Below, one piece after another: positions 1 to 64,000 of a stretch of 64,000 nt of DNA (within the stretch, counting starts at the first letter, position 1; every line of letters starts with the position of its first letter). The notes under the pieces are model-generated. The model was not told the origin of the DNA and made no database searches. It saw nothing but the letters and a program-made list of their open reading frames with translations. Made by a program: the position numbers and the translations under genes. The stretch covers positions 16,412-80,411 of the forward strand of contig CDMY01000420.1 of assembly GCA_001179505.1 (NCBI GenBank), in the 5' to 3' direction. This DNA is from Vitrella brassicaformis CCMP3155. Its lineage: Eukaryota > Protista > Chromerida.

Positions 1-3000
1 ACTATGCTGACGAGGACAAGGCTGACCGGCCAGATGACAATGGAAGAAAGCAGCGTTTCATCAAGAGGTACACACATGCACACACACACGCATTCCTGGT
101 GTCTGCTCATGGCGTCTCCGTCCTGTCTTATTTCCTCCTCTTCCTCCACAACCTACTGTGTGCAGGAAGATCCTCCACATCCGTTTGCGTCGTTTCGGCC
201 TCTTGGGAGCCATTGGCGCAGGCAAGGCCAAGCAGAACAAAGGTGAGCACCGGACATTTAGCCCAGCAGCACACGTCACGCCTGCCATGGCGCCCATTTC
301 TTTGCCTGTGTGTGTGACCAGTTGCTGACAATAGCACTGCCATCAAATCGCACCAGATGCTGCTGGATGAGATGGACCACTGGCTCTACCTCATCAAAGC
401 CGATGAGACCAAGGAAGACGTACGTTACCTGAATACACACACAGGGACACACAGGGAGACGGGGAGGGGATGCGCCTTGTGCAGCAAATCGACTGGTATG
501 ACGAGGAGGGCGATGGAGAGGACAGCGCCAGAGGCAAGGGAGCATCCAAGATGCGAGACGGACAGAAGTCCAACCAGGTAAACACACACAGACGCATCAC
601 ATCGCCGGCTGCACCCGTGCTTTGTACGGGTGTGTCGGTGTCTGCGCCAGATCATGTTGCGCGACAGCCGTAATAACGCTGAGTTGGAGTACGATTTCCT
701 CTTCAAGGAGACAGAGTTGGACGCCAAAAAGTTCCGCGAGACGCGGGAGCCCGAGACCGACCCCTACACCAAACACCTCATGATGCTGCGCATGACGGGC
801 GACAAATACGCCCTCTGGGAGACACTGATCAAGGCCGCACACATGCACAAACCCGACGAATTCATCCACGGGTCAGTGAACTACACACTTCTCCTCTTCA
901 CCTCTCTCAATACACTCGACGGCTCTCTCTCCGTGTGTGTGTATTCTCTTGTATGGCTGCAGTTACCAGGGTCGCGTGATCGGTCACCCCAACCCCAGGA
1001 AGGCCGACATCTACCTCAGACATGACAAGGACGCCACACAGGTAAGAGATGCACGCGGCCGCTGACCGCAATGGCAGCACTGTGCACCTGTGCGTGAGTA
1101 TACAGGTCTACTACGAGTACCAAGAGGGCAAGGACATCATCGCTGACGAGAGCAGGATGCTCGGCAAGTACGCAATCATACACACACACACACACGCACC
1201 CACATGGCCCCACTGCCGTTGATGTGTGTGGCCGGCATGTGTGTGCACATGTGTGTGCAGGTACGTGGGTGCGTTCAGCCACCATCGCTACCACGGCAGG
1301 GGCATACTCATGGACCGTGACGAAAGCCCCCTGTATGAGGTAGGTGTGTGTGGATAACGCCACAATGAACACACAGAGAGAGACACGGCACATGTCTTTG
1401 GTTGGCTCTCGTTCAGGGCGAGTGGGCCAATGGCAAGCGTTGGGGCAAGGGCATCTTCGTCTTCCGTGATGCGGTAAAGTCGCACATCTCGGTCCCCGTC
1501 GGTTGATTGGTGTGTCATGGTATTTCTATCTACCAGCGTGGGTTGCCCCGTGAGTACCGTGGTGAATTCTCGAACGACCAGATGTGCGGCAAGGGCCAGC
1601 TCCGCATCATCAACGTCGACGACCCCGCCAGGAAGCTCAGGGGACAGGCAGACGAGAAGCTCATCATCGACCAATACAAGGTAGCCAGGGATGTGTAAGA
1701 TGCGGGCGTATTGAGTTGATGCATGTGTGTGTGTTTATGTGTTGGGTCGATCAATCAGGGCAAGTTCGCCCCGGCTGAGCCTGGTTTTGAGGCTGGTTTG
1801 CCCAAGCCGCGTGATGCGTCGCTGCCCGATGAGTTGGAGGACGAGGTGGCTTTGAAGGCCGAGGAGGACCGCAGGCGGGCACTGGCCAAGGCACGTAAGG
1901 ACGAGGACGCTCTCGTGGAACTCAGCCCCGCTTCAGCCAGGACACTCGGCGCTAGGTGAGAAAATGGCACGCCATGACAGAGAAGCGGGGAGTCTGCGTG
2001 TCTTGACTATCCCTGTCCGTTTGTGTGTGCAGGACTGACGCTGATTTGCAGATCGCATACGTGATGACTAAGGAGGGCATGGACGAGTGGCTGCCGCACA
2101 AGGAGAAATGGAGACCCATGCACGAAAACTTCCAAAACAGCTGCACCGACACCGAAGCCACCATCCGGTACCCACCCACCTCCCTCACGCAATTCACACA
2201 ATCCCGCATCTCTCCTTTCACTCTTCATCAGTTTCCTTGACGGTTCCGCCTATGACGGCCCCGTGCAAAACGGTGTGCCCGACACGACCGTGGCGACCCA
2301 GGTGCGCGGGCAGGCCGCGAAGGGCACGTTTGTGTGCCAGCACCCCGAGTACGGGTTCCGCTACGAGGGTGGGTGGAAGGACTTCAAGCCCCACGGCTAC
2401 GGCGAGCTGGTACGCAAGGTCAAGGTGGGCACCCAGACGGCCGACCTCCGCTACAAGGGGGAGTTCAAGGACGGACTCAGACACGGCAAGGGCGTGCTGG
2501 AGATCGGACAGCTCGCGGACGGCGGCAAGACATTCAGGAGCCCTGTGCTCTTCGACATCAAGGGGGAGTGGCAGGTGGGTCGATGGGTTTAGGAGGTGGT
2601 GTGGAGAAGGAAGGATGCATCAAACACGTCCATCCATGCATCCTGCACCGTATATGGCGTGCAGAACGATTTGTTGGAGTGCCGGGAGGCCAGGATCACG
2701 ATCGCACCATCCATGGAACAGACATTCCCATTCAAGTAAGATGCCAACCGACGCACACACACCCACAGAGAGACCCCCACTCCTCCCGTCGTATCGTGTT
2801 GCGTGTGTGTGTCAGATCGTACGTAGGCCCGTGCAGCCGCGGCATGATTGGCAACGACCGGGACAGCGGCACCATGGTGTTCTTCGATGACAAGACGTAC
2901 AAGGGCCCCTTCAGCAAGGGACTCAGACACACTGCCGAGGGACAGGAGGGCGAACTCACGGACAAGAACGGAACCAAGATCTACAAAGGAAAGGTCAGAG

Positions 3001-4360
3001 ACGGACACACGGACACACAGACAGACAGAGAGGGAGGGAGGGAGGGAGGGAACGTGTGTGTATCAAGTTACCGATTCTTTTGTGGTTGACGCAGTGGGAG
3101 AAGGACATTCCTGCTGCTGGCGATGTGTCGTCGCTGGACTGTGGCGACGGATACACATACACCGGGCCACTGCTCAACGGAAAGAGGAGCGGTGCAAAGG
3201 GTAAGTAAGCACACACCACACAGACAGACAGACAGACACATTCACTCATTCGTCCATTCCATGCATCATCGATGTCAGGCGAGTTGTTCAAGGGCAGCGA
3301 GAGGATCTACGAGGGCGCGTGGAAGGACGACCTGCCGGACGGAAAGGGAAAACTCTTCCTCAGTACACATGACACAACACACTACCAACACACAAACACT
3401 CTGTTAACGGCCGCGTCCGTCCGCCTGGTGCTTGTGTGCAGAGGAGGGTGTGTACGACGGCAACTTCCAGGGTGGCAAGCGCCACGGCACGGGCAAGTTC
3501 GTGTACAAGGATGGCAAGGTGGGCGACGGTGCCGCGGCCAAGTTCCAGAGCTCCCCTGCTGTCAAGGACAAGCTGGGCAAGCAGCGCTTCTACGATGGCG
3601 AGTGGAAGAACGACGTGCAGCACGGAGAGGGCACGTACCTTGACGAGTTTGGAAAGGAGGGCACCTACCGGTCAGTGCTCACCGCGGAGACAGACACTGC
3701 CTCTCTCTGTCTCACTCTCCCTGTGTGTGCATATACTGTGTGCATATACTGTGTGCAGGCTGGACAACGGCAGCTTTGGCACCCCTGACCAGAGAGCTGA
3801 TGACTACTGCTGTGGCTTCTACCCCAGCTGCAAGGCGAGTACACCACGTGCATGAGCTCTTTCATATGTGCATACTGTCTTGTGTCTCCTCATCTCAGTG
3901 TGCATGTTGCGGCAAGAAGCTGCCCAGTGACTTCCTCCCTCACGCCCTGCCCAACACGCCCGTCAATCGGTACACACGCAACCATGCAAGCGCTGTATTG
4001 TGTGCATTTCCCTGTGCGTGTTGCTATCCACCCTTGCGCCAGCACGAGCAAGCCTTTGACGCCCACGAAGCCCGTTGACGACAAGGCATCCTTCGAGGTG
4101 TTCGTGTCGTCCGGACAGGTCGACGGACAGCCCCTCTTCAAATACTACGAGGACGCCCCACTCGGTAAATCAAACACAGTGCTGCTCAAGGCAGAGACAC
4201 ACGGGGGGAGAGCATGGTCGACCTGTCTGTTGTTTGTTGATGTGCGGCGGCAGACGTGCGTGGCGTGTCGACAAGGCTGGCGGACGAACACCCCATTCTG
4301 GAGCTCAAGGAGACGACCAAGTCCTTCCACCTCACTGACAAGCAGCCACTCAAGGGATGA
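1..4360 (+). CDS. MORN-repeat protein, multi-exon, 5' partial
   Basis: Spliced exons give many MORN motifs (YVGAFSHHRYHGRG, GEWANGKRWGKG, YEGGWKDFKPHGYG, YKGEFKDGLRHGKG, YEGAWKDDLPDGKG, YDGNFQGGKRHGTG, YDGEWKNDVQHGEG). The C-terminus has a Cys cluster and probably ends ...KQPLKG* at TGA 4358-4360. The frame is open at position 1. Confidence 0.85.
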
Positions 4361-5049
4361 AGTGCCTAGACGCAGGGCCGTCCTTTCTCCCGGATCCACG
4401 CACCCATGTGCTTCATTATGTGGTTTCTTTCCATGCGAGCTGCCTGCCTGCCTGTCTGCCTGCCTGCCTTTGGTACAAGTGGTTGGCAAAGGGGAGGATT
4501 GATGGATGGAGCAGTGGGAGGGGGATGGATGGATGGCTGGATGGGTGGATGGCTGCTTTAGTGGATGGTGGATGGGTGCAGGTGTAGAGCTTCTTTCTTT
4601 GCCTGAGGACAAGACAGACGGTGACGAACACACCCTGATCGACTGACTGCCTGAGCGCAACAGACTCATGCACACACGATGCGCAGAATGCACGCAGCGC
4701 TGCAGTTTTGAACGCAATCTATACACAAGTACAACGACAACAGAACGTGTCTCTCACAACCGTGCGATTACATCGCCTACATCTACACATAATGCTTCCG
4801 CAGCAACGCGACTGTCCGTTGCACCTCCACACTGCTGCAAATGTCGGCATTGCAAACCTGCACCATTCAGCATCTCCGCCATTTGCATTTGGTGTGGATC
4901 GAGTGGAGACTCGCAGGTGGGTGGTAGTGGGTGGGTGGTGGGGCGAGTAGTGCCTGCACACACGGCGCTCAACGCATGAGATCTATGTGCGTCTGTCTGT
5001 GTGCGTGCATGAGCGTATAATGGGCTTCTTTTGGCGGTTTTCATGTTTG

Positions 5050-5067
5050 AGCTCGCAATTGCGAGCT
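5050..5067. promoter_or_regulatory. Perfect 18-bp palindrome AGCTCGCAATTGCGAGCT upstream of the membrane-protein gene
   Basis: Read directly. It is two inverted copies of the AGCTCGCA motif, about 170 bp before ATG 5240. Confidence 0.5.
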
Positions 5068-5239
5068 TTGTGTTTCTGTCGTTCGTTCGTTCGTTCTTCC
5101 CGGTTTGAGTAATCTGCTTCAGCTCACTGCCTCTTAGTGAATCCAGCAGCGGCGCCCTTATCCAATTGCCGCCTCTGTGGCAAGTTCCGGCTCTCAGAGC
5201 CTCGAGGTCTCCCGTGACTCGCGTCGGCATCTATTTGGG

Positions 5240-7732
5240 ATGCCTCCCCCCCGAGCGGCGGCCACCCGCGCCCGCCGGGCATCGCAGCCCATCCTTGTCC
5301 AGCGCCGGACCTCACACGCGCAGGACGACAGAGCCAATGCCCGAGCAACGTCGATGTCTGCCTGGTGCTGCTCACTGTTGAGGATACGGTGGCCTCCGTT
5401 TGCCCAAGATGCCAACAGGACGCCCAGTGAACAGAGCAGGATCAAGGTGGGCCAACATGCCACTTGATGATGAGCGCTCATCATCAAGTGTTGGTTTCGT
5501 GTCTTGTGTCGTGTGTTGTGGTCAGCGGGGAGCTCAGCATGAGGTGTTCCTGCAGAGGTCGTTTGTGATCGTGTGGACCTTTGCGCTTTTCTTCCTAGTC
5601 ATGTTCGTCGCCGCGCATGTCTTCCTGCGTACGAAAGACTCACACACAAACGAGAGACAAACACCCACTCAGATGGCGGGCATGTTTTCCTCCCTCTCTC
5701 TGTTGGTCGGTTGGCTGTGTGATCAGAGAGTTACGTTGGCCCTGCGTTTTTTGAGGTACGTGAGTTGAGAGGCAGCGACTTTCTGAGGAGATGCCGGTGC
5801 CCACGATGGCCGTGTGTGTGTCAGTTTTTCCTCGGCACAAGTATCCTCTCGACCGGCCTCTGGGCCGTCTACAGGCGACGCACAAGAGAACTGCAGCTAT
5901 TCATCGCCTCGTGAGCGAATCGCGCACAAACCACCACCAACACCCACACACCCACACACACACACGTGCCTGAGTGTCCCAACTTGCCTTGTGCACTCAT
6001 TCACCCTCCCCTCCCATGCAGTGGTTTCTTTAACGTGCTGCTGCTGACCCTGTGGGTGACGCGCGTGTCCCTCCCGTACGTCGTCGGTCACCACTTCATC
6101 CCCACCGGCGACACGCCCACCTTCACAGCAGAGGGCGACGGGGGCAACTCCACGCACAGCCTGCCGGAGGAACCATCACACACTGCTGAATGGTAGGTCA
6201 CTCTCAAACAGACAGGGAGGGAGGGAGGGAGGGAGAGGGTGGGTGCATACGTGTCGTTCGTGTGTGTGTGTGTATGTCAGGTATAAGGTGCTGACGTTTG
6301 GTGTGGTCGCGAGCATCCTCTCGTCAGCCGCGCAGCTGCTCCTCATCCCTATCGCCTACTATCTCATGTATGGCACACAGGCCAAAGCTTTGATACAAAG
6401 TCGTGCACACGAGGGGCTGTTGTTCATCAGGCGGCGTGCTGTGTCGTGTCCTTATCCGCCGGATCTCGTCCTGTCGGCCGTCGACACCTCTCTCACAACT
6501 ACACTAAATGTACGCGGAGCTGAAGGGCATAGGTGTGTGGAAGCCACCCCACTCCTGTGTGTGTGTGCGTGGTGTTGTGTGTTGTCTGTCTCGTGTAAAG
6601 GTCTCCCGTGACCCCCTGGACGAGTGGGAGGCGGGAGCCTTGTCGTCAGAAAACCCATTGCCGCCCAGAGATGTACGCGCAGCCACCGACCCAACCACCC
6701 ACACATGTACCCCTCATCACACTGTCTGTCTGTCTGTGTATTGATCGCATCAGGCCAGTCGTTGGTCGATTAGCGTCAGTGTGGCCAACACGGCGGTATC
6801 TCGGGAATGCGAAGACTTCATCGCTACGTACGAGAAATCCATTGACCAGGTAAGGTGTGCGGTGCATCTCGCCGTCCAGCACAGCACAGCACACACAAAG
6901 CACTGGCTGACGGTCGCGTCCATTTCCTCCCTCTCTGTTCTTTTTCTCCGTGCAGATCGTTGCGTCAGGGCACCTGCCCCGCTGCCAGGACCGAGTGGAG
7001 GCCGTCACGGCCGCACGCAGCGGCCTGCTCTACCGATGGCAGAAGCCTCAGATCAAACCCTCCCGGGCATACACGCCCCCATCTCCCTCACCCACACCAC
7101 CCCCACCCCCACAACCACAACCACCACAAGTGCCCGCCGACACGCTGGAGGACGGCAAGCAGCCGTCGCCCCCCTCGGCCGCCCCGAGCGAACGTGATTC
7201 TGAGCGCGTGGTGCCGCGCATCCCCAGCATCCCCAGCGGGGGGATCACGAGCTTCGCCAGCATGTCCACCTTGTCGTGTCTGTCGGAACACGGCACCACC
7301 ACGCACAAGGCGGCGTGTCAGGAGCCAGGCGGCTACCCCATCGCACGAGATGCCGTCCGCGACAAGACGGCCGGCAGTGTGGCCGACAAGTGCCCACACC
7401 CCCACCCCCAGGCACAGCCGCATCCACAGACGCCGTCTCCCCCCAGCGCACTCTCATCAGCCGTTCGAGCCACCATCTCGACCCCACGCATGGCGACGGG
7501 GTGCGCGGCTGCCCGGCACACCCACACCAAGTCCCTGACGGACCTGCGGCTGCCGGTGGTGGAGCGGCACCACTCGCTCTCGTCCAGTGCGCCATGCACC
7601 TCCCTCCTGGGGTCGGCCGACGACACGCCTCCGCCGCTGCTGTTCGCGACGCCGCAGAAGGGCGTGGGTGCGGCGAGTGACGCCGGCAATCGGGGACGCG
7701 GCAGCACCGCCACACAGCAGGTGGGAGGCTAG
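5240..7732 (+). CDS. Hypothetical multi-pass membrane protein with long disordered Pro/Ser-rich C-terminal tail
   Basis: GT-AG exons encode hydrophobic segments (SFVIVWTFALFFLVMFVAAHVFL; GFFNVLLLTLWVTRVSL; VLTFGVVASILSSAAQLLLIPIAYYLM). The last exon is about 260 codons and ends TAG 7732, just before the gap. Family not recognised. Confidence 0.6.
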
Positions 7733-7744
7733 ATAGTGTGGTGT

Positions 7745-8044
7745 NNNNNNNNNNNNNNNNNNNNNNNNNNNNNNNNNNNNNNNNNNNNNNNNNNNNNNNN
7801 NNNNNNNNNNNNNNNNNNNNNNNNNNNNNNNNNNNNNNNNNNNNNNNNNNNNNNNNNNNNNNNNNNNNNNNNNNNNNNNNNNNNNNNNNNNNNNNNNNNN
7901 NNNNNNNNNNNNNNNNNNNNNNNNNNNNNNNNNNNNNNNNNNNNNNNNNNNNNNNNNNNNNNNNNNNNNNNNNNNNNNNNNNNNNNNNNNNNNNNNNNNN
8001 NNNNNNNNNNNNNNNNNNNNNNNNNNNNNNNNNNNNNNNNNNNN
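7745..8044. other. Assembly gap (300 N), followed by a poly-G run
   Basis: Run of N; G homopolymer at 8045-8080. Confidence 0.99.
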
Positions 8045-8081
<37 letters not shown>

Positions 8082-8264
8082 AGAGGGGTTAGAGGGGTAT
8101 GTCGGTGGGTTTCCGACAGAGGCGCCGTCCACCCGTCCCGTCCGTCCGTCCGTATGGGTGCATAGGCCTTACCTACCTACCTACCTTGTACTACGCACTT
8201 GCGTATGCAATGCATGGCATGGCATGGCATGGTTGGGGGGACTGGGGGAGAGGTAAGGCGACCT

Positions 8265-8335
8265 GACCTGACGGGACGTGACGGGACGTGACGGGACGTG
8301 ACGGGACCTGACGGGACGTAACGTGACGTGACGTG
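8265..8335. repeat. Tandem 10-mer (GACGGGACGT/GACGGGACCT)n decaying into (GACGT)n
   Basis: Visible tandem array in microsatellite-rich intergenic DNA. Confidence 0.8.
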
Positions 8336-10736
8336 TGAGAGTGCATACACACACGTCTATCTATCTGTGTATATATATTATATACCGAGGGAGGGGAGTG
8401 GTCGACGGACGGACGGACCGACCGGGTGAGTGAGTGAACACATTTTATCTGTCTATATTGATGGATGGTTGGACTGACCGACGGACGAGTGATTGCCCTG
8501 TTGTTTTTCCGCACCATGTGTATGTATGGATGTGTGGTATCGTCGAGCACGGTGATCTATCGGAGAAGGGAGGGGAGGGGAGGACCTTTCAATCAATGAC
8601 GGCCTGACCGACCGTATATATTGTGTACACAGCCAGGGAGGGAGGGGCGGAGGCGGTGTTGCTGCTGCTGCTGCTGCGTCTGCTGTCACACACACACCCA
8701 CACCGGCGCCCATCCATCCATCCATCCATCCATGTGGTGCCTGTGGCCGCTTTCATGCTGTATGTGTGATGGATGTCACTCACCTGCTACATACATACCG
8801 GCCAACTACACTACACTCTTCACTCTTCACTCTGCCATGTCTGTCATCCTTCGGGACGCACTCACTCTCACTCACTCTCACTCATACTTGCTAGAGAAAT
8901 GCATACCTGCTCGCACAATCACCTACCTACTCGCAAGCTAACTGGGGGGTCTGGCTGTCTTCCTGCCTGTCTGTCTGTCTGTCTGTGTGCATGTGGATGA
9001 ATGGCGGGATGGGATGCATTGCATTCATGTCACACACCCACTTGCTGCCAGTCGGTCTGCCGCGCACTCACTCACTGACAGGGAGGAGGAGCCCTACCGG
9101 TCTCCCCCCACCCCCCACCCGTCACTCGTCAGCCAGTCCGTCTGTCTGTCCGTCTGTCCGTGTGCGACCGTGCAAATCGCACTCCGACTATCGCAATGCT
9201 CGTATGCCGTCCTGTCTTGTGTGTGTCGTCTTTCTGTCGCCCGTCGGTTGTGGTGGCGTCTCTCGTTGTGGTGCGTCGTCTTTGTTTATGGAAGTGAGGG
9301 TGGTCAAGGAGAGAAAGGGGGGGGCTTGCAGATGGTTTTCTAGTTTGCCAGCCAAGTGTGTGTCTGTCGATGAAGTCGATCGGTCGATCTTACGCGCGGG
9401 GAGAGAGAGATATATATAGAGAGAAGAAAGGCTGATGTTGTCTCGTTGTCGTTACTCTTGGCCTGTGGTCGGGTACTGATGGTCGCAGGACCACGACGGT
9501 CGCCTGACTACGAGGCCGATGGTCGTGTCGTGGTTGTGGCTGCTCTACCTGGCTAGATGGATGGATGGATGGATGGAGATCTCGATGGCCAATGGCCAAG
9601 TCTGCCTGCGTGCCTGCCTGCATGCCTGTCTGCCACTCATGGATAGCATGTGCTGTTATGTAATTGACGGCTGTAGCGTGGCTGTGTGTGTGTGTGTGTG
9701 TGTGTACCTTACGTACCACATTTGTGATCTCTCTCTCTCTCCCCCTTGTGTCTGAGGTCAGTATCTGTGCAACGAATCTGGGGCTGCTGGGTGTGGGTTG
9801 TGATGTGGCGTGATGTGCTGGATGGCCTTGCTGTGTGTCGATAATGCTGCGCATGACAATGACGCTCACTTTCTGGGGTGATTTTTACGGATATATACAT
9901 ACATACACACGATGAATGGACTCTCTCTACTCTGCGCCCTCATCCCCCGGCCCCGCCCCGCCTCCTTTTCTCCCGTGTGTGTGTGTCGAGAAATTTTGCC
10001 GTTCGTTGCATTCTTTCGCGGATCGATCGTTGTCCTGTCTGCCTGCTGATTTTGTGACGAGACGAGACGAGAGGGAGGGATTTTGCACTCACCAGCTGCC
10101 ATGCCATGCCATGCCATGCCATGCCAGCATGGCATGCAAGTGCGGCGTCCATGTGTGTGTGTGTGTGTGTGTGTGTCTTGTGGTTGCGAGGGCTGCCTCC
10201 GGGCACGCGAGAGAGAGGCGGCGGACACTCACGTAATGATGTCAGAAGGGGAGAGTGTTGCCTTAGTCCACCTGTCTGTTTACTTGCTTTACCTACCTGC
10301 CTGCCTGCCTGCTATAGGTCCCTAAGATTTTTCTCTTTGCACACCTGCAATCGGTCTGTCTGTCTGTCTGGCTGTCTCTATGTCTGTCTGTCTGTCTGTC
10401 TGGATGGATGGATGCGTGGATTTTTCCTTTTTGGCCCGGCGGACTTGACTGACTTGGATTGTAGGATTTTTTCCTGGCTCGTCATGCTCTCACCTGGCTC
10501 GTCCCACTCTATCCTGGTTTTTCGCCCATTGGATGGCACGCCATGGCGTGATCATTACATCAGGGAGTTTTTAAAAGAAGGGATAATGATCGGGCCATCC
10601 ATCTGTATACCCCGTGCAAGTGCCTTTTAAGTGTCGATGGGGTGGATGGATGTTGGCAATGGGGGTGCCTGCCTGCCATGCGCCTCGATCGACACGTCCA
10701 GATTGGATGGATGGATGGATGGATTGGCTTATCCAT

Positions 10737-10861
10737 GGTGTGTGTTCTGGTTTCGCTGCTTCTTCAGTCTCCTTGCTACGCGTTGCTGGCATCCAGACAT
10801 CCTCTGGATGCCGCGAGCCGTGGCGGGGAGGAGGAAGAAGCAGAGAACCAGATGCATCACC
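10737..10861 (+). ncRNA. Putative structured RNA: ~125-nt fold-back hairpin, copy 1
   Basis: Manual pairing gives TCTGGTTTCGCTGCTTCTTC/GAAGAAGCAGAGAACCAGA, CTCCTTGCTACG/CGTGGCGGGGAG (3 G-U pairs) and GGCATCCAGA-catcc-TCTGGATGCC. A homologous copy lies at 22132-22250. Confidence 0.5.
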
Positions 10862-12311
10862 AAATCTGTGCGTCTGGCGCAGAGACGGACCTTCGGAGGG
10901 TTTTGAGAGCTTTCTGTTCGGCGTGATGACCCAGGTCTGCCTAGCTCAACTCTTGCATACCATCCCAGTATCCCTGCTGCCCACGACTGACCTGACCTCT
11001 AGCCGCGTCTGTTGTCTCCGGTGTTGGCTTGGGTTTTTTCCTCTCTCTCTCTCTCTGCATTGCCTGCCTGCCTGCCTACCTGCCTACTTGATGCGTCGGA
11101 TGCGTTGGTTGGGTGTGACTGGGTGGGCGGACCATGGCTGGCCGTGCAGATCAATCAATGGCATTCAAGTAGTCATCCATGTACAAGCACACACGCAATG
11201 ATTGCAATCAGTGTCGCGGCAAGGCAAGGCAAGAGAGAGAGACAGGCATCGCATCGATCGCATCAGACACACACACGCACACGGACACACACACAGCTGA
11301 TCATGGTCAGACCATCCATACACACGCCGCGTCACGCCACCGGCACGACAAATGTCAACTCACACCACACCCTCACACCCTCACACCCACTCCTCACGCC
11401 GAGAGACAGAGCTATCACATTCCTCCTTCCTCCTCACCTCACCCCACCACGTAGTGGCCTGGCCTCGATTCACCTTCCTCGGGAACGGTGAACGCAAGCG
11501 AGCCTGCCTGCCTGCCTGCCTCGAATGAATGAGTAAGTATGCAAGTATTGTATGTATGGATGGCACCACAACACACAATGGTTTACATAAGTGAGGGCGA
11601 GCACTGAAAGACTCCATATACCCGACAGACAGACAGCCACCCAGCCACCGAGAGAAGTGTCGAAAAAGCCAGCGGGAGGAGGGAGGGAGGGAGGGAGAGA
11701 GAGGGGAGGATATCGACAGCATGTCAGCCAGTCAGAATGGGTAGAAACCGATTCAGGGTCACCAGGCGAGAGGGAGAGGGAGAGGAAAAGTCCGTGTGCA
11801 AAAATGAGAGCCAGTGGAGGAGCAAGACACGAGACCAGATAGGTAGGGTCCATTGTCTCCATTCATTCACGTTCGTTCGTATGATGGATGTACGCCACTG
11901 CTATTATGATACATGTGACACAACTCTGACAGACACGCACAGCCGCCCCGCCCCGCCCGCCTCTCAAGGACGAGACGAGACGGGGCGGGACAAGACCTGG
12001 CCTGTGTGTGTGCAAAACCGACCTGACCTTCCCCGCTCGCCCTGTCCCGACACAGTCCATGCGGCCCGGCGGGTGGGCAATACGAGGCGGACCAGGACGA
12101 CCCGACCAGACGAGACAGACACCATTCAAATAAAGCAGTGTGTATGCAGACGAAGGAAAAAACTGTCAACTCGACCCCCAGCTGCATCCATCCCTCTCCT
12201 CTCCTCTCTCCCGAAACACCCTCCATCCATCCATCCGCTCGCCGTTGTCGACTCAATCATTCAGTCAAGCCAACCTTATTGAGGTGCGTGCCGTCACACT
12301 GCGATGCGATG

Positions 12312-15300
12312 CTAGCTGTCCCCCTCCCGCATCGCCCCCGCCACCTCCTTCCTCCCACCCACACCAGAAGTACCAGCACCGCTGCCCCAGGCCGTCGAGT
12401 TGGTGTGCGCGTCACCGGCCGGCACGGCATGGACACTGGCGTTTGGGGAGCTTTCGTCAGGAAATGCGCACCACGCAGGCCCTCCTTCGGCTGCTCCTGC
12501 CGTCATGACGACTTGCTCCTGTGTCCATGGCCCCCTCATCCACGACGACTCAGTGCTGCTGCCGCCATCTGCAGCGGGCGCCGCGTCATGCCTCGGCGAC
12601 TCGAACGTCGCCCACCCTGTGACAGCGACGGGCGCAGACGCATTGTCGCTTGGGGGCTCTGCAAAGGGATCGGCGAGTGCCTGGCCGTTGGTGGCTGCCT
12701 GTGGCGGCAGCGATGGCCGTATGGGGGAGGGAGAGGGAGAGGGCATGTAGGGGGCGGCCTGCGGCTGGAGCGGCGGGGAGGACGGCGGCTGCTCGTGTGC
12801 GTTGCCCGCCACCCCCGGGTCGGGGCTGATGGCCGCCTCGCCCTCGCTGGAGGAGCTGTCGTCGTCATCATCGTCATCGTCGTCTTCTTCCCCCTCGCCC
12901 ATGTCGTCCTCCTGCGCCCTCTTGCCACCCCCACCGCTGTACGGGTCTCCCAGGCTCATGGGCTGCATCACCGACCGGTCTTTTGGGGGCGTCGCTGCAG
13001 GCAGGCCGGGGCTGTCCGTGTCGGGCTCTCGCAGGATGGTGGCGCTCACGCGGGACCTCTGGTCACCTGCCGCAGCAGCGGCGTCGTGCGCCGTGTCCTC
13101 CTGGAAGCTGGCGAAGGGGTCGGAACCATCGCGGTTCGACGGACCAAGGTCAAAATCCTCATCACTGACCAAGCACATAGAACAAACACATCAGTGCGAC
13201 ACCTTCATATACTTGTGTGGATGTGCCTCAAGGCCTTGACTCACTCTTCGTGCCAGTCGAAGGGCTCTGGGCTCCTTGCCATAGCTGTGGGTGCGGGTGC
13301 GGTGGCCGCGGCGCTGCTGCTCCAGGTGGGCCTCTGGCCGCCCAGCCAGGTCATGTTGTCCTCTCCACTGCTGCCCGGCCGATCCACCCGCCGCACACCG
13401 GCGTGGTCGCCACCGAAATGGGGAACAAACTCTGAGCCAAGAGCAGAAAAACAATGCCCTCCTGGCCTTGGTGGGACCATCGTTCTTTTTCTTTTGCCGA
13501 CTGACCATCATCGGTGTCGAATGGGTTAGATTCGCTGTCCATCGGCGCGGATCTACTTGCAGTGCCCTCCACCGGCGACCTTTCAGGCGAGAAGGAGGCC
13601 GTCCAGCCCCCATCCATCACCTCCGCCGGTGGCGCATCCGCCCACGCCGGCTTCGGGGGTGAAGCAGCCGGCTGCTGTGTCGCTCTTGGCGCGCCCGTGA
13701 CCTCCTGCGGCGTGTGGGCTGGTGGTCGGCCCGATGATGTCGATGGCGACGTCGCAGCAGCAGCGGCGGGTGCAGGTGCAGGTGGAGGGAGAAGACCAAC
13801 GCCTTGGAGAAGACCAACGCCTGGTGGGGGAAGACCAACGGGTGGGGGGCCTAGCGGCTGGGGGCCAGAGGGAGGCGACCCAGGGCCACCCTGGAAGCAC
13901 ACACGCAGACACCCATCAGGGTGCTGGTGTGTGGGTGTCTGGTGCAGCCGCCGCACCTGTCTGTGTAGTTCCTCTTGGGTGTTGAGGATTTCCTCCACTT
14001 CGGGTTCGGCAACGGGCACGGCCTGGGGCACCGACGCCACCCAGCCTTCGTCACGCATCGGGCCGCTCGCCGAGGATGGCGGAGGGGGCGGTGCAGCGTT
14101 GGCCGCGTGGGGCAGGGGACCAGCCAGATGGTTGCCCTGAGTGAGTGGGTGAGATGGAACAGGCCAACATGGATGTATAGGGAGAGACGTGGCAGCGCGT
14201 GTGTGTGCGTATGGTTGCGTACTGGTGCGGTGAGTGTGGCGTAGTCTTTGATGATTTCACCGACGGGCCTCTCGTGCTTGAGTGTCTGCCAATTCCAGCC
14301 CTCCGTCTCGTTGAGCAGCTCCTGGATCTGAGGAATGGACAGACAGATACAAACGATCCCATCACACACACACCCATTCACACAAGTGTATGGGTACCGT
14401 CTGTCTGTCTGTCTGTCAGTCTTACCCATGGCGTGTGTTGGGCGGCCATGTGTAGGTGATGGCCAATGGTCATGATGTGCGATATGTAGCCCACCGTGTC
14501 GCCCTTCCGCCGCCAGCCCCGCTCGGGACGCGTGTGCCAACGCCTGGTGGATTGGATCAACGGACGGACAATCACACGGATATTAGGTGTTTGGTTCGTA
14601 TCAGAGGTTGGCACAGGGTACCTACCTGATGGCCTTGACGGTTTGCGATAGGAAAGCTGAGTCCCTGAGGAGGGACTCGACCAGCTCGGGGTGCTTGTCG
14701 GCCAAACTGATGGCCTCCAACGCAGCCGACCTGACACACCCACAGGCAGGCAGGCAGGCAGGCAGTCACTACTGTGTATCTTCCTCCGTATGGGTGTACA
14801 TGGCTTACTTGACGTCATTGTGCAGCAGGTTGTTCCATTCAAACTCGAAAAAGGCCGAAATGCACAAAGGAAACACACCCTCAGACACAACCGCAGCCAC
14901 CACCTCCTGCAATGCAACAAACCACACACATTCACACCATACACGCCATTGATTGAAACCAACCATTCTCTACGACAGATACCCACCTCCTTTCTGGTCC
15001 GGATGAGCGCGGTCCACAGGCTGACAATCCCCAAAGCAGTGGAGCCCAGCGGCCGCTGCCCTCCCCCAGCCGGCATGGGTATCGCCTTGCCCCTGGCGGC
15101 CAGCAGCTCGCTCTCAAACAGCTCCCGCATCCGGCGTATCTGAGGACACACGGCCTCTGCCACGTAGTCAATGGCCGATGGCTGCGGGGGGGAGGCACCC
15201 TCTGGCTCGGGCGTGGCCGCCGGACGCTCGGGGGGCACCTCTTCTTGCTCTCGTTGTTGTTGTTGCTGCTGCTGCTGCTGGGTGGGGGCCTCCTCACTCT

Positions 15301-17432
15301 CTCTCTGCTGGCCAGTGGCGACAATGGCGTTGGCTGTTTGTCGGAGGGTATCGAGAGTGCCGTTGGCTACCGCAACCTCCTCCTCAGGGGCCGCCGCCAC
15401 GACCGGCGGGGAGCCGTCGGTGGCGTCGTCTTGGGACGCCTTGACTACCGGCATCGGCGGGGCCTCCTGCTCTTGCCTCGAGTCGTTTTCGGCAGCGTGG
15501 GTGGCCTCGGGCTCTTCAGTGATGGGCGTGGGGGGAGGGGAGAGGGGAGTCTCGTCCTCGGTGGGCTGGGGGGGCTGGGCGTGGTCGTCGGTGCTGTCTG
15601 GCAGGACGATGCGCACGCTGTCCTCCGGAGTGCCGTGGTGAAGGGCCTCCTCCTCTTCATGCTGATCTTGCTGGTCCTCCTCCTGCTCCTGCTGCTGCTG
15701 CTGATCCTCCCCCTCCTGCCGCTGTAATTGATCATCGCCAGCGGGTCTTTCCCTTGGAGGAGTCTGGATGGCGGCGGTGGTGTGGTGGATGAGGTCTGAT
15801 AAAATCGACACGGCTTGCGACACCAATATCGGGTCCTGAGGCACACGAAGCCGTGCCGTGGAGAAGGTGTGCTGTCTGTCTGTCTGTGTGAGTGAGTGTG
15901 TGGTCTTCATGTGTGTCGGGTCTGTACGTTTTGGAAGAGGCAGTCGACGAGGTGGTGTGTGCATTCGGTGGACGTGAGCTGCTGCATCAGGGCGGGCGCA
16001 TAGTACACCGACTCATACTTCTGCAGGAACATCCGGATGATCACCGCGACGTTCTCCGACACCTGAACCCCACCAAACAACACCGCCACCACCACCACCA
16101 CCACCACCCAACACATGAGTCAATCACACACATGACATGATGTGTCCCTCCCTGTCTGTCTGTCTGTCTGCGTACCTCTCCCACTCTGTCCTGGGGGTTG
16201 TCGTTTTCGGGTATGAGTCTTTGTACGATGCGCATCATGAGCGGGCTGCCGTGCCGGTCGGACGTGTCGAAGACGGCCTGCGGCTGCTCCTCCACACACA
16301 GGTACGTCACGAACAGATCCGTGATCGACCGGCTCCCCAGCTTGGCCAAGAAACCATCCAAGAGATCTTCCTTGCCACGGAGGTAGGACACCAGCTGAAT
16401 GAATGAACGAGTGAACCAGGGAGGGACGGAGGGACGGAGGGAGGAGGGACACACAAGGCAAACGATTGGTTGGTTGATGGATGGATGGATGGACAACATT
16501 CGTGTGCTGTGCTGTGCTGTGTGGAGTGGGTGTGTCGGGTCACCTGGCTGGTCTCTGTTGGCTTCTGCGTGTTGATGGAGGTCCGCATGAACAGCGAAGT
16601 GCACACACGCGCAAAGTACCCCGCCAGCACGTGATTCAGCTGCAGCCATCCATTCACCATCACGACACACCACATGTCATGGATCAGCAGATAGATACTT
16701 TGGTGTCTGTGTCTGTCTGTCTGTCTGTCTGTCGCTCACCGCGTTGGGTTGGTAGAGGAAGTCCCACAGAGCGTCCAGCACCGGACGGTTCTCAGGGTCG
16801 AGGAACGCCCTGACGACATCACACAAGCGATCGATCATCGGTAGGCAATGCTACACAGGCCTGTGTGTGTCGGGTGCGCACTGTAGGATGCGATCATTCT
16901 CCTGGCAGACCACTTCGGTCGCCATGAAGGGGAACCTGACAGACAGACAGACACACAGACAGACGGACAGAGAGAGCAGTACAGTGATGTGAATGGTGGG
17001 TTGGTGGTGTGGATGCGGTTGGCCATCGGTCGCTCACTTGTGTCCCCTGTTCTTATCAGCATCATCGGGCGGCACCACGACAATGTACTCCACCAGCCTC
17101 TCCAGCGAATCACGACGACACAAACTGATGTATGCAGGTCACACCACACAGACGCACAAGGCACAGACAGGCAGACACAAGACAAGACACACACCGTCGC
17201 GCATTCACTTGGGTGTCCGTCGTGTTTGCTTCTGTCTGTCTGTCTGTCCTCATGTGATTGCTCACAAGTCGACGACTTTGGCGTTGTTGCTTTTGATCTC
17301 CTGGATGAGCTCGTCGAGGTCGAGCAGTTTGTCCAGGGTGCAGTCCGCCGCTTCCACTATCTCGTCCACATTCACGCTCGACGCCTCCGGGCCGCCAAAG
17401 GTGCTCCAGAACAAACCACCCATTTGACCCAT
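12312..17432 (-). CDS. SIT4/PP6 phosphatase-associated (SAPS-domain) regulatory subunit
   Basis: N-terminus MGQMGGLFWSTF...TLDKLLDLDELIQEIKSNNAKVVDL and FPFMATEVVC, LNHVLAGYFARV, SRSITDLF, RPLGSTALGIV, FEFEWNNLLHNDV, GYISHI match the SAPS/PP6R pattern. It has a long acidic disordered tail. Confidence 0.88.
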
Positions 17433-17611
17433 GCCACCCTGGTTCGGCTCCATCACTCAACCTCACACACACTGATAAGTAGATAGATGATGATATAGAT
17501 GACGTCACTCACACCAGCTCACACGCACCACCAGAGCCTGAAGCTGTCGACGTCACGTGACGGCCGCACGAGCAGCATCACTCTCAAAACCATCTCCCTT
17601 CTCGCTTCTCG

Positions 17612-17633
17612 AGCTCGCACTCCTGTGCGAGCT
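17612..17633. promoter_or_regulatory. Inverted repeat AGCTCGCAC-tcct-GTGCGAGCT in the SAPS/GLE1 divergent intergenic region
   Basis: Read directly. It lies within the 240 bp between the two start codons. Confidence 0.5.
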
Positions 17634-17672
17634 TGGCCTTCCACCGACCGTGTTTTTCCCAGCTTTGACGCG

Positions 17673-20600
17673 ATGGAACGAAACATCGTCGGTCGCGCTG
17701 TCGGTGCTTTAGCATCCTGGTGGAGCGGGTCCAAGACCGTCCCGCCTCGAATCCTCAGCGACAGCAACCAGCCAGACCCTGAGACAAGCACTGACGAAGA
17801 GCCGCAAACGACCCGCGGTGATGCAGCGAGGGGAAGCCGCTTGGTTCCCCGGCCTCGACAGCAGGAGGGTGACGATGGTGATAATGCTGGACGGGTGGAC
17901 TACTACGACCACTGGTCAGTGGAGAGGAGTCGTGTCGTGCATGCAATGCAATGCATTCCATTCATTCACTCACTCGCGGACCGTACCGATTGTCTGTCAC
18001 TCATTGACTCACTGACTGACTGCGATGTCTTGTGTCTGTTCGGTCAGGCACTCGGCACCTCCCACTTCAGCTCGGTACCCTTATTCGAGTGTGGCTCGAG
18101 AGCTGCTTGCGTCCTCCCGCTCCCGCGAGAGGGGATCTCCGACACGTGCACTCCCACGGCCGTCGTCGCCGACGCGCGCCACCGGCAGGCTGTCCCCTCC
18201 CCGCGAGCACGTTCCGGACATGGCCGTATTGCGTCAAGCGTTTGAGGAGCTCCGCGTCACTGCAATGGAGGAGCTCCGCACCGCTGAGAGCAGGCCACCC
18301 GAGCCATCAGCGCAACCGTCATCTGCCGGAGCCAGGAGTGAGGGCGGGTTTCAGAATCCCGTGGATGGTGATGGTCCCTTCCTGAGGATTGGCAAGTATC
18401 GATCGCCTGTCGGTGAGGAGGGTCGGGATTGGGCGGCTGAGGGCTCCAGCTTTGCCGATGAGGAAGACGAGGACGAGAGCGAGCGCCTGGACGAGTCCGA
18501 CCGTGGGCGTGAGCGTGATCGTGAGGAGGGGGAGGGGGTGAGGGTGAGGCGGGCGTTCCGCTCCATTGTCGACTACGACCCTGACGAGATCTATCCCGAC
18601 GAGTCGGCCAGCAACGCCCCACCCACACCCCACTTCGCACTTCACCTCCCCGACGGCCCCCTGGAGCGCAGCGAGTCTTCCGACGTCGCCAGCGCCGCTG
18701 GTAGCGGAGCCGCAGCCGAGCCGACAGACATCACGTCAGACCGCCCACCCCCCGACTACTGCCCCTCTCCCGCCCCCTCATTCGGCGGCCCCTCAGCCGA
18801 TTTCTTCCTCCGTGTCTGCGAGGACGTCCTGGAGCCAGCCCGCGACGCCCTCGCGAGAAGCTCCGAGGCCACATCGAACGGGCTGCTCACCCCCACAGTG
18901 CCGTTTGTCTCGCCATGGGGCGCGGAGGGGACGGAGGCCAGCCAGGACGGCAGGAGGACGACCAGACGCAGAAGGGGCCCGCGGCAGCCCGGCCCTGGTG
19001 CCTTCCAGTTCCCCGCCTACGTGTTGCGCGACAACAGGCTGCCACCCGTCACTGAAGAGCGCGAGAGGGAGGAGCGGGAGCGGGATGGCGGGGAGGATCC
19101 GACGTCGGATGTTCCCGTGGCCGGGTCGACGAGTGACCTGCGTGCGATGGAGTTGCGTCGCGAGATGGGTGTGGGAGTGGGGCCGCCGGCTGTGGTCCCG
19201 GATGGCGATGCCGTGCGTGGGATGGGGTGGCTGCAGGAGAGGCTGAGGGAGATTGAGGTTTTCCAGACACTCACGGCTGAGGCGGGCAACCACCAACAGC
19301 TCCAAAGGATCGCCGAATGGGAGGTGCGCACCTAGACACACATACATACGCACACCGGTGACACACGCATGGACGTGTACCTGTGTGTGTGTGTGTGATG
19401 AGTTGCAGCGACGTGCGACGGCCCAGTTGGAGGCAAGGGCGAATGCTGACCGCACGGCCGTCCAGGAGGAATTCGAGTAAGACAGACACTCAGCGCGGCG
19501 AACGGAGGGGCCCACTCGTTGTCGTGTGTACGCGTCTGTGTTCGCAGTGAGTCCATTGGTGTGCTTGAGCGTTTGCGGGAGGAGGATACGGAGCAGCAGG
19601 AGGAGCAGAGACGCGAAGAGGAACGCCAGAAGGGTCAGCCCAACCAGTCCGCCGGCATCCCTTCTGTGGTGGATGCGATGCGCACGTGCCTGTGTGTGCT
19701 TCTGTCTGTCTGTCAGCTGAGGAGGAGGAGCGTCAGAGGAAAGCCCAAGAGGTGCGCGTCACGACACACAGCCACACAGCCACAGACATCAACATGTGCA
19801 AATTAAATGAATCTGTTGTGTCATGTGCCTGCCTTTCTCAGGAGGCTGAGCGGCAGCGGCGCGAAGAGGAGGAGGCCGAAAGACAGCGCAAACTCAAGGT
19901 CGGTCGGTCGGCCGGCCGGCCGGCCACATACTCACTCCTTCACTTCACCATATCTACTAATTAGTTCTTTCCCTCCCCTGTCTGTCTGTCACATTAGGAG
20001 GAGGAGGACGCCCGGAGGCGTGCTGAAGAGGAGGCGCGGAAGAAGGCCGAGGAGGAACAACAGCAGAGTCAGCAACAGCAACAGCAACAGCAAGCTGCAG
20101 CAGCAGCGGCAGCAGCTGCAGCCCAGCCCGCCGTACCCACCCCCACCCCCACTCCCCCACCCGCCCCCGGTGCTGCCCCTGCTGCGGCCGCAGCAGTGCC
20201 TCCAGCGGGCCCCCCTGCCTCAGCAGCGGGTGAACCGGCCGACGTGCAAGCCGCCCTGGCGCTTAAGAGCAAGGTGGAGCTCCTCAAACAGGAAATGGAC
20301 AGAATCAGAGCCAGCGGCACAAACCAGGTAGGTAGGTCGGAGGGTGGGGGGTCGCTATCCGCTGAAACGGACCATGATGGATGTTGGCATTATGTGTGTG
20401 TGTGTGTGTGTGGTGTAGGAGAAGGCGATGCGTCGCGAGACGTGGAAGGTGGTGGCGGACTGTGTCAATCGCACCGCCGGCAACCAACAGTCCGTCAGAC
20501 AGGTGAGTAAACCGCACACACAGACAGACAGACAGAGAGACAGACAGACAGACAGGCACACAGACGGACAGACAGACAGACAGACAGCGAGCCAGGGACA

Positions 20601-22077
20601 AATGTGTGGGACCTTGTGTGCATATCTATCAGGTAGCTGAGGGCATCTCAGGGCATGCGGAGCAGGTGCGGCGCAGCGGGGCCGACACCAAGTTCTTGGA
20701 CTATGTCTTCCTGCGGGTAACAAAGAGGGAGGGAGGCGCAACGACCTACCTGTGCACACAAACGTCAGTCAGTTGTTCCCATTCGTTCTTTGCTGACGAC
20801 TGACTGAATCAGATGGCTGAGGCACTGATCAACGCCTGTGAGGACCAGGTAAGGTACTATCACGGCGCAGAAAGAAAAAAGGGCAATGACTCGCCCGGCT
20901 CGCCCCATTGTGTGCCTGTGCGTTTGTCATGATCATGACAGATCCGAAGAGCTCCCGACAGCCACTGGCAGTTTGCGTGGGCCATCTACGGGTACACAGC
21001 ACAGCAGCACTCACCGGCCATTCACCCACCCCCTCGCCCCCTCACCCACTCGCTGTGGATGTCTCTGTCTCTTTGTCAGTGTGTTGAGTCGCTTCCCTGA
21101 TAAGGAGGAGATCTTCGCGGGCCGCATCTACCAGGAGTGCACATACGCCATACCATTCCTCGTACCAATCGTAAGCCGCCCCCTCCACACACACCTCACC
21201 ACATCACAGAACACCTCACTTCATCCCTATCTCCGGTGTGTGCATCAGAGCGGCAACGTCGAGGCGGGCCGTCGGCGTCGCGGTCAGAAGGACGGCGAGT
21301 CCGACGAGGACTTCTTCGACCGCATGTGTCCCATCCTGCGCGTCTGGCTGGCCTACCTCGTCATCAAAGCTGAGATGTCTCGCAACCCCAACTCAAACGA
21401 GTGGGGGGCGGTCTGGCAGTGGTGGGCGCGGCTCGGCAACCGCCTGGTGGACCGCACGCAGCGGAGCGGCCCCATGCTCATTGTGACGGCACTCAAGGTC
21501 ACCGCGTTCTTCTGCATGAAGCGGTTCAAGAGACAGTTCAGACAGGTAGCTACGGATGGATGTCGGTGCCTTGGCCGTTGGGGTGGGGGGTGGGGGGTGG
21601 GTTGTGGGGCCATTGGTTGGCTGAGTGCGTCCGTGTGTGTGAGTGTGTGTGTGTGTTTGGTGTTGGCTGCTGGTGTGGTGTGCAGCTGTTGTCGTTCATC
21701 AACCAGAACCTGTGGGACAAGTTCAAGCGCATGGCACGCGAGTCCGTCCGTTTTCCAAACACACCAACAGACTCAGCCAGCCGCCATCTTATGCTGCCTG
21801 CCTGCCTAACTGCCTGCCTGTGTGTCTGTATGTGTGTCTGTGTGCAGCAACCCTGAGGGCATCGGCATCTACGTCGTGCAGTGCGAGACATTCCTCGAGA
21901 CAGCGCAGTAAGCCACCAACACACCACACTGGCGTGCCTGACGACCCACACCTCGTACTGTGTGGCTGGGGGCTGGGTTGGTCACTTGGTGCTTTCAGGC
22001 GGAACGGCTTACGTTTCGAGGAGCCAGCCGGCTATCGCATGATAGAGAGACCAGCCGAACTCAACCCTGACGTCTGA
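17673..22077 (+). CDS. GLE1: mRNA export factor GLE1
   Basis: Disordered N-terminus, E/R/Q coiled coil, then GLE1-domain motifs YQECTYAIPFLVP, DEDFFDRMCPILRVWLAYL, WQWWARLGN and LKVTAFFCMKRFKRQFRQLLSFI. Confidence 0.85.
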
Positions 22078-22131
22078 CTGAGGCGCGGGCATGCACCCAT
22101 GGATGGATGGATGGATGGATGGGGGTACCCA

Positions 22132-22250
22132 GGGTATCCTGATTTCGCTGCTTGGGATAGGCGCACGCGATGTATTGTTGGGCATTCAGACACCCTCTGG
22201 ATGCCGCGACCCAGCGCGGGGGTCACACCCAAGCAGCGGCATCGCCACCC
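22132..22250 (+). ncRNA. Putative structured RNA: ~120-nt fold-back hairpin, copy 2 (just 3' of the GLE1 stop)
   Basis: GGGT/ACCC, GATTTCGCTGCTTGGG/CCCAAGCAGCGGCATC and GGCATTCAGA-caccc-TCTGGATGCC stems. The core is 27/29 identical to 10788-10816. Confidence 0.5.
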
Positions 22251-22629
22251 GTGATTGCATGATTTGGGCTGTGTATCTACCAGTGAGTGACAGCGTACGT
22301 ACGGTTTTTGTCCGTTCCGGGAACACCCTGTGGCCAATGGGGCCACCTGACTTGACGCATGTATGTAAACCTACCAAGTGAACAGCGTCCGTCCGAGATC
22401 CTTCCTGTACACAGACAGCCACACACACATGCACTGCACGCCAAGCATCTGCCAACACTTACACACACAGCCTGCCTCGCAAAGCCAGTGAGTGCTGCAC
22501 TCACTGCACATGAGATCGTCCACCCAGCCCAACGTATACACACACATTCCCCTACAGATCTCATCTCTGTCTGTCTGTCTTGTCTGCACCCTACCCACCC
22601 CACCCCCCCAGCTCCACCTTCCCCCTCCC

Positions 22630-24329
22630 TCACTGAGGCGTGTCCTGCCTGTTGATGCTCATGCTCCACCAGCTCATGTCATCCTCTATTTGACCCGCCG
22701 CACCCTCGATCAGCGAATACAGTGTCTGCCTGTCCGGGTCTCCCCCGCTGGCCACCATCTGCCGCTCGCCCCTCAGTCTGCTATTCCGCAGCATCGTGAA
22801 AAAGACCACCTCCTCGGCGGACAGGTCGGGGTGCCACATGTCGATGATCAAGACGAACCGCGTCACGGGGCCGTCGTGCCACACCTCGTGGGAGAAGGAG
22901 TCGTCGAAGACATAACACCGGCCCTGAGAGAGGATGGATGACACACACGCGTCACTTTAGAGGAATGGATGGATGGATTGATGGACGCACAGACATGTGT
23001 TTGTGCTGGCTGATTGACCTCGGTGGGCGTGATTGTCTGGTCACCGACACGCAGTCTGGTGCCCTCAAGACCCATGATCGGCTGCAGGCAGGCCAAACAC
23101 ACAAACAAATCGACCGACCGGCACATGGGCCATCTTGCCTGGACTGGATGCATACGTACCAGGTGTATTCTCAGTTTCTTGTTGGTGGGCCCGTTGTGAG
23201 CCCGGATGTGGGTGCCGGGCGTCATGGCACTGAACAGGGCGTGGCTGCAATGCAGCCATGCCACACACATGACATGACATGACATGACATGGCAGACAGG
23301 GGCAGAAGACCCGGCAGACAGCGCCGCCCGCCTACCAGTATTGCCTGGGGATGCTCTGGATGAACTCGACTGTCCGCGGGCACAGCGCCACGTTCTCAGG
23401 GAAGGGCTGCGGACAGCAGGACACACAGACAGACAGACAGACAGACAGACAGCACCATGAAGTCAAACACCCCCGTGCTCCTCTGTCTGTCGTCACTCAC
23501 CTGGTTGTGCAGCAGCAGATACAGCACATTCCAGTCGCCGCCCTCGTGGCTCGCCTGGCCGGGCACGCCATCGCCTTCCGATGAGGAGCTCGCGGCATCA
23601 TTGCCAGCTCTCTGACGTATCGGACCCCTGAGAGGGCACAAAAAACCCGTGTCGAGAACAACGGAGTCCATTTCCATGGTGCCTGCCTGACGCCTGGTCA
23701 TCTATCTACCTGTAGGGCTGAAAAGTCTGTCTGCCTCTGAGGGCGAGGAGCTCCTCCTTTATGACGGGATGAAGGGCCTCCAGCTGGCTGATGAACGGAA
23801 ACATATCGGCGGGCCACACTGCGTACACACACATTCACACACGACAAGGAGAGAACCAACCAACATGTGTGTGTGTGCCACGCACGCCACGTCGTGTTGT
23901 GTTGTGTTGTGTGACCTGGTCTGGGGGTGAGTTGTGGGATGATCTCTGGGCAACCTCGCTGGGAGGGATGGGGGTCCACAGGTCGACGAATGCCCATCTT
24001 CTGAAGCAACCTGACATGGCATACAGAGGGAGGGCGACGAACATCCATCCATCCCTCCATCCATCCATTGGCTGGATGTCTCTATTCATCGCTCACCAGG
24101 CTCTCGCCCGTTCACACTGATCGAAAGGGAACACACACACAGCACAGCACACCACACCAACTGGGTCAGCAAAGAAGTGCGTGTCCATATGACCGACCTT
24201 ATCGTTGCGGCCGTCAGCGATGCACCTCCGCACGAACGAGCCGAATGCGGCCCTATGGAGCGGCGGGAGAAGGTACTCATCCATGACCTCCTCCATCCTC
24301 CGCCGGACCCGCTCCTCCAGCGTGCCCAT
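22630..24329 (-). CDS. Aspartyl/asparaginyl beta-hydroxylase-family 2OG-Fe(II) dioxygenase
   Basis: GDWNVLYL, MTPGTHIRAHNGPTNKKLRIHL and FDDSFSHEVWHDGPVTRFVLIIDMWHPDL match the AspH catalytic domain; both Fe-binding His and the 2OG-binding Arg are present. Confidence 0.9.
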
Positions 24330-24446
24330 GAGTTCTCTTCTCCACAAACGAACAGATCTACTTCATCCACATGTTATACTGACCCTCCTGTGCGTCATCG
24401 GTCCCTCGGCAGCCAAGGGGAAGTGCAAAGCGGGGAAACGATCCGC

Positions 24447-24454
24447 TGCGAGCT
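24447..24454. promoter_or_regulatory. TGCGAGCT motif in the AspH/VDR divergent intergenic region
   Basis: Read directly, within the 168 bp between the start codons. Confidence 0.4.
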
Positions 24455-24497
24455 AAGTGTCCTGAGCTCAGTTTGGTGCGCAGCTCTCTATCTGCAA

Positions 24498-26674
24498 ATG
24501 GAGTTCTTTAAGAGGATAAGATCGTGGCAGCCGGCATTCACGGCATGCGCTGCTCTGCTCTGCGTCTGCTTCCGTCGCGCCGCCTCTCTCCGGCCACCGT
24601 CGTCGGCATTCGTCGTCTCGCCATCAGCCCCTTTCAGCACTCAAACAAGACGGACAATGCCCCTTGGGAGTGGGGCGCGGCAGCAGAATGTCATGATGAC
24701 CTCAACGGTGATGGAGCCGGCTGTGTCTACTGTGGATGAGGAGAGCCCGAAGGCATATGCGGGGGAGCTGAAGCCTCTCACCAATGCCTCGGCGACGGTT
24801 GTGTGCATCGTCCCTGCTGCTGGCCGTCCCGGGCACAAGAGCCACTTCCTGACTAAGCCGTTTAAGGAACAGGTGGAGTGGCCGGATGTGCTGCAGCACA
24901 TGGCAGAGCGGCTCACATGGAGCAGCCCCAACTTCAAACTCAAGGTACACTGACCGGGGGGATGGATGAGCTTCGCCATAACACACACACTGAGCTGACG
25001 CCTTGAACTGTGTCCAGATTTTCACCGAGGATGTTCTCTCGTCGCCCACTGCCCCGTCCAACCTTTCTGCCGCCCTGTCGAATGCCAACATCCTTCTCAC
25101 GCTCAACGTGCACGACCGGCAGGCCCTCACCAACCTCAAAGCCATCGTCACCAACACACAGATGGGCTCGCGGACCAACGAGAGTGCCCCCTTTCTCCCC
25201 ACCATCCTCTCATTCGGCCTAGGCGGCCGCAGCTCGCCCGTCGAGAGCCTGCAGAGGATGGGCGGCACTCCTGTGGGCTCCTTCGTCCGAAAGGTGAGCG
25301 CGCGAGTGGCGCCATGGTCGCGGGTGAGCCGTGCGTTGAAGACGAAGCGGGTGCTCGACATTCTATGGCAGCGGCGCAGTTCGGACGACCTGCTGTACTT
25401 TATGGAGGTGCTGATAGACAGCTATGTGGCTGACATTCCTCTGGTTAAGAGCCAGCTGGGGATGAAGGAAATGGGGAGTGGGGTGCTCAAGTGCATGTGG
25501 ACCAACTGCCAGGACCAGATCATCGAGTGCATGAAGTCGCCGGCCTGCCGACAGGCGCTATTCTGCCTCACCAACTGCCCACTCAACGACCAAGTAGACA
25601 GACAGACAGAGAGGGAGGACAGCTGGCCCATTGCTCACGAGCAGACACACGAGTGTGGGTGTGTCTGTCGTGTCGTGTGTGGCTGTTCGTTCAGGTGTGC
25701 ACCTACCGTTGCATCGTGACGCACGAGAGCCCTGCCTTTGAGGCCTTCTCTCTGTGCATCCTGCAGAAGCACAACTGCCTCAACAACTCGGCCCCCATCC
25801 CCGTGTACCCCCGCCCCGAGCCCCTCCGTACCTTCAAAGGCAAACCCCTCACCTACGAGTCCGCAGAGGACATCTACGTCGGGTGGCTTGGCCAAGATCC
25901 CTGGAGCTGGAAGGTCGTCGCCGGCAAGAATCCCGCTTATGGTACGGTACGCACCTCACCCCCACCCCGCCCTGCCCCTCCCCACACACATGCATCTTCT
26001 TGCTCATGGCGCGTTCCTCCCTCGCCAAACTGTCACATGGACGGTGTGGTGTGTGGTGTGATATGTTTGTTAACACAGACTTCTTCCCCAATCAGCACCA
26101 AATCTTCTACAGGGGCAAGAGGTCCGCATTCTGGTATGACCCGGTCTTCCGCGTGACCACCTATGACGGCCGCGTCGTGTGGCGGAGGCGGCACTATCGC
26201 GTCAAGCGAGCCGCGGAGCCGGGCACCTTCTGGTTCTCTGTGCTGGACAATGGGGTGACGTCCAATGAGTACTGGACGATCCTCGACTGTGCCGACGATT
26301 TCTCCTGGGCGATCTTCCACTACTCGGGGGCGGCGTCTGTGGCTGGCCAGCAGTACCGTGGTGCTTTGGTGGTGAGCCGGGATGGGGCGTGGCCCAAGAT
26401 CGACGGCATGGAGACCCGCAGGAGGATTGAGGCGGCACTCGATAAGGCCGGCGTCAAGACATGGGTAGGTAACACAGACACACCAAGCCAGCAGCACTGA
26501 TGGATGGATCCATTGCTCTGCTCTCTGTGTTTGTGTGTGCAGGAGTTGTATGAGGTGGTCAATGATGGTTCTGAGGGTGCACCCTTGGGGCTGCCGGACA
26601 GCGGGGCGCCGATGGCTGAGCAGTACCAAGAGGTCAGGCCGCCACAGCAGCCGGTGCAAGCTGCAGTGGCATGA
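24498..26674 (+). CDS. VDR: Violaxanthin de-epoxidase-related protein (VDR), plastid-targeted
   Basis: Cys-rich CLTNCPLNDQVCTYRCIVTHESPAFEAFSLCILQKHNCL, WSWKVVAGKNPAYDFFP, FWYDPVFRV, VWRRRHYRV, PGTFWFSVLDNGVTSNEYWTI and FHYSGAASVAGQQYRGA match the VDR lipocalin subfamily. The N-terminus is signal-like and followed by SSAFVV and a S/T/R-rich transit-like stretch. Confidence 0.92.
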
Positions 26675-27363
26675 GTGGGGATGTGAGTGTGTGTGTGAGT
26701 GTGAGTGTGTGTGAGAGAGGGGTGCGTCAGTAGGCAGTTGTCATGACGAGATGTGACGTGACATGACGTCGTGTAGTCAGTGAGGTCCAGCCAGGGGCGG
26801 TCAGTGTGTATTTCTTGGGTATATAGGCAGAGAGACACGTTCACTGAGCGGTCGATTTCTGGTGTGAGAAGCGAGCGACAAGTGTACGTTTCTGTGTCAA
26901 GGGTTGGTTGTTGTGTTGATGCTTGTTGCCGTGGGGAACTGGTGCACATCTGTCTGTCTGTCTGGGGAACTGGTGCACATCTGTCTGTCTGTCTGTCTGT
27001 CTGTACAATGATTAGGCAGACACACATGACACGAACATGCAATGGAATGCAATGCAGGTCATTTCTCCATGGCAAGATCTTATCGCACACACACACACAC
27101 ACGCACACGCACACGCACACAGACACAGGGGCACATGACATGCTGCAATGAACGATCGCATGCAGGATGGACTACTGCAACTATACGTGTAGGTATAGCG
27201 CCATCCCCCCAACCCTTAATTGCCACACAGACATGGATGGGCAAGCTTATCCGACTCTCTCTCCCTCTCTCTTTCTCTCCCTCTCTCTCTCTCTCTCTAC
27301 GTGTGGCGTGGTCCCCATGCTCTAATTGTCGTGTCCATCCATCCATCCATCCATCAGTTGTCG

Positions 27364-28551
27364 TCATGTCCCTCCCATTCGAGATGTGTGCCCTTTGCTG
27401 AGCAGCGCATCCAACATGTGCTCGGCACTCTCGTCCTCCGCATCACCTGCCTCTGCCTCATCGCATGTGCCGCCGGCCGCTCCCATGTTGTCGCTCGATG
27501 GCTGTTGGCCCGTCGTCGACTGCATGATGGCCGATGGGAGCTCCTCAGGTGAATGGGGTGTGGGGGGTCGTTGGGGCTGCTCATCCTCCGCCAGGCCGAT
27601 GCTCGAGTCCATGCTGCCGCCCTCCAGCAGGCCGCCCTCCAGGTCGAGCGACACTCCGCTAATCACACTGTCCGCACTGTCACGGAGGCCGTCTAGGGCC
27701 CTACTCCGTCCAAACAGGTCGGGAAAGAGGCTGCTGCCGGTGCCCCTGCTGATGCCTGGGTCGCGGTAGTTGATCTCTCGGGACAGCCCCAGCAGTGTGC
27801 TGGATGCCGGGAGGGTGTCGGTCTTGTCTCCGCCCCCCAGCCGGCGGAGCATGTCGTCGAATCTCTCTATCCCCACACCCACGCCGCCCTCCCGCACGTC
27901 GAGCAGGGGGTCCGTCGTCTCTGTCTTCTCTGTCTTCTCCCTCTCCCCTGTATCCTCCCCCTCTCTGCCATCGCCATCGCCATCGCCATCGCCATCGCCT
28001 TTGTGTCCCTCCTCCTCGACGACCCGCCCCCATCTCCTGTTTGTCCGTGTGTCGGTGTCGTGCTCCTCCGTGCGGTCCTCGCGCGCCTGGCCCTTGGGTC
28101 TGTCGTCCTGGTTGTGGTGCTGGTTGAGTGAGAGTGTGCCACCACGCCGCGTGTTGTTGAGGCCGATGGATGTGTTGGTGGACATCCGGAGGCCGTGTAG
28201 GGCGCGGGGGTCCTTCTTTGTGGATGTGAGGAGGGGGTTGGCCGGGGCGGCGGATGGGTCGGCTGGGCGGTAGAGGGCGGCGTTGGCTCGCGGGTCCTCC
28301 ACCAGCTGCGGCGGCATCGGCAGCTCGCCCGACTCCAACACACATCTGAGCAGCTCGGCCTCCTGCGTGCATGTGCAGGGAGGGACGTTTGTGTATGTGT
28401 TTGTGTGTATTGGGAGTGCATGAAGCTGACGTACGCACCGTTGGGTTGAATGTGACTCTTCGGATGCGGTCGATTTCGCGGATGATGTCGGGCAGGTACT
28501 CAGTCGGGGTCGCCTGGGGCTCCCACGGAAACACACGCCTCCACTGACACG

Positions 28552-28588
<37 letters not shown>

Positions 28589-29485
28589 TGCCCATCCATT
28601 CGTCCATTTGTGGGTGGGTGGGTGAGTGAGCACCATTTTCCAGAACATGCGCAGAAGGGACTTGGGGTCCAACCTGGGCAGACTCTGATGATCCGAGAGA
28701 AATACGCCATGCACACCGGCCACCCCCATATTCCGCCCACCCGCCCGCCCGCTCACCGACCTTTTTGTCGAAGACTTCGTGTTGCTGCTGAATCTGGTCC
28801 ACACATTCCATCACCAGCCCACACACCATAAACACCTGAGTGCACGCCAACACACACACACACATACATCAACGCTCGGCCAGCTGGCTAGCCCTTTTAC
28901 CCCCCTCCCTCCCTCCCTCCCTCTGTCTAACATAAGTAAGTCACTCACTGACCGCGCCTTTGATGAGTGGGCCGACCATGTCCTCCACCTTGGTGCTGAG
29001 TGTGTATGAGAGGTCCCGGCGGGCGGCCTCCAGGCGGCTGATGACCACCAGCCCGTGGGGGTCGGACGCCTCCTCGCGGGACACACGACGGTACACCAAC
29101 ACATACGCCGACCGCTGCAGAGGCGTATTTGAGAACATCCACGCATCACACACAGGCAGGGGAGAGGGATGTGTGTGGTGTGGTGTGGTGTGGTGAGCTG
29201 ACGACTGACCTTGTGGGTGCTTCCGCCCTCGGCGTCCTTGCGCAGCTGATCCTCTAAACAGTCCTCTACCTGCGTCCATCCACACGTCAATGGCCGTGGA
29301 CATGTAGGCAGTAGGCAGTGTGGTATTTTGGGGGTGGTGTGGTGTGGTGTGGGGGGTGAGCGCACTGCCCACCGTGTGATTGTCGATTTTCTGCCAGATG
29401 GTGTCTTGGATCTGGTGGTGTGAGCCGCCCCGCTTGTAGAGGAAGTAGTGGCCCTCACTCAGCTCGCCCTCGTGAATCACAACAA

Positions 29486-29518
<33 letters not shown>

Positions 29519-32500
29519 GCACACGCACAGGCACACCCGGGCACGCACACTTTAACAGATGCAGAGGCGGAGCGCACCAACACCCACCTTCATGCACGTG
29601 TGCCATGCATGCCGTCTGTCTCCCTACCTCGAGGCGATAGATGGTTTGCTGGTCGATGTAGAAGAGACGCGCCTCCTCACTGCCCTCATCCACGCCCTGC
29701 ATGCCATCCAACAGAAAGGACACACGCACGCCGCACGCCGTGTGTTCCTCCCTCCCTCCCTCCCTGTGCTGTGCCTGCCTGTGGTAGTGTGGTGGTGAGT
29801 TTGTTGGTCATGAAGTTGAGGTTGAGTTCCATCTCGAGGGGCACTCGGTGGTTGGTCTTCTCGCCAGCCTCCTTGTCCGCGGCGTACGCGTACCGATCCA
29901 ACACGATGAACGCCATGAGCGGGATCTCATACGACAAACTGACATATAGTATATGACCACACAAACACAAACCCGCCATCCATCCATCCATCCATTTAGG
30001 AACCTACCTCTTGATGGCCTTGGTCTGCTGCTGGTCCTTCATGTGGTCCTGGAGGAGAGTCTTGAGATCGGTGTCCTCCTCAGGCCTCACGTTGAGTACG
30101 AAGTTGGTCATGTCGGTGCGGGAGGAGCTCTCCACACCATCCTCCTCACGAACGGCTACCATCGCACCTGCACACACAACCAACAAACCAACAAACCAGC
30201 CATAGAGAGAGATGAGGGAGCGCGTCTGTTCTGTGATGCTGACTCACTCACCGCTGAGGACATTGCGGCACTCTTCGGCGAAGTGGCGCACCCCAGCATT
30301 GCGGTACTCTACCTTGAATCGCAGACCCTCCTCACCTTCAACTCGCCCACATTCGGCCCCTCCCTTGCTGTCTGCTGCCCCCTGCGCCCCCTCTGCTCCT
30401 TCATCCCGCCCAGCTGCCGTCTTGTCCCCCGCCTTGTTCTCGCCCCCGCCCCCACTGGCAGGCGACCGTGGTGTCTCCTCCGCCTCTCCCTCTCTAGCAG
30501 TGGACACGCCGCTGGCCGTCTCGGTCACCGCTGTGGTGTTGGCCGACGGACGGGGGGGCACCGAGCCGCTGCCATCCGGAGGTGGATGGGGGTGGGTGGT
30601 GGGAGTCGGATTGCCGAAGCGTTTACGGATGTGGGCGTTGCATGCCTTCTCCTCCTTGGCGATGTTCTCGAGCTTGTCCTTGGTGAGCCAGGACATGCCC
30701 ATGGGCGACAGGCCCAGCAGGCGGGACGTGCCGTCGAACACCTCCGTGATGTCCTCCTGACCAGACAGACACAGCCAAACAGAGAGGCGACACACAGATA
30801 GATAACACATACAGGAGGGAGGGAGGGAGGGAGTGAGCAGACAGTGAAGTGAGCCCAGACGGACCTGTGTGCCATTGAAGTGCGTGAAGAAGAGTGGGGC
30901 GACGTTGCAGAAGGACAAAGGGGTGGCGTGCAGCACGGCCAGGTGGACTGCCAGCTCCTCGCCGAACTCCCTCACGGCCCTTGTCACCTCCTCGCACTCG
31001 CACAGCGCCTCCAGGCGGCCCTGATTCCTCATCTGGCGCATCCAGTCGTTGATGCTGGCCGCGCTGTGCTGCCAGCCGGCCGGGATGGTGTAGGGTGGGC
31101 AGGCGGACCAGGTCAAGTTGTGCTGGGAGGTGGATGACCATGTGTATGCGTTCCAGAGGGCCCGGCAGAACTCGGGAGTGTGGGCGAAGATCAGCAGCAG
31201 CACCTGCATATATATCAACCAACACGCACACCGAGGCAGGCAGACAGGCCGACGTAGTGAGCCATCCATCCATCCAGCTGCAGCTAGCTGGTCAGGCGGG
31301 CCATGCATTGCCTTTGTTTCTTCTGTCTGCCCACCATGAAGAAACACCCATTGCCGGGGTTCGACAGGGCCGCCGGCACAAACACATCCAACACCGTCCT
31401 GCAGGACAACACAACAACATGGATGGATGGATGGATGGACGCCTCCATCACTGTGTAGCTAGCTAGCTAGCTAGCTACCCACCCCACTGACCCGTCGGCC
31501 TGCGTGACGCGTCTGAATGGCCTGATGTGTGGGTAGACGATCTTGCCGTCCTTGAGGCTCTCCAGGAGCGCCAAGGCCATCTCCCAATCGTCATTGAGAT
31601 TCCGTCGTGAGGACAACACCTGCCGCTCAGCCTCCTTGGCCGCTAACCCGTCGATGCCGCACTTGACGGGAATGAGCTCCACCGTCCGCCCGTCGCCCAC
31701 CGCCACGTCCCGGGGCTGCAGCTCATCCGCCATGTCCCCCGCCAGCAGCAGGGTGGGAGAGATGGGCGACATCGGCTCACCACCCGACACACCACCGCCA
31801 CCACCACCACCACCACCAGCAGGGGGCGTCTGACCCGACCCACCATGCTCTCCGGGCTCTCCTGCCGCTCCTTCTGTGGTCGGCGATTGGTCGTTGGCGT
31901 GTGCGGGTATGGTGATGTTGATGGGGTGGGGCCGCATGAACATGGGATCGAAGGGGCCGCAAAACATGGGATCGCGTAGGGGGGGCATTTGCCACCCCAA
32001 GGAGCGGTAGAGTTGTTCCAATCGGTCCAGCAAAGACTGACGGAGCATCTGCAGATCCCAAGTTTTCTGATGCATACGTAGCAAACATCCATCAGCCGAC
32101 ACACAGACGAATTGGCCCTTGTCTCCCCTGCCTGTGTGTGTGCCTGTCTGTGTGTGCCATCCATCCATCCATCCATCCCCAACATCTATCCCTCGTCGGT
32201 CACTCACTCACCAGCATGCCCTTTGAGAGTATCTTCCGATCGGCTTCTCTCATGAGCTCCAGCTTCTGCACCCGAGCCATGAGGTCGCTGTGCGCCTTGC
32301 GGGACGCCTCCTTGTACTCATGCAGTTCCTTTTCCTGCCGCTGCAGAGCCGCCTTGAGCATGCTGTTCTCCTTGGCTAGCTCGTCCGTGGTCTTGAGCCA
32401 GCTCGGGCCCTTGGTGGATCCTGCTGCTGCTCCAGACGCACCCAACACACTACCAGCCTGCACACCCACACACGCACACACACACACACACAGAGAAAGA

Positions 32501-33398
32501 GAGAGAGATGGAACTATGCGGCACTCCCTCCATCTTCCCCGTGTCCACCCACCCCAGGCTCACTCACCGTCGAAGGCAGGGTGTCCCTCTGGTCAGCCAG
32601 CCCCCTACTGCCCCGCGTCAGGCGCTCCCCTGCCCCCGCCACACCCCCCTCCACCTCACCCGTCGAGTTCCACCGCAGCGGCTGCCGCACGAACGGACCC
32701 CGAGTCGAGCTCAGAAATCTGCTCGAGGTGGGCAGCGGCAGCTCGCCACCATTGAACACCTCAGACAAAGACGACAGCCCCCGCCGCCCCTGCCCGGTGG
32801 TGCTGCTCTCCGGCTGGGTGAACGCTGAACGCAGTGCACAGGGGCCATTTGTACGGTACCGCGAGGAGAGGAGCGAGGTCGTGGGCTGCTGGGTGGATGC
32901 GAGGAGCTTGAGGGGGAGGGTGGAGGGTGGCACTGGCGAGTCGAGGATGCGCTCGGTGCGGATCTGGCGGAAGCGCCCCGATGATCCGCCACCTACATCG
33001 CCCGCAGCAGCCACAGAGGACGTCACACCGGCGGCCGCACCGTCCTCCCCTCTCGGACACTGCCCGCCCCTCTCCATGGCGGCTAGCCGGGCGCCAATGA
33101 CGGCCGTGGGTCTGCGTGGCTCGGGCGCTGGCGAATGAGCCTCAGGGCTGCTGAATTTCCATGAGTTGTCGTTGTTGGTCTCTGACATGGTCTTTTTCGG
33201 CGCCTCGCGGGAAGATGCGGCCGGGAAAGAGGCGCGGAAGCTGTTCAGTGACGATTGGGCTACGGGACCGTCGTGAGATGGCGCATCTGTGGGCGAAGGG
33301 CTGTGCGATTGGTCGGCCGTCGACGTCTGGACTTGGTGGAGGCGGCGGAGGGTGGACTCGGGATCCTTCTCCGGCGTGGAGCCGACGGATGAGGACAT
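27364..33398 (-). CDS. Ubiquitin-specific protease (peptidase C19), large, with disordered termini
   Basis: Cys box PAALSNPGNGCFF, QEDITEVF, LDRYAYAADKEAGEKTNHRV, His box VVIHEGELSEGHYFLY...WQKIDN, and SAYVLVYRR. N-terminal coiled coil ELAKENSMLKAALQRQEKEL. Confidence 0.85.
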
Positions 33399-33863
33399 GG
33401 TATGAGTGAAGACCAGGCTTTGCGCTGCAGTGATTTACAACGATTTACTGCACTGCTTTGTAGTTTTCCGTTTGCTCTAACCTTCTGGAGGGAAAAACTC
33501 CGGTCGGTGTGCGCTGCGAGTGATGAACAAAACCGCATTCTCTCATCATGTGGACCGTTGCGTCCATCGCATCTTCCGTCTCATCATCTCATGTCGTATC
33601 TATCTATCCATCTATCTGGCTTGCTGGCTGGGTGGCTGCACTCACCTCACTCGTGCTAGCCACCACGCCAGCATTCATGGGACGGCAGCGTTAATGCGAT
33701 GGAAAAAGTCAGCTGCTCACTCGACCACATCTCAGCTAGCTGTCGCATGCACTGATGCTCTCACTCTGTAGCTAGTGCCACCATCCACCGCATCATCAAT
33801 CACATCACCTATGTACACCATCCATCCATCCATCCATCTGTAGGCCCACACCACACCCATCGG

Positions 33864-35053
33864 TCAGAACTGGTAGTAGGGGAAGCCGCCGTCGTTGAGC
33901 ACTGCCTGCGTCACGATGCCGCCGAAGGCAAGCATGGCCAGCCGGCCGTTCTTCAGCTCGCGAGCTCTGCAGACACACGCAGACGCAACCCAACGCATTC
34001 TTAGCCAACCATGAGTGTGTCCGTGGGTACCTACCTCATGGCGTCTTTGGTGCTGTCGTTCTTGTTCTTGTAGAAGTTGAGGGGGTCAAAGTTGTAGTCA
34101 CCGGGCTCCCTCTCCGCGTAGAAGCCGCGCGTGAAGTCCCAGATCGTGATGCCGCGGAAAAACTCCAGGAAGCCAGCTGCCAACAGCATCACCTGCACGC
34201 CAACACGCACAGAGAGGCCGACGAAATGAGCCAACCATGGCTGGCTGGTCAGGGCAGGCCATTCACTGCCTTGCCTTTGTGCCCTCCGCCTGCCCACCAT
34301 CATATTCCCGCTGGCGACCATCTTGTCATGTGCCTCGGCAGCGGAGAAGCCCTGGAATTGTGCGCCGGGGAATCTCAGCCCCAGGTCGGTGGCGACGTAC
34401 CCAAGGACACCCATCATGGCCCACCGACAGTGAGCGATCTCCGCCTCACGCAGCCAGTAGTAACCGTCGAGACCCTGCAAACCATCCGACGGACACACAG
34501 CACGTCAAGTGCATGACTTTCCGGCCGCTTTGTGTATGGTGTTGGGTGTGCCCACCTGGCTGAGCGGCTCGGCGTCGTCGTAGAGGAGTGCGCCAGGGAA
34601 GATGGCTCGAGACCAGTTGATGTCCTTCCAGACCGTAGACAGCCTCAATGGGTCGAAAGGCTGCACCACATCAAGCACTGCAACCGTGATGCTGTCCTCA
34701 TTGCGTCTGCGTGTTTCCTGCCTGTCTGACAGACCTTGCCAGGGGAGAGGGCGAGCGCGTTCTCAGGGCCGACGCCTGGGCTGCCCTCGAGGGTCTCTTC
34801 AGATCCAGCCTTCGCCATCTCCAGCTGCGGTGTCCTCCCATCCCTGCCGCTTCGGGATGCAACTAAATCGCCCAGGCGGCCAGATGGCGCCACGAAGGCA
34901 GACCCTGTGGAGGAGGAACCTGTGGATAACAGCAGCACAGATCAGATCACCTCATCGACATACTGATCGCATAGATCTGTTGCCGTGGGCAGGATGAATG
35001 CTACCTGAGGCCACGGCAAGGGAGAGGGCGACAACCACCACTGCTGCCTTCAT
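33864..35053 (-). CDS. Light-harvesting complex protein, red-lineage Lhcr-like
   Basis: Signal peptide MKAAVVVVALSLAVAS then GSAFVAP; FDPL; WLREAEIAHCRWAMMG; GDYNFDPL; RARELKNGRLAMLAFGGIVTQAVL. Confidence 0.93.
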
Positions 35054-35161
35054 CCTCTCAGATCAACAGGGCCTTCTGGGCTCAGTTTACAAATTCGCAC
35101 CGCGATTGCGCAGGGTTTGGATCTGCGCGCTTAAAGGAGCACCACTTGAAGCCTTGACAGC

Positions 35162-36137
35162 ATGAAGTCAGTGATCTGTGCCATCGCTCTGCTCGTGGTT
35201 GGCGCTCATGCATTTGTGCCGCCTACGGGCTTCCAGGGAGCCCTGAGGTCCCGCGGCGCTGCCCGCCCTGCAACCACCATGGGCGCCGTCGATCAGCTGG
35301 CCGGAGCCGACGTCGAGGTGAGTTCGTCCCAACCACTTTGACGCAGGGTGGAAGGTGTCACTTGCATGTCCTCATCCGACCGCCTGGCTTTGTGTGCGCG
35401 TCCATTGATCAGACTGGCGGTGTGTGGGATCCCCTGGGGTTGAGTCAGAATGAGGACGCCCTCTCCCTCTACAGGGCGGCGGAGCTCAAGCACGGCCGCG
35501 TGTGCATGATGGCTGTTTTGGGGGTTATTGTCCAGACCTACTTCCAGCTCCCCGACCCCGTCTTCAACAACCCCAGGCCCCTGGAGGCCATCGTCCAAGT
35601 CTGGCAACAGAGGCCAGAGGCTATCATCCAGGTGCGTACCTACATCACCCACACCGCTGCACACAGGACGCCTGCCCACCATCATACAGTCGGTGTGTGG
35701 CTACTTTCTGTGTCAGATCCTGCTTGCGATCGGGGCGACTGAGCTTTACTTCTTGCGCCAGAGCCCCGAGGACCCGCCAGGCAGCTTGCAGAACTTTGGC
35801 GCCGCCTTCAGGCCACGAGGTGCGCACACGGGAAGCTGACCGCATCAAGTCGCCGTGTCATGGTCGCGCTGTGTGTCCCTTCGTGATCCACAGATGAGGC
35901 CAAGTTTGAGGAGCTGCAGCGGAAGGAACTCAAGAACGGTGGGCAACACACACACAAGACAGACAGCGAAGCGTCCACAGCATTCTCCTGTGTGGTGCGT
36001 GTGTGTGTTCAGGTCGTCTTGCGATGATAGGCATCTCGGGCATGCTGGTGCAGGAGGCGCTGACCGGCCAGGGACCACTGGAGCAGATCCAGGTCGGACA
36101 CATATCGCCTTTCGGGGACGGACAGGGCTACTTCTGA
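35162..36137 (+). CDS. Light-harvesting complex protein, red lineage
   Basis: MKSVICAIALLVVGAHA-FVPP presequence; WDPLGL; YRAAELKHGRVCMMA; ELKNGRLAMIGISGMLVQE; ends GHISPFGDGQGYF*. Confidence 0.95.
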
Positions 36138-37228
36138 TCGACAAATGGGTCGATGGATGCATGGAGACGCGTACAGTAGACCGTGTGACTGACTGACTGG
36201 CCCTGCGTGATGTCTGGTTTGCTTCTCATTTTGCCTTGCCATTCTTGACGGCTGGCTGGGTGGGTGGGGCGGGGTGGGGTGGGGTGGGGTCGGTGGGTGA
36301 AGTGATGGATGCATGGAATGACTGAGGAGGAAAGAAGGAAGGCTTTTTGCGTGTGATGTGATTGATGTGGATATGACGATGTTGAGCCATTGATTGGCGC
36401 CACGTGCGGTGCTTCCACCCCGAGCAAGCGATGGAGGGATGGAATGATGGATGGGTGGATGGATTGCAACAGACAGACAGCTTGCTGCATGGGCAGCAAG
36501 CTAATGCGTGCTGTGGACGCCATTGATGCATGGTGTCCTCGTCATTCAGGGCTGGTCTTCTTTGTTGTCCATGATGTACCTCCGCTGTTCGATCAAGTGA
36601 CATGATCGAAGACGGCAGCGGTACGTCACGGCTTTGGCAAAAAGACCAGCGCTGCACGACAAGAAGAGGACGCTGCTCACTTACTGGGTTCGTATTGAGA
36701 ACCACCCGATGTGCTGCGTGTCTGTCGTCTGTTTTCGTGTCTTCCTCCGTCACGCAACCGCTTGATGTCAGCCCACACATTGGGTGGATGCGTGTGGGGG
36801 TGGGGACGCAGTAAAACAGAAGGCGGGCACCGAGCGAAGGGTGTGCTGGCCACATGGCAGGACGTTGCATGCAGTGAGACAGACAGACCTCTGCGATACG
36901 CACGCAAGGAAGATATTTTTGCATGTTATCGGGCTGCCAATTCGCCATGTGTCGCCAATGCTGATCACATCTTCATAGGAACAGGCGCCAATCCCTCACT
37001 CACTCACTGAATGCCATGCAAAATGGTCTGTGTTCCACCACGCAGCCCGTCTGTCCCTATGGCTGTCTCCATCGGTGTCACACACTCGGTTACTGGTCAA
37101 TCGTCATGCGGGATGCCACTGGCTGGCATCGTCGGGCGACAGGGCACTCTTCACCTCCAACACTGAGCGCCAGTCAGGCGACGGATACCTTAAACGCACA
37201 CAGACAGACAGACAATCGGTGTCTCCGA

Positions 37229-39586
37229 CTACAGATTGCTTCCAACCCACCACGTGTCTTTGGTGTCCGTGTTGACACGCGGCGATGGCGGGTGGTGCCC
37301 TTTCCGCTTCCCCTTCTGCGGCGAGCCAGACTTGTCCAGGTTGAGCGATTTCAGGCTCATCAGTAGCTTGGCTGTCGACGGGCGGCTGCTCTTACACACA
37401 CCACTCAACGCAGGAACCGTATGAGACCGCCGCATTCCATTGGTCCTCCCAGCCTTCAACAACCGCAATGTCGGCTGGCCGGGGAAGAATGGCGACACAT
37501 AATTGGCCGTGTCAGCAGGGGCGCTGTGTGGTGCGGGCGGTAGGTGTGGGCTGGGGGGTGTGGGCAAGAGGCGGTTCGCAGGTGAGATGGGCGGAGACAG
37601 GATGTGGCTTGCGATGGCTGGTGGCTTGGCAACGGGTGACTGTGCGAGTGGTGTGTCGGATGGGCCGAGGAGAGCGGAGATGAGATTGGGGCGTGCGTTG
37701 CGGGTCTTGCTCGCCGCCCTGCGATTTGCGGTCATGTCCACCTGGACGCAAAAGAGGGAGTGAGTCGAATGAATGACCATTGACTTCTGTCTGATCAATG
37801 AATGAGTCTTACGAGTGATCCGGTCCGTCTGATACCCTGCTTGACCTTGACAGCGCTAGTGTATCCCCCTCCAAGGCTGCCCGACCGCTTCACCGGCTGC
37901 TTGTCGCCACTCATTTCCTTGCCTTTCTCCTTTTCCCTCTCCCTCTCCCTCTCCCTCTCCAGAGGCGGCAGATACTTGGCCTTCTTGTTCCGGTCAGCCT
38001 AATGGGTGGGCACACAGCAGCCAGCATCATCATAGCTGTCTGTCATCGAGTGACGTGACCACGTCTCACCATGTCTCGTACATCGTCGAATACGAAAAGA
38101 GTGACGTGTCTCATCAGCCGCGTCTTGATAGGTGACGGGGGCGCCGTGGAATGGCTGGGCAGCGACAGGCCGGGCGTGTTGTGTCGCGCGTCCTCGATCT
38201 CGCGGATCAACCGGCGCATCTTCTTCTCGTGCACATTGCGGTGCCGCAATTTCCCTGTAATGGCTTTAGGGCTGTCCTCTGCATCGTTGATCATGAGCAA
38301 ATCCTCTGCCGACGAGAGAGAGGAGCTGCTGAGCCCATGAGGTGCGAGTCGGCTGACATCCGGCAAATCAACACTTCTCTCTCGTTTGAGCGGCATGAAG
38401 GTCCAGGGCGCCTTTCTCCCGCCCTGTCTGTGTGGAGGTGTGTCCTCCTCGCCAAATGGGTCCTCACACCAAGTGCCCTCGTCGCCGGTCAGCTCCTGCC
38501 CATGCGGGCTTTCACGCAGTCTGTCGGGTCGCTTCCGATGTCTCCTGTTCTTTTGTCGCTGCCGCTTGGGGAACCCATAGCACGCGGGGGAATCGCTGTC
38601 GCTGGACAGCGCATCCATGATGGCGGCCTGTGTCAGAGCGTCGCGAGGGACGAAGGTGGGCGGCTGCGAGGGCTTTCTCACCGACAGGTGGCGGCGCCTC
38701 GATCTCCGTGGTGTGGGCGGGGCCTTGACGTCTGGCAGGACGATGTGGGTGGCCTTTGTGAGGACGGACCACTGGCGCGGCTGGGCTCTGCTTCGAGACG
38801 AAGACCGTCTGAGCCTCGTCTCACTTGGTATGCCTCTCAAAGCCTCTAATGGGGAGCCATTGAGCTGCAGAAAGAGGGAGAATTAAGCAGACGCCGTGTC
38901 GTGACGGATCTTCCCTTCCTTCGTGCCCCGACCTGTAGTCCATTTGGTCCGTCACTGTACTGCTTCCTGGGGGCGACTTCTGGCGATTCCGTCGGTGAGT
39001 GGTCCGGTGTGGGCAGCTTGCGATACGGCCGCTTGGGCGACCTCCGGACTGTTGGTTCTTCCATTGGCTCATAGTAGCCGCTTTCCGCCAGACATGCTGT
39101 CATGAAGTTCCACGCCTCCGACGCCCCCTTGAGCGTCTCCTTCTCTGCTTCCACCCCAGCGGCTGCTCTCTCCTCTTTCGCCGGCTGGGGAACATGAGCA
39201 GGGAAGCCGTGATTGTGGTGGTGGGGACGCGGCTGCAGGGTCTCTAACAGTGTGTGTTTGCCTGAGGGCACTGCCCTGAGGAGTGAGGGGCTTGGAGCCA
39301 AAGGCCCGTTGAGGCCGAACACGCCCTTCCCGCCGCCATTTGTCGACCCCCATCTGCTGACAATTGGCGAGCCGTCCTTGTGCGGCTCCCTGTTGATCGG
39401 TGGGAGATGGTGTCTGTGGGCGTGGCTGACAGGTGGCGAGGGGCTGTTCCGTACTCTTCCAGAGGGGGCGATGTGGCCTGCCACTCTCGCAGGCACCCGC
39501 TTGGCAGTGACGGGAGGGTCAAGGGGAGGGGAGAGGTCGATGGGCCGCAAATCGCAATGCCGCTTCTCAGCGCTTCGAACTGACAT
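37229..39586 (-). CDS. Hypothetical low-complexity S/P/R-rich disordered protein
   Basis: Three long minus-strand ORFs (38846-39634, 38043-38840, 37229-37798) plus a small ERERERE exon appear joinable through GT-AG introns. No domain recognised; the ends are uncertain. Confidence 0.5.
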
Positions 39587-39660
39587 TGAGGGAGTCTCGT
39601 GAGATGAGGGGGATGAGTCAGAAACGCCGAACACTCCGAATGGGGATCGCGCTCCGTCTT

Positions 39661-39681
39661 GGCTCGCAAGCTAAGCTCGCA
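39661..39681. promoter_or_regulatory. GGCTCGCA...AGCTCGCA tandem motif in the divergent region upstream of NAA25
   Basis: 39667-39681 is the exact reverse complement of 53320-53334 (15 bp). Confidence 0.5.
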
Positions 39682-39947
39682 GATTCGTGCTGAGTGGACG
39701 AAAGGTGAGGAGTGTTTCAACATTGAAGAAACCTGGTGAATGAGAGCGCCACGAAGACTGAAACAGTGGATCAATCAACATACATCTTTCTGAGTGGAGG
39801 AGAGAAGGTACGGACGGCATGCGAAGATCAGTCACAGATGCACCGAACCACCCCCTCCCACATCACGTCCCGATGTGTGTGTGTATCTGCCAGCATCGGA
39901 AGACAACTGAGGCCTGAGAGTGTGGCAGGAGGACTCATCCAGGGAGC

Positions 39948-42900
39948 ATGTCGGCCACCAAGTTGTCTTCCATCTACTCTGCCCTGGACAACGGCAACAA
40001 CAAGAACGCCATCAAGCTATGCAACGGGACCTTGCAGAAGCAGCCGCACAACACCACGGCCAAGGCGCTCAAGGCGCTGGCCCTTCAGCGGCTGGGCAAG
40101 GCCGACGAGGCCCTCCCGCTGCTCGACGAGATCAAGCTTCAGAAGCCAAAGGACCCGGAACTCATACGGGTCGCAAACTGTGTCTATCACGCCGTCAGGA
40201 AAGGTGAAGGAGGCAGCAAAGATCGATGGATGGATTGGTCGACCGAGTGATGGCTAATGCCTGCTGCCTGTCGTGGTGTGTCTGTCTGTCTGTCTGTCTG
40301 AAGAGCAAGATGCGCAGGAGATGTGTGAGGTGGCGTATCAGCAGGATCCCGACAACGAGGAGCTGGCCGTGGCCTACTTCTACTGCCTACTCCGAACACG
40401 CGACTACGCCAAGCAGCAGCAAGTGGCCATGAAGATGTCCAAGAAGTTCAGCAAGCCAAAATATCTCAGGTGGAGCCTCATGGCCATCCTCATGGTACGT
40501 ACGCACAATCCCTCACGCACACAAGCGTGCCGTGCTTGCCTCATCTCCCCCTCTGCCGGCCTGTCACTGATCGATCGATCAGTCGTCTGGTCTTGACGGT
40601 GCCGGCAGCAGGACCCTTGACCTCGCCGAAATGATGCTCGCTAAGGTCAGTCACCAGGGAAGGAATTATATGATCCAACAAAGTCGCATCATCATGTGTG
40701 TTGTCTTGGCTGGTTGCTGTTCTGTTACTGCAGGCCCCGTTGAATGTGCCTCCCCGCGGTGCGGGCGCCCCGCCGGCGACCAAGGGGGGAGCGGCCAGCA
40801 CACTCAGGGAGAGCTACGGACGTGAGCAGAGGCAGGCGACACGACAAACGGCCATCCCATCCTCTCTCGATGGCCTTCATGTTGCTTGTCTCTGTCTGGG
40901 TGTGGGGAGGGGATGTTTCAGTGTTCCTACTGCACATGTCGGTCCTGCGGCTCAAGGGCAAATACGCGGAAGCCCTCGGTGAGGGAGGGACGGAGGGACA
41001 ACCTAGCCAGCACTCCATGTGTCAGTCATGTGTTGTGGTGTGCCGTCACACATGTGGTGTGGTGTAGAGCTGTTGGGCAAGTGCGAAAGTTGCACCATGG
41101 TGCCGTTGGAGGACTATGCCCTCCGTGTGCAGCTGGAGGCCGAACGCGGCAGGCTCGACAAGGCCATCGAAGCCGTCAGGAGATACCTGCTGCACGAGTA
41201 AGCCACCGAGTCAGGCAGACAGACAGCGAGGGAAAGGGGCACCTACATGGTTGCAACAGATACCAGCACCAGCAGCATGCGTCGGTTCTGTCTGTCTGTC
41301 TGTCTGTGTGTGTCGCTGAATATGTCGTCCTTATGTAATATTCCCAGCAAGAATCAGTGGTGTGCGACTGAGGTGTTTGTGCGTCTGAGTGTGGAGCGGT
41401 CTCTGCAGGCGGGCCGGCAGAGGGAAGACGACGACCCGCTATGGACACTCGACTTCAACACAAGGGTCAGTTCAGTGGGGTGGGTGGGGTGGTGGACACA
41501 AAGAAAGAGAGCTCTGCTGTCGGTCTGGCCACACACACACACACACACTGATATCTATGTCTGGCTCTGTGTGTGTGTGTGTGTGTGTGTAGGTGAATAT
41601 GGACGAGGCGACGGCCAATAGGATGTCGGAGCTGGGCGCTCTCAAGGTACACATGCATCCACTAGACCAAACCAGCACAATACGGGTCTCTGGAAATGCT
41701 GTCTGTCTGTTGGTCTGCCGGTTTGTTTGTCCTTCATTCATTGCAGACGTCTGACCCGATCAGCGATGCGTATTTGATGCTTCGTCACGTGCGTGACGGC
41801 ATCATCAAGTTCTCCGACGCATCCATCACAGCACCCATGTCAGAACCACCCTCGCCAGAGGAGGGGTACGCTACGCACACAAACCAACACCGACCGAATC
41901 AATACCAACACCCACCACAATTTTTGCACTTGACTTGCTGTGTGTGTGTGTGTCAGGCGAAGGTGGGCGTTGTGTGCTGAGCTGGAGCTGAGGAAACAGA
42001 CGCTGGTCGTCCACGCAGAGAAGAAACTGCGCAAGAAGAGTAAGTAACGACAGACAAATGAGAAGTCGGCTTGATGATGGTGCTGGCATGTGAATTGGGT
42101 TCCGTCTGTGTGTGTCAGTCGGTGATATGTCAGCGCAGGAGCTGTGGGGCGTGGCGTCGCAGCCAGAGGGGGCCTCCTTCATAGGACTCATCGACACGTA
42201 GGCATATCCACTTGACACACCAACTGACTGAGGGATGCGATGCCTTCCCGTGCACATCAGGTATGCGGCCGAGTTCGGCGGGAGCCCCACCTGCTTCTAC
42301 GAGCTGAGGCCGTACCTCGCCTTCCTCGTAAGGGGTCACATCACGCCCTCCCCCCACACACAGATCTATTGATACGGGGCCACGGCCGGCTGCAATGGTG
42401 TGTAAGTCAGGACGAGGTGAAGGCCCGACAGCTGTCGGGTCTGCTGCGGCCCAGGGTGGTGGTGCCCCAAGATGGACACAGCAACGAGGTGAGGGAGGGA
42501 TTGAGCGGGTGAGTGGGGACGGACACCACGGAGCAGACTCCTTTGTGTGTGGTGCAACCCTGACTGACGCAGAAGCGTCCAGTGCGCCAGTACATGTCAC
42601 TGCACAAGATACTTCACGGTAGGTACAATGGCACCCACTGAGTGAGGACACCCTCACACAGCGCCCTTGCCTGGCCCGTCAGCTCTTCGGTGGCACATGC
42701 CCATTGACAAGGCGGAGCGCACCGCTGCCAACGGTGGTGGTGGTGGTGGTGATGTGGAGCGGGTGGCTGAGTGGCTGTGTGTGTACACGGGCCACCTGCA
42801 CCTGGACCAGGACAAGTCGTCCATGAGCTACAACACCGTCGACGAGCTCACAGCACTGGCCGCCGAGGTGGGCATGGCGTGGCAGGGATACAGGCGCAGG

Positions 42901-45900
42901 GCAGATGCCAGATGATATGCGATGCGCATTGAAGTGTCTGTCTGTCTGTCTGTGTGTGTGTGTCTGTCCTGTCTCTCTGTAGGTGTTGGTAGAGATGGAC
43001 GAGCGGCAAGCGAGAGGTAAATGCTCACTGGTGAGCACGGCAGACAGACAGACACCCTGACCGACAAACAACACCAACACTCCTATCCATCCCCAGCCAC
43101 GGCCAACGATGGATGGTGTCTGTCCAACAGAGGCCCATCGGCAAGGCAAGACAGTGCCCCTGGCGGAGAGGGAAGCCGTCGTATCGGCCCTTGCCGTGCT
43201 CGAAATGGTAGGCCCAACACAACACACCTCAGCCTTCTTTTCATGTCCTTGTGTGTGTGTGTGTGTGTGTGGTCAGTGCCTGGCCCATTCCGAGTACAAT
43301 TTCCACGCCAGGTTCCTGAGTCTGCTCATCTACAGCCACTTGGGGCTTGGTGCGGCCGCCCAGTCCTTCATCGTCAAGCTCGACTTCAAGAACGTCCAGT
43401 ACGAGGCACTCGGATACACGCTCTTCGACACATACTTGGACTCCGCCATGATGTAACCAACCCCTACACCACCCTCCACACACACACACACACACGCGCA
43501 ACACGCAATACATTCACAACGACTTATCTGTGTGTCTTTCTTTATCTCCGTGTGTTGAATGATGTGATTGTGATGCAGCCCCGAGGCTCTGGAGGTGTGC
43601 AAGGAGATGTGTGAGTTGGAGGCCGACTTCTACCGGCAGACGCAGGACGCCATGCAGAATGCATACGAGCACGAGAGCTACGGCAGGGTCGCCGACTTCA
43701 CCGCGGCACTCGACAGGATGAAGCGGTCCATGCAGCCCGTCAGGGCCGAGGTCATGGAGGGCCTCATGAACCTGCAGCAGGCACTGGGGGACACCTCCCA
43801 GGGCGACGGGTTTGGCGACATGGCGCTGCTCGTGCAGAAGGACATGCCAATGCTCAGGAAACACGCCGGTGGGTCGGGTGTTTCCAGACAGACAGACAGA
43901 CAGATGGTTCATCGTTTGTCGTTTCCCTCCCTCCCTGTGTGTCGTTGTGTTGCTTGCAGGGATGTCGTTGTCTTGGTACCAGCTGAATCAGGACCGGCAG
44001 GTGCATCTGAGGTGCACCTCCGTCCCCCCCTTCCCAGCGCTGCCGCCCTCACCGCCCCCATCCCTCACATCAGTCATCCCACCTGCCACCTTCATCTCCC
44101 ACCCCCCCACACACACCCAACCACAACACACACAGACACAGCCAACGGCAACCGGCGCCACGAAGACATCATCAGCAGGAGATGACGACCACGCGAGCAG
44201 CAGCAGCCGGGGCAGCCACAGTGACAACGACGGGGGTGTGGCCAGCACCATCCGTAAGGTGCCGCCGGTGAGGTGCGCGTCTGTGCCAATGCCTGTGGTG
44301 CCTCCTGTGGCTGCGGCCGAGGGTTATGGGGGCTTTGTGAGCCTCTTCCTGCCCAGGTTTCAGGAGATGCCGGCTTGCCTTAAGTGAGGGAGGGAGTGGC
44401 CGGCCAGGGAAGGGAGGGAGGGGAGGCAGGAGGGGTGCTGTGCTGTGTGTGCTGGAGAGAGTGGTGTGGTGTGGGTGTATGTGTGTGTATGGCTTGATGC
44501 AGGATGTGGGCGACTGCGTTGTCGATAGTGTGTCTGCTGTACGAGAAAGACCTGGACGAGGCGTCAAGGATGCTCAGCGACCTCCGACACCTCATGGCCA
44601 TCACAGGTGTGTACCACACACACAGACAAATACACACACATTGCCAGGAAGACTCTTTCCCCCGTCTGATCCACATTCACCCACTCGTCAGGCATCATCC
44701 AGGCCCAGCAGCCTCTCCCCAGGCCAGAGCATGACACAGCCTTGCCATCACCGCCCACCGACGACACCGACAGCACGTCAGCAGCAGCTGCAGCCGATGC
44801 CGCAGATTCGACGGACGGCACTGCCCCTGCACCGTGCAGCAGGTTGTGGTGGGGCGATGACGCCCACGGGATCAGCTCCCCACCACCGCCGTGGGACACT
44901 ACATCTGGAGAGCCATCGGGCAGAGACAAAGCGGTGAGTGAAAGCAAACGAACAGGGCATATGGCTGTGTGTCAGTCATATTTGGTTTGTCTGTCTTTGA
45001 CCCGTGCGTGTGCGGCACGTGACTGGCAGTTTTGGCGGATGACCTATCTGTGTCTGGATGTCGCCCATCGGGTGCTGGAGGCGTGTGGGCCGTCCCATCC
45101 CAACGGCAGCACTAGCAGCAGCAGCAGCCGCCCACCACCGAAGCCCTCCCCCGCCCCTGCCTCCACTGCCCCCCTGGCAGCGTCCAGCTCCTCATCCCTA
45201 TCGCTCGCAGACGGCCCCGACCCATCACACACACACCGATCTCCAGCCGTTGATGACGTGTCGGTGCGGGCGGGGTCGACTTGGGAGGATGTGGAGAGGG
45301 GGCTGGAGGTCCTCACGCAACTGCTGCCTGGTCAGGCCTGACATCAGGGATTCTGCTGTGTGTGGTGGCGGAGCACTTGGAGCTGCTTGGCTGTGCGTGT
45401 GTATGCGTGTGGTGTGGTGCAGATGTGATGAGGATAGGTGGTGGGCTGGAGACTGCGGATGAGAGCAAAGGCAAGGAGGCGGGCGGGACGGCTGAGGCCG
45501 CTGGTGGTGGTGGTGGTGGTGATGCGGCAGTGGGGCGGTTCCAGCGCTTCATGTGGGATGAGGGCGGGTGCACAGGTGCGGTGGGCTGAGCTGAACACAC
45601 AGCAGGCGACGCGACCAGTGATTGCAATGATGTGCCGTCCCGTCTCCGTTTCTTGTCTTGGTTCAGGTTGCAGCCGTTTCCTGCTGGGTCCGCTGCTGTT
45701 TGTGACGGCCCTCTTCCCCTGGATCGCACAGACCATGCCCAGGGCGCGCAAAGACAAAGACAAATCCGCCGTGAGCACAATAAATAGCCATAAACAATGG
45801 CCATGCCGATGACAGACAGCATCACAGGACGTTTCTCTCTTGGTCCCGGCTGCGTTGGTTGCTCTGTCTGGTTGCTCTCGTGTCAGGGTCCGTCTGCCGT

Positions 45901-46403
45901 CCATGCGGCCCGCATTGCCTTCAAGGGTTGCATCACGGCCTATGTGTCGGAGCTGACGCGGCTGTCGACCATCCTCGGCAGGGCGCGCCAGGCGATGGCC
46001 GACAAGCCGAGCGACGCACCGACAGGGGGGCTGTTCCCGGACCAGGGGGAGCTTACCAAGGTAGGTGACCACCAACACGCTGTTGTGTGTGTATGTATGT
46101 GTGTGGGTGGGTGCTGGTCGGTCAGGAGTTGGATGTCTATCGACGTTCGGTGGCCACTCAGATACTCAGCTCACAGAGGCAGCAGCTGCATAGGCTCAAT
46201 GAGGTCAGCCAGCCAGCCAGCCACTTGGTGCGGGCGGTGCCATGGATGAGATGAGTGGACGGACGGACGGATGGATGGAAGGCACATATCATCCCGGCGT
46301 GTCGTGCGCCTCTCTCTTTGTTTGCATCTGTATGGCCGTGTGTTGTGTGCAGTTGGTCCAGAAGAGGCTGCAGGTGCTCAGGAAGATCACTTTCAAGCCC
46401 TGA
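39948..46403 (+). CDS. NAA25: N-terminal acetyltransferase B auxiliary subunit (NAA25/MDM20)
   Basis: TPR start LSSIYSALDNGNNKNAIKLC...KALKALALQRLGK, YAKQQQVAMKMSKKFSKPKYLRWS, EFGGSPTCFYELRPYL and HSEYNFHARFLSLLIYSHLG...LDFKNVQYEALGY. Confidence 0.9.
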
Positions 46404-47943
46404 GGAGGGTCTATCACCACACCATTCACTCGTGTCGCGGTGGCATCACTAAGCTATCTGTTCATGGCATTTGACGGGACTCTAATCGATCCACACGCTC
46501 GTCCACTCAGTCACTGGGTGGGAGGTTGACAATTGCGTGCTGTGCCATGACCGTGTGTGCGTGTGTGTACAGCGAGCGAGAGCACTAGCTGTCTGCCTGT
46601 GCGTGAGACAAGCAACCCCTGCGTGGTGACTGCAGATGACGGATCGTTGATGAGCCCTTTTCCACTGAAAGCATTCACCGTAGCATGATCTGATCCAGCC
46701 ACTGTCGCAACGTAGGTCACAATGCTGCCGCCTTCAAGTCAACATACGTACGTCGCTCTTAGCCCACGACCAAGCCCTCCAAGCTACACGTGTACAGCAC
46801 CTTCCTGGCTGCCGTTCACACGTAGCCCGCGCCAGCAGGGCCGGAGGCCAAGAGCGACGCAGACCATCCAGGCTTCATCCACACACACGCGCCCAGCAGT
46901 CAGGCCGACGAACATCCCTCTTACCGAGCCATTCATCCAGTCGCCTCACGCACACTACGGACCAGAAATGAGACAGCCAGGAATTGAGGCTCACGAAACC
47001 ATGCGGACGCCACAGGCACCGTCCCCGCCCCGTCTTCTCCCTTGTTGCCCTTTCTGGAGCGGGGCCGAAACGAGGGCTTCCATCCCCTCACTTCGGTGCT
47101 GCACCGCAAGGACTACAAGAGAGACGACGAGGCAGGGAGGGGCGATAGACAAGAGACATTCAGCCGCCAATCGGATACATACACACACATACATGGTGCA
47201 CAGCGCCTGCCTGCACAACACGGTTGCCCACATCTGGCTCGCCCGAGGGCACACGCACACGCACGGGATTGAAACCATATACGTGATAAAAACACCGTGC
47301 GTGAGATCACGCACTCACTCAGAAACACGCCAATGACCTCGCTGCATTGAATGAATGACCTTCGTTGTGTTGTGTGTGTCAGTGAACGAAAGTATGTGAG
47401 TGGGTGGGTACGGAAAAGCGAAGCGGGCAGGAAAATCGCTGCTCAGGCGGAATGAGAAAGCCTGGCTGTGTGCACCGTCTCACACACGCACACACATGGA
47501 GAGAGAGAAAAAGGGGGCCGACTTGACGTGACAGGCCCATGCCACTGATCCATCCATGTTACACAGAGACGCAGAGAGATAGAGAAATAGACAGAGATGC
47601 CCGTCCGTGTCCAATCCAATCCAATCCATCACTAAAGCCGAAAGGAACACGCGAGAGTGGATGGCTGGGTTGCATGGGGGCATGTTCGGTGCCACGCGCA
47701 TCGCATCGAGGGGACCAATCCCTCGGCGGTCAGTGAGTGCTCCCGTCCGCTCAGCCAGCAAAGGGAGAGGGGGAGAGCCGAAAAAACACACGTGACTGAC
47801 TGACTGACTGACTGACTGCAACCGACCGACCTTACGTGTACAGACACACACATACACACAGATAGATAGCCTTCCTCCCGCCTCTCTCTGGCCGTCATAT
47901 CTGTCTTGTGCGGGTGCCAGGGTGCCATGGATCAGTCAGTCAA

Positions 47944-49760
47944 TCACTGTCCGGCGAGTGGCTGGTGCGACTGAGTGGCGAATTCGATGATGGATCTGTT
48001 GGCGAGTAGGATGAAGCCGAAAAGACACTTGGCCGTCACGTCCAGCACGCCGTAAAGCAGGATCTCGATGTCCACCGGGATCACCTTGGTGCCCTCTGCC
48101 ACGACCTGCACACCAGAGGGGTGAGGCCACCGGCGGGAGTGGGTGATTGTGTGATAGTGTGTGTGACTGTGTGTTGCGTCGTTATTGTTACCCAGACGAC
48201 GGGGTAGGCGCTCCACAGCACAACCTAAGAAGACACACACAGCACACAACACAGCACAGCACAACAATTGTCTACCTGTCTGTCTGTCTGTCTGTCTGTG
48301 TGTCTGTGTGTCTGTCTGTCTGTGTGTCTGTCTGTCTGTCTACACACACACATACCGTCATGACAGACAGCTGGTTGAAGCGGTCGGCTACAGCGGGTGA
48401 GGTCTTGATGGCCTTGTCCTTCATGGAAGTCACAAGCGACTGGATGATGGGCAGGAACACCACCATACCGAACACAAACAGCGGCCAGCCCTTGGTGGGC
48501 TCATGCTATATGGTCGACACACACCACACACCACACCACACACCAACAGACGACATGCATTGCAGTCGCATGCCTCATATCATTAGCAGAGGGAGGTGTG
48601 TGGTGTGTGTGTATGCCTGTGTTTGTACCGCGTAGAGGCCCCCGACGAGTCCCGAGATGATCATGAGGACGTCCATGAGGATGACGTATGTCAGCTCATT
48701 CCAGTGGACACCCGCCAGCAGACCCAGATCAACCAGCAGCAGCGGAGTCGTGAACGTCCAATCCAAGTATCGGCCCCAATAGAAGCTGCACACACAACAC
48801 AACACAGACACCACCACACTCTCTCCCAATCCCTCACACACACACACACACACTCTCTCTCTCTCCCGCCCTGTGCTGTGGTGTATGTGTGTGTTGTCTT
48901 GTGTCGTCTTACGATCGTCCATAGGGGTCAGCAGAGACCCCGATGCCGAGTGCCATGCACATGTATGCCAGAGCGGCGATGGCCGTGATGCCCGCACTCA
49001 CGTAATGGAACTTGCGCATCTCAATGTCGTATCCGGCGCTCTGGCTGATGAAGTAGAGGGTCGACAGGGCCATGCACACGAAGGCCACCCACAGCACCGC
49101 CACACCGAATGTCGTCGGCGTTGAGGCGGCGTATGCGCCTCCGCTCGTGGGGGTGGCCGTGGCCTCCGTGGTCAACAGATTAGTAGGAGGAGGAGAGCGC
49201 TGACCACAGACAAGGGAGAAGGGGAGAAATCTGCACTTGCTGTATGCTGTTCGTTCCGTGTTGGTTTGTGCCGCCGACCTGTTGGTTAGTGAAGAATGGG
49301 AAAGGTGGCTGTTGCGGCTGCTCAGGCTGCTCGCGCTGTTGACGCTGCAGACACACACACGTATGCCCATGCAATTGACTCATGATAGCAGCCTGTCGTT
49401 CCATCTCTCACCTGAGAGTCCTGTCCCTGGGCCTTTTGCGTCGGCTGTTGGGGCTGCTGTGGTTGCTGTGAATAGCACGCGCACAGCACAGCACAGGGAG
49501 AGACACTCATCACAATCATGTGTGTCGCATGCATGGCATCCCTCCTCATAAGTTTTCACCTGTGGCTGCGGCTCCTGCGGCTTCTGCGGTGTCTGCGGCT
49601 CCTGAGGCTGCTGAGGCTCTTGCTGCACTTGTGGCTGCTGTGCCTGCTCGCCCCGCATGCTCTTGCCGCCCTTGGCGTCGGTCTCATTCTTGCTCACGTC
49701 CTCGGCACGGGTCACGGCGACGAGCGCCAGCAGGACGCAAACAACCACGGACGAGCGCAT
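47944..49760 (-). CDS. Type-1 (microbial) rhodopsin, bacteriorhodopsin-like DTD proton pump, with signal peptide and Gln/Pro-rich N-terminal extension
   Basis: Helix C RYLDWTFTTPLLLVDL, helix D MDVLMIISGLVG, helix F LWSAYPVVW, and AEGTKVIPVDIEILLYGVLDVTAKCLFG carrying the retinal Lys. Eight exons. Confidence 0.95.
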
Positions 49761-50086
49761 GGCGTGCAGGAGGTGCTGGCGACGGCCAGATTAAGGGCGC
49801 AGATTTCTCGTGTATCCATCTCCATAAAGCGTTTGCCACGGGATTGGAGGTGAGAAGCCCACGATGAGGAGGCAGCCATCGCAAGTTCAGACACCAAACA
49901 CGCACCTGACGCCTCCCTCACAGCGAAGGGCCGCTGGAGTGAGAAAAAGGCTGCTCCTTGAATCAGCTGCACGGCTGACGGCGTCGGCTCATGAGGTGCG
50001 CGAGCACTCGCCTGAGCATCTGAAGTGACTTATGGATGCTTTCCTTTCGTCCATCCTATCAGGTCCCAAAACCAGAGGTTTCCTTG

Positions 50087-50904
50087 ATGGAGAAAGCGCC
50101 ATCGCCCTCACCGCGACCCATTGGCTGCCGTCTATCGCCAATATGCGGAGCCAGGAGTATATCCGAGAGCCCCCCGAAGCAGCTGAGCCAGAAGCAGCCC
50201 CATTTGCTACAGCCTCCCGGGGCTCGGTCTATGGAGCCGCTGAAGGCGAGGGAAGAGAAGAAGTCCGCCAAGAACGTCCCCTGCAGCCTGTGGCCCTCAC
50301 CCATCAGACAGGCCATCGTCGGCAGGCGCCACGGCAAGAAGCAGTGGTCCAAAGCAGCCATGCAGTACTTGCTGATCCAGCAGACGCCCTCGTCACAGCT
50401 CAAGCGGATCCTCAACGCTGCCCCATCTATCATGTCGGACTCGCTGGGGTCCAACAACTCGCCTCGTCCCTCCCCACCACAGCGGGCCGCTAGTCCACTT
50501 GCCTATGAGATTGTGCCGCCCACAGCACCTCCCCCTTCGGCAACGACGTTCAGTTCCCGATTGGACGCCTCGAGACGGTCCCAACATGTGATGCAGAAGC
50601 CACTGTCCAGACTATGCCGACGGCGAAGGAATTGGGGAATGCGGGAGCACCCGAGATGGGAAGGTCGGCAAGGCGGCTGAGTGCGCCTGCGTTGGTCGAG
50701 CTGCAGCGGTTTGCCCGGAAGGTGAAGCCCCGACTGGCGCAGATTAGTCTCCCCCCTGATGTGCCAAAGCTGGTGCCAAGCGTGCCGAATCAGAGGCAAG
50801 AGGATGGTGTCTGTTCTCGCCTCGTTCGTGTTTTTATTTGTGTGCTGTTTGTTGCTGCCGCTGTCGGCCTCCTGCTGCAGACAGGGCAGGGGCGACTCAG
50901 CTGA
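50087..50904 (+). CDS. Hypothetical protein, possibly tail-anchored (C-terminal TM)
   Basis: The S/P-rich ORF (MEKAPSPSPRP...) overlaps a second-frame ORF 50614-50904 that ends in the hydrophobic VRVFICVLFVAAAVGLLL. The junction between them is unresolved. Confidence 0.35.
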
Positions 50905-51063
50905 ATGAACAATGATTTGCAGAGAATCGTGTGAGTCCGTGTGTGGATGCGCGTGTGTCTGTGTCTGTGTGGGGGATAGAACAGTGGCCGCGTCGTGTGT
51001 AGGTGTAGGCTTCTTCACGTTCTTTTTGGTACAGTCTGGCCTTTTGCTAGTCTCTCTCTCTCC

Positions 51064-51096
<33 letters not shown>

Positions 51097-51177
51097 TGGC
51101 TTTGTGTTGGGCTCTCTTTTTCGACGACAATTTGTCGCATGAATGAGTTGGGGAGATGTTTAGTGAAGCTGCGTGCA

Positions 51178-53238
51178 TTAGAGTATCCCTTTCCTCAGTC
51201 CATGACTCCATGTTAGTTGATTTGGGGACCCAGGTAGTCGCGTGCATCGTGTGTCTGTGTGACCCTCGCCTTGTCTGTGTGACTCCCAGCCGCCCTCACT
51301 CAACTCAACAGTAGCGTAGCAATAGCCGACAAAGATCTGGTTGGTACACGTGACGCGTTGCGTCCACAAAGCCAAGTTAGTCCCCCTTACCCGACCCGGT
51401 CTAGCACATTCACAAACAAGCGCAAGTCTGTCTACTGTTCCTTCTTGGGGCTCGTGATGGCGCTTATCCGACCTGATTGATTAAGACAGCACGACAGAAG
51501 GCTCTCATCCCATCGCTGGCTTGCATTCGCTCATCGACTTACTTACCCACAGTGTAATACCCATACTGCGTGACCAGCAGCATTAGAGCCAGATCGAGTC
51601 CAGCCAGAAACAGACAGGTCTGACACACACATGCCAAACAACACGGACGGCACCTGACGGCACCTGGCTGCGCCCATATTCTTAGAATGACTCCCATCTA
51701 TGTACCTGTATGTCCGCCGCGTAAGTGTGGAACCTCTGGACAGTGTTGCGTGCCGATGTGATGGGGCTCCACTCGTACTTGGCGATGCGCGAATGCACCT
51801 CCTCCAAGCTTGCTGCAGGGACATCAACCAAGCATATATTCCACACACATGCGCAAGTATTCTTTCTCCCCTCTCGCTGCTCGCGGCTCACTTGCAGCAA
51901 AGAAGAAAAACAGACCCAATGCCAGACCCTGCTCACGAATCAATATCACACCAAACGAGGGAGGGAAGATTGTATGCAGTCAGTCGTGTTGCCTGCAGCA
52001 TCATCCCTCCCCTTCCGGCAGCTGACTGACCGACCTTAGTTAACAGCTGGAAAATGAAGCCCAGTGTGTAGGACATGACGTCCACCCGGCCCCTCACAGA
52101 CGCACTCTCGTCATCCTGTCCAACCTCAACACCTCCACCAAACGACCACAACCGCCCATCTCTCTCGTGAGATCCATCGCCCTCCGCCTCCCCATCTCTG
52201 TACTGCCGCCGCCTGTCCTCTTCACGAGACCTCCCGTGCGCCTGTCGCGCCCTCAGCCGGTTCCATGATAGACGACCCCATCGCATAATGCGTCTCGCGT
52301 ACATCCGTGGGGAGCAGCCGCATGTCCGGCGCACGAACGCCGCCCAGGGCGATGTGGGAGAGCTCGGTGCCCGCTGCTGCTGGCTCAGGAAGCCGGTGAA
52401 AGGCCGGGCTGACTGGGTCTGCGGGGCCACCCTGTTGCCCATCGGCCACAAGCGGCGCCACCCCTCTGAAGTCCTCGACCGCCCATTGGTCAATGCGGTG
52501 GTCGACAGAGGCGACGTCACGCTGGCCGACGCAGAGGGGGTGTTGGTGTGCGTGGGCGAGGACACAATGGTCATCCTGTGATGCGGCCGGTCGCCCGGCT
52601 CTCTGCTCTCCTCAATATCGTGGTGCTGCCAGTGTCTTGGTGAGACGGGTGGGATGGATATCGACACAGACGAGGGCGGCACACGAGTGCTTGGCGCGGG
52701 AGGGGGCAGCAGGGGCGGGGGTGTGATGGTCGGGGGAGCTGGAGGGGGCGGCGAAGGGCCTGCCTGTGACAGCTTTTGCCGTTGCCGCACGGCTGTTTGT
52801 TTCATCATTCTCTTGATATACTTGTAAGCGTCCCACAAGAAGAGGCCCAAATCGATGGCCAACGCCACACCCTGACCGATCAATCAACGCACGCACCCCA
52901 CTCTCGGCCACCGTCTGACTAACTGACAATGTGGTACACGCTGGTCGATTGACTGACCGCCAGTGTAGCGAGTTGCGATGCCTTCATGTGTTGGAGGAAC
53001 TCCAGCTCGTATGGGCGGGACGGCAGAAAACGCGAATGCTTCAGCCCCTCAGCGACACTGCCACACACACACGCGCGAACATCCAACAATGAACCGACAC
53101 TAAACGCTTGTGTATGCGTGTCAGTTTGTGTGTGTCTGGGACTCACCTGATCCCAAGTGCCAGCAGCGTGCTGGAAAGCGCCACAGCGAGGGCATGAACA
53201 GCAACAGAAAAAATACTCACGGGGGCAGCTACCAACAT
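51178..53238 (-). CDS. Hypothetical multi-pass membrane protein with a large Pro/Ser-rich loop
   Basis: Exons with hydrophobic segments (GVALAIDLGLFLWDAY; YTLGFIFQLLTK; LFLAGLDLALMLLVTQYGYY; NQIFVGYCYATV) flanked by GT-AG sites. Start and stop are approximate. Confidence 0.5.
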
Positions 53239-53319
53239 CAGCAATGACTGATCTCCCGTCACTCCACGATGCTTCCCAATGGTGTGTTGTGCTGCTTTCT
53301 TCGCAAGAGCGATCGGGAT

Positions 53320-53334
53320 TGCGAGCTTAGCTTG
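53320..53334. promoter_or_regulatory. TGCGAGCTTAGCTTG motif in the divergent region upstream of the Ca2+ channel
   Basis: 15-bp exact match (inverted) to 39667-39681. Confidence 0.45.
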
Positions 53335-53512
53335 GGGGAGCCCCCCGTTTTCGTCCTCTCGCGTGGAACTGGTGCGATACACAGGTACAGTACAATCACT
53401 CAGTGCATGATTCATGATGCGTCGTGATTCATTCCTTTCTTTGCTCAGGGTGAGAAGCAATTGGCTGAGGCTGGGCTGAGGGGCGGTGTGTTCTCGGGTT
53501 TCAGCACTGCAG

Positions 53513-56500
53513 ATGGCGGGGGCTGAGGTGGAGCAATCATCGTCGAGCTCACGTGCCCACCGCAGTTTATCATCCAAGCGAACCTTCAACAAGATACCGC
53601 CATGGATCATGACGCTCTTTGCCAATGTTGATGACTCATCATCGAGGGCCCGACATGTTGCTCAGCGGCTGTTTCTGGCTGGCACGTCACGGTCGACGAG
53701 GGAGAAACCCCCTCCCGGCATGCATAGATTCAGTGTCCACGGCAAAGAGGTTGACTATGTCGAGACGGTCAGACCAGAGTGTTTCCACACGGAACAACGC
53801 AGACCATTGGAGAGCATCTGTGCTGTCTTTCTCCTCTATCCTTCGGTTTGCCTGCAGTCTTTGCTTATCTTCAAGCCCAGTAACGGCATCCTGTTCTCTT
53901 TCCGACGGATGTGCGTGTGGATGATCGAGTGGAAATGGTTCGAGCGGCTGGCCCTCACAGCCATCGTTCTCAATTCGATTTCTCTGGCTATGGTCGACCA
54001 TCACCCCAGCCACCCAGAGCCTTGGCGCGTCAAACTAGAGGAGGTGTCTGAAATCGTCTTTATCGTGATATTCAGCGTCGAACTGGTGATCAAGGTGGTG
54101 GGAAAAGGGCTGTGGATGGGGCGGGAGACGTATCTGTCGGACCGGTGGAGTTGGCTGGATCTTGTAGTGGTCGTGACGGCGTGGCTGGAACGGATACTCT
54201 ACGCACTTATCCCGCAATCGGTCAATCTCACCGTCATCCGGACCTTCAGAGTGAGTGACGCATCCATATGCAGGCAGGCACACACGTTGCTCTCTCTGTC
54301 TGGTCATATTCCGGCCGCTGCGGAGCGTCAACGCCTTCCCTGGCATGCGTCTCGTCGTAGTGACTCTCTTCACCTCCCTTCCCAAGCTCTGGAATGTCTT
54401 CCTGCTGGCGTGCTTCGTCCTGGCGCTCTTCTCCATTGTGGGGTGCGTGTACTTGCATACACGTGTGTGTCGTATGATGTGGCTCCCTCTGGTTTTTGTG
54501 TGTCAGCTTGAACCTTTTCAGTGATGTGTATTGGAGCAGGTGTCGCTTGATAGACCGACCTGTCAATGGCTCCTGGCCGCCAGCAGTGGATATCGATCCT
54601 GCGCCATTCGAGAGACCACTTGACAGGTGTGGACGTGCATGTCTGAAATGGCGAATTATGCAGGTGTGTGTTGCTGGTGCGCAAAGGTTTTGTGGAGGCG
54701 CCTATGGGTGTGAGGCTCACACAAAGCTATATCGCATGGCCGGCATCGCCAACAGAACATACTGCGGTACGCCCGAGGCAACCAGATATGCACCAGCCAG
54801 AGTCTCCAACGGATGACACTTCAGGCAACATGTGGCATGTCTCTGATTCGGAGCTGTCGCAAGATCGATGGCACGAGGTGAATACTTCACCGCATGCACA
54901 CATGCTTCTGTCGTGTCACTGCTCGCTGACGTTGCGACTGCAGCTGGAGAGCAACCCTGCGGCCGACTACGGTTACACTGGTTTCCATCACATGGGTGTA
55001 GCCTTTTCTACCGTGTTTCACGTTATCATGGTGGAGGGATGGACTCAGCTGATGTACAGGTGAGATGAAAGGGAAGGGGCAATCGACTTGATGTACATGA
55101 CTGGATTCGTTGTCTCATTTGTCCAGGTTTCAGGATGGACACGCGATGAGTTGGCTTGCCTCCCTCTATTTCTCACTGCTCATTCTCCTGGGGGCGCTGG
55201 TACGGCCGCGCTCTAATGGCTATCAATAACTGCAAGTCACCGAATCTGTCCCGTTCCTTTGTTTGTTTGTTTGTTTGTTTGGGTCACTTTGTAGTCAACC
55301 TGACGGTGGCCGTCATGTGGGAGCGCTATGAGGACCAGCTCAGACAGACTAAGAAGGAGGAGGGCAATGAAGTAAGTAGAAGAAGAAGCCACTGTCATGA
55401 ATGATTGCAGCGGATTATCCGCAGGACGAGGGGAGTGTGAAGCTGGGGATGAAGCTGATTCATCATATCGCAGAGGCACAGACCACATACAAAGCGGACC
55501 ATTGCCAACACAGACATGTGATCTGTCTGCTTCCATTCAGGTGGCCACAACCATCAAAAAGCATAAATACGTCCTGGTGACTCACATGGCACCATCTTCA
55601 CCTTGTGTGTGAACGAGTGCCGCGTGTGTGCTCAGGAGTCGAGTGCCAAGGCTCGCTTGGTGGACGAGTTGCCGACTTCAGAGACCCCACTGTCTCACAT
55701 CGCAAAAGGCAAACTGTACGGATACACACAGGACGCGTGTATTTATGACCAGACGGTCCATGACAGTCTTTAAACCTGTGTGTCCGTCTATATGTCTTTA
55801 CCCAGGTGGCTGCAGGCCCTCTGTGCGCGCATTGCATTCCATCCGATGTTTGTGCTGCTGATCCTCGTGTCCATCTTCTGCAACACCGTCGTCTTGGCTC
55901 TCGATCGTTATCCGGAGCCTGCGGCGGGGATCACACAGACACTCGACGCCGTCAACCACTCATTCACCGTGAGCGACAAAAGGTCATGATTGGGCCGTGA
56001 CGAATAGCCGACCGCGACACATACTGTCTGGCGTATTCAGGGTCTGTTCACCTTTGAGGTGCTTATCAAGTGCATCGCATTGGGGCCCGTCGATTTCGTC
56101 CGAGACAGCTTCAACATATTTGGTGACCCGTTTAGTTTCCTTGGCTACGCGATATTGACGTAGACCCCTGATGAACGATTCGCGTCCCTGCTCCAGTGCA
56201 GATGTGGCGGTCGTTCTGGCTGCCTGGATTGAGTTCTCCATGGGAGGTGCGGGAGCGGCGGGAGCGCTCCGCGCTTTCCGTCTGCTTCGGGTGCTCAAAC
56301 TCGGTCGCAACTGGACGGTATGAGGATTGGTGAGCATCAAAAGCAGACCACTTGCATGCTTGGCTTCTTGTGTCTCGCTCGCTTAGTCCCTTCGGATATT
56401 GCTGGAGGTCATCTCGAGGGCGCTAACCCTCATGTCTTCGTTCTGCCTGCTGCTTTTCCTCGTGATCTACATATTCGCACTCATCGGTATTCAGTGAACG

Positions 56501-59500
56501 GAAATACCGGGGGCTCGGCAATTGATCACTTTTTTATCAGGAATGCAGCTCTTCGCCTATGAGGTGCCTGAAGATGAAGACGACTCCATAACTCGTCTGA
56601 ACTTTGATACGTTCCTCGACGCCTTCCTCACAGTGTTTACAGGTAATACAGCACTCAGTTCATTTGGCTGACACGGTATTTCTGTCATTGTGCATCAATG
56701 CATGTCTTCAGTGCTGACGGGCGAGGGCTGGAATAGCATCGTCTTCAATTTTGCACGAAATGCAGGTCCCGCGTCGATGCTGTATTTCATTCTTCTTCTC
56801 GTCTTCGGGAACCTTATACTCCTCAATCTCTTCCTCGCCATCCTGCTCGGCAGCTTTACCTCAGCGCGAGCATTTATCAATCGCTTGTATCTCAATCGCT
56901 TTGTCGACCTGTGTCATGAAATGGGTGTCACGAGGGAAGACGTCGAATCGATCGCCAATGCGGCAGACGACAGCACGCCAAAACGAGCCTTCTCCTTGGC
57001 CCAGAAACCGACCGGCTTATCTGTATCCGCTCGGCTGTCGCTATTCTCAAATCTTGTACCCGATGAAGGCGGCAGCGCAAGACAATCAATGGTCACTTTT
57101 TCGGAAGGCGCTGTGATGAAAAGTGGCGTGACGCTCAAGCGGCGGAAGACAGAAGATATTCTTCGTCGCTCAGCTGCTAGGAGGAGGTCTCAGATGCTGT
57201 CAAGTGAGCAGAAGGACATTTTGCAGTCTGTTCGCCTTATCAAGCAGATGGGGAATATCAATTTCTTGATTAAACGTTTGAAGACGGGGGCAAAAAGGGC
57301 AGAGATGGAGAACAAAGATGTTGCGGCTGAGCATGTAGAGCAAGTGAACGATGAGCTTGCTATCGACTTCCTGCCCAGAGCAGGCAAGATAGGTGGGAGA
57401 CACATTATAGAGAATCAACAGGCATGAATGTCATCTGTCTTTTTTCCGTTTTCAGACGACATTCATGCCTCTACTCCCTCTCATCCACGTAGCATTGAGG
57501 TCCCCGGTGTTGTTCATGTACCAGCCGACAAGCCTGAACGGCGACAATCCACAGCGGTCGAGCCACTCGAGGCCCCCAATGAGAAGGGAGCAGCCAGTGA
57601 CAAGAGGAGCCAAATCAAGGCAGTGGGCAGTGTCGACACTGGCCCGCATGAACACCAAGAGACAGCAGACACAGCCAAAGGGAGGATGCATCGTCTGAAA
57701 CAGAGAATTAGCGATTTCGCCAGCAACGTTGATGCAGCATTCAACGACGAGAGGGTAGGAAAACAGATACTCTGATGAACGACAGACATTTGTTTTGTTT
57801 ATGGATGTTCAGTTTGAAGCTCTCCCAACAAGTCCCAAAGCCCTTCTTCATTTATCTCCCTCCCCCCGACGAACCCCGCAGCTACCTGGCCACTCACCGA
57901 GAAGGCTGTCTGTCCATGAGCCACCGTTGCCTTTGGATGACCAAGATGAGACTGCAGTGAGAGAGCAGCGCTATTTTCCCTTGCGGGCTCCAGCAGCATG
58001 GGGGATGGTACGGGCTATATGTCAGAGAATTGTGGCTAGATCTGAGTTCGAATCCTCTGTCCTGGTGCTAATTCTGCTCTCCGCGGCTCTGGCAGCCACA
58101 AACAGCCCTTATGTCGACCCAGACTCGTCGTATGGCAAGGTACACGAGTAAGAGCTACGAGAATATTCCCAGTGTGAGATTCTGCGTGTGGCTCTAGGCT
58201 CTCGTGGCTCTCGATCTGATCTTTACAGCAATCTTCACCGTTGAGATGGTCATCAAGTGGACGGCTCTTGGTCTGTTCGGCCAGCAATCTTACTTTATGT
58301 CCCCCTGGAATTGTGTCGACTTCGTTGTGGTCTTTTTCGGCTGGCTTGAACACGGAATGCCGACATCTTCGCCCGGGCAGAAAGGGAGCCTAAAGGTGCT
58401 CCGGACGCTACGAGCATTCCGTGCCCTGCGTCCATTGCGGATCATTTCTCGGAACACGGGGATCAGGGTTGTTGTTGAGTCACTGCTGTCGTCTGCGCCC
58501 TCTCTTGCTAATGTCTTCTTCGTTGGTAGGCACTGCATGTGCTCCGTTAACCTTCATTGCAAGCTAAAGATATGACTTCCTCTCGCGCCTCAGGCCTGCT
58601 GTTTTATTTGGTATTCGCAATTTTGGGCGTTAGTCTCTTCAAAGGAGCATTTTATGCGTGCGACTCGTCGGACTCGCCAAATGGCCCTTCAACAAATGCG
58701 ACACTATCCAACGAGAGTGACTGCAAGGATATCGGTGGCGAGTGGAAGTTGATTTCCGATTCCAACTTCGACAACGCTTTCCACGCCCTCATCGCCTTAT
58801 TTCAAGTAGGGCGACGAGACATGATCCAGCGGGTTCGTGAATATGCTAATTTCCGTTTCTTTGCAGGTGAGCACTTTGGAAGGCTGGACCGATGTGATGT
58901 TTGACGCGGTCGACGCGAGAGGGCCGGGAGAAACACAACAGCGGGACCACAACAAGTTGAACGCACTGTTCTTTGTCACCTTCATCGTTCTGGGCAACTT
59001 TGTGACGCTCAACCTGTTTGTGGGCGTCGTCATAGACCAGTTCCACCAGATGAAAGAGAGCATCGACGGAGGTCTCCTCATCAGCCCAGCGAACAAGGTA
59101 TAGGCCAGCCAGCCGGCCACATGCCGGCTGTATTCATGTGCTGGTTGGTCCATCGTGCTGTGCTGTTCCACAGTGGATCGAGGTTCAAAAATACATATAC
59201 AGGTAGACAGGCAGACAACAGCTACATGTCTCACTCACGACTCTATGTGTCCTCAGGACAAGTCGTCTGACCCCATCGATGGGCGTCGACACCCATCACA
59301 GCAAGCGCCGGAGCGCCACCAGCGACACAGCCAGAAGACGTGTGGCCCGGGCCCTCCTCGCCATGAAGTCCCTCTCAACCCAAGCACAGAGTAGCAGGGG
59401 ACCGACAAGAGCAGGTGCAACGACTGGACGTACAAGAGCACTGACTGCTGCATCTCTGATGCCCTTTTGCAGCCTTTGCCAGTGATGTTACGAGCCAGCC

Positions 59501-61418
59501 TTCACCGTCCAAGGGCGTCGTCAGCCGCACCCGGTTCCTTGCAGCCAGGGAGATATTCCGCGAATGGTTGCGCACCAGGGTAACCTCTGCTGGCTTTGAC
59601 CGGTTCATCAGTGTGTCCATCTTCCTCAACTCGGCCATAATGTCCACCAGATATGTTGGGATAGCAGAAGAACACAGGTACTGACTGAGTTCTTGGCAGA
59701 GAGAACACTCATCCCATACACGGCATGTGTGTATGTGTGGCAACATTCCTTGTCCGATCAGCCATGCCTTGGACGTACTCAGCTTTGGCTTCACACTGCT
59801 CTTTGCAATCGAGTGTCTGGCCAAAATAGCCGCGTTCGGGCGAATCTATTTCCTCGATCGATGGAACACGTACGTGAGGACACAGCGAAATACACTGCTG
59901 ACCGTGTCTCAGACAATACTTGTCCTTTCCTCAGCTTCGACTTTACCGTTGTCAGCGGTAGCATCTTTGGCCTGACGGCCAACGCACTGACCGGCGAAGA
60001 TAAAGGCCTTTCACTCATCCCGCTCATGCGCTCAGCCCGGTTGCTGCAGAGGGCCCAGGCCCTCCGTATTCTTTTTCAGACCATGCTCAACGTGCTGCCA
60101 TCGCTCGGGAACATTGCTGCTCTGCTGTCTCTCATTTTCTTTATCTACGCCATTCTTGGGATGCACATCCTCGGCACGGTGAAGCTGCAAACCGCCTTGA
60201 GTGACCAAACAAATTTTCGAAACATTGGGAATGCCCTGTTGGCCCTCCTCCGCCTGTCAACAGGTGAGTGCATCAGGCAGAGACGTGAGGCAAGAAAAGG
60301 CTCCTTTATTTTTGATCAGGTGAGGATTGGCATGAGGTCATGTTCGATTGTACTCGCGGCAGCGATGAGATCGACTGCGAGTCTGATCAGACCTACGAGG
60401 AGCTGCAGCGTGACGGCCCTCAGGCGTGCGGCAGCTGGGTGGCTTATATCTACTTCCTTTCCTTCATGCTCCTGGTGTCCTACATTCTCATGAATCTGTT
60501 CATAGCGGCCGTCGTTCACGGCTTTTCTGAGACCGTCACAAACGACCACATTGAGAGAGTCCGGACACAGCATCAAGCCTTCATCCAAATGTGGTGAGCG
60601 AAACTGGATGACGTACACGCATGTCGTCCTCTCTTGGTGGCTGCACAGGCGTCAACAAACCAAGGCCGGCGACAGGCTAATGCCTCTCGAGGACTTTGTC
60701 AGCATTATCGTAGCCATCCCGCCACCAGTCGGCACACAATCGGACTGCCAAGGCACCAGCAGCACACAAACGCGACTCGCATTGCAGTCATTGGCCGACG
60801 AGAAGGACCCGCTGCCTTTGAGAGGAGTAGGGCATGACAGGTGAGGAAGAGAAGGGCGTGAGGGGAGCCGAGACAGATGTCTTGTGTCTCTTGTCAGAGT
60901 ACATATACGTGATGTAGTAATCAATCTTGTAGACCGATCTGCCCATTGGCTGTCGGATCACTTCTGGTCCGCATCAGCAGGCAGCGAGGGAGAGGCCTTT
61001 CAGCTGCACCAGCCAGCACTAGAGGTGAGCGACAGGACTCGCCAACAGAAAGAAAGAAACACATACCGCACTCCTGTCCGTTTTGCAGGCCTGGAAGCGC
61101 CGCTTTCCTGATATAGATGACGGGCTCCCCTCTTCACAGCCCGCATACACGATCGCCCACCTGCTGGCGGCACGAAAAATCCAGAGTCTGTACAGAAAGT
61201 ACTCACAGTCAAGAACACGAGTTGTGGTAGATCGACAGCAGGAAGAGTGTGAGATGGAGTCGAGTGAAGCGTGTGTGGTAGTGCCTGAGCGGACATGTGA
61301 GGGCAAGGGCAAGGCTGGCGAATTGCCTCCCGAAGAGGAGCACCCGATGCCATCTGTCCTCATTGATGATGCATGTGGCGAGACAGAGGCAGCTCTGTCC
61401 TCTTCAGATGGCCAATGA
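53513..61418 (+). CDS. Four-domain voltage-gated Ca2+ channel alpha-1 subunit (EEEE filter)
   Basis: Four 6TM repeats. Pore loops IMVEGW, LTGEGW, STLEGW, STGEDW. S4 segments e.g. LRAFRLLRVLKL and LRTLRAFRALRPLR. LNLFLAIL and LNLFVGVVIDQF in S6. C-terminal EF-like region (IPPPVG) and IQ motif AARKIQSLYRK. Confidence 0.95.
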
Positions 61419-61536
61419 CATGATGTATGTATGTGAGCATAGACAGACAGTATCATTATGTTGATGTCTCCTCATACATATCATTTGGTCTACTTCGAAC
61501 GCACATACAGGTGATGATGACACGAGCCAATACCGA

Positions 61537-63081
61537 TCACACAGCGGCCCAACAATACGCAGCCACGACTGTCACAACAACACATTGGCTTCGGTCCCAT
61601 CGCCCCAACGCCCGCCCGCCGGGGGGTTTATAGGGCAGTGTCTCCTCTCCCCCTTCCTCTTCCACGTTTCCAGCTTCGGTCCTCTCATAGTACTTAGGGG
61701 TCTTGAGCTCCAGGGTGATAGGATACGGCCCCCTGTTCCTCTCCTCCTTTGGCGGCAGCCTCCCCTCCACGTTGTGCACTGACACCTTATATGTCACGGG
61801 AAGAATGCAGTCTTCTAAGGTGTATTCGTAGTTGAGGACAGAATGGCCGCCTGACTCTTTTGTGCGGCTGAAGAGCGGCAGGTCGACGGCACGATAAGTT
61901 GGTGGCTTCATGCCAAAGACAGACATCGAGACCAATAGACCGAGATACATATTCTGTTGATGATCAGTGCCACTTTCTGTGTACCTACCATGTTGCGCGG
62001 ACTTTCCATGGAAAGAGGGCCACATGAGGCAGGGAAAGGAAGAGCACACGAATTTGTAGTGGGTTTTTAGATCGATTCCTTTCCACCTACCACGGCCACA
62101 TCAGGCAGGGCCACATGCTACCTCCAATGCAGCTGCGGAGGGTGCGATCACACCATGATCTCGACATGCATTCGGCGCACTCGGATGAGCACGCCTGGCT
62201 TTTGTCTTTCAGGTGCTGGCAATGATCGAAAGATGTGCGTTGCGCACAAGCGAGATAGTCCGCAAAGCAGCCAAGACAGCTTTCTGGAGAACACGCGGGA
62301 GACAGACATGCTCGAATCATAAGCTCAGGCCACTGGCCTCCCTCTGGCTTACGCGAGATCCCCTTCTTCGATTGACATGGCCTCATTCCAGTCTTGAAAC
62401 ACTCCTGTGCCTCCTCAATCTGACAGAAGTTGAAGCAGGCCATCGGCGGAAGAAGCATTCCGGTTTTCCCTCTGTTCAGCTGACCATTCCGCGGCCTCCG
62501 CCCCCCATCATTCTGATGTCTGCAAGAGAACAGTGTCCCTCCGTCCCTCCCTCGCCTCCGTAGATATACCCGTAGGCAGGTTTGCCTTTCCGCGGCACCA
62601 TCAACGGCTGGCGACGGAAGGCTACCACAGGGGGAGGGTGCTGAACCGGGACAGGGGCGGGCGGAGGGGCCACAACGACGGCTGCTGGCTGAGGGACTGC
62701 GTGCACAACGTGAGGTTTGATTGGCTGCTCGTGCACCACATGCACAGGTACAGGTGCAGGGGGAGGTGTGGAAGCAGGAGGAGGCGGCGCGGACTGGTGG
62801 CCGTGAAGGATGTAGGTGTGGCGCGCGACGTTTGGAGGCGCTGCGAGCGGCGGAAGATTGGGCTGCTTGTAGGCTTCAGCAGGATGTGGCTGGTGTAGGG
62901 GTGGCAGATTTGGGTTCTCGTGGCGGCCAGGCTGACGGGTTTTGACGTGGATTCGATGCTGGGCCTGCGGATGCCGTGCGCGGGAAGAGAGATGATAGTG
63001 CTTGAGGTTACCGGTCCTCTTGACGACATAGAGGGCAGCAACGGAACAGTAAACAAGAGAAAAGAGCGTCAGAAGGCGCAT
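61537..63081 (-). CDS. Secreted Pro/His/Val-rich protein with a Cys-rich domain and a hydrophobic C-terminus
   Basis: Signal peptide MRLLTLFSLVYCSVAA, P/H/V-rich region, then an intron splicing in frame into the Cys-rich ORF (ACLSPACSPESCLGCFADYLAC...CSSECAECMSRSWCDRTLRSCIG). The 3' exon structure is uncertain. Confidence 0.6.
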
Positions 63082-63147
63082 TTCGTCGAACTTCGGGCCG
63101 CCTTTTGGCCCCCAGTCTTGCCCCCAGTCTCAGCGGAAATAGTCGGC

Positions 63148-63163
63148 AGCGTTGCGCAACGCT
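63148..63163. promoter_or_regulatory. Perfect 16-bp palindrome AGCGTTGCGCAACGCT between divergent start codons
   Basis: Read directly, within the 190-bp gap between ATG 63081 (-) and ATG 63272 (+). Confidence 0.4.
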
Positions 63164-63271
63164 CACTCAAAATTTCTGTCAAAAGAACGCTGCCCCGGTT
63201 TCCGTTTTTCTTTGTCTTTGTTCTGCCCCTTGCCTCTTTCCCCTTTCTGCACAACTTCCCTTCCTTTCGTT

Positions 63272-64000
63272 ATGTCGTCCAGCGCTCCCACGATGGCCGT
63301 GCCTCCGCCTCCCGCCTCTGCCGCGCAGCACGACGACGGCCACTGCAAGGTGCACGCGCACATCCCCACCATGAACCGCACCGAGACCTTCAAGAAGGTG
63401 ACGGCCGCCTCGGGGCAGACGGGAGACGAAGCACAACGCATCGTCGAGGTCAGCGAGCGGGGAAGCGACAGTCAGGAGGGAGAAACCACTGTGTTCCTCC
63501 GTGATTGGTATGTCTCTCTGTCTGTGTTGCCCTGTCCTCTGTTCCTGTCAGCTGTTGCGTCATTGGGACAGCGACAAGGACGGTTTGTTCAGCGTTGAGA
63601 ACGTGCTGCAAGCGGCGCAGACGGTGCTCAAGGAGCAGCGCCGGAACAGGATGCTCCGTTGGGTAGTGGTTGGTGTGCTGGTGGCCTACATCGTCACGCT
63701 GGCCCTCCTTCTCGGTATCACCTACGGCGCCATCGAGATGGCCAAGGACGCCAAGCCCGACGAGGACGCAGTGCTCAGAGCCACGCACCTCGCCAACAAG
63801 GACGTCGTCCGTAAGCTAACAGCACGACACACGGGATAGCTGACATCACGACACACGGGATAGAGCAGCAGATGTTGTCGGTGCGTGGTGTTTCAGGCAC
63901 CAAGAGCAAGGTCGACGTGTGGAGTCCGTTTGACGTGGTCGACAAGTCGCTCGCCGACATGGAAAAGGTACGCGCATAGCAGACACCGCAAGCCCCCCCC
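63272..64000 (+). CDS. Hypothetical protein with an EF-hand-like loop followed by one TM helix, 3' partial
   Basis: HWDSDKDGLFSVENV resembles an EF-hand loop. It is followed by RRNRMLR and the TM WVVVGVLVAYIVTLALLLGITYGA. The gene runs off the window. Confidence 0.65.

Follow-up and report, generated by a model that had tools for sequence, protein, structure and literature searches.

A family of three long hairpins with strand-specific RNA-type pairing in the genome of Vitrella brassicaformis

The DNA under study (hereafter the window) is a stretch of 64,000 nucleotides of Vitrella brassicaformis CCMP3155, positions 16,412 to 80,411 of contig CDMY01000420.1, which has about 58% G+C and is rich in microsatellites. 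Two long hairpins of related sequence lie on its plus strand, at 10737..10861 (copy 1) and 22132..22250 (copy 2). Copy 1 is located in about 4 kb of microsatellite-rich DNA without coding signal (8100-12000, with GGAT, CTGT, GCCT, CATG-type and TG microsatellites), behind an assembly gap, and on its own strand no exon-like ORF lies within 2.7 kb upstream. The gap, which is filled with N from 7726 to 8044 and continues into about 36 successive G (7726-8080 altogether), represents a scaffold join, so that the sequence just 5' of the noncoding stretch is incomplete. A noncoding stretch of this length is unusually long for a genome in which the median spacing of annotated transcripts is 92 bp (PMC4501334). 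From this spacing it follows that much of the noncoding DNA of Vitrella is probably transcribed as UTR. Copy 2 lies between two convergent genes, whose intergenic interval does not exceed about 1 kb. Its upstream neighbour is a plus-strand exon with a GLE1 domain (20886-21809, E 7.6e-15), whose stop codon (21807-21809) precedes the start of copy 2 by 323 nt; convergent with it around copy 2 is a minus-strand exon with an Asp/Arg beta-hydroxylase domain (22863-23426, E 1.2e-7). Elsewhere in the window, an ORF at 53486-54511 (+) matches Ion_trans (E 7.7e-17) and probably belongs, as one exon, to a gene for a cation channel of the voltage-gated type.

Relatives of these hairpins were searched for in 72,700,666 bases (72.7 Mb) of the genome, in 1064 contigs, by BLAST of copy 1, by a pattern for the apical part with up to three mismatches, and by a covariance model (R1; 120 positions, 48 pairs) built from the aligned copies. 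The same three loci were obtained by all three methods, with no further members. Copies 1 and 2 score 106 and 118.6 bits with the model, and the third locus lies on the minus strand of a separate contig (G000:C859:208558-208676, copy 3). The initial annotation had described a family of two copies; both are real, and the copy on C859 makes three. An extra match of the model on C98 (E 0.77) has no core sequence in common with the family and was set aside as unrelated. When the extended 361-nt unit of copy 3 was used for BLAST against the genome, the three copies and nothing more were found, and BLAST with the 99 nt located 3' of copy 1 gave a self-match only. Metagenomes were also scanned, for the apical core and for a two-block pattern; there was no match, and hence no orthologue outside the Vitrella genome. 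Copy 3 is preceded by more than 1.3 kb of noncoding DNA like that around copy 1, and about 150 nt behind it the assembly has a gap; among the ORFs in its vicinity, the closest one with a protein-family match (pentapeptide repeats) is about 4 kb off, on the other strand. Only copy 2 has a close same-strand stop codon upstream. In addition, tblastn of all ORF peptides between the three neighbourhoods (12-18 kb each) returned the hairpin itself and low-complexity matches, and no paralogous genes.

All three copies fold as single unbranched stems of 46-49 bp. Copy 1 (125 nt, about 49 bp, 5-nt loop CAUCC) has a minimum free energy of -83.0 kcal/mol on the plus strand and -64.2 kcal/mol on the other strand, with z scores of -10.3 (200 dinucleotide shuffles) and -7.6, respectively. 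For copy 2 (119 nt, about 46 bp, 5-nt loop CACCC) the energies are -61.0 and -53.3 kcal/mol (z -4.6 and -2.4), and for copy 3 they are -60.4 kcal/mol on the shared strand and -48 kcal/mol on the complement (z -4.5 and -2.4). The long irregular hairpin first described at copy 1, and its homologue at copy 2, are thus borne out as folds. The window contains the 25-nt apical core at two places, with 0.00 occurrences expected by chance. In agreement with what had been read from the letters, the apical 29 nt of copies 1 and 2 are identical at 27 of 29 positions, and TTTCGCTGCTT is common to both. An inverted-repeat search of the window did not list the family hairpins because their arms are too mismatched as DNA, with 37-46 of about 60 aligned arm positions matched.

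Comparison of the copies shows two blocks that are held in sequence, one of 15 nt at the base of the 5' arm and one of 36 nt forming the apical stem-loop. The basal block (10747..10761, CUGGUUUCGCUGCUU, in copy 1; 22139..22153, CUGAUUUCGCUGCUU, in copy 2; both on the plus strand) has the consensus CUGRUUUCGCUGCUU and is 93-100% identical among the three copies, and its partner in the 3' arm is 28-53% identical in the alignment. The block is held in sequence beyond what pairing needs, and the partner drifts through G.U pairs. The apical module (10783..10817 in copy 1), which consists of a 4-bp and a 10-bp upper stem with a CAYCC pentaloop, is 83-94% identical. Between the two blocks, identity amounts to 24-38% in the middle of the 5' arm and 45-65% in the middle of the 3' arm, and most flanks are at 21-47%. 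In the pair of copies 1 and 3, the values are 93% for the 5' basal block, 38% for the 5' middle, 94% for the apical part and 22-39% for most flanks. Since identity jumps in this way between adjacent segments of one copy pair, uniform neutral decay does not fit. In the rest of the genome, the 15-mer with at most one mismatch had 10 other matches against about 6 expected, which is the chance level, and none of them lies in a hairpin.

Pairing is kept in the family even though the mid-stem of the 5' arm has diverged to the background level. The RNAalifold consensus contains 48 pairs, with 87.5% of the cells paired, and when the 3' partners were slid by 1-3 columns the paired cells dropped to 40-48%. 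Twelve of the 48 consensus pairs show a change in both partners; the corresponding number is 6.4+/-1.7 in shuffles, none of 500 reaching 12, and 2-5 in the slid versions. The compensatory exchanges that had been pointed out between copies 1 and 2, namely CUUC/GAAG versus GGG/CCC and, at the base, GGUG/CACC versus GGGU/ACCC, are both present. The count of compensatory pairs in the mid-stem depends on the alignment, the mid-stem being nearly unalignable, and all covariation comes from three paralogues; with three sequences only, covariation statistics are weak. It is a sturdier statement that each copy, taken singly, keeps an unbranched stem.

The shared strand folds better than its complement by 8-19 kcal/mol in every copy. 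G.U pairs number 7, 6 and 7 in the minimum-energy folds of the three copies, and A.C 1x1 mismatches are absent from these folds. Because folding rewards G.U pairs by construction, an arm alignment blind to wobble was added, in which the 5' arm was aligned to the reverse-complemented 3' arm with plain match/mismatch scoring and no credit for wobble. In the three copies, 17 transition mismatches of the G:T type (wobble on the plus strand) were counted versus 3 of the A:C type (binomial p=0.0026), which upholds the wobble bias claimed for the plus strand by the initial annotation. The 5' arm is pyrimidine-rich and the 3' arm purine-rich; with this composition U.G and C.A are both possible, and the test is therefore a fair one. 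At alignment columns 48/80, within the apical module, the three copies share an invariant U.G wobble, which taken as DNA would be a conserved mismatch. The mismatches of the family are thus those that RNA tolerates, and on one strand only.

The homology of the family exceeds the limits of the hairpin at both ends. As had been noted, a (GGAT)n tract precedes copies 1 and 2: it is a (GGAT)5 tract in each case, at 10704..10727 (+) and 22100..22123 (+). In copy 3 the tract is degenerate, having decayed to GGAGGGATGGGTG. Just 5' of the tract, ATCGACACG is common to copies 1 and 3, and about 50 nt on the same side align between copies 2 and 3 (score 26 versus a null maximum of 24). As homology continues 5' of the tract, the (GGAT)n sequence is internal to a homologous unit of roughly 270-300 nt. 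On the 3' side, local alignment of copies 1 and 3 gave a common block (10881..10927, +, in copy 1) that starts about 20 nt 3' of the hairpin, begins with AGAGACGGACC and contains GUUUUGAGAG; it spans 47 nt at 74% identity (score 36 versus a null maximum of 26 in 300 shuffles) and is unrecognisable in copy 2. Tracts of (GGAT)3 or longer number about 16 in the first 34 kb of the window, counting both strands. A tract at the equal place in the copies is inherited, not a coincidence, and it is not a terminal tail.

The best reading of the family is that of a gene or element specifying a structured RNA and present as three old paralogues, and we put the probability that an RNA hairpin is under selection on the shared strand at about 80%. 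The family is undescribed and, with three members, is not a repeat. A scan of the window with Rfam 15, whose families include SECIS, snoRNA, Y RNA and miRNA models, gave no match at gathering thresholds, tRNA included, in keeping with the earlier view that no known RNA class can be assigned. A permissive Rfam scan of the three loci returned generic matches to miRNA precursors only, the best being MIR6426 with 25 bits versus a gathering score of 96 (E 0.23).

For the role of this RNA we tentatively propose a microRNA-like or otherwise RNase III-processed hairpin precursor, a proposal to which we give somewhat less than even odds. The transcribed strand would be the one with UUUCGCUGCUU in the 5' arm, and small RNAs would be released from the hairpin by an RNase III-type enzyme, Dicer-like or other. 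The conserved block of the 5' arm, a candidate for the 5' part of a mature small RNA, may represent the 5' half of the guide RNA, and the partner arm, as 'star', would be freer to vary by way of G.U pairs. The apical stem-loop may serve as a recognition or measuring feature for the processing enzyme or a partner protein, which would resemble loop-to-base processed plant precursors or loop-measured cleavage of the Rnt1 type.

Several features bear on this proposal. In its favour are the length and imperfection of the stem, the better conservation of one arm, the existence of paralogues, and the other long hairpins of the window with their tandem pairs. A candidate 21-nt 5p duplex that begins at the conserved UG leaves 4, 4 and 6 positions unpaired in copies 1, 2 and 3; by the miRNA-duplex criterion of at most 5 mismatches, copies 1 and 2 are within the limit and copy 3 is slightly over it. 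With regard to a mature arm, the 5' block (93-100%) exceeds its partner (28-53%), but the apical stem-loop is also conserved (83-94%). This apical part is the best-conserved part of the family and is usually the least conserved in microRNA precursors, which argues against the precursor reading, as does the homology past the hairpin, which a minimal precursor does not need. A genome-wide search for antisense targets of one candidate 21-mer with up to three mismatches gave 0 reverse matches, and forward matches were at the control level; this too counts against a precursor, as do the chance-level matches of the 15-mer. Judged from domain matches in the genome, the machinery would probably be available to Vitrella: Piwi domains exceed the cut-off at 4 loci and RNase III domains are found at 4 loci, and the RNase III genes are candidate Dicers. 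PAZ and Piwi exons lie on the same strand, 2-3.5 kb apart, at G000:C537:21682-24174 (-) and at G000:C309:28486-32133 (-), which suggests two Argonaute-type genes. The Piwi match on C309 is just under the cut-off, and the matches on this contig include one TAG inside each open frame.

Alternatively, the hairpin may be a cis-acting structured element of longer transcripts (3' or 5' UTR, or a long non-coding RNA) that is read by a protein and gives rise to no small RNA. The apical stem-loop and the 15-nt block would then be read, for example, by a dsRNA-binding or loop-specific factor that controls 3'-end formation, localisation or stability. Stem-loops that bind proteins usually have a conserved loop and upper stem, and the partial conservation of the flanking blocks also speaks for such an element. 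It is further favoured by the position of copy 2 behind the stop codon of the same-strand GLE1-domain exon and by the close transcript spacing of the genome, by which most noncoding DNA would be UTR (PMC4501334). However, copy 1 is far from any upstream same-strand exon-like ORF, within its 4 kb of noncoding DNA, copy 3 has noncoding DNA upstream and its matched ORF on the other strand, and a common regulatory need is not suggested by the neighbouring genes, none of which are paralogous between the copies. On balance we regard a cis-element as rather unlikely.

It is less probable still that the hairpins are a non-functional relic, that is, an old duplicated inverted repeat whose stem has been refreshed by template switching (quasipalindrome correction), with the wobble excess resulting from a strand-biased mutation spectrum in transcribed DNA. 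Transcription-coupled asymmetries are usually smaller than a bias of 17:3, which counts against this explanation. The three dispersed copies with their fading flank homology do look like old duplicates, and three sequences give covariation statistics little power. Moreover, template switching during replication is documented to create and maintain hairpins, and it can yield changes that mimic compensation without selection (bioRxiv 10.1101/2021.04.15.439925). However, template switching gives perfect Watson-Crick arms, and here each copy has 6-7 G.U pairs. The jump from 38% to 94% identity between adjacent segments of a single copy pair, and a T:G mismatch that is invariant in 3 of 3 copies, also disagree with a relic.

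It seems very improbable that the hairpins belong to a different class of independent small ncRNA gene, such as one transcribed by Pol III and terminated at a run of T4-T5. In favour of such a gene, a TTTT or TTTTT run is present 39-58 nt 3' of each hairpin, and the unit is longer than the hairpin. However, two of the three T-runs are homologous and hence not independent, inspection of the conserved parts by eye showed nothing resembling a TATA, A-box or B-box motif, the (GGAT)n tract occupies the position where an upstream promoter is expected, and no Rfam family matches.

A hairpin followed by a microsatellite tail resembles the 3' ends of stringent-type LINE/SINE pairs, and on the minus strand the hairpin of copies 1 and 2 does directly precede an (ATCC)n run. 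Nevertheless, the SINE-like element with an (ATCC)n tail that had been offered as one option, in which the hairpin of a minus-strand non-LTR retroposon would be the 3' stem-loop recognised by the reverse transcriptase, is hardly credible, since homology passes the tract and leaves it internal, the tract of copy 3 is merely degenerate, the strand bearing the tail folds 8-19 kcal/mol worse than the opposite one, there are 3 copies only and no partner element with the hairpin, and transposable elements total 1.5 Mb in the Vitrella genome (PMC4501334).

Other classes were considered and rejected. A MITE or foldback transposon is contradicted by the 3 copies, by the homology past both hairpin ends and by the 17:3 wobble bias (p=0.0026); the many copies by which the initial annotation would have recognised a plain MITE are not there. 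Such elements have in common with the family an inverted repeat of about 120 nt, a hairpin and dispersed sites, and they are unlike it with respect to the copy number, the arms matched at only 37-46 of about 60 positions, the wobble bias, the homology past the repeat and target-site duplication: by inspection, no direct repeat was found at the hairpin feet of the three copies. A mirtron was discarded because the feet GGUG, GGUA and GGCG, which are followed by AG soon after, are poor donors by eye in comparison with others in the genome. A pseudoknot of the loop CAUCC with the upstream GGAUG repeats was discarded because the loop of copy 2 reads CACCC and the repeats upstream of it show no corresponding change. 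Finally, the hairpins lack the AUGA/GA quartet, have too long a stem and find no Rfam match, so that SECIS or kink-turn elements do not apply.

The closest known systems are MIRNA precursors of the plant and algal type, including those of the loop-to-base miR159/miR319 type and the long-hairpin miRNAs of Chlamydomonas; the nearest case phylogenetically is provided by the miRNA families of Toxoplasma gondii. With such precursors the family has in common a stem that is long (about 45-50 bp), imperfect and interrupted by small bulges, strand-specific G.U pairs, one arm segment better conserved than its partner, and membership in a small paralogous family; the conserved upper stem is shared with the loop-to-base precursors, and Argonaute (PAZ plus Piwi) and RNase III genes in the Vitrella genome are a further likeness to these systems. 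In contrast to them, the terminal loop itself is conserved in the Vitrella family, one candidate guide has no near-perfect target, and Rfam miRNA models give E 0.23 or worse. A second comparison is offered by substrates of Rnt1p-type RNase III, in which a conserved terminal loop sets cleavage 14-16 bp below. The module of the family, a terminal loop with about 14 bp of upper stem, is of the size that this enzyme measures, but its loop is a CAYCC pentaloop and not an AGNN tetraloop. We know of no Rnt1p-type enzyme that has been characterised in the Vitrella lineage.

Chromerids are the closest photosynthetic relatives of Apicomplexa, and Vitrella is free-living. Toxoplasma keeps a small-RNA pathway, and Plasmodium has lost it. 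In the literature searched, no miRNA has been described in chromerids and no work on small RNA, Argonaute or Dicer in Vitrella was found; RNAi, Argonaute and small RNA go unmentioned in the Vitrella genome paper (PMC4501334). A hairpin family with constraint at the RNA level, together with other one-strand hairpins of the window, provides concrete loci for a study of small RNA. If these loci are processed, they would reveal the form of the ancestral small-RNA system of the apicomplexan lineage. If they are UTR elements instead, they would constitute a new, sequence-defined structured motif in a genome whose noncoding DNA is mostly UTR. Long one-strand hairpins that resemble small-RNA precursors are a familiar kind; it is the family itself that is undescribed.

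Further long hairpins occur in the window. The whole window was screened for hairpins that are unbranched, contain 40 bp or more and reach -0.5 kcal/mol per nt or lower. The screen yielded 16 loci, a few of them G-rich or of low complexity, versus 3 in a single control with local dinucleotide shuffling. Six clean ones have no sequence relation to the family according to the covariance model. They are like the family in size class (107-140 nt), in one-strand RNA-type pairing and in their location in noncoding DNA, and differ from it in being single-copy or tandem, the family being dispersed in three copies. One may go further and suppose that Vitrella has a sizeable undescribed repertoire of microRNA-like hairpin genes, of which the three-member family would be one, with a 5p guide beginning UGAUUUCGCUGCUU and an apical stem-loop that directs RNase III processing. 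We hold this wider supposition to be doubtful; if true, it would provide the first microRNA-type genes reported in chromerids. An association of (GGAT)n with hairpins in general was not significant: among 9 unrelated hairpins, 3 are preceded by the motif at a distance of up to 150 nt, at a base rate of 0.17.

Two of the six are single hairpins on the plus strand, at 39323-39444 (-63.2 versus -46.2 kcal/mol on the other strand) and at 45181-45309 (-65.8 versus -60.4 kcal/mol). A tandem pair of 47-48 bp each lies on the minus strand, 157 nt apart, at 46749-46861 (-73.8 kcal/mol on the minus strand versus -49.6 on the other) and 47019-47140 (-77.7 versus -64.9). The other tandem pair, on the plus strand, is formed by hairpins at 36547-36654 and 36713-36835, which are 58 nt apart. 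The second of these has 51 bp with 12 G.U pairs, and its energy is -68.0 kcal/mol on the plus strand versus -35.3 on the other strand. A GGAT-rich tract is located about 80-115 nt upstream of this pair.
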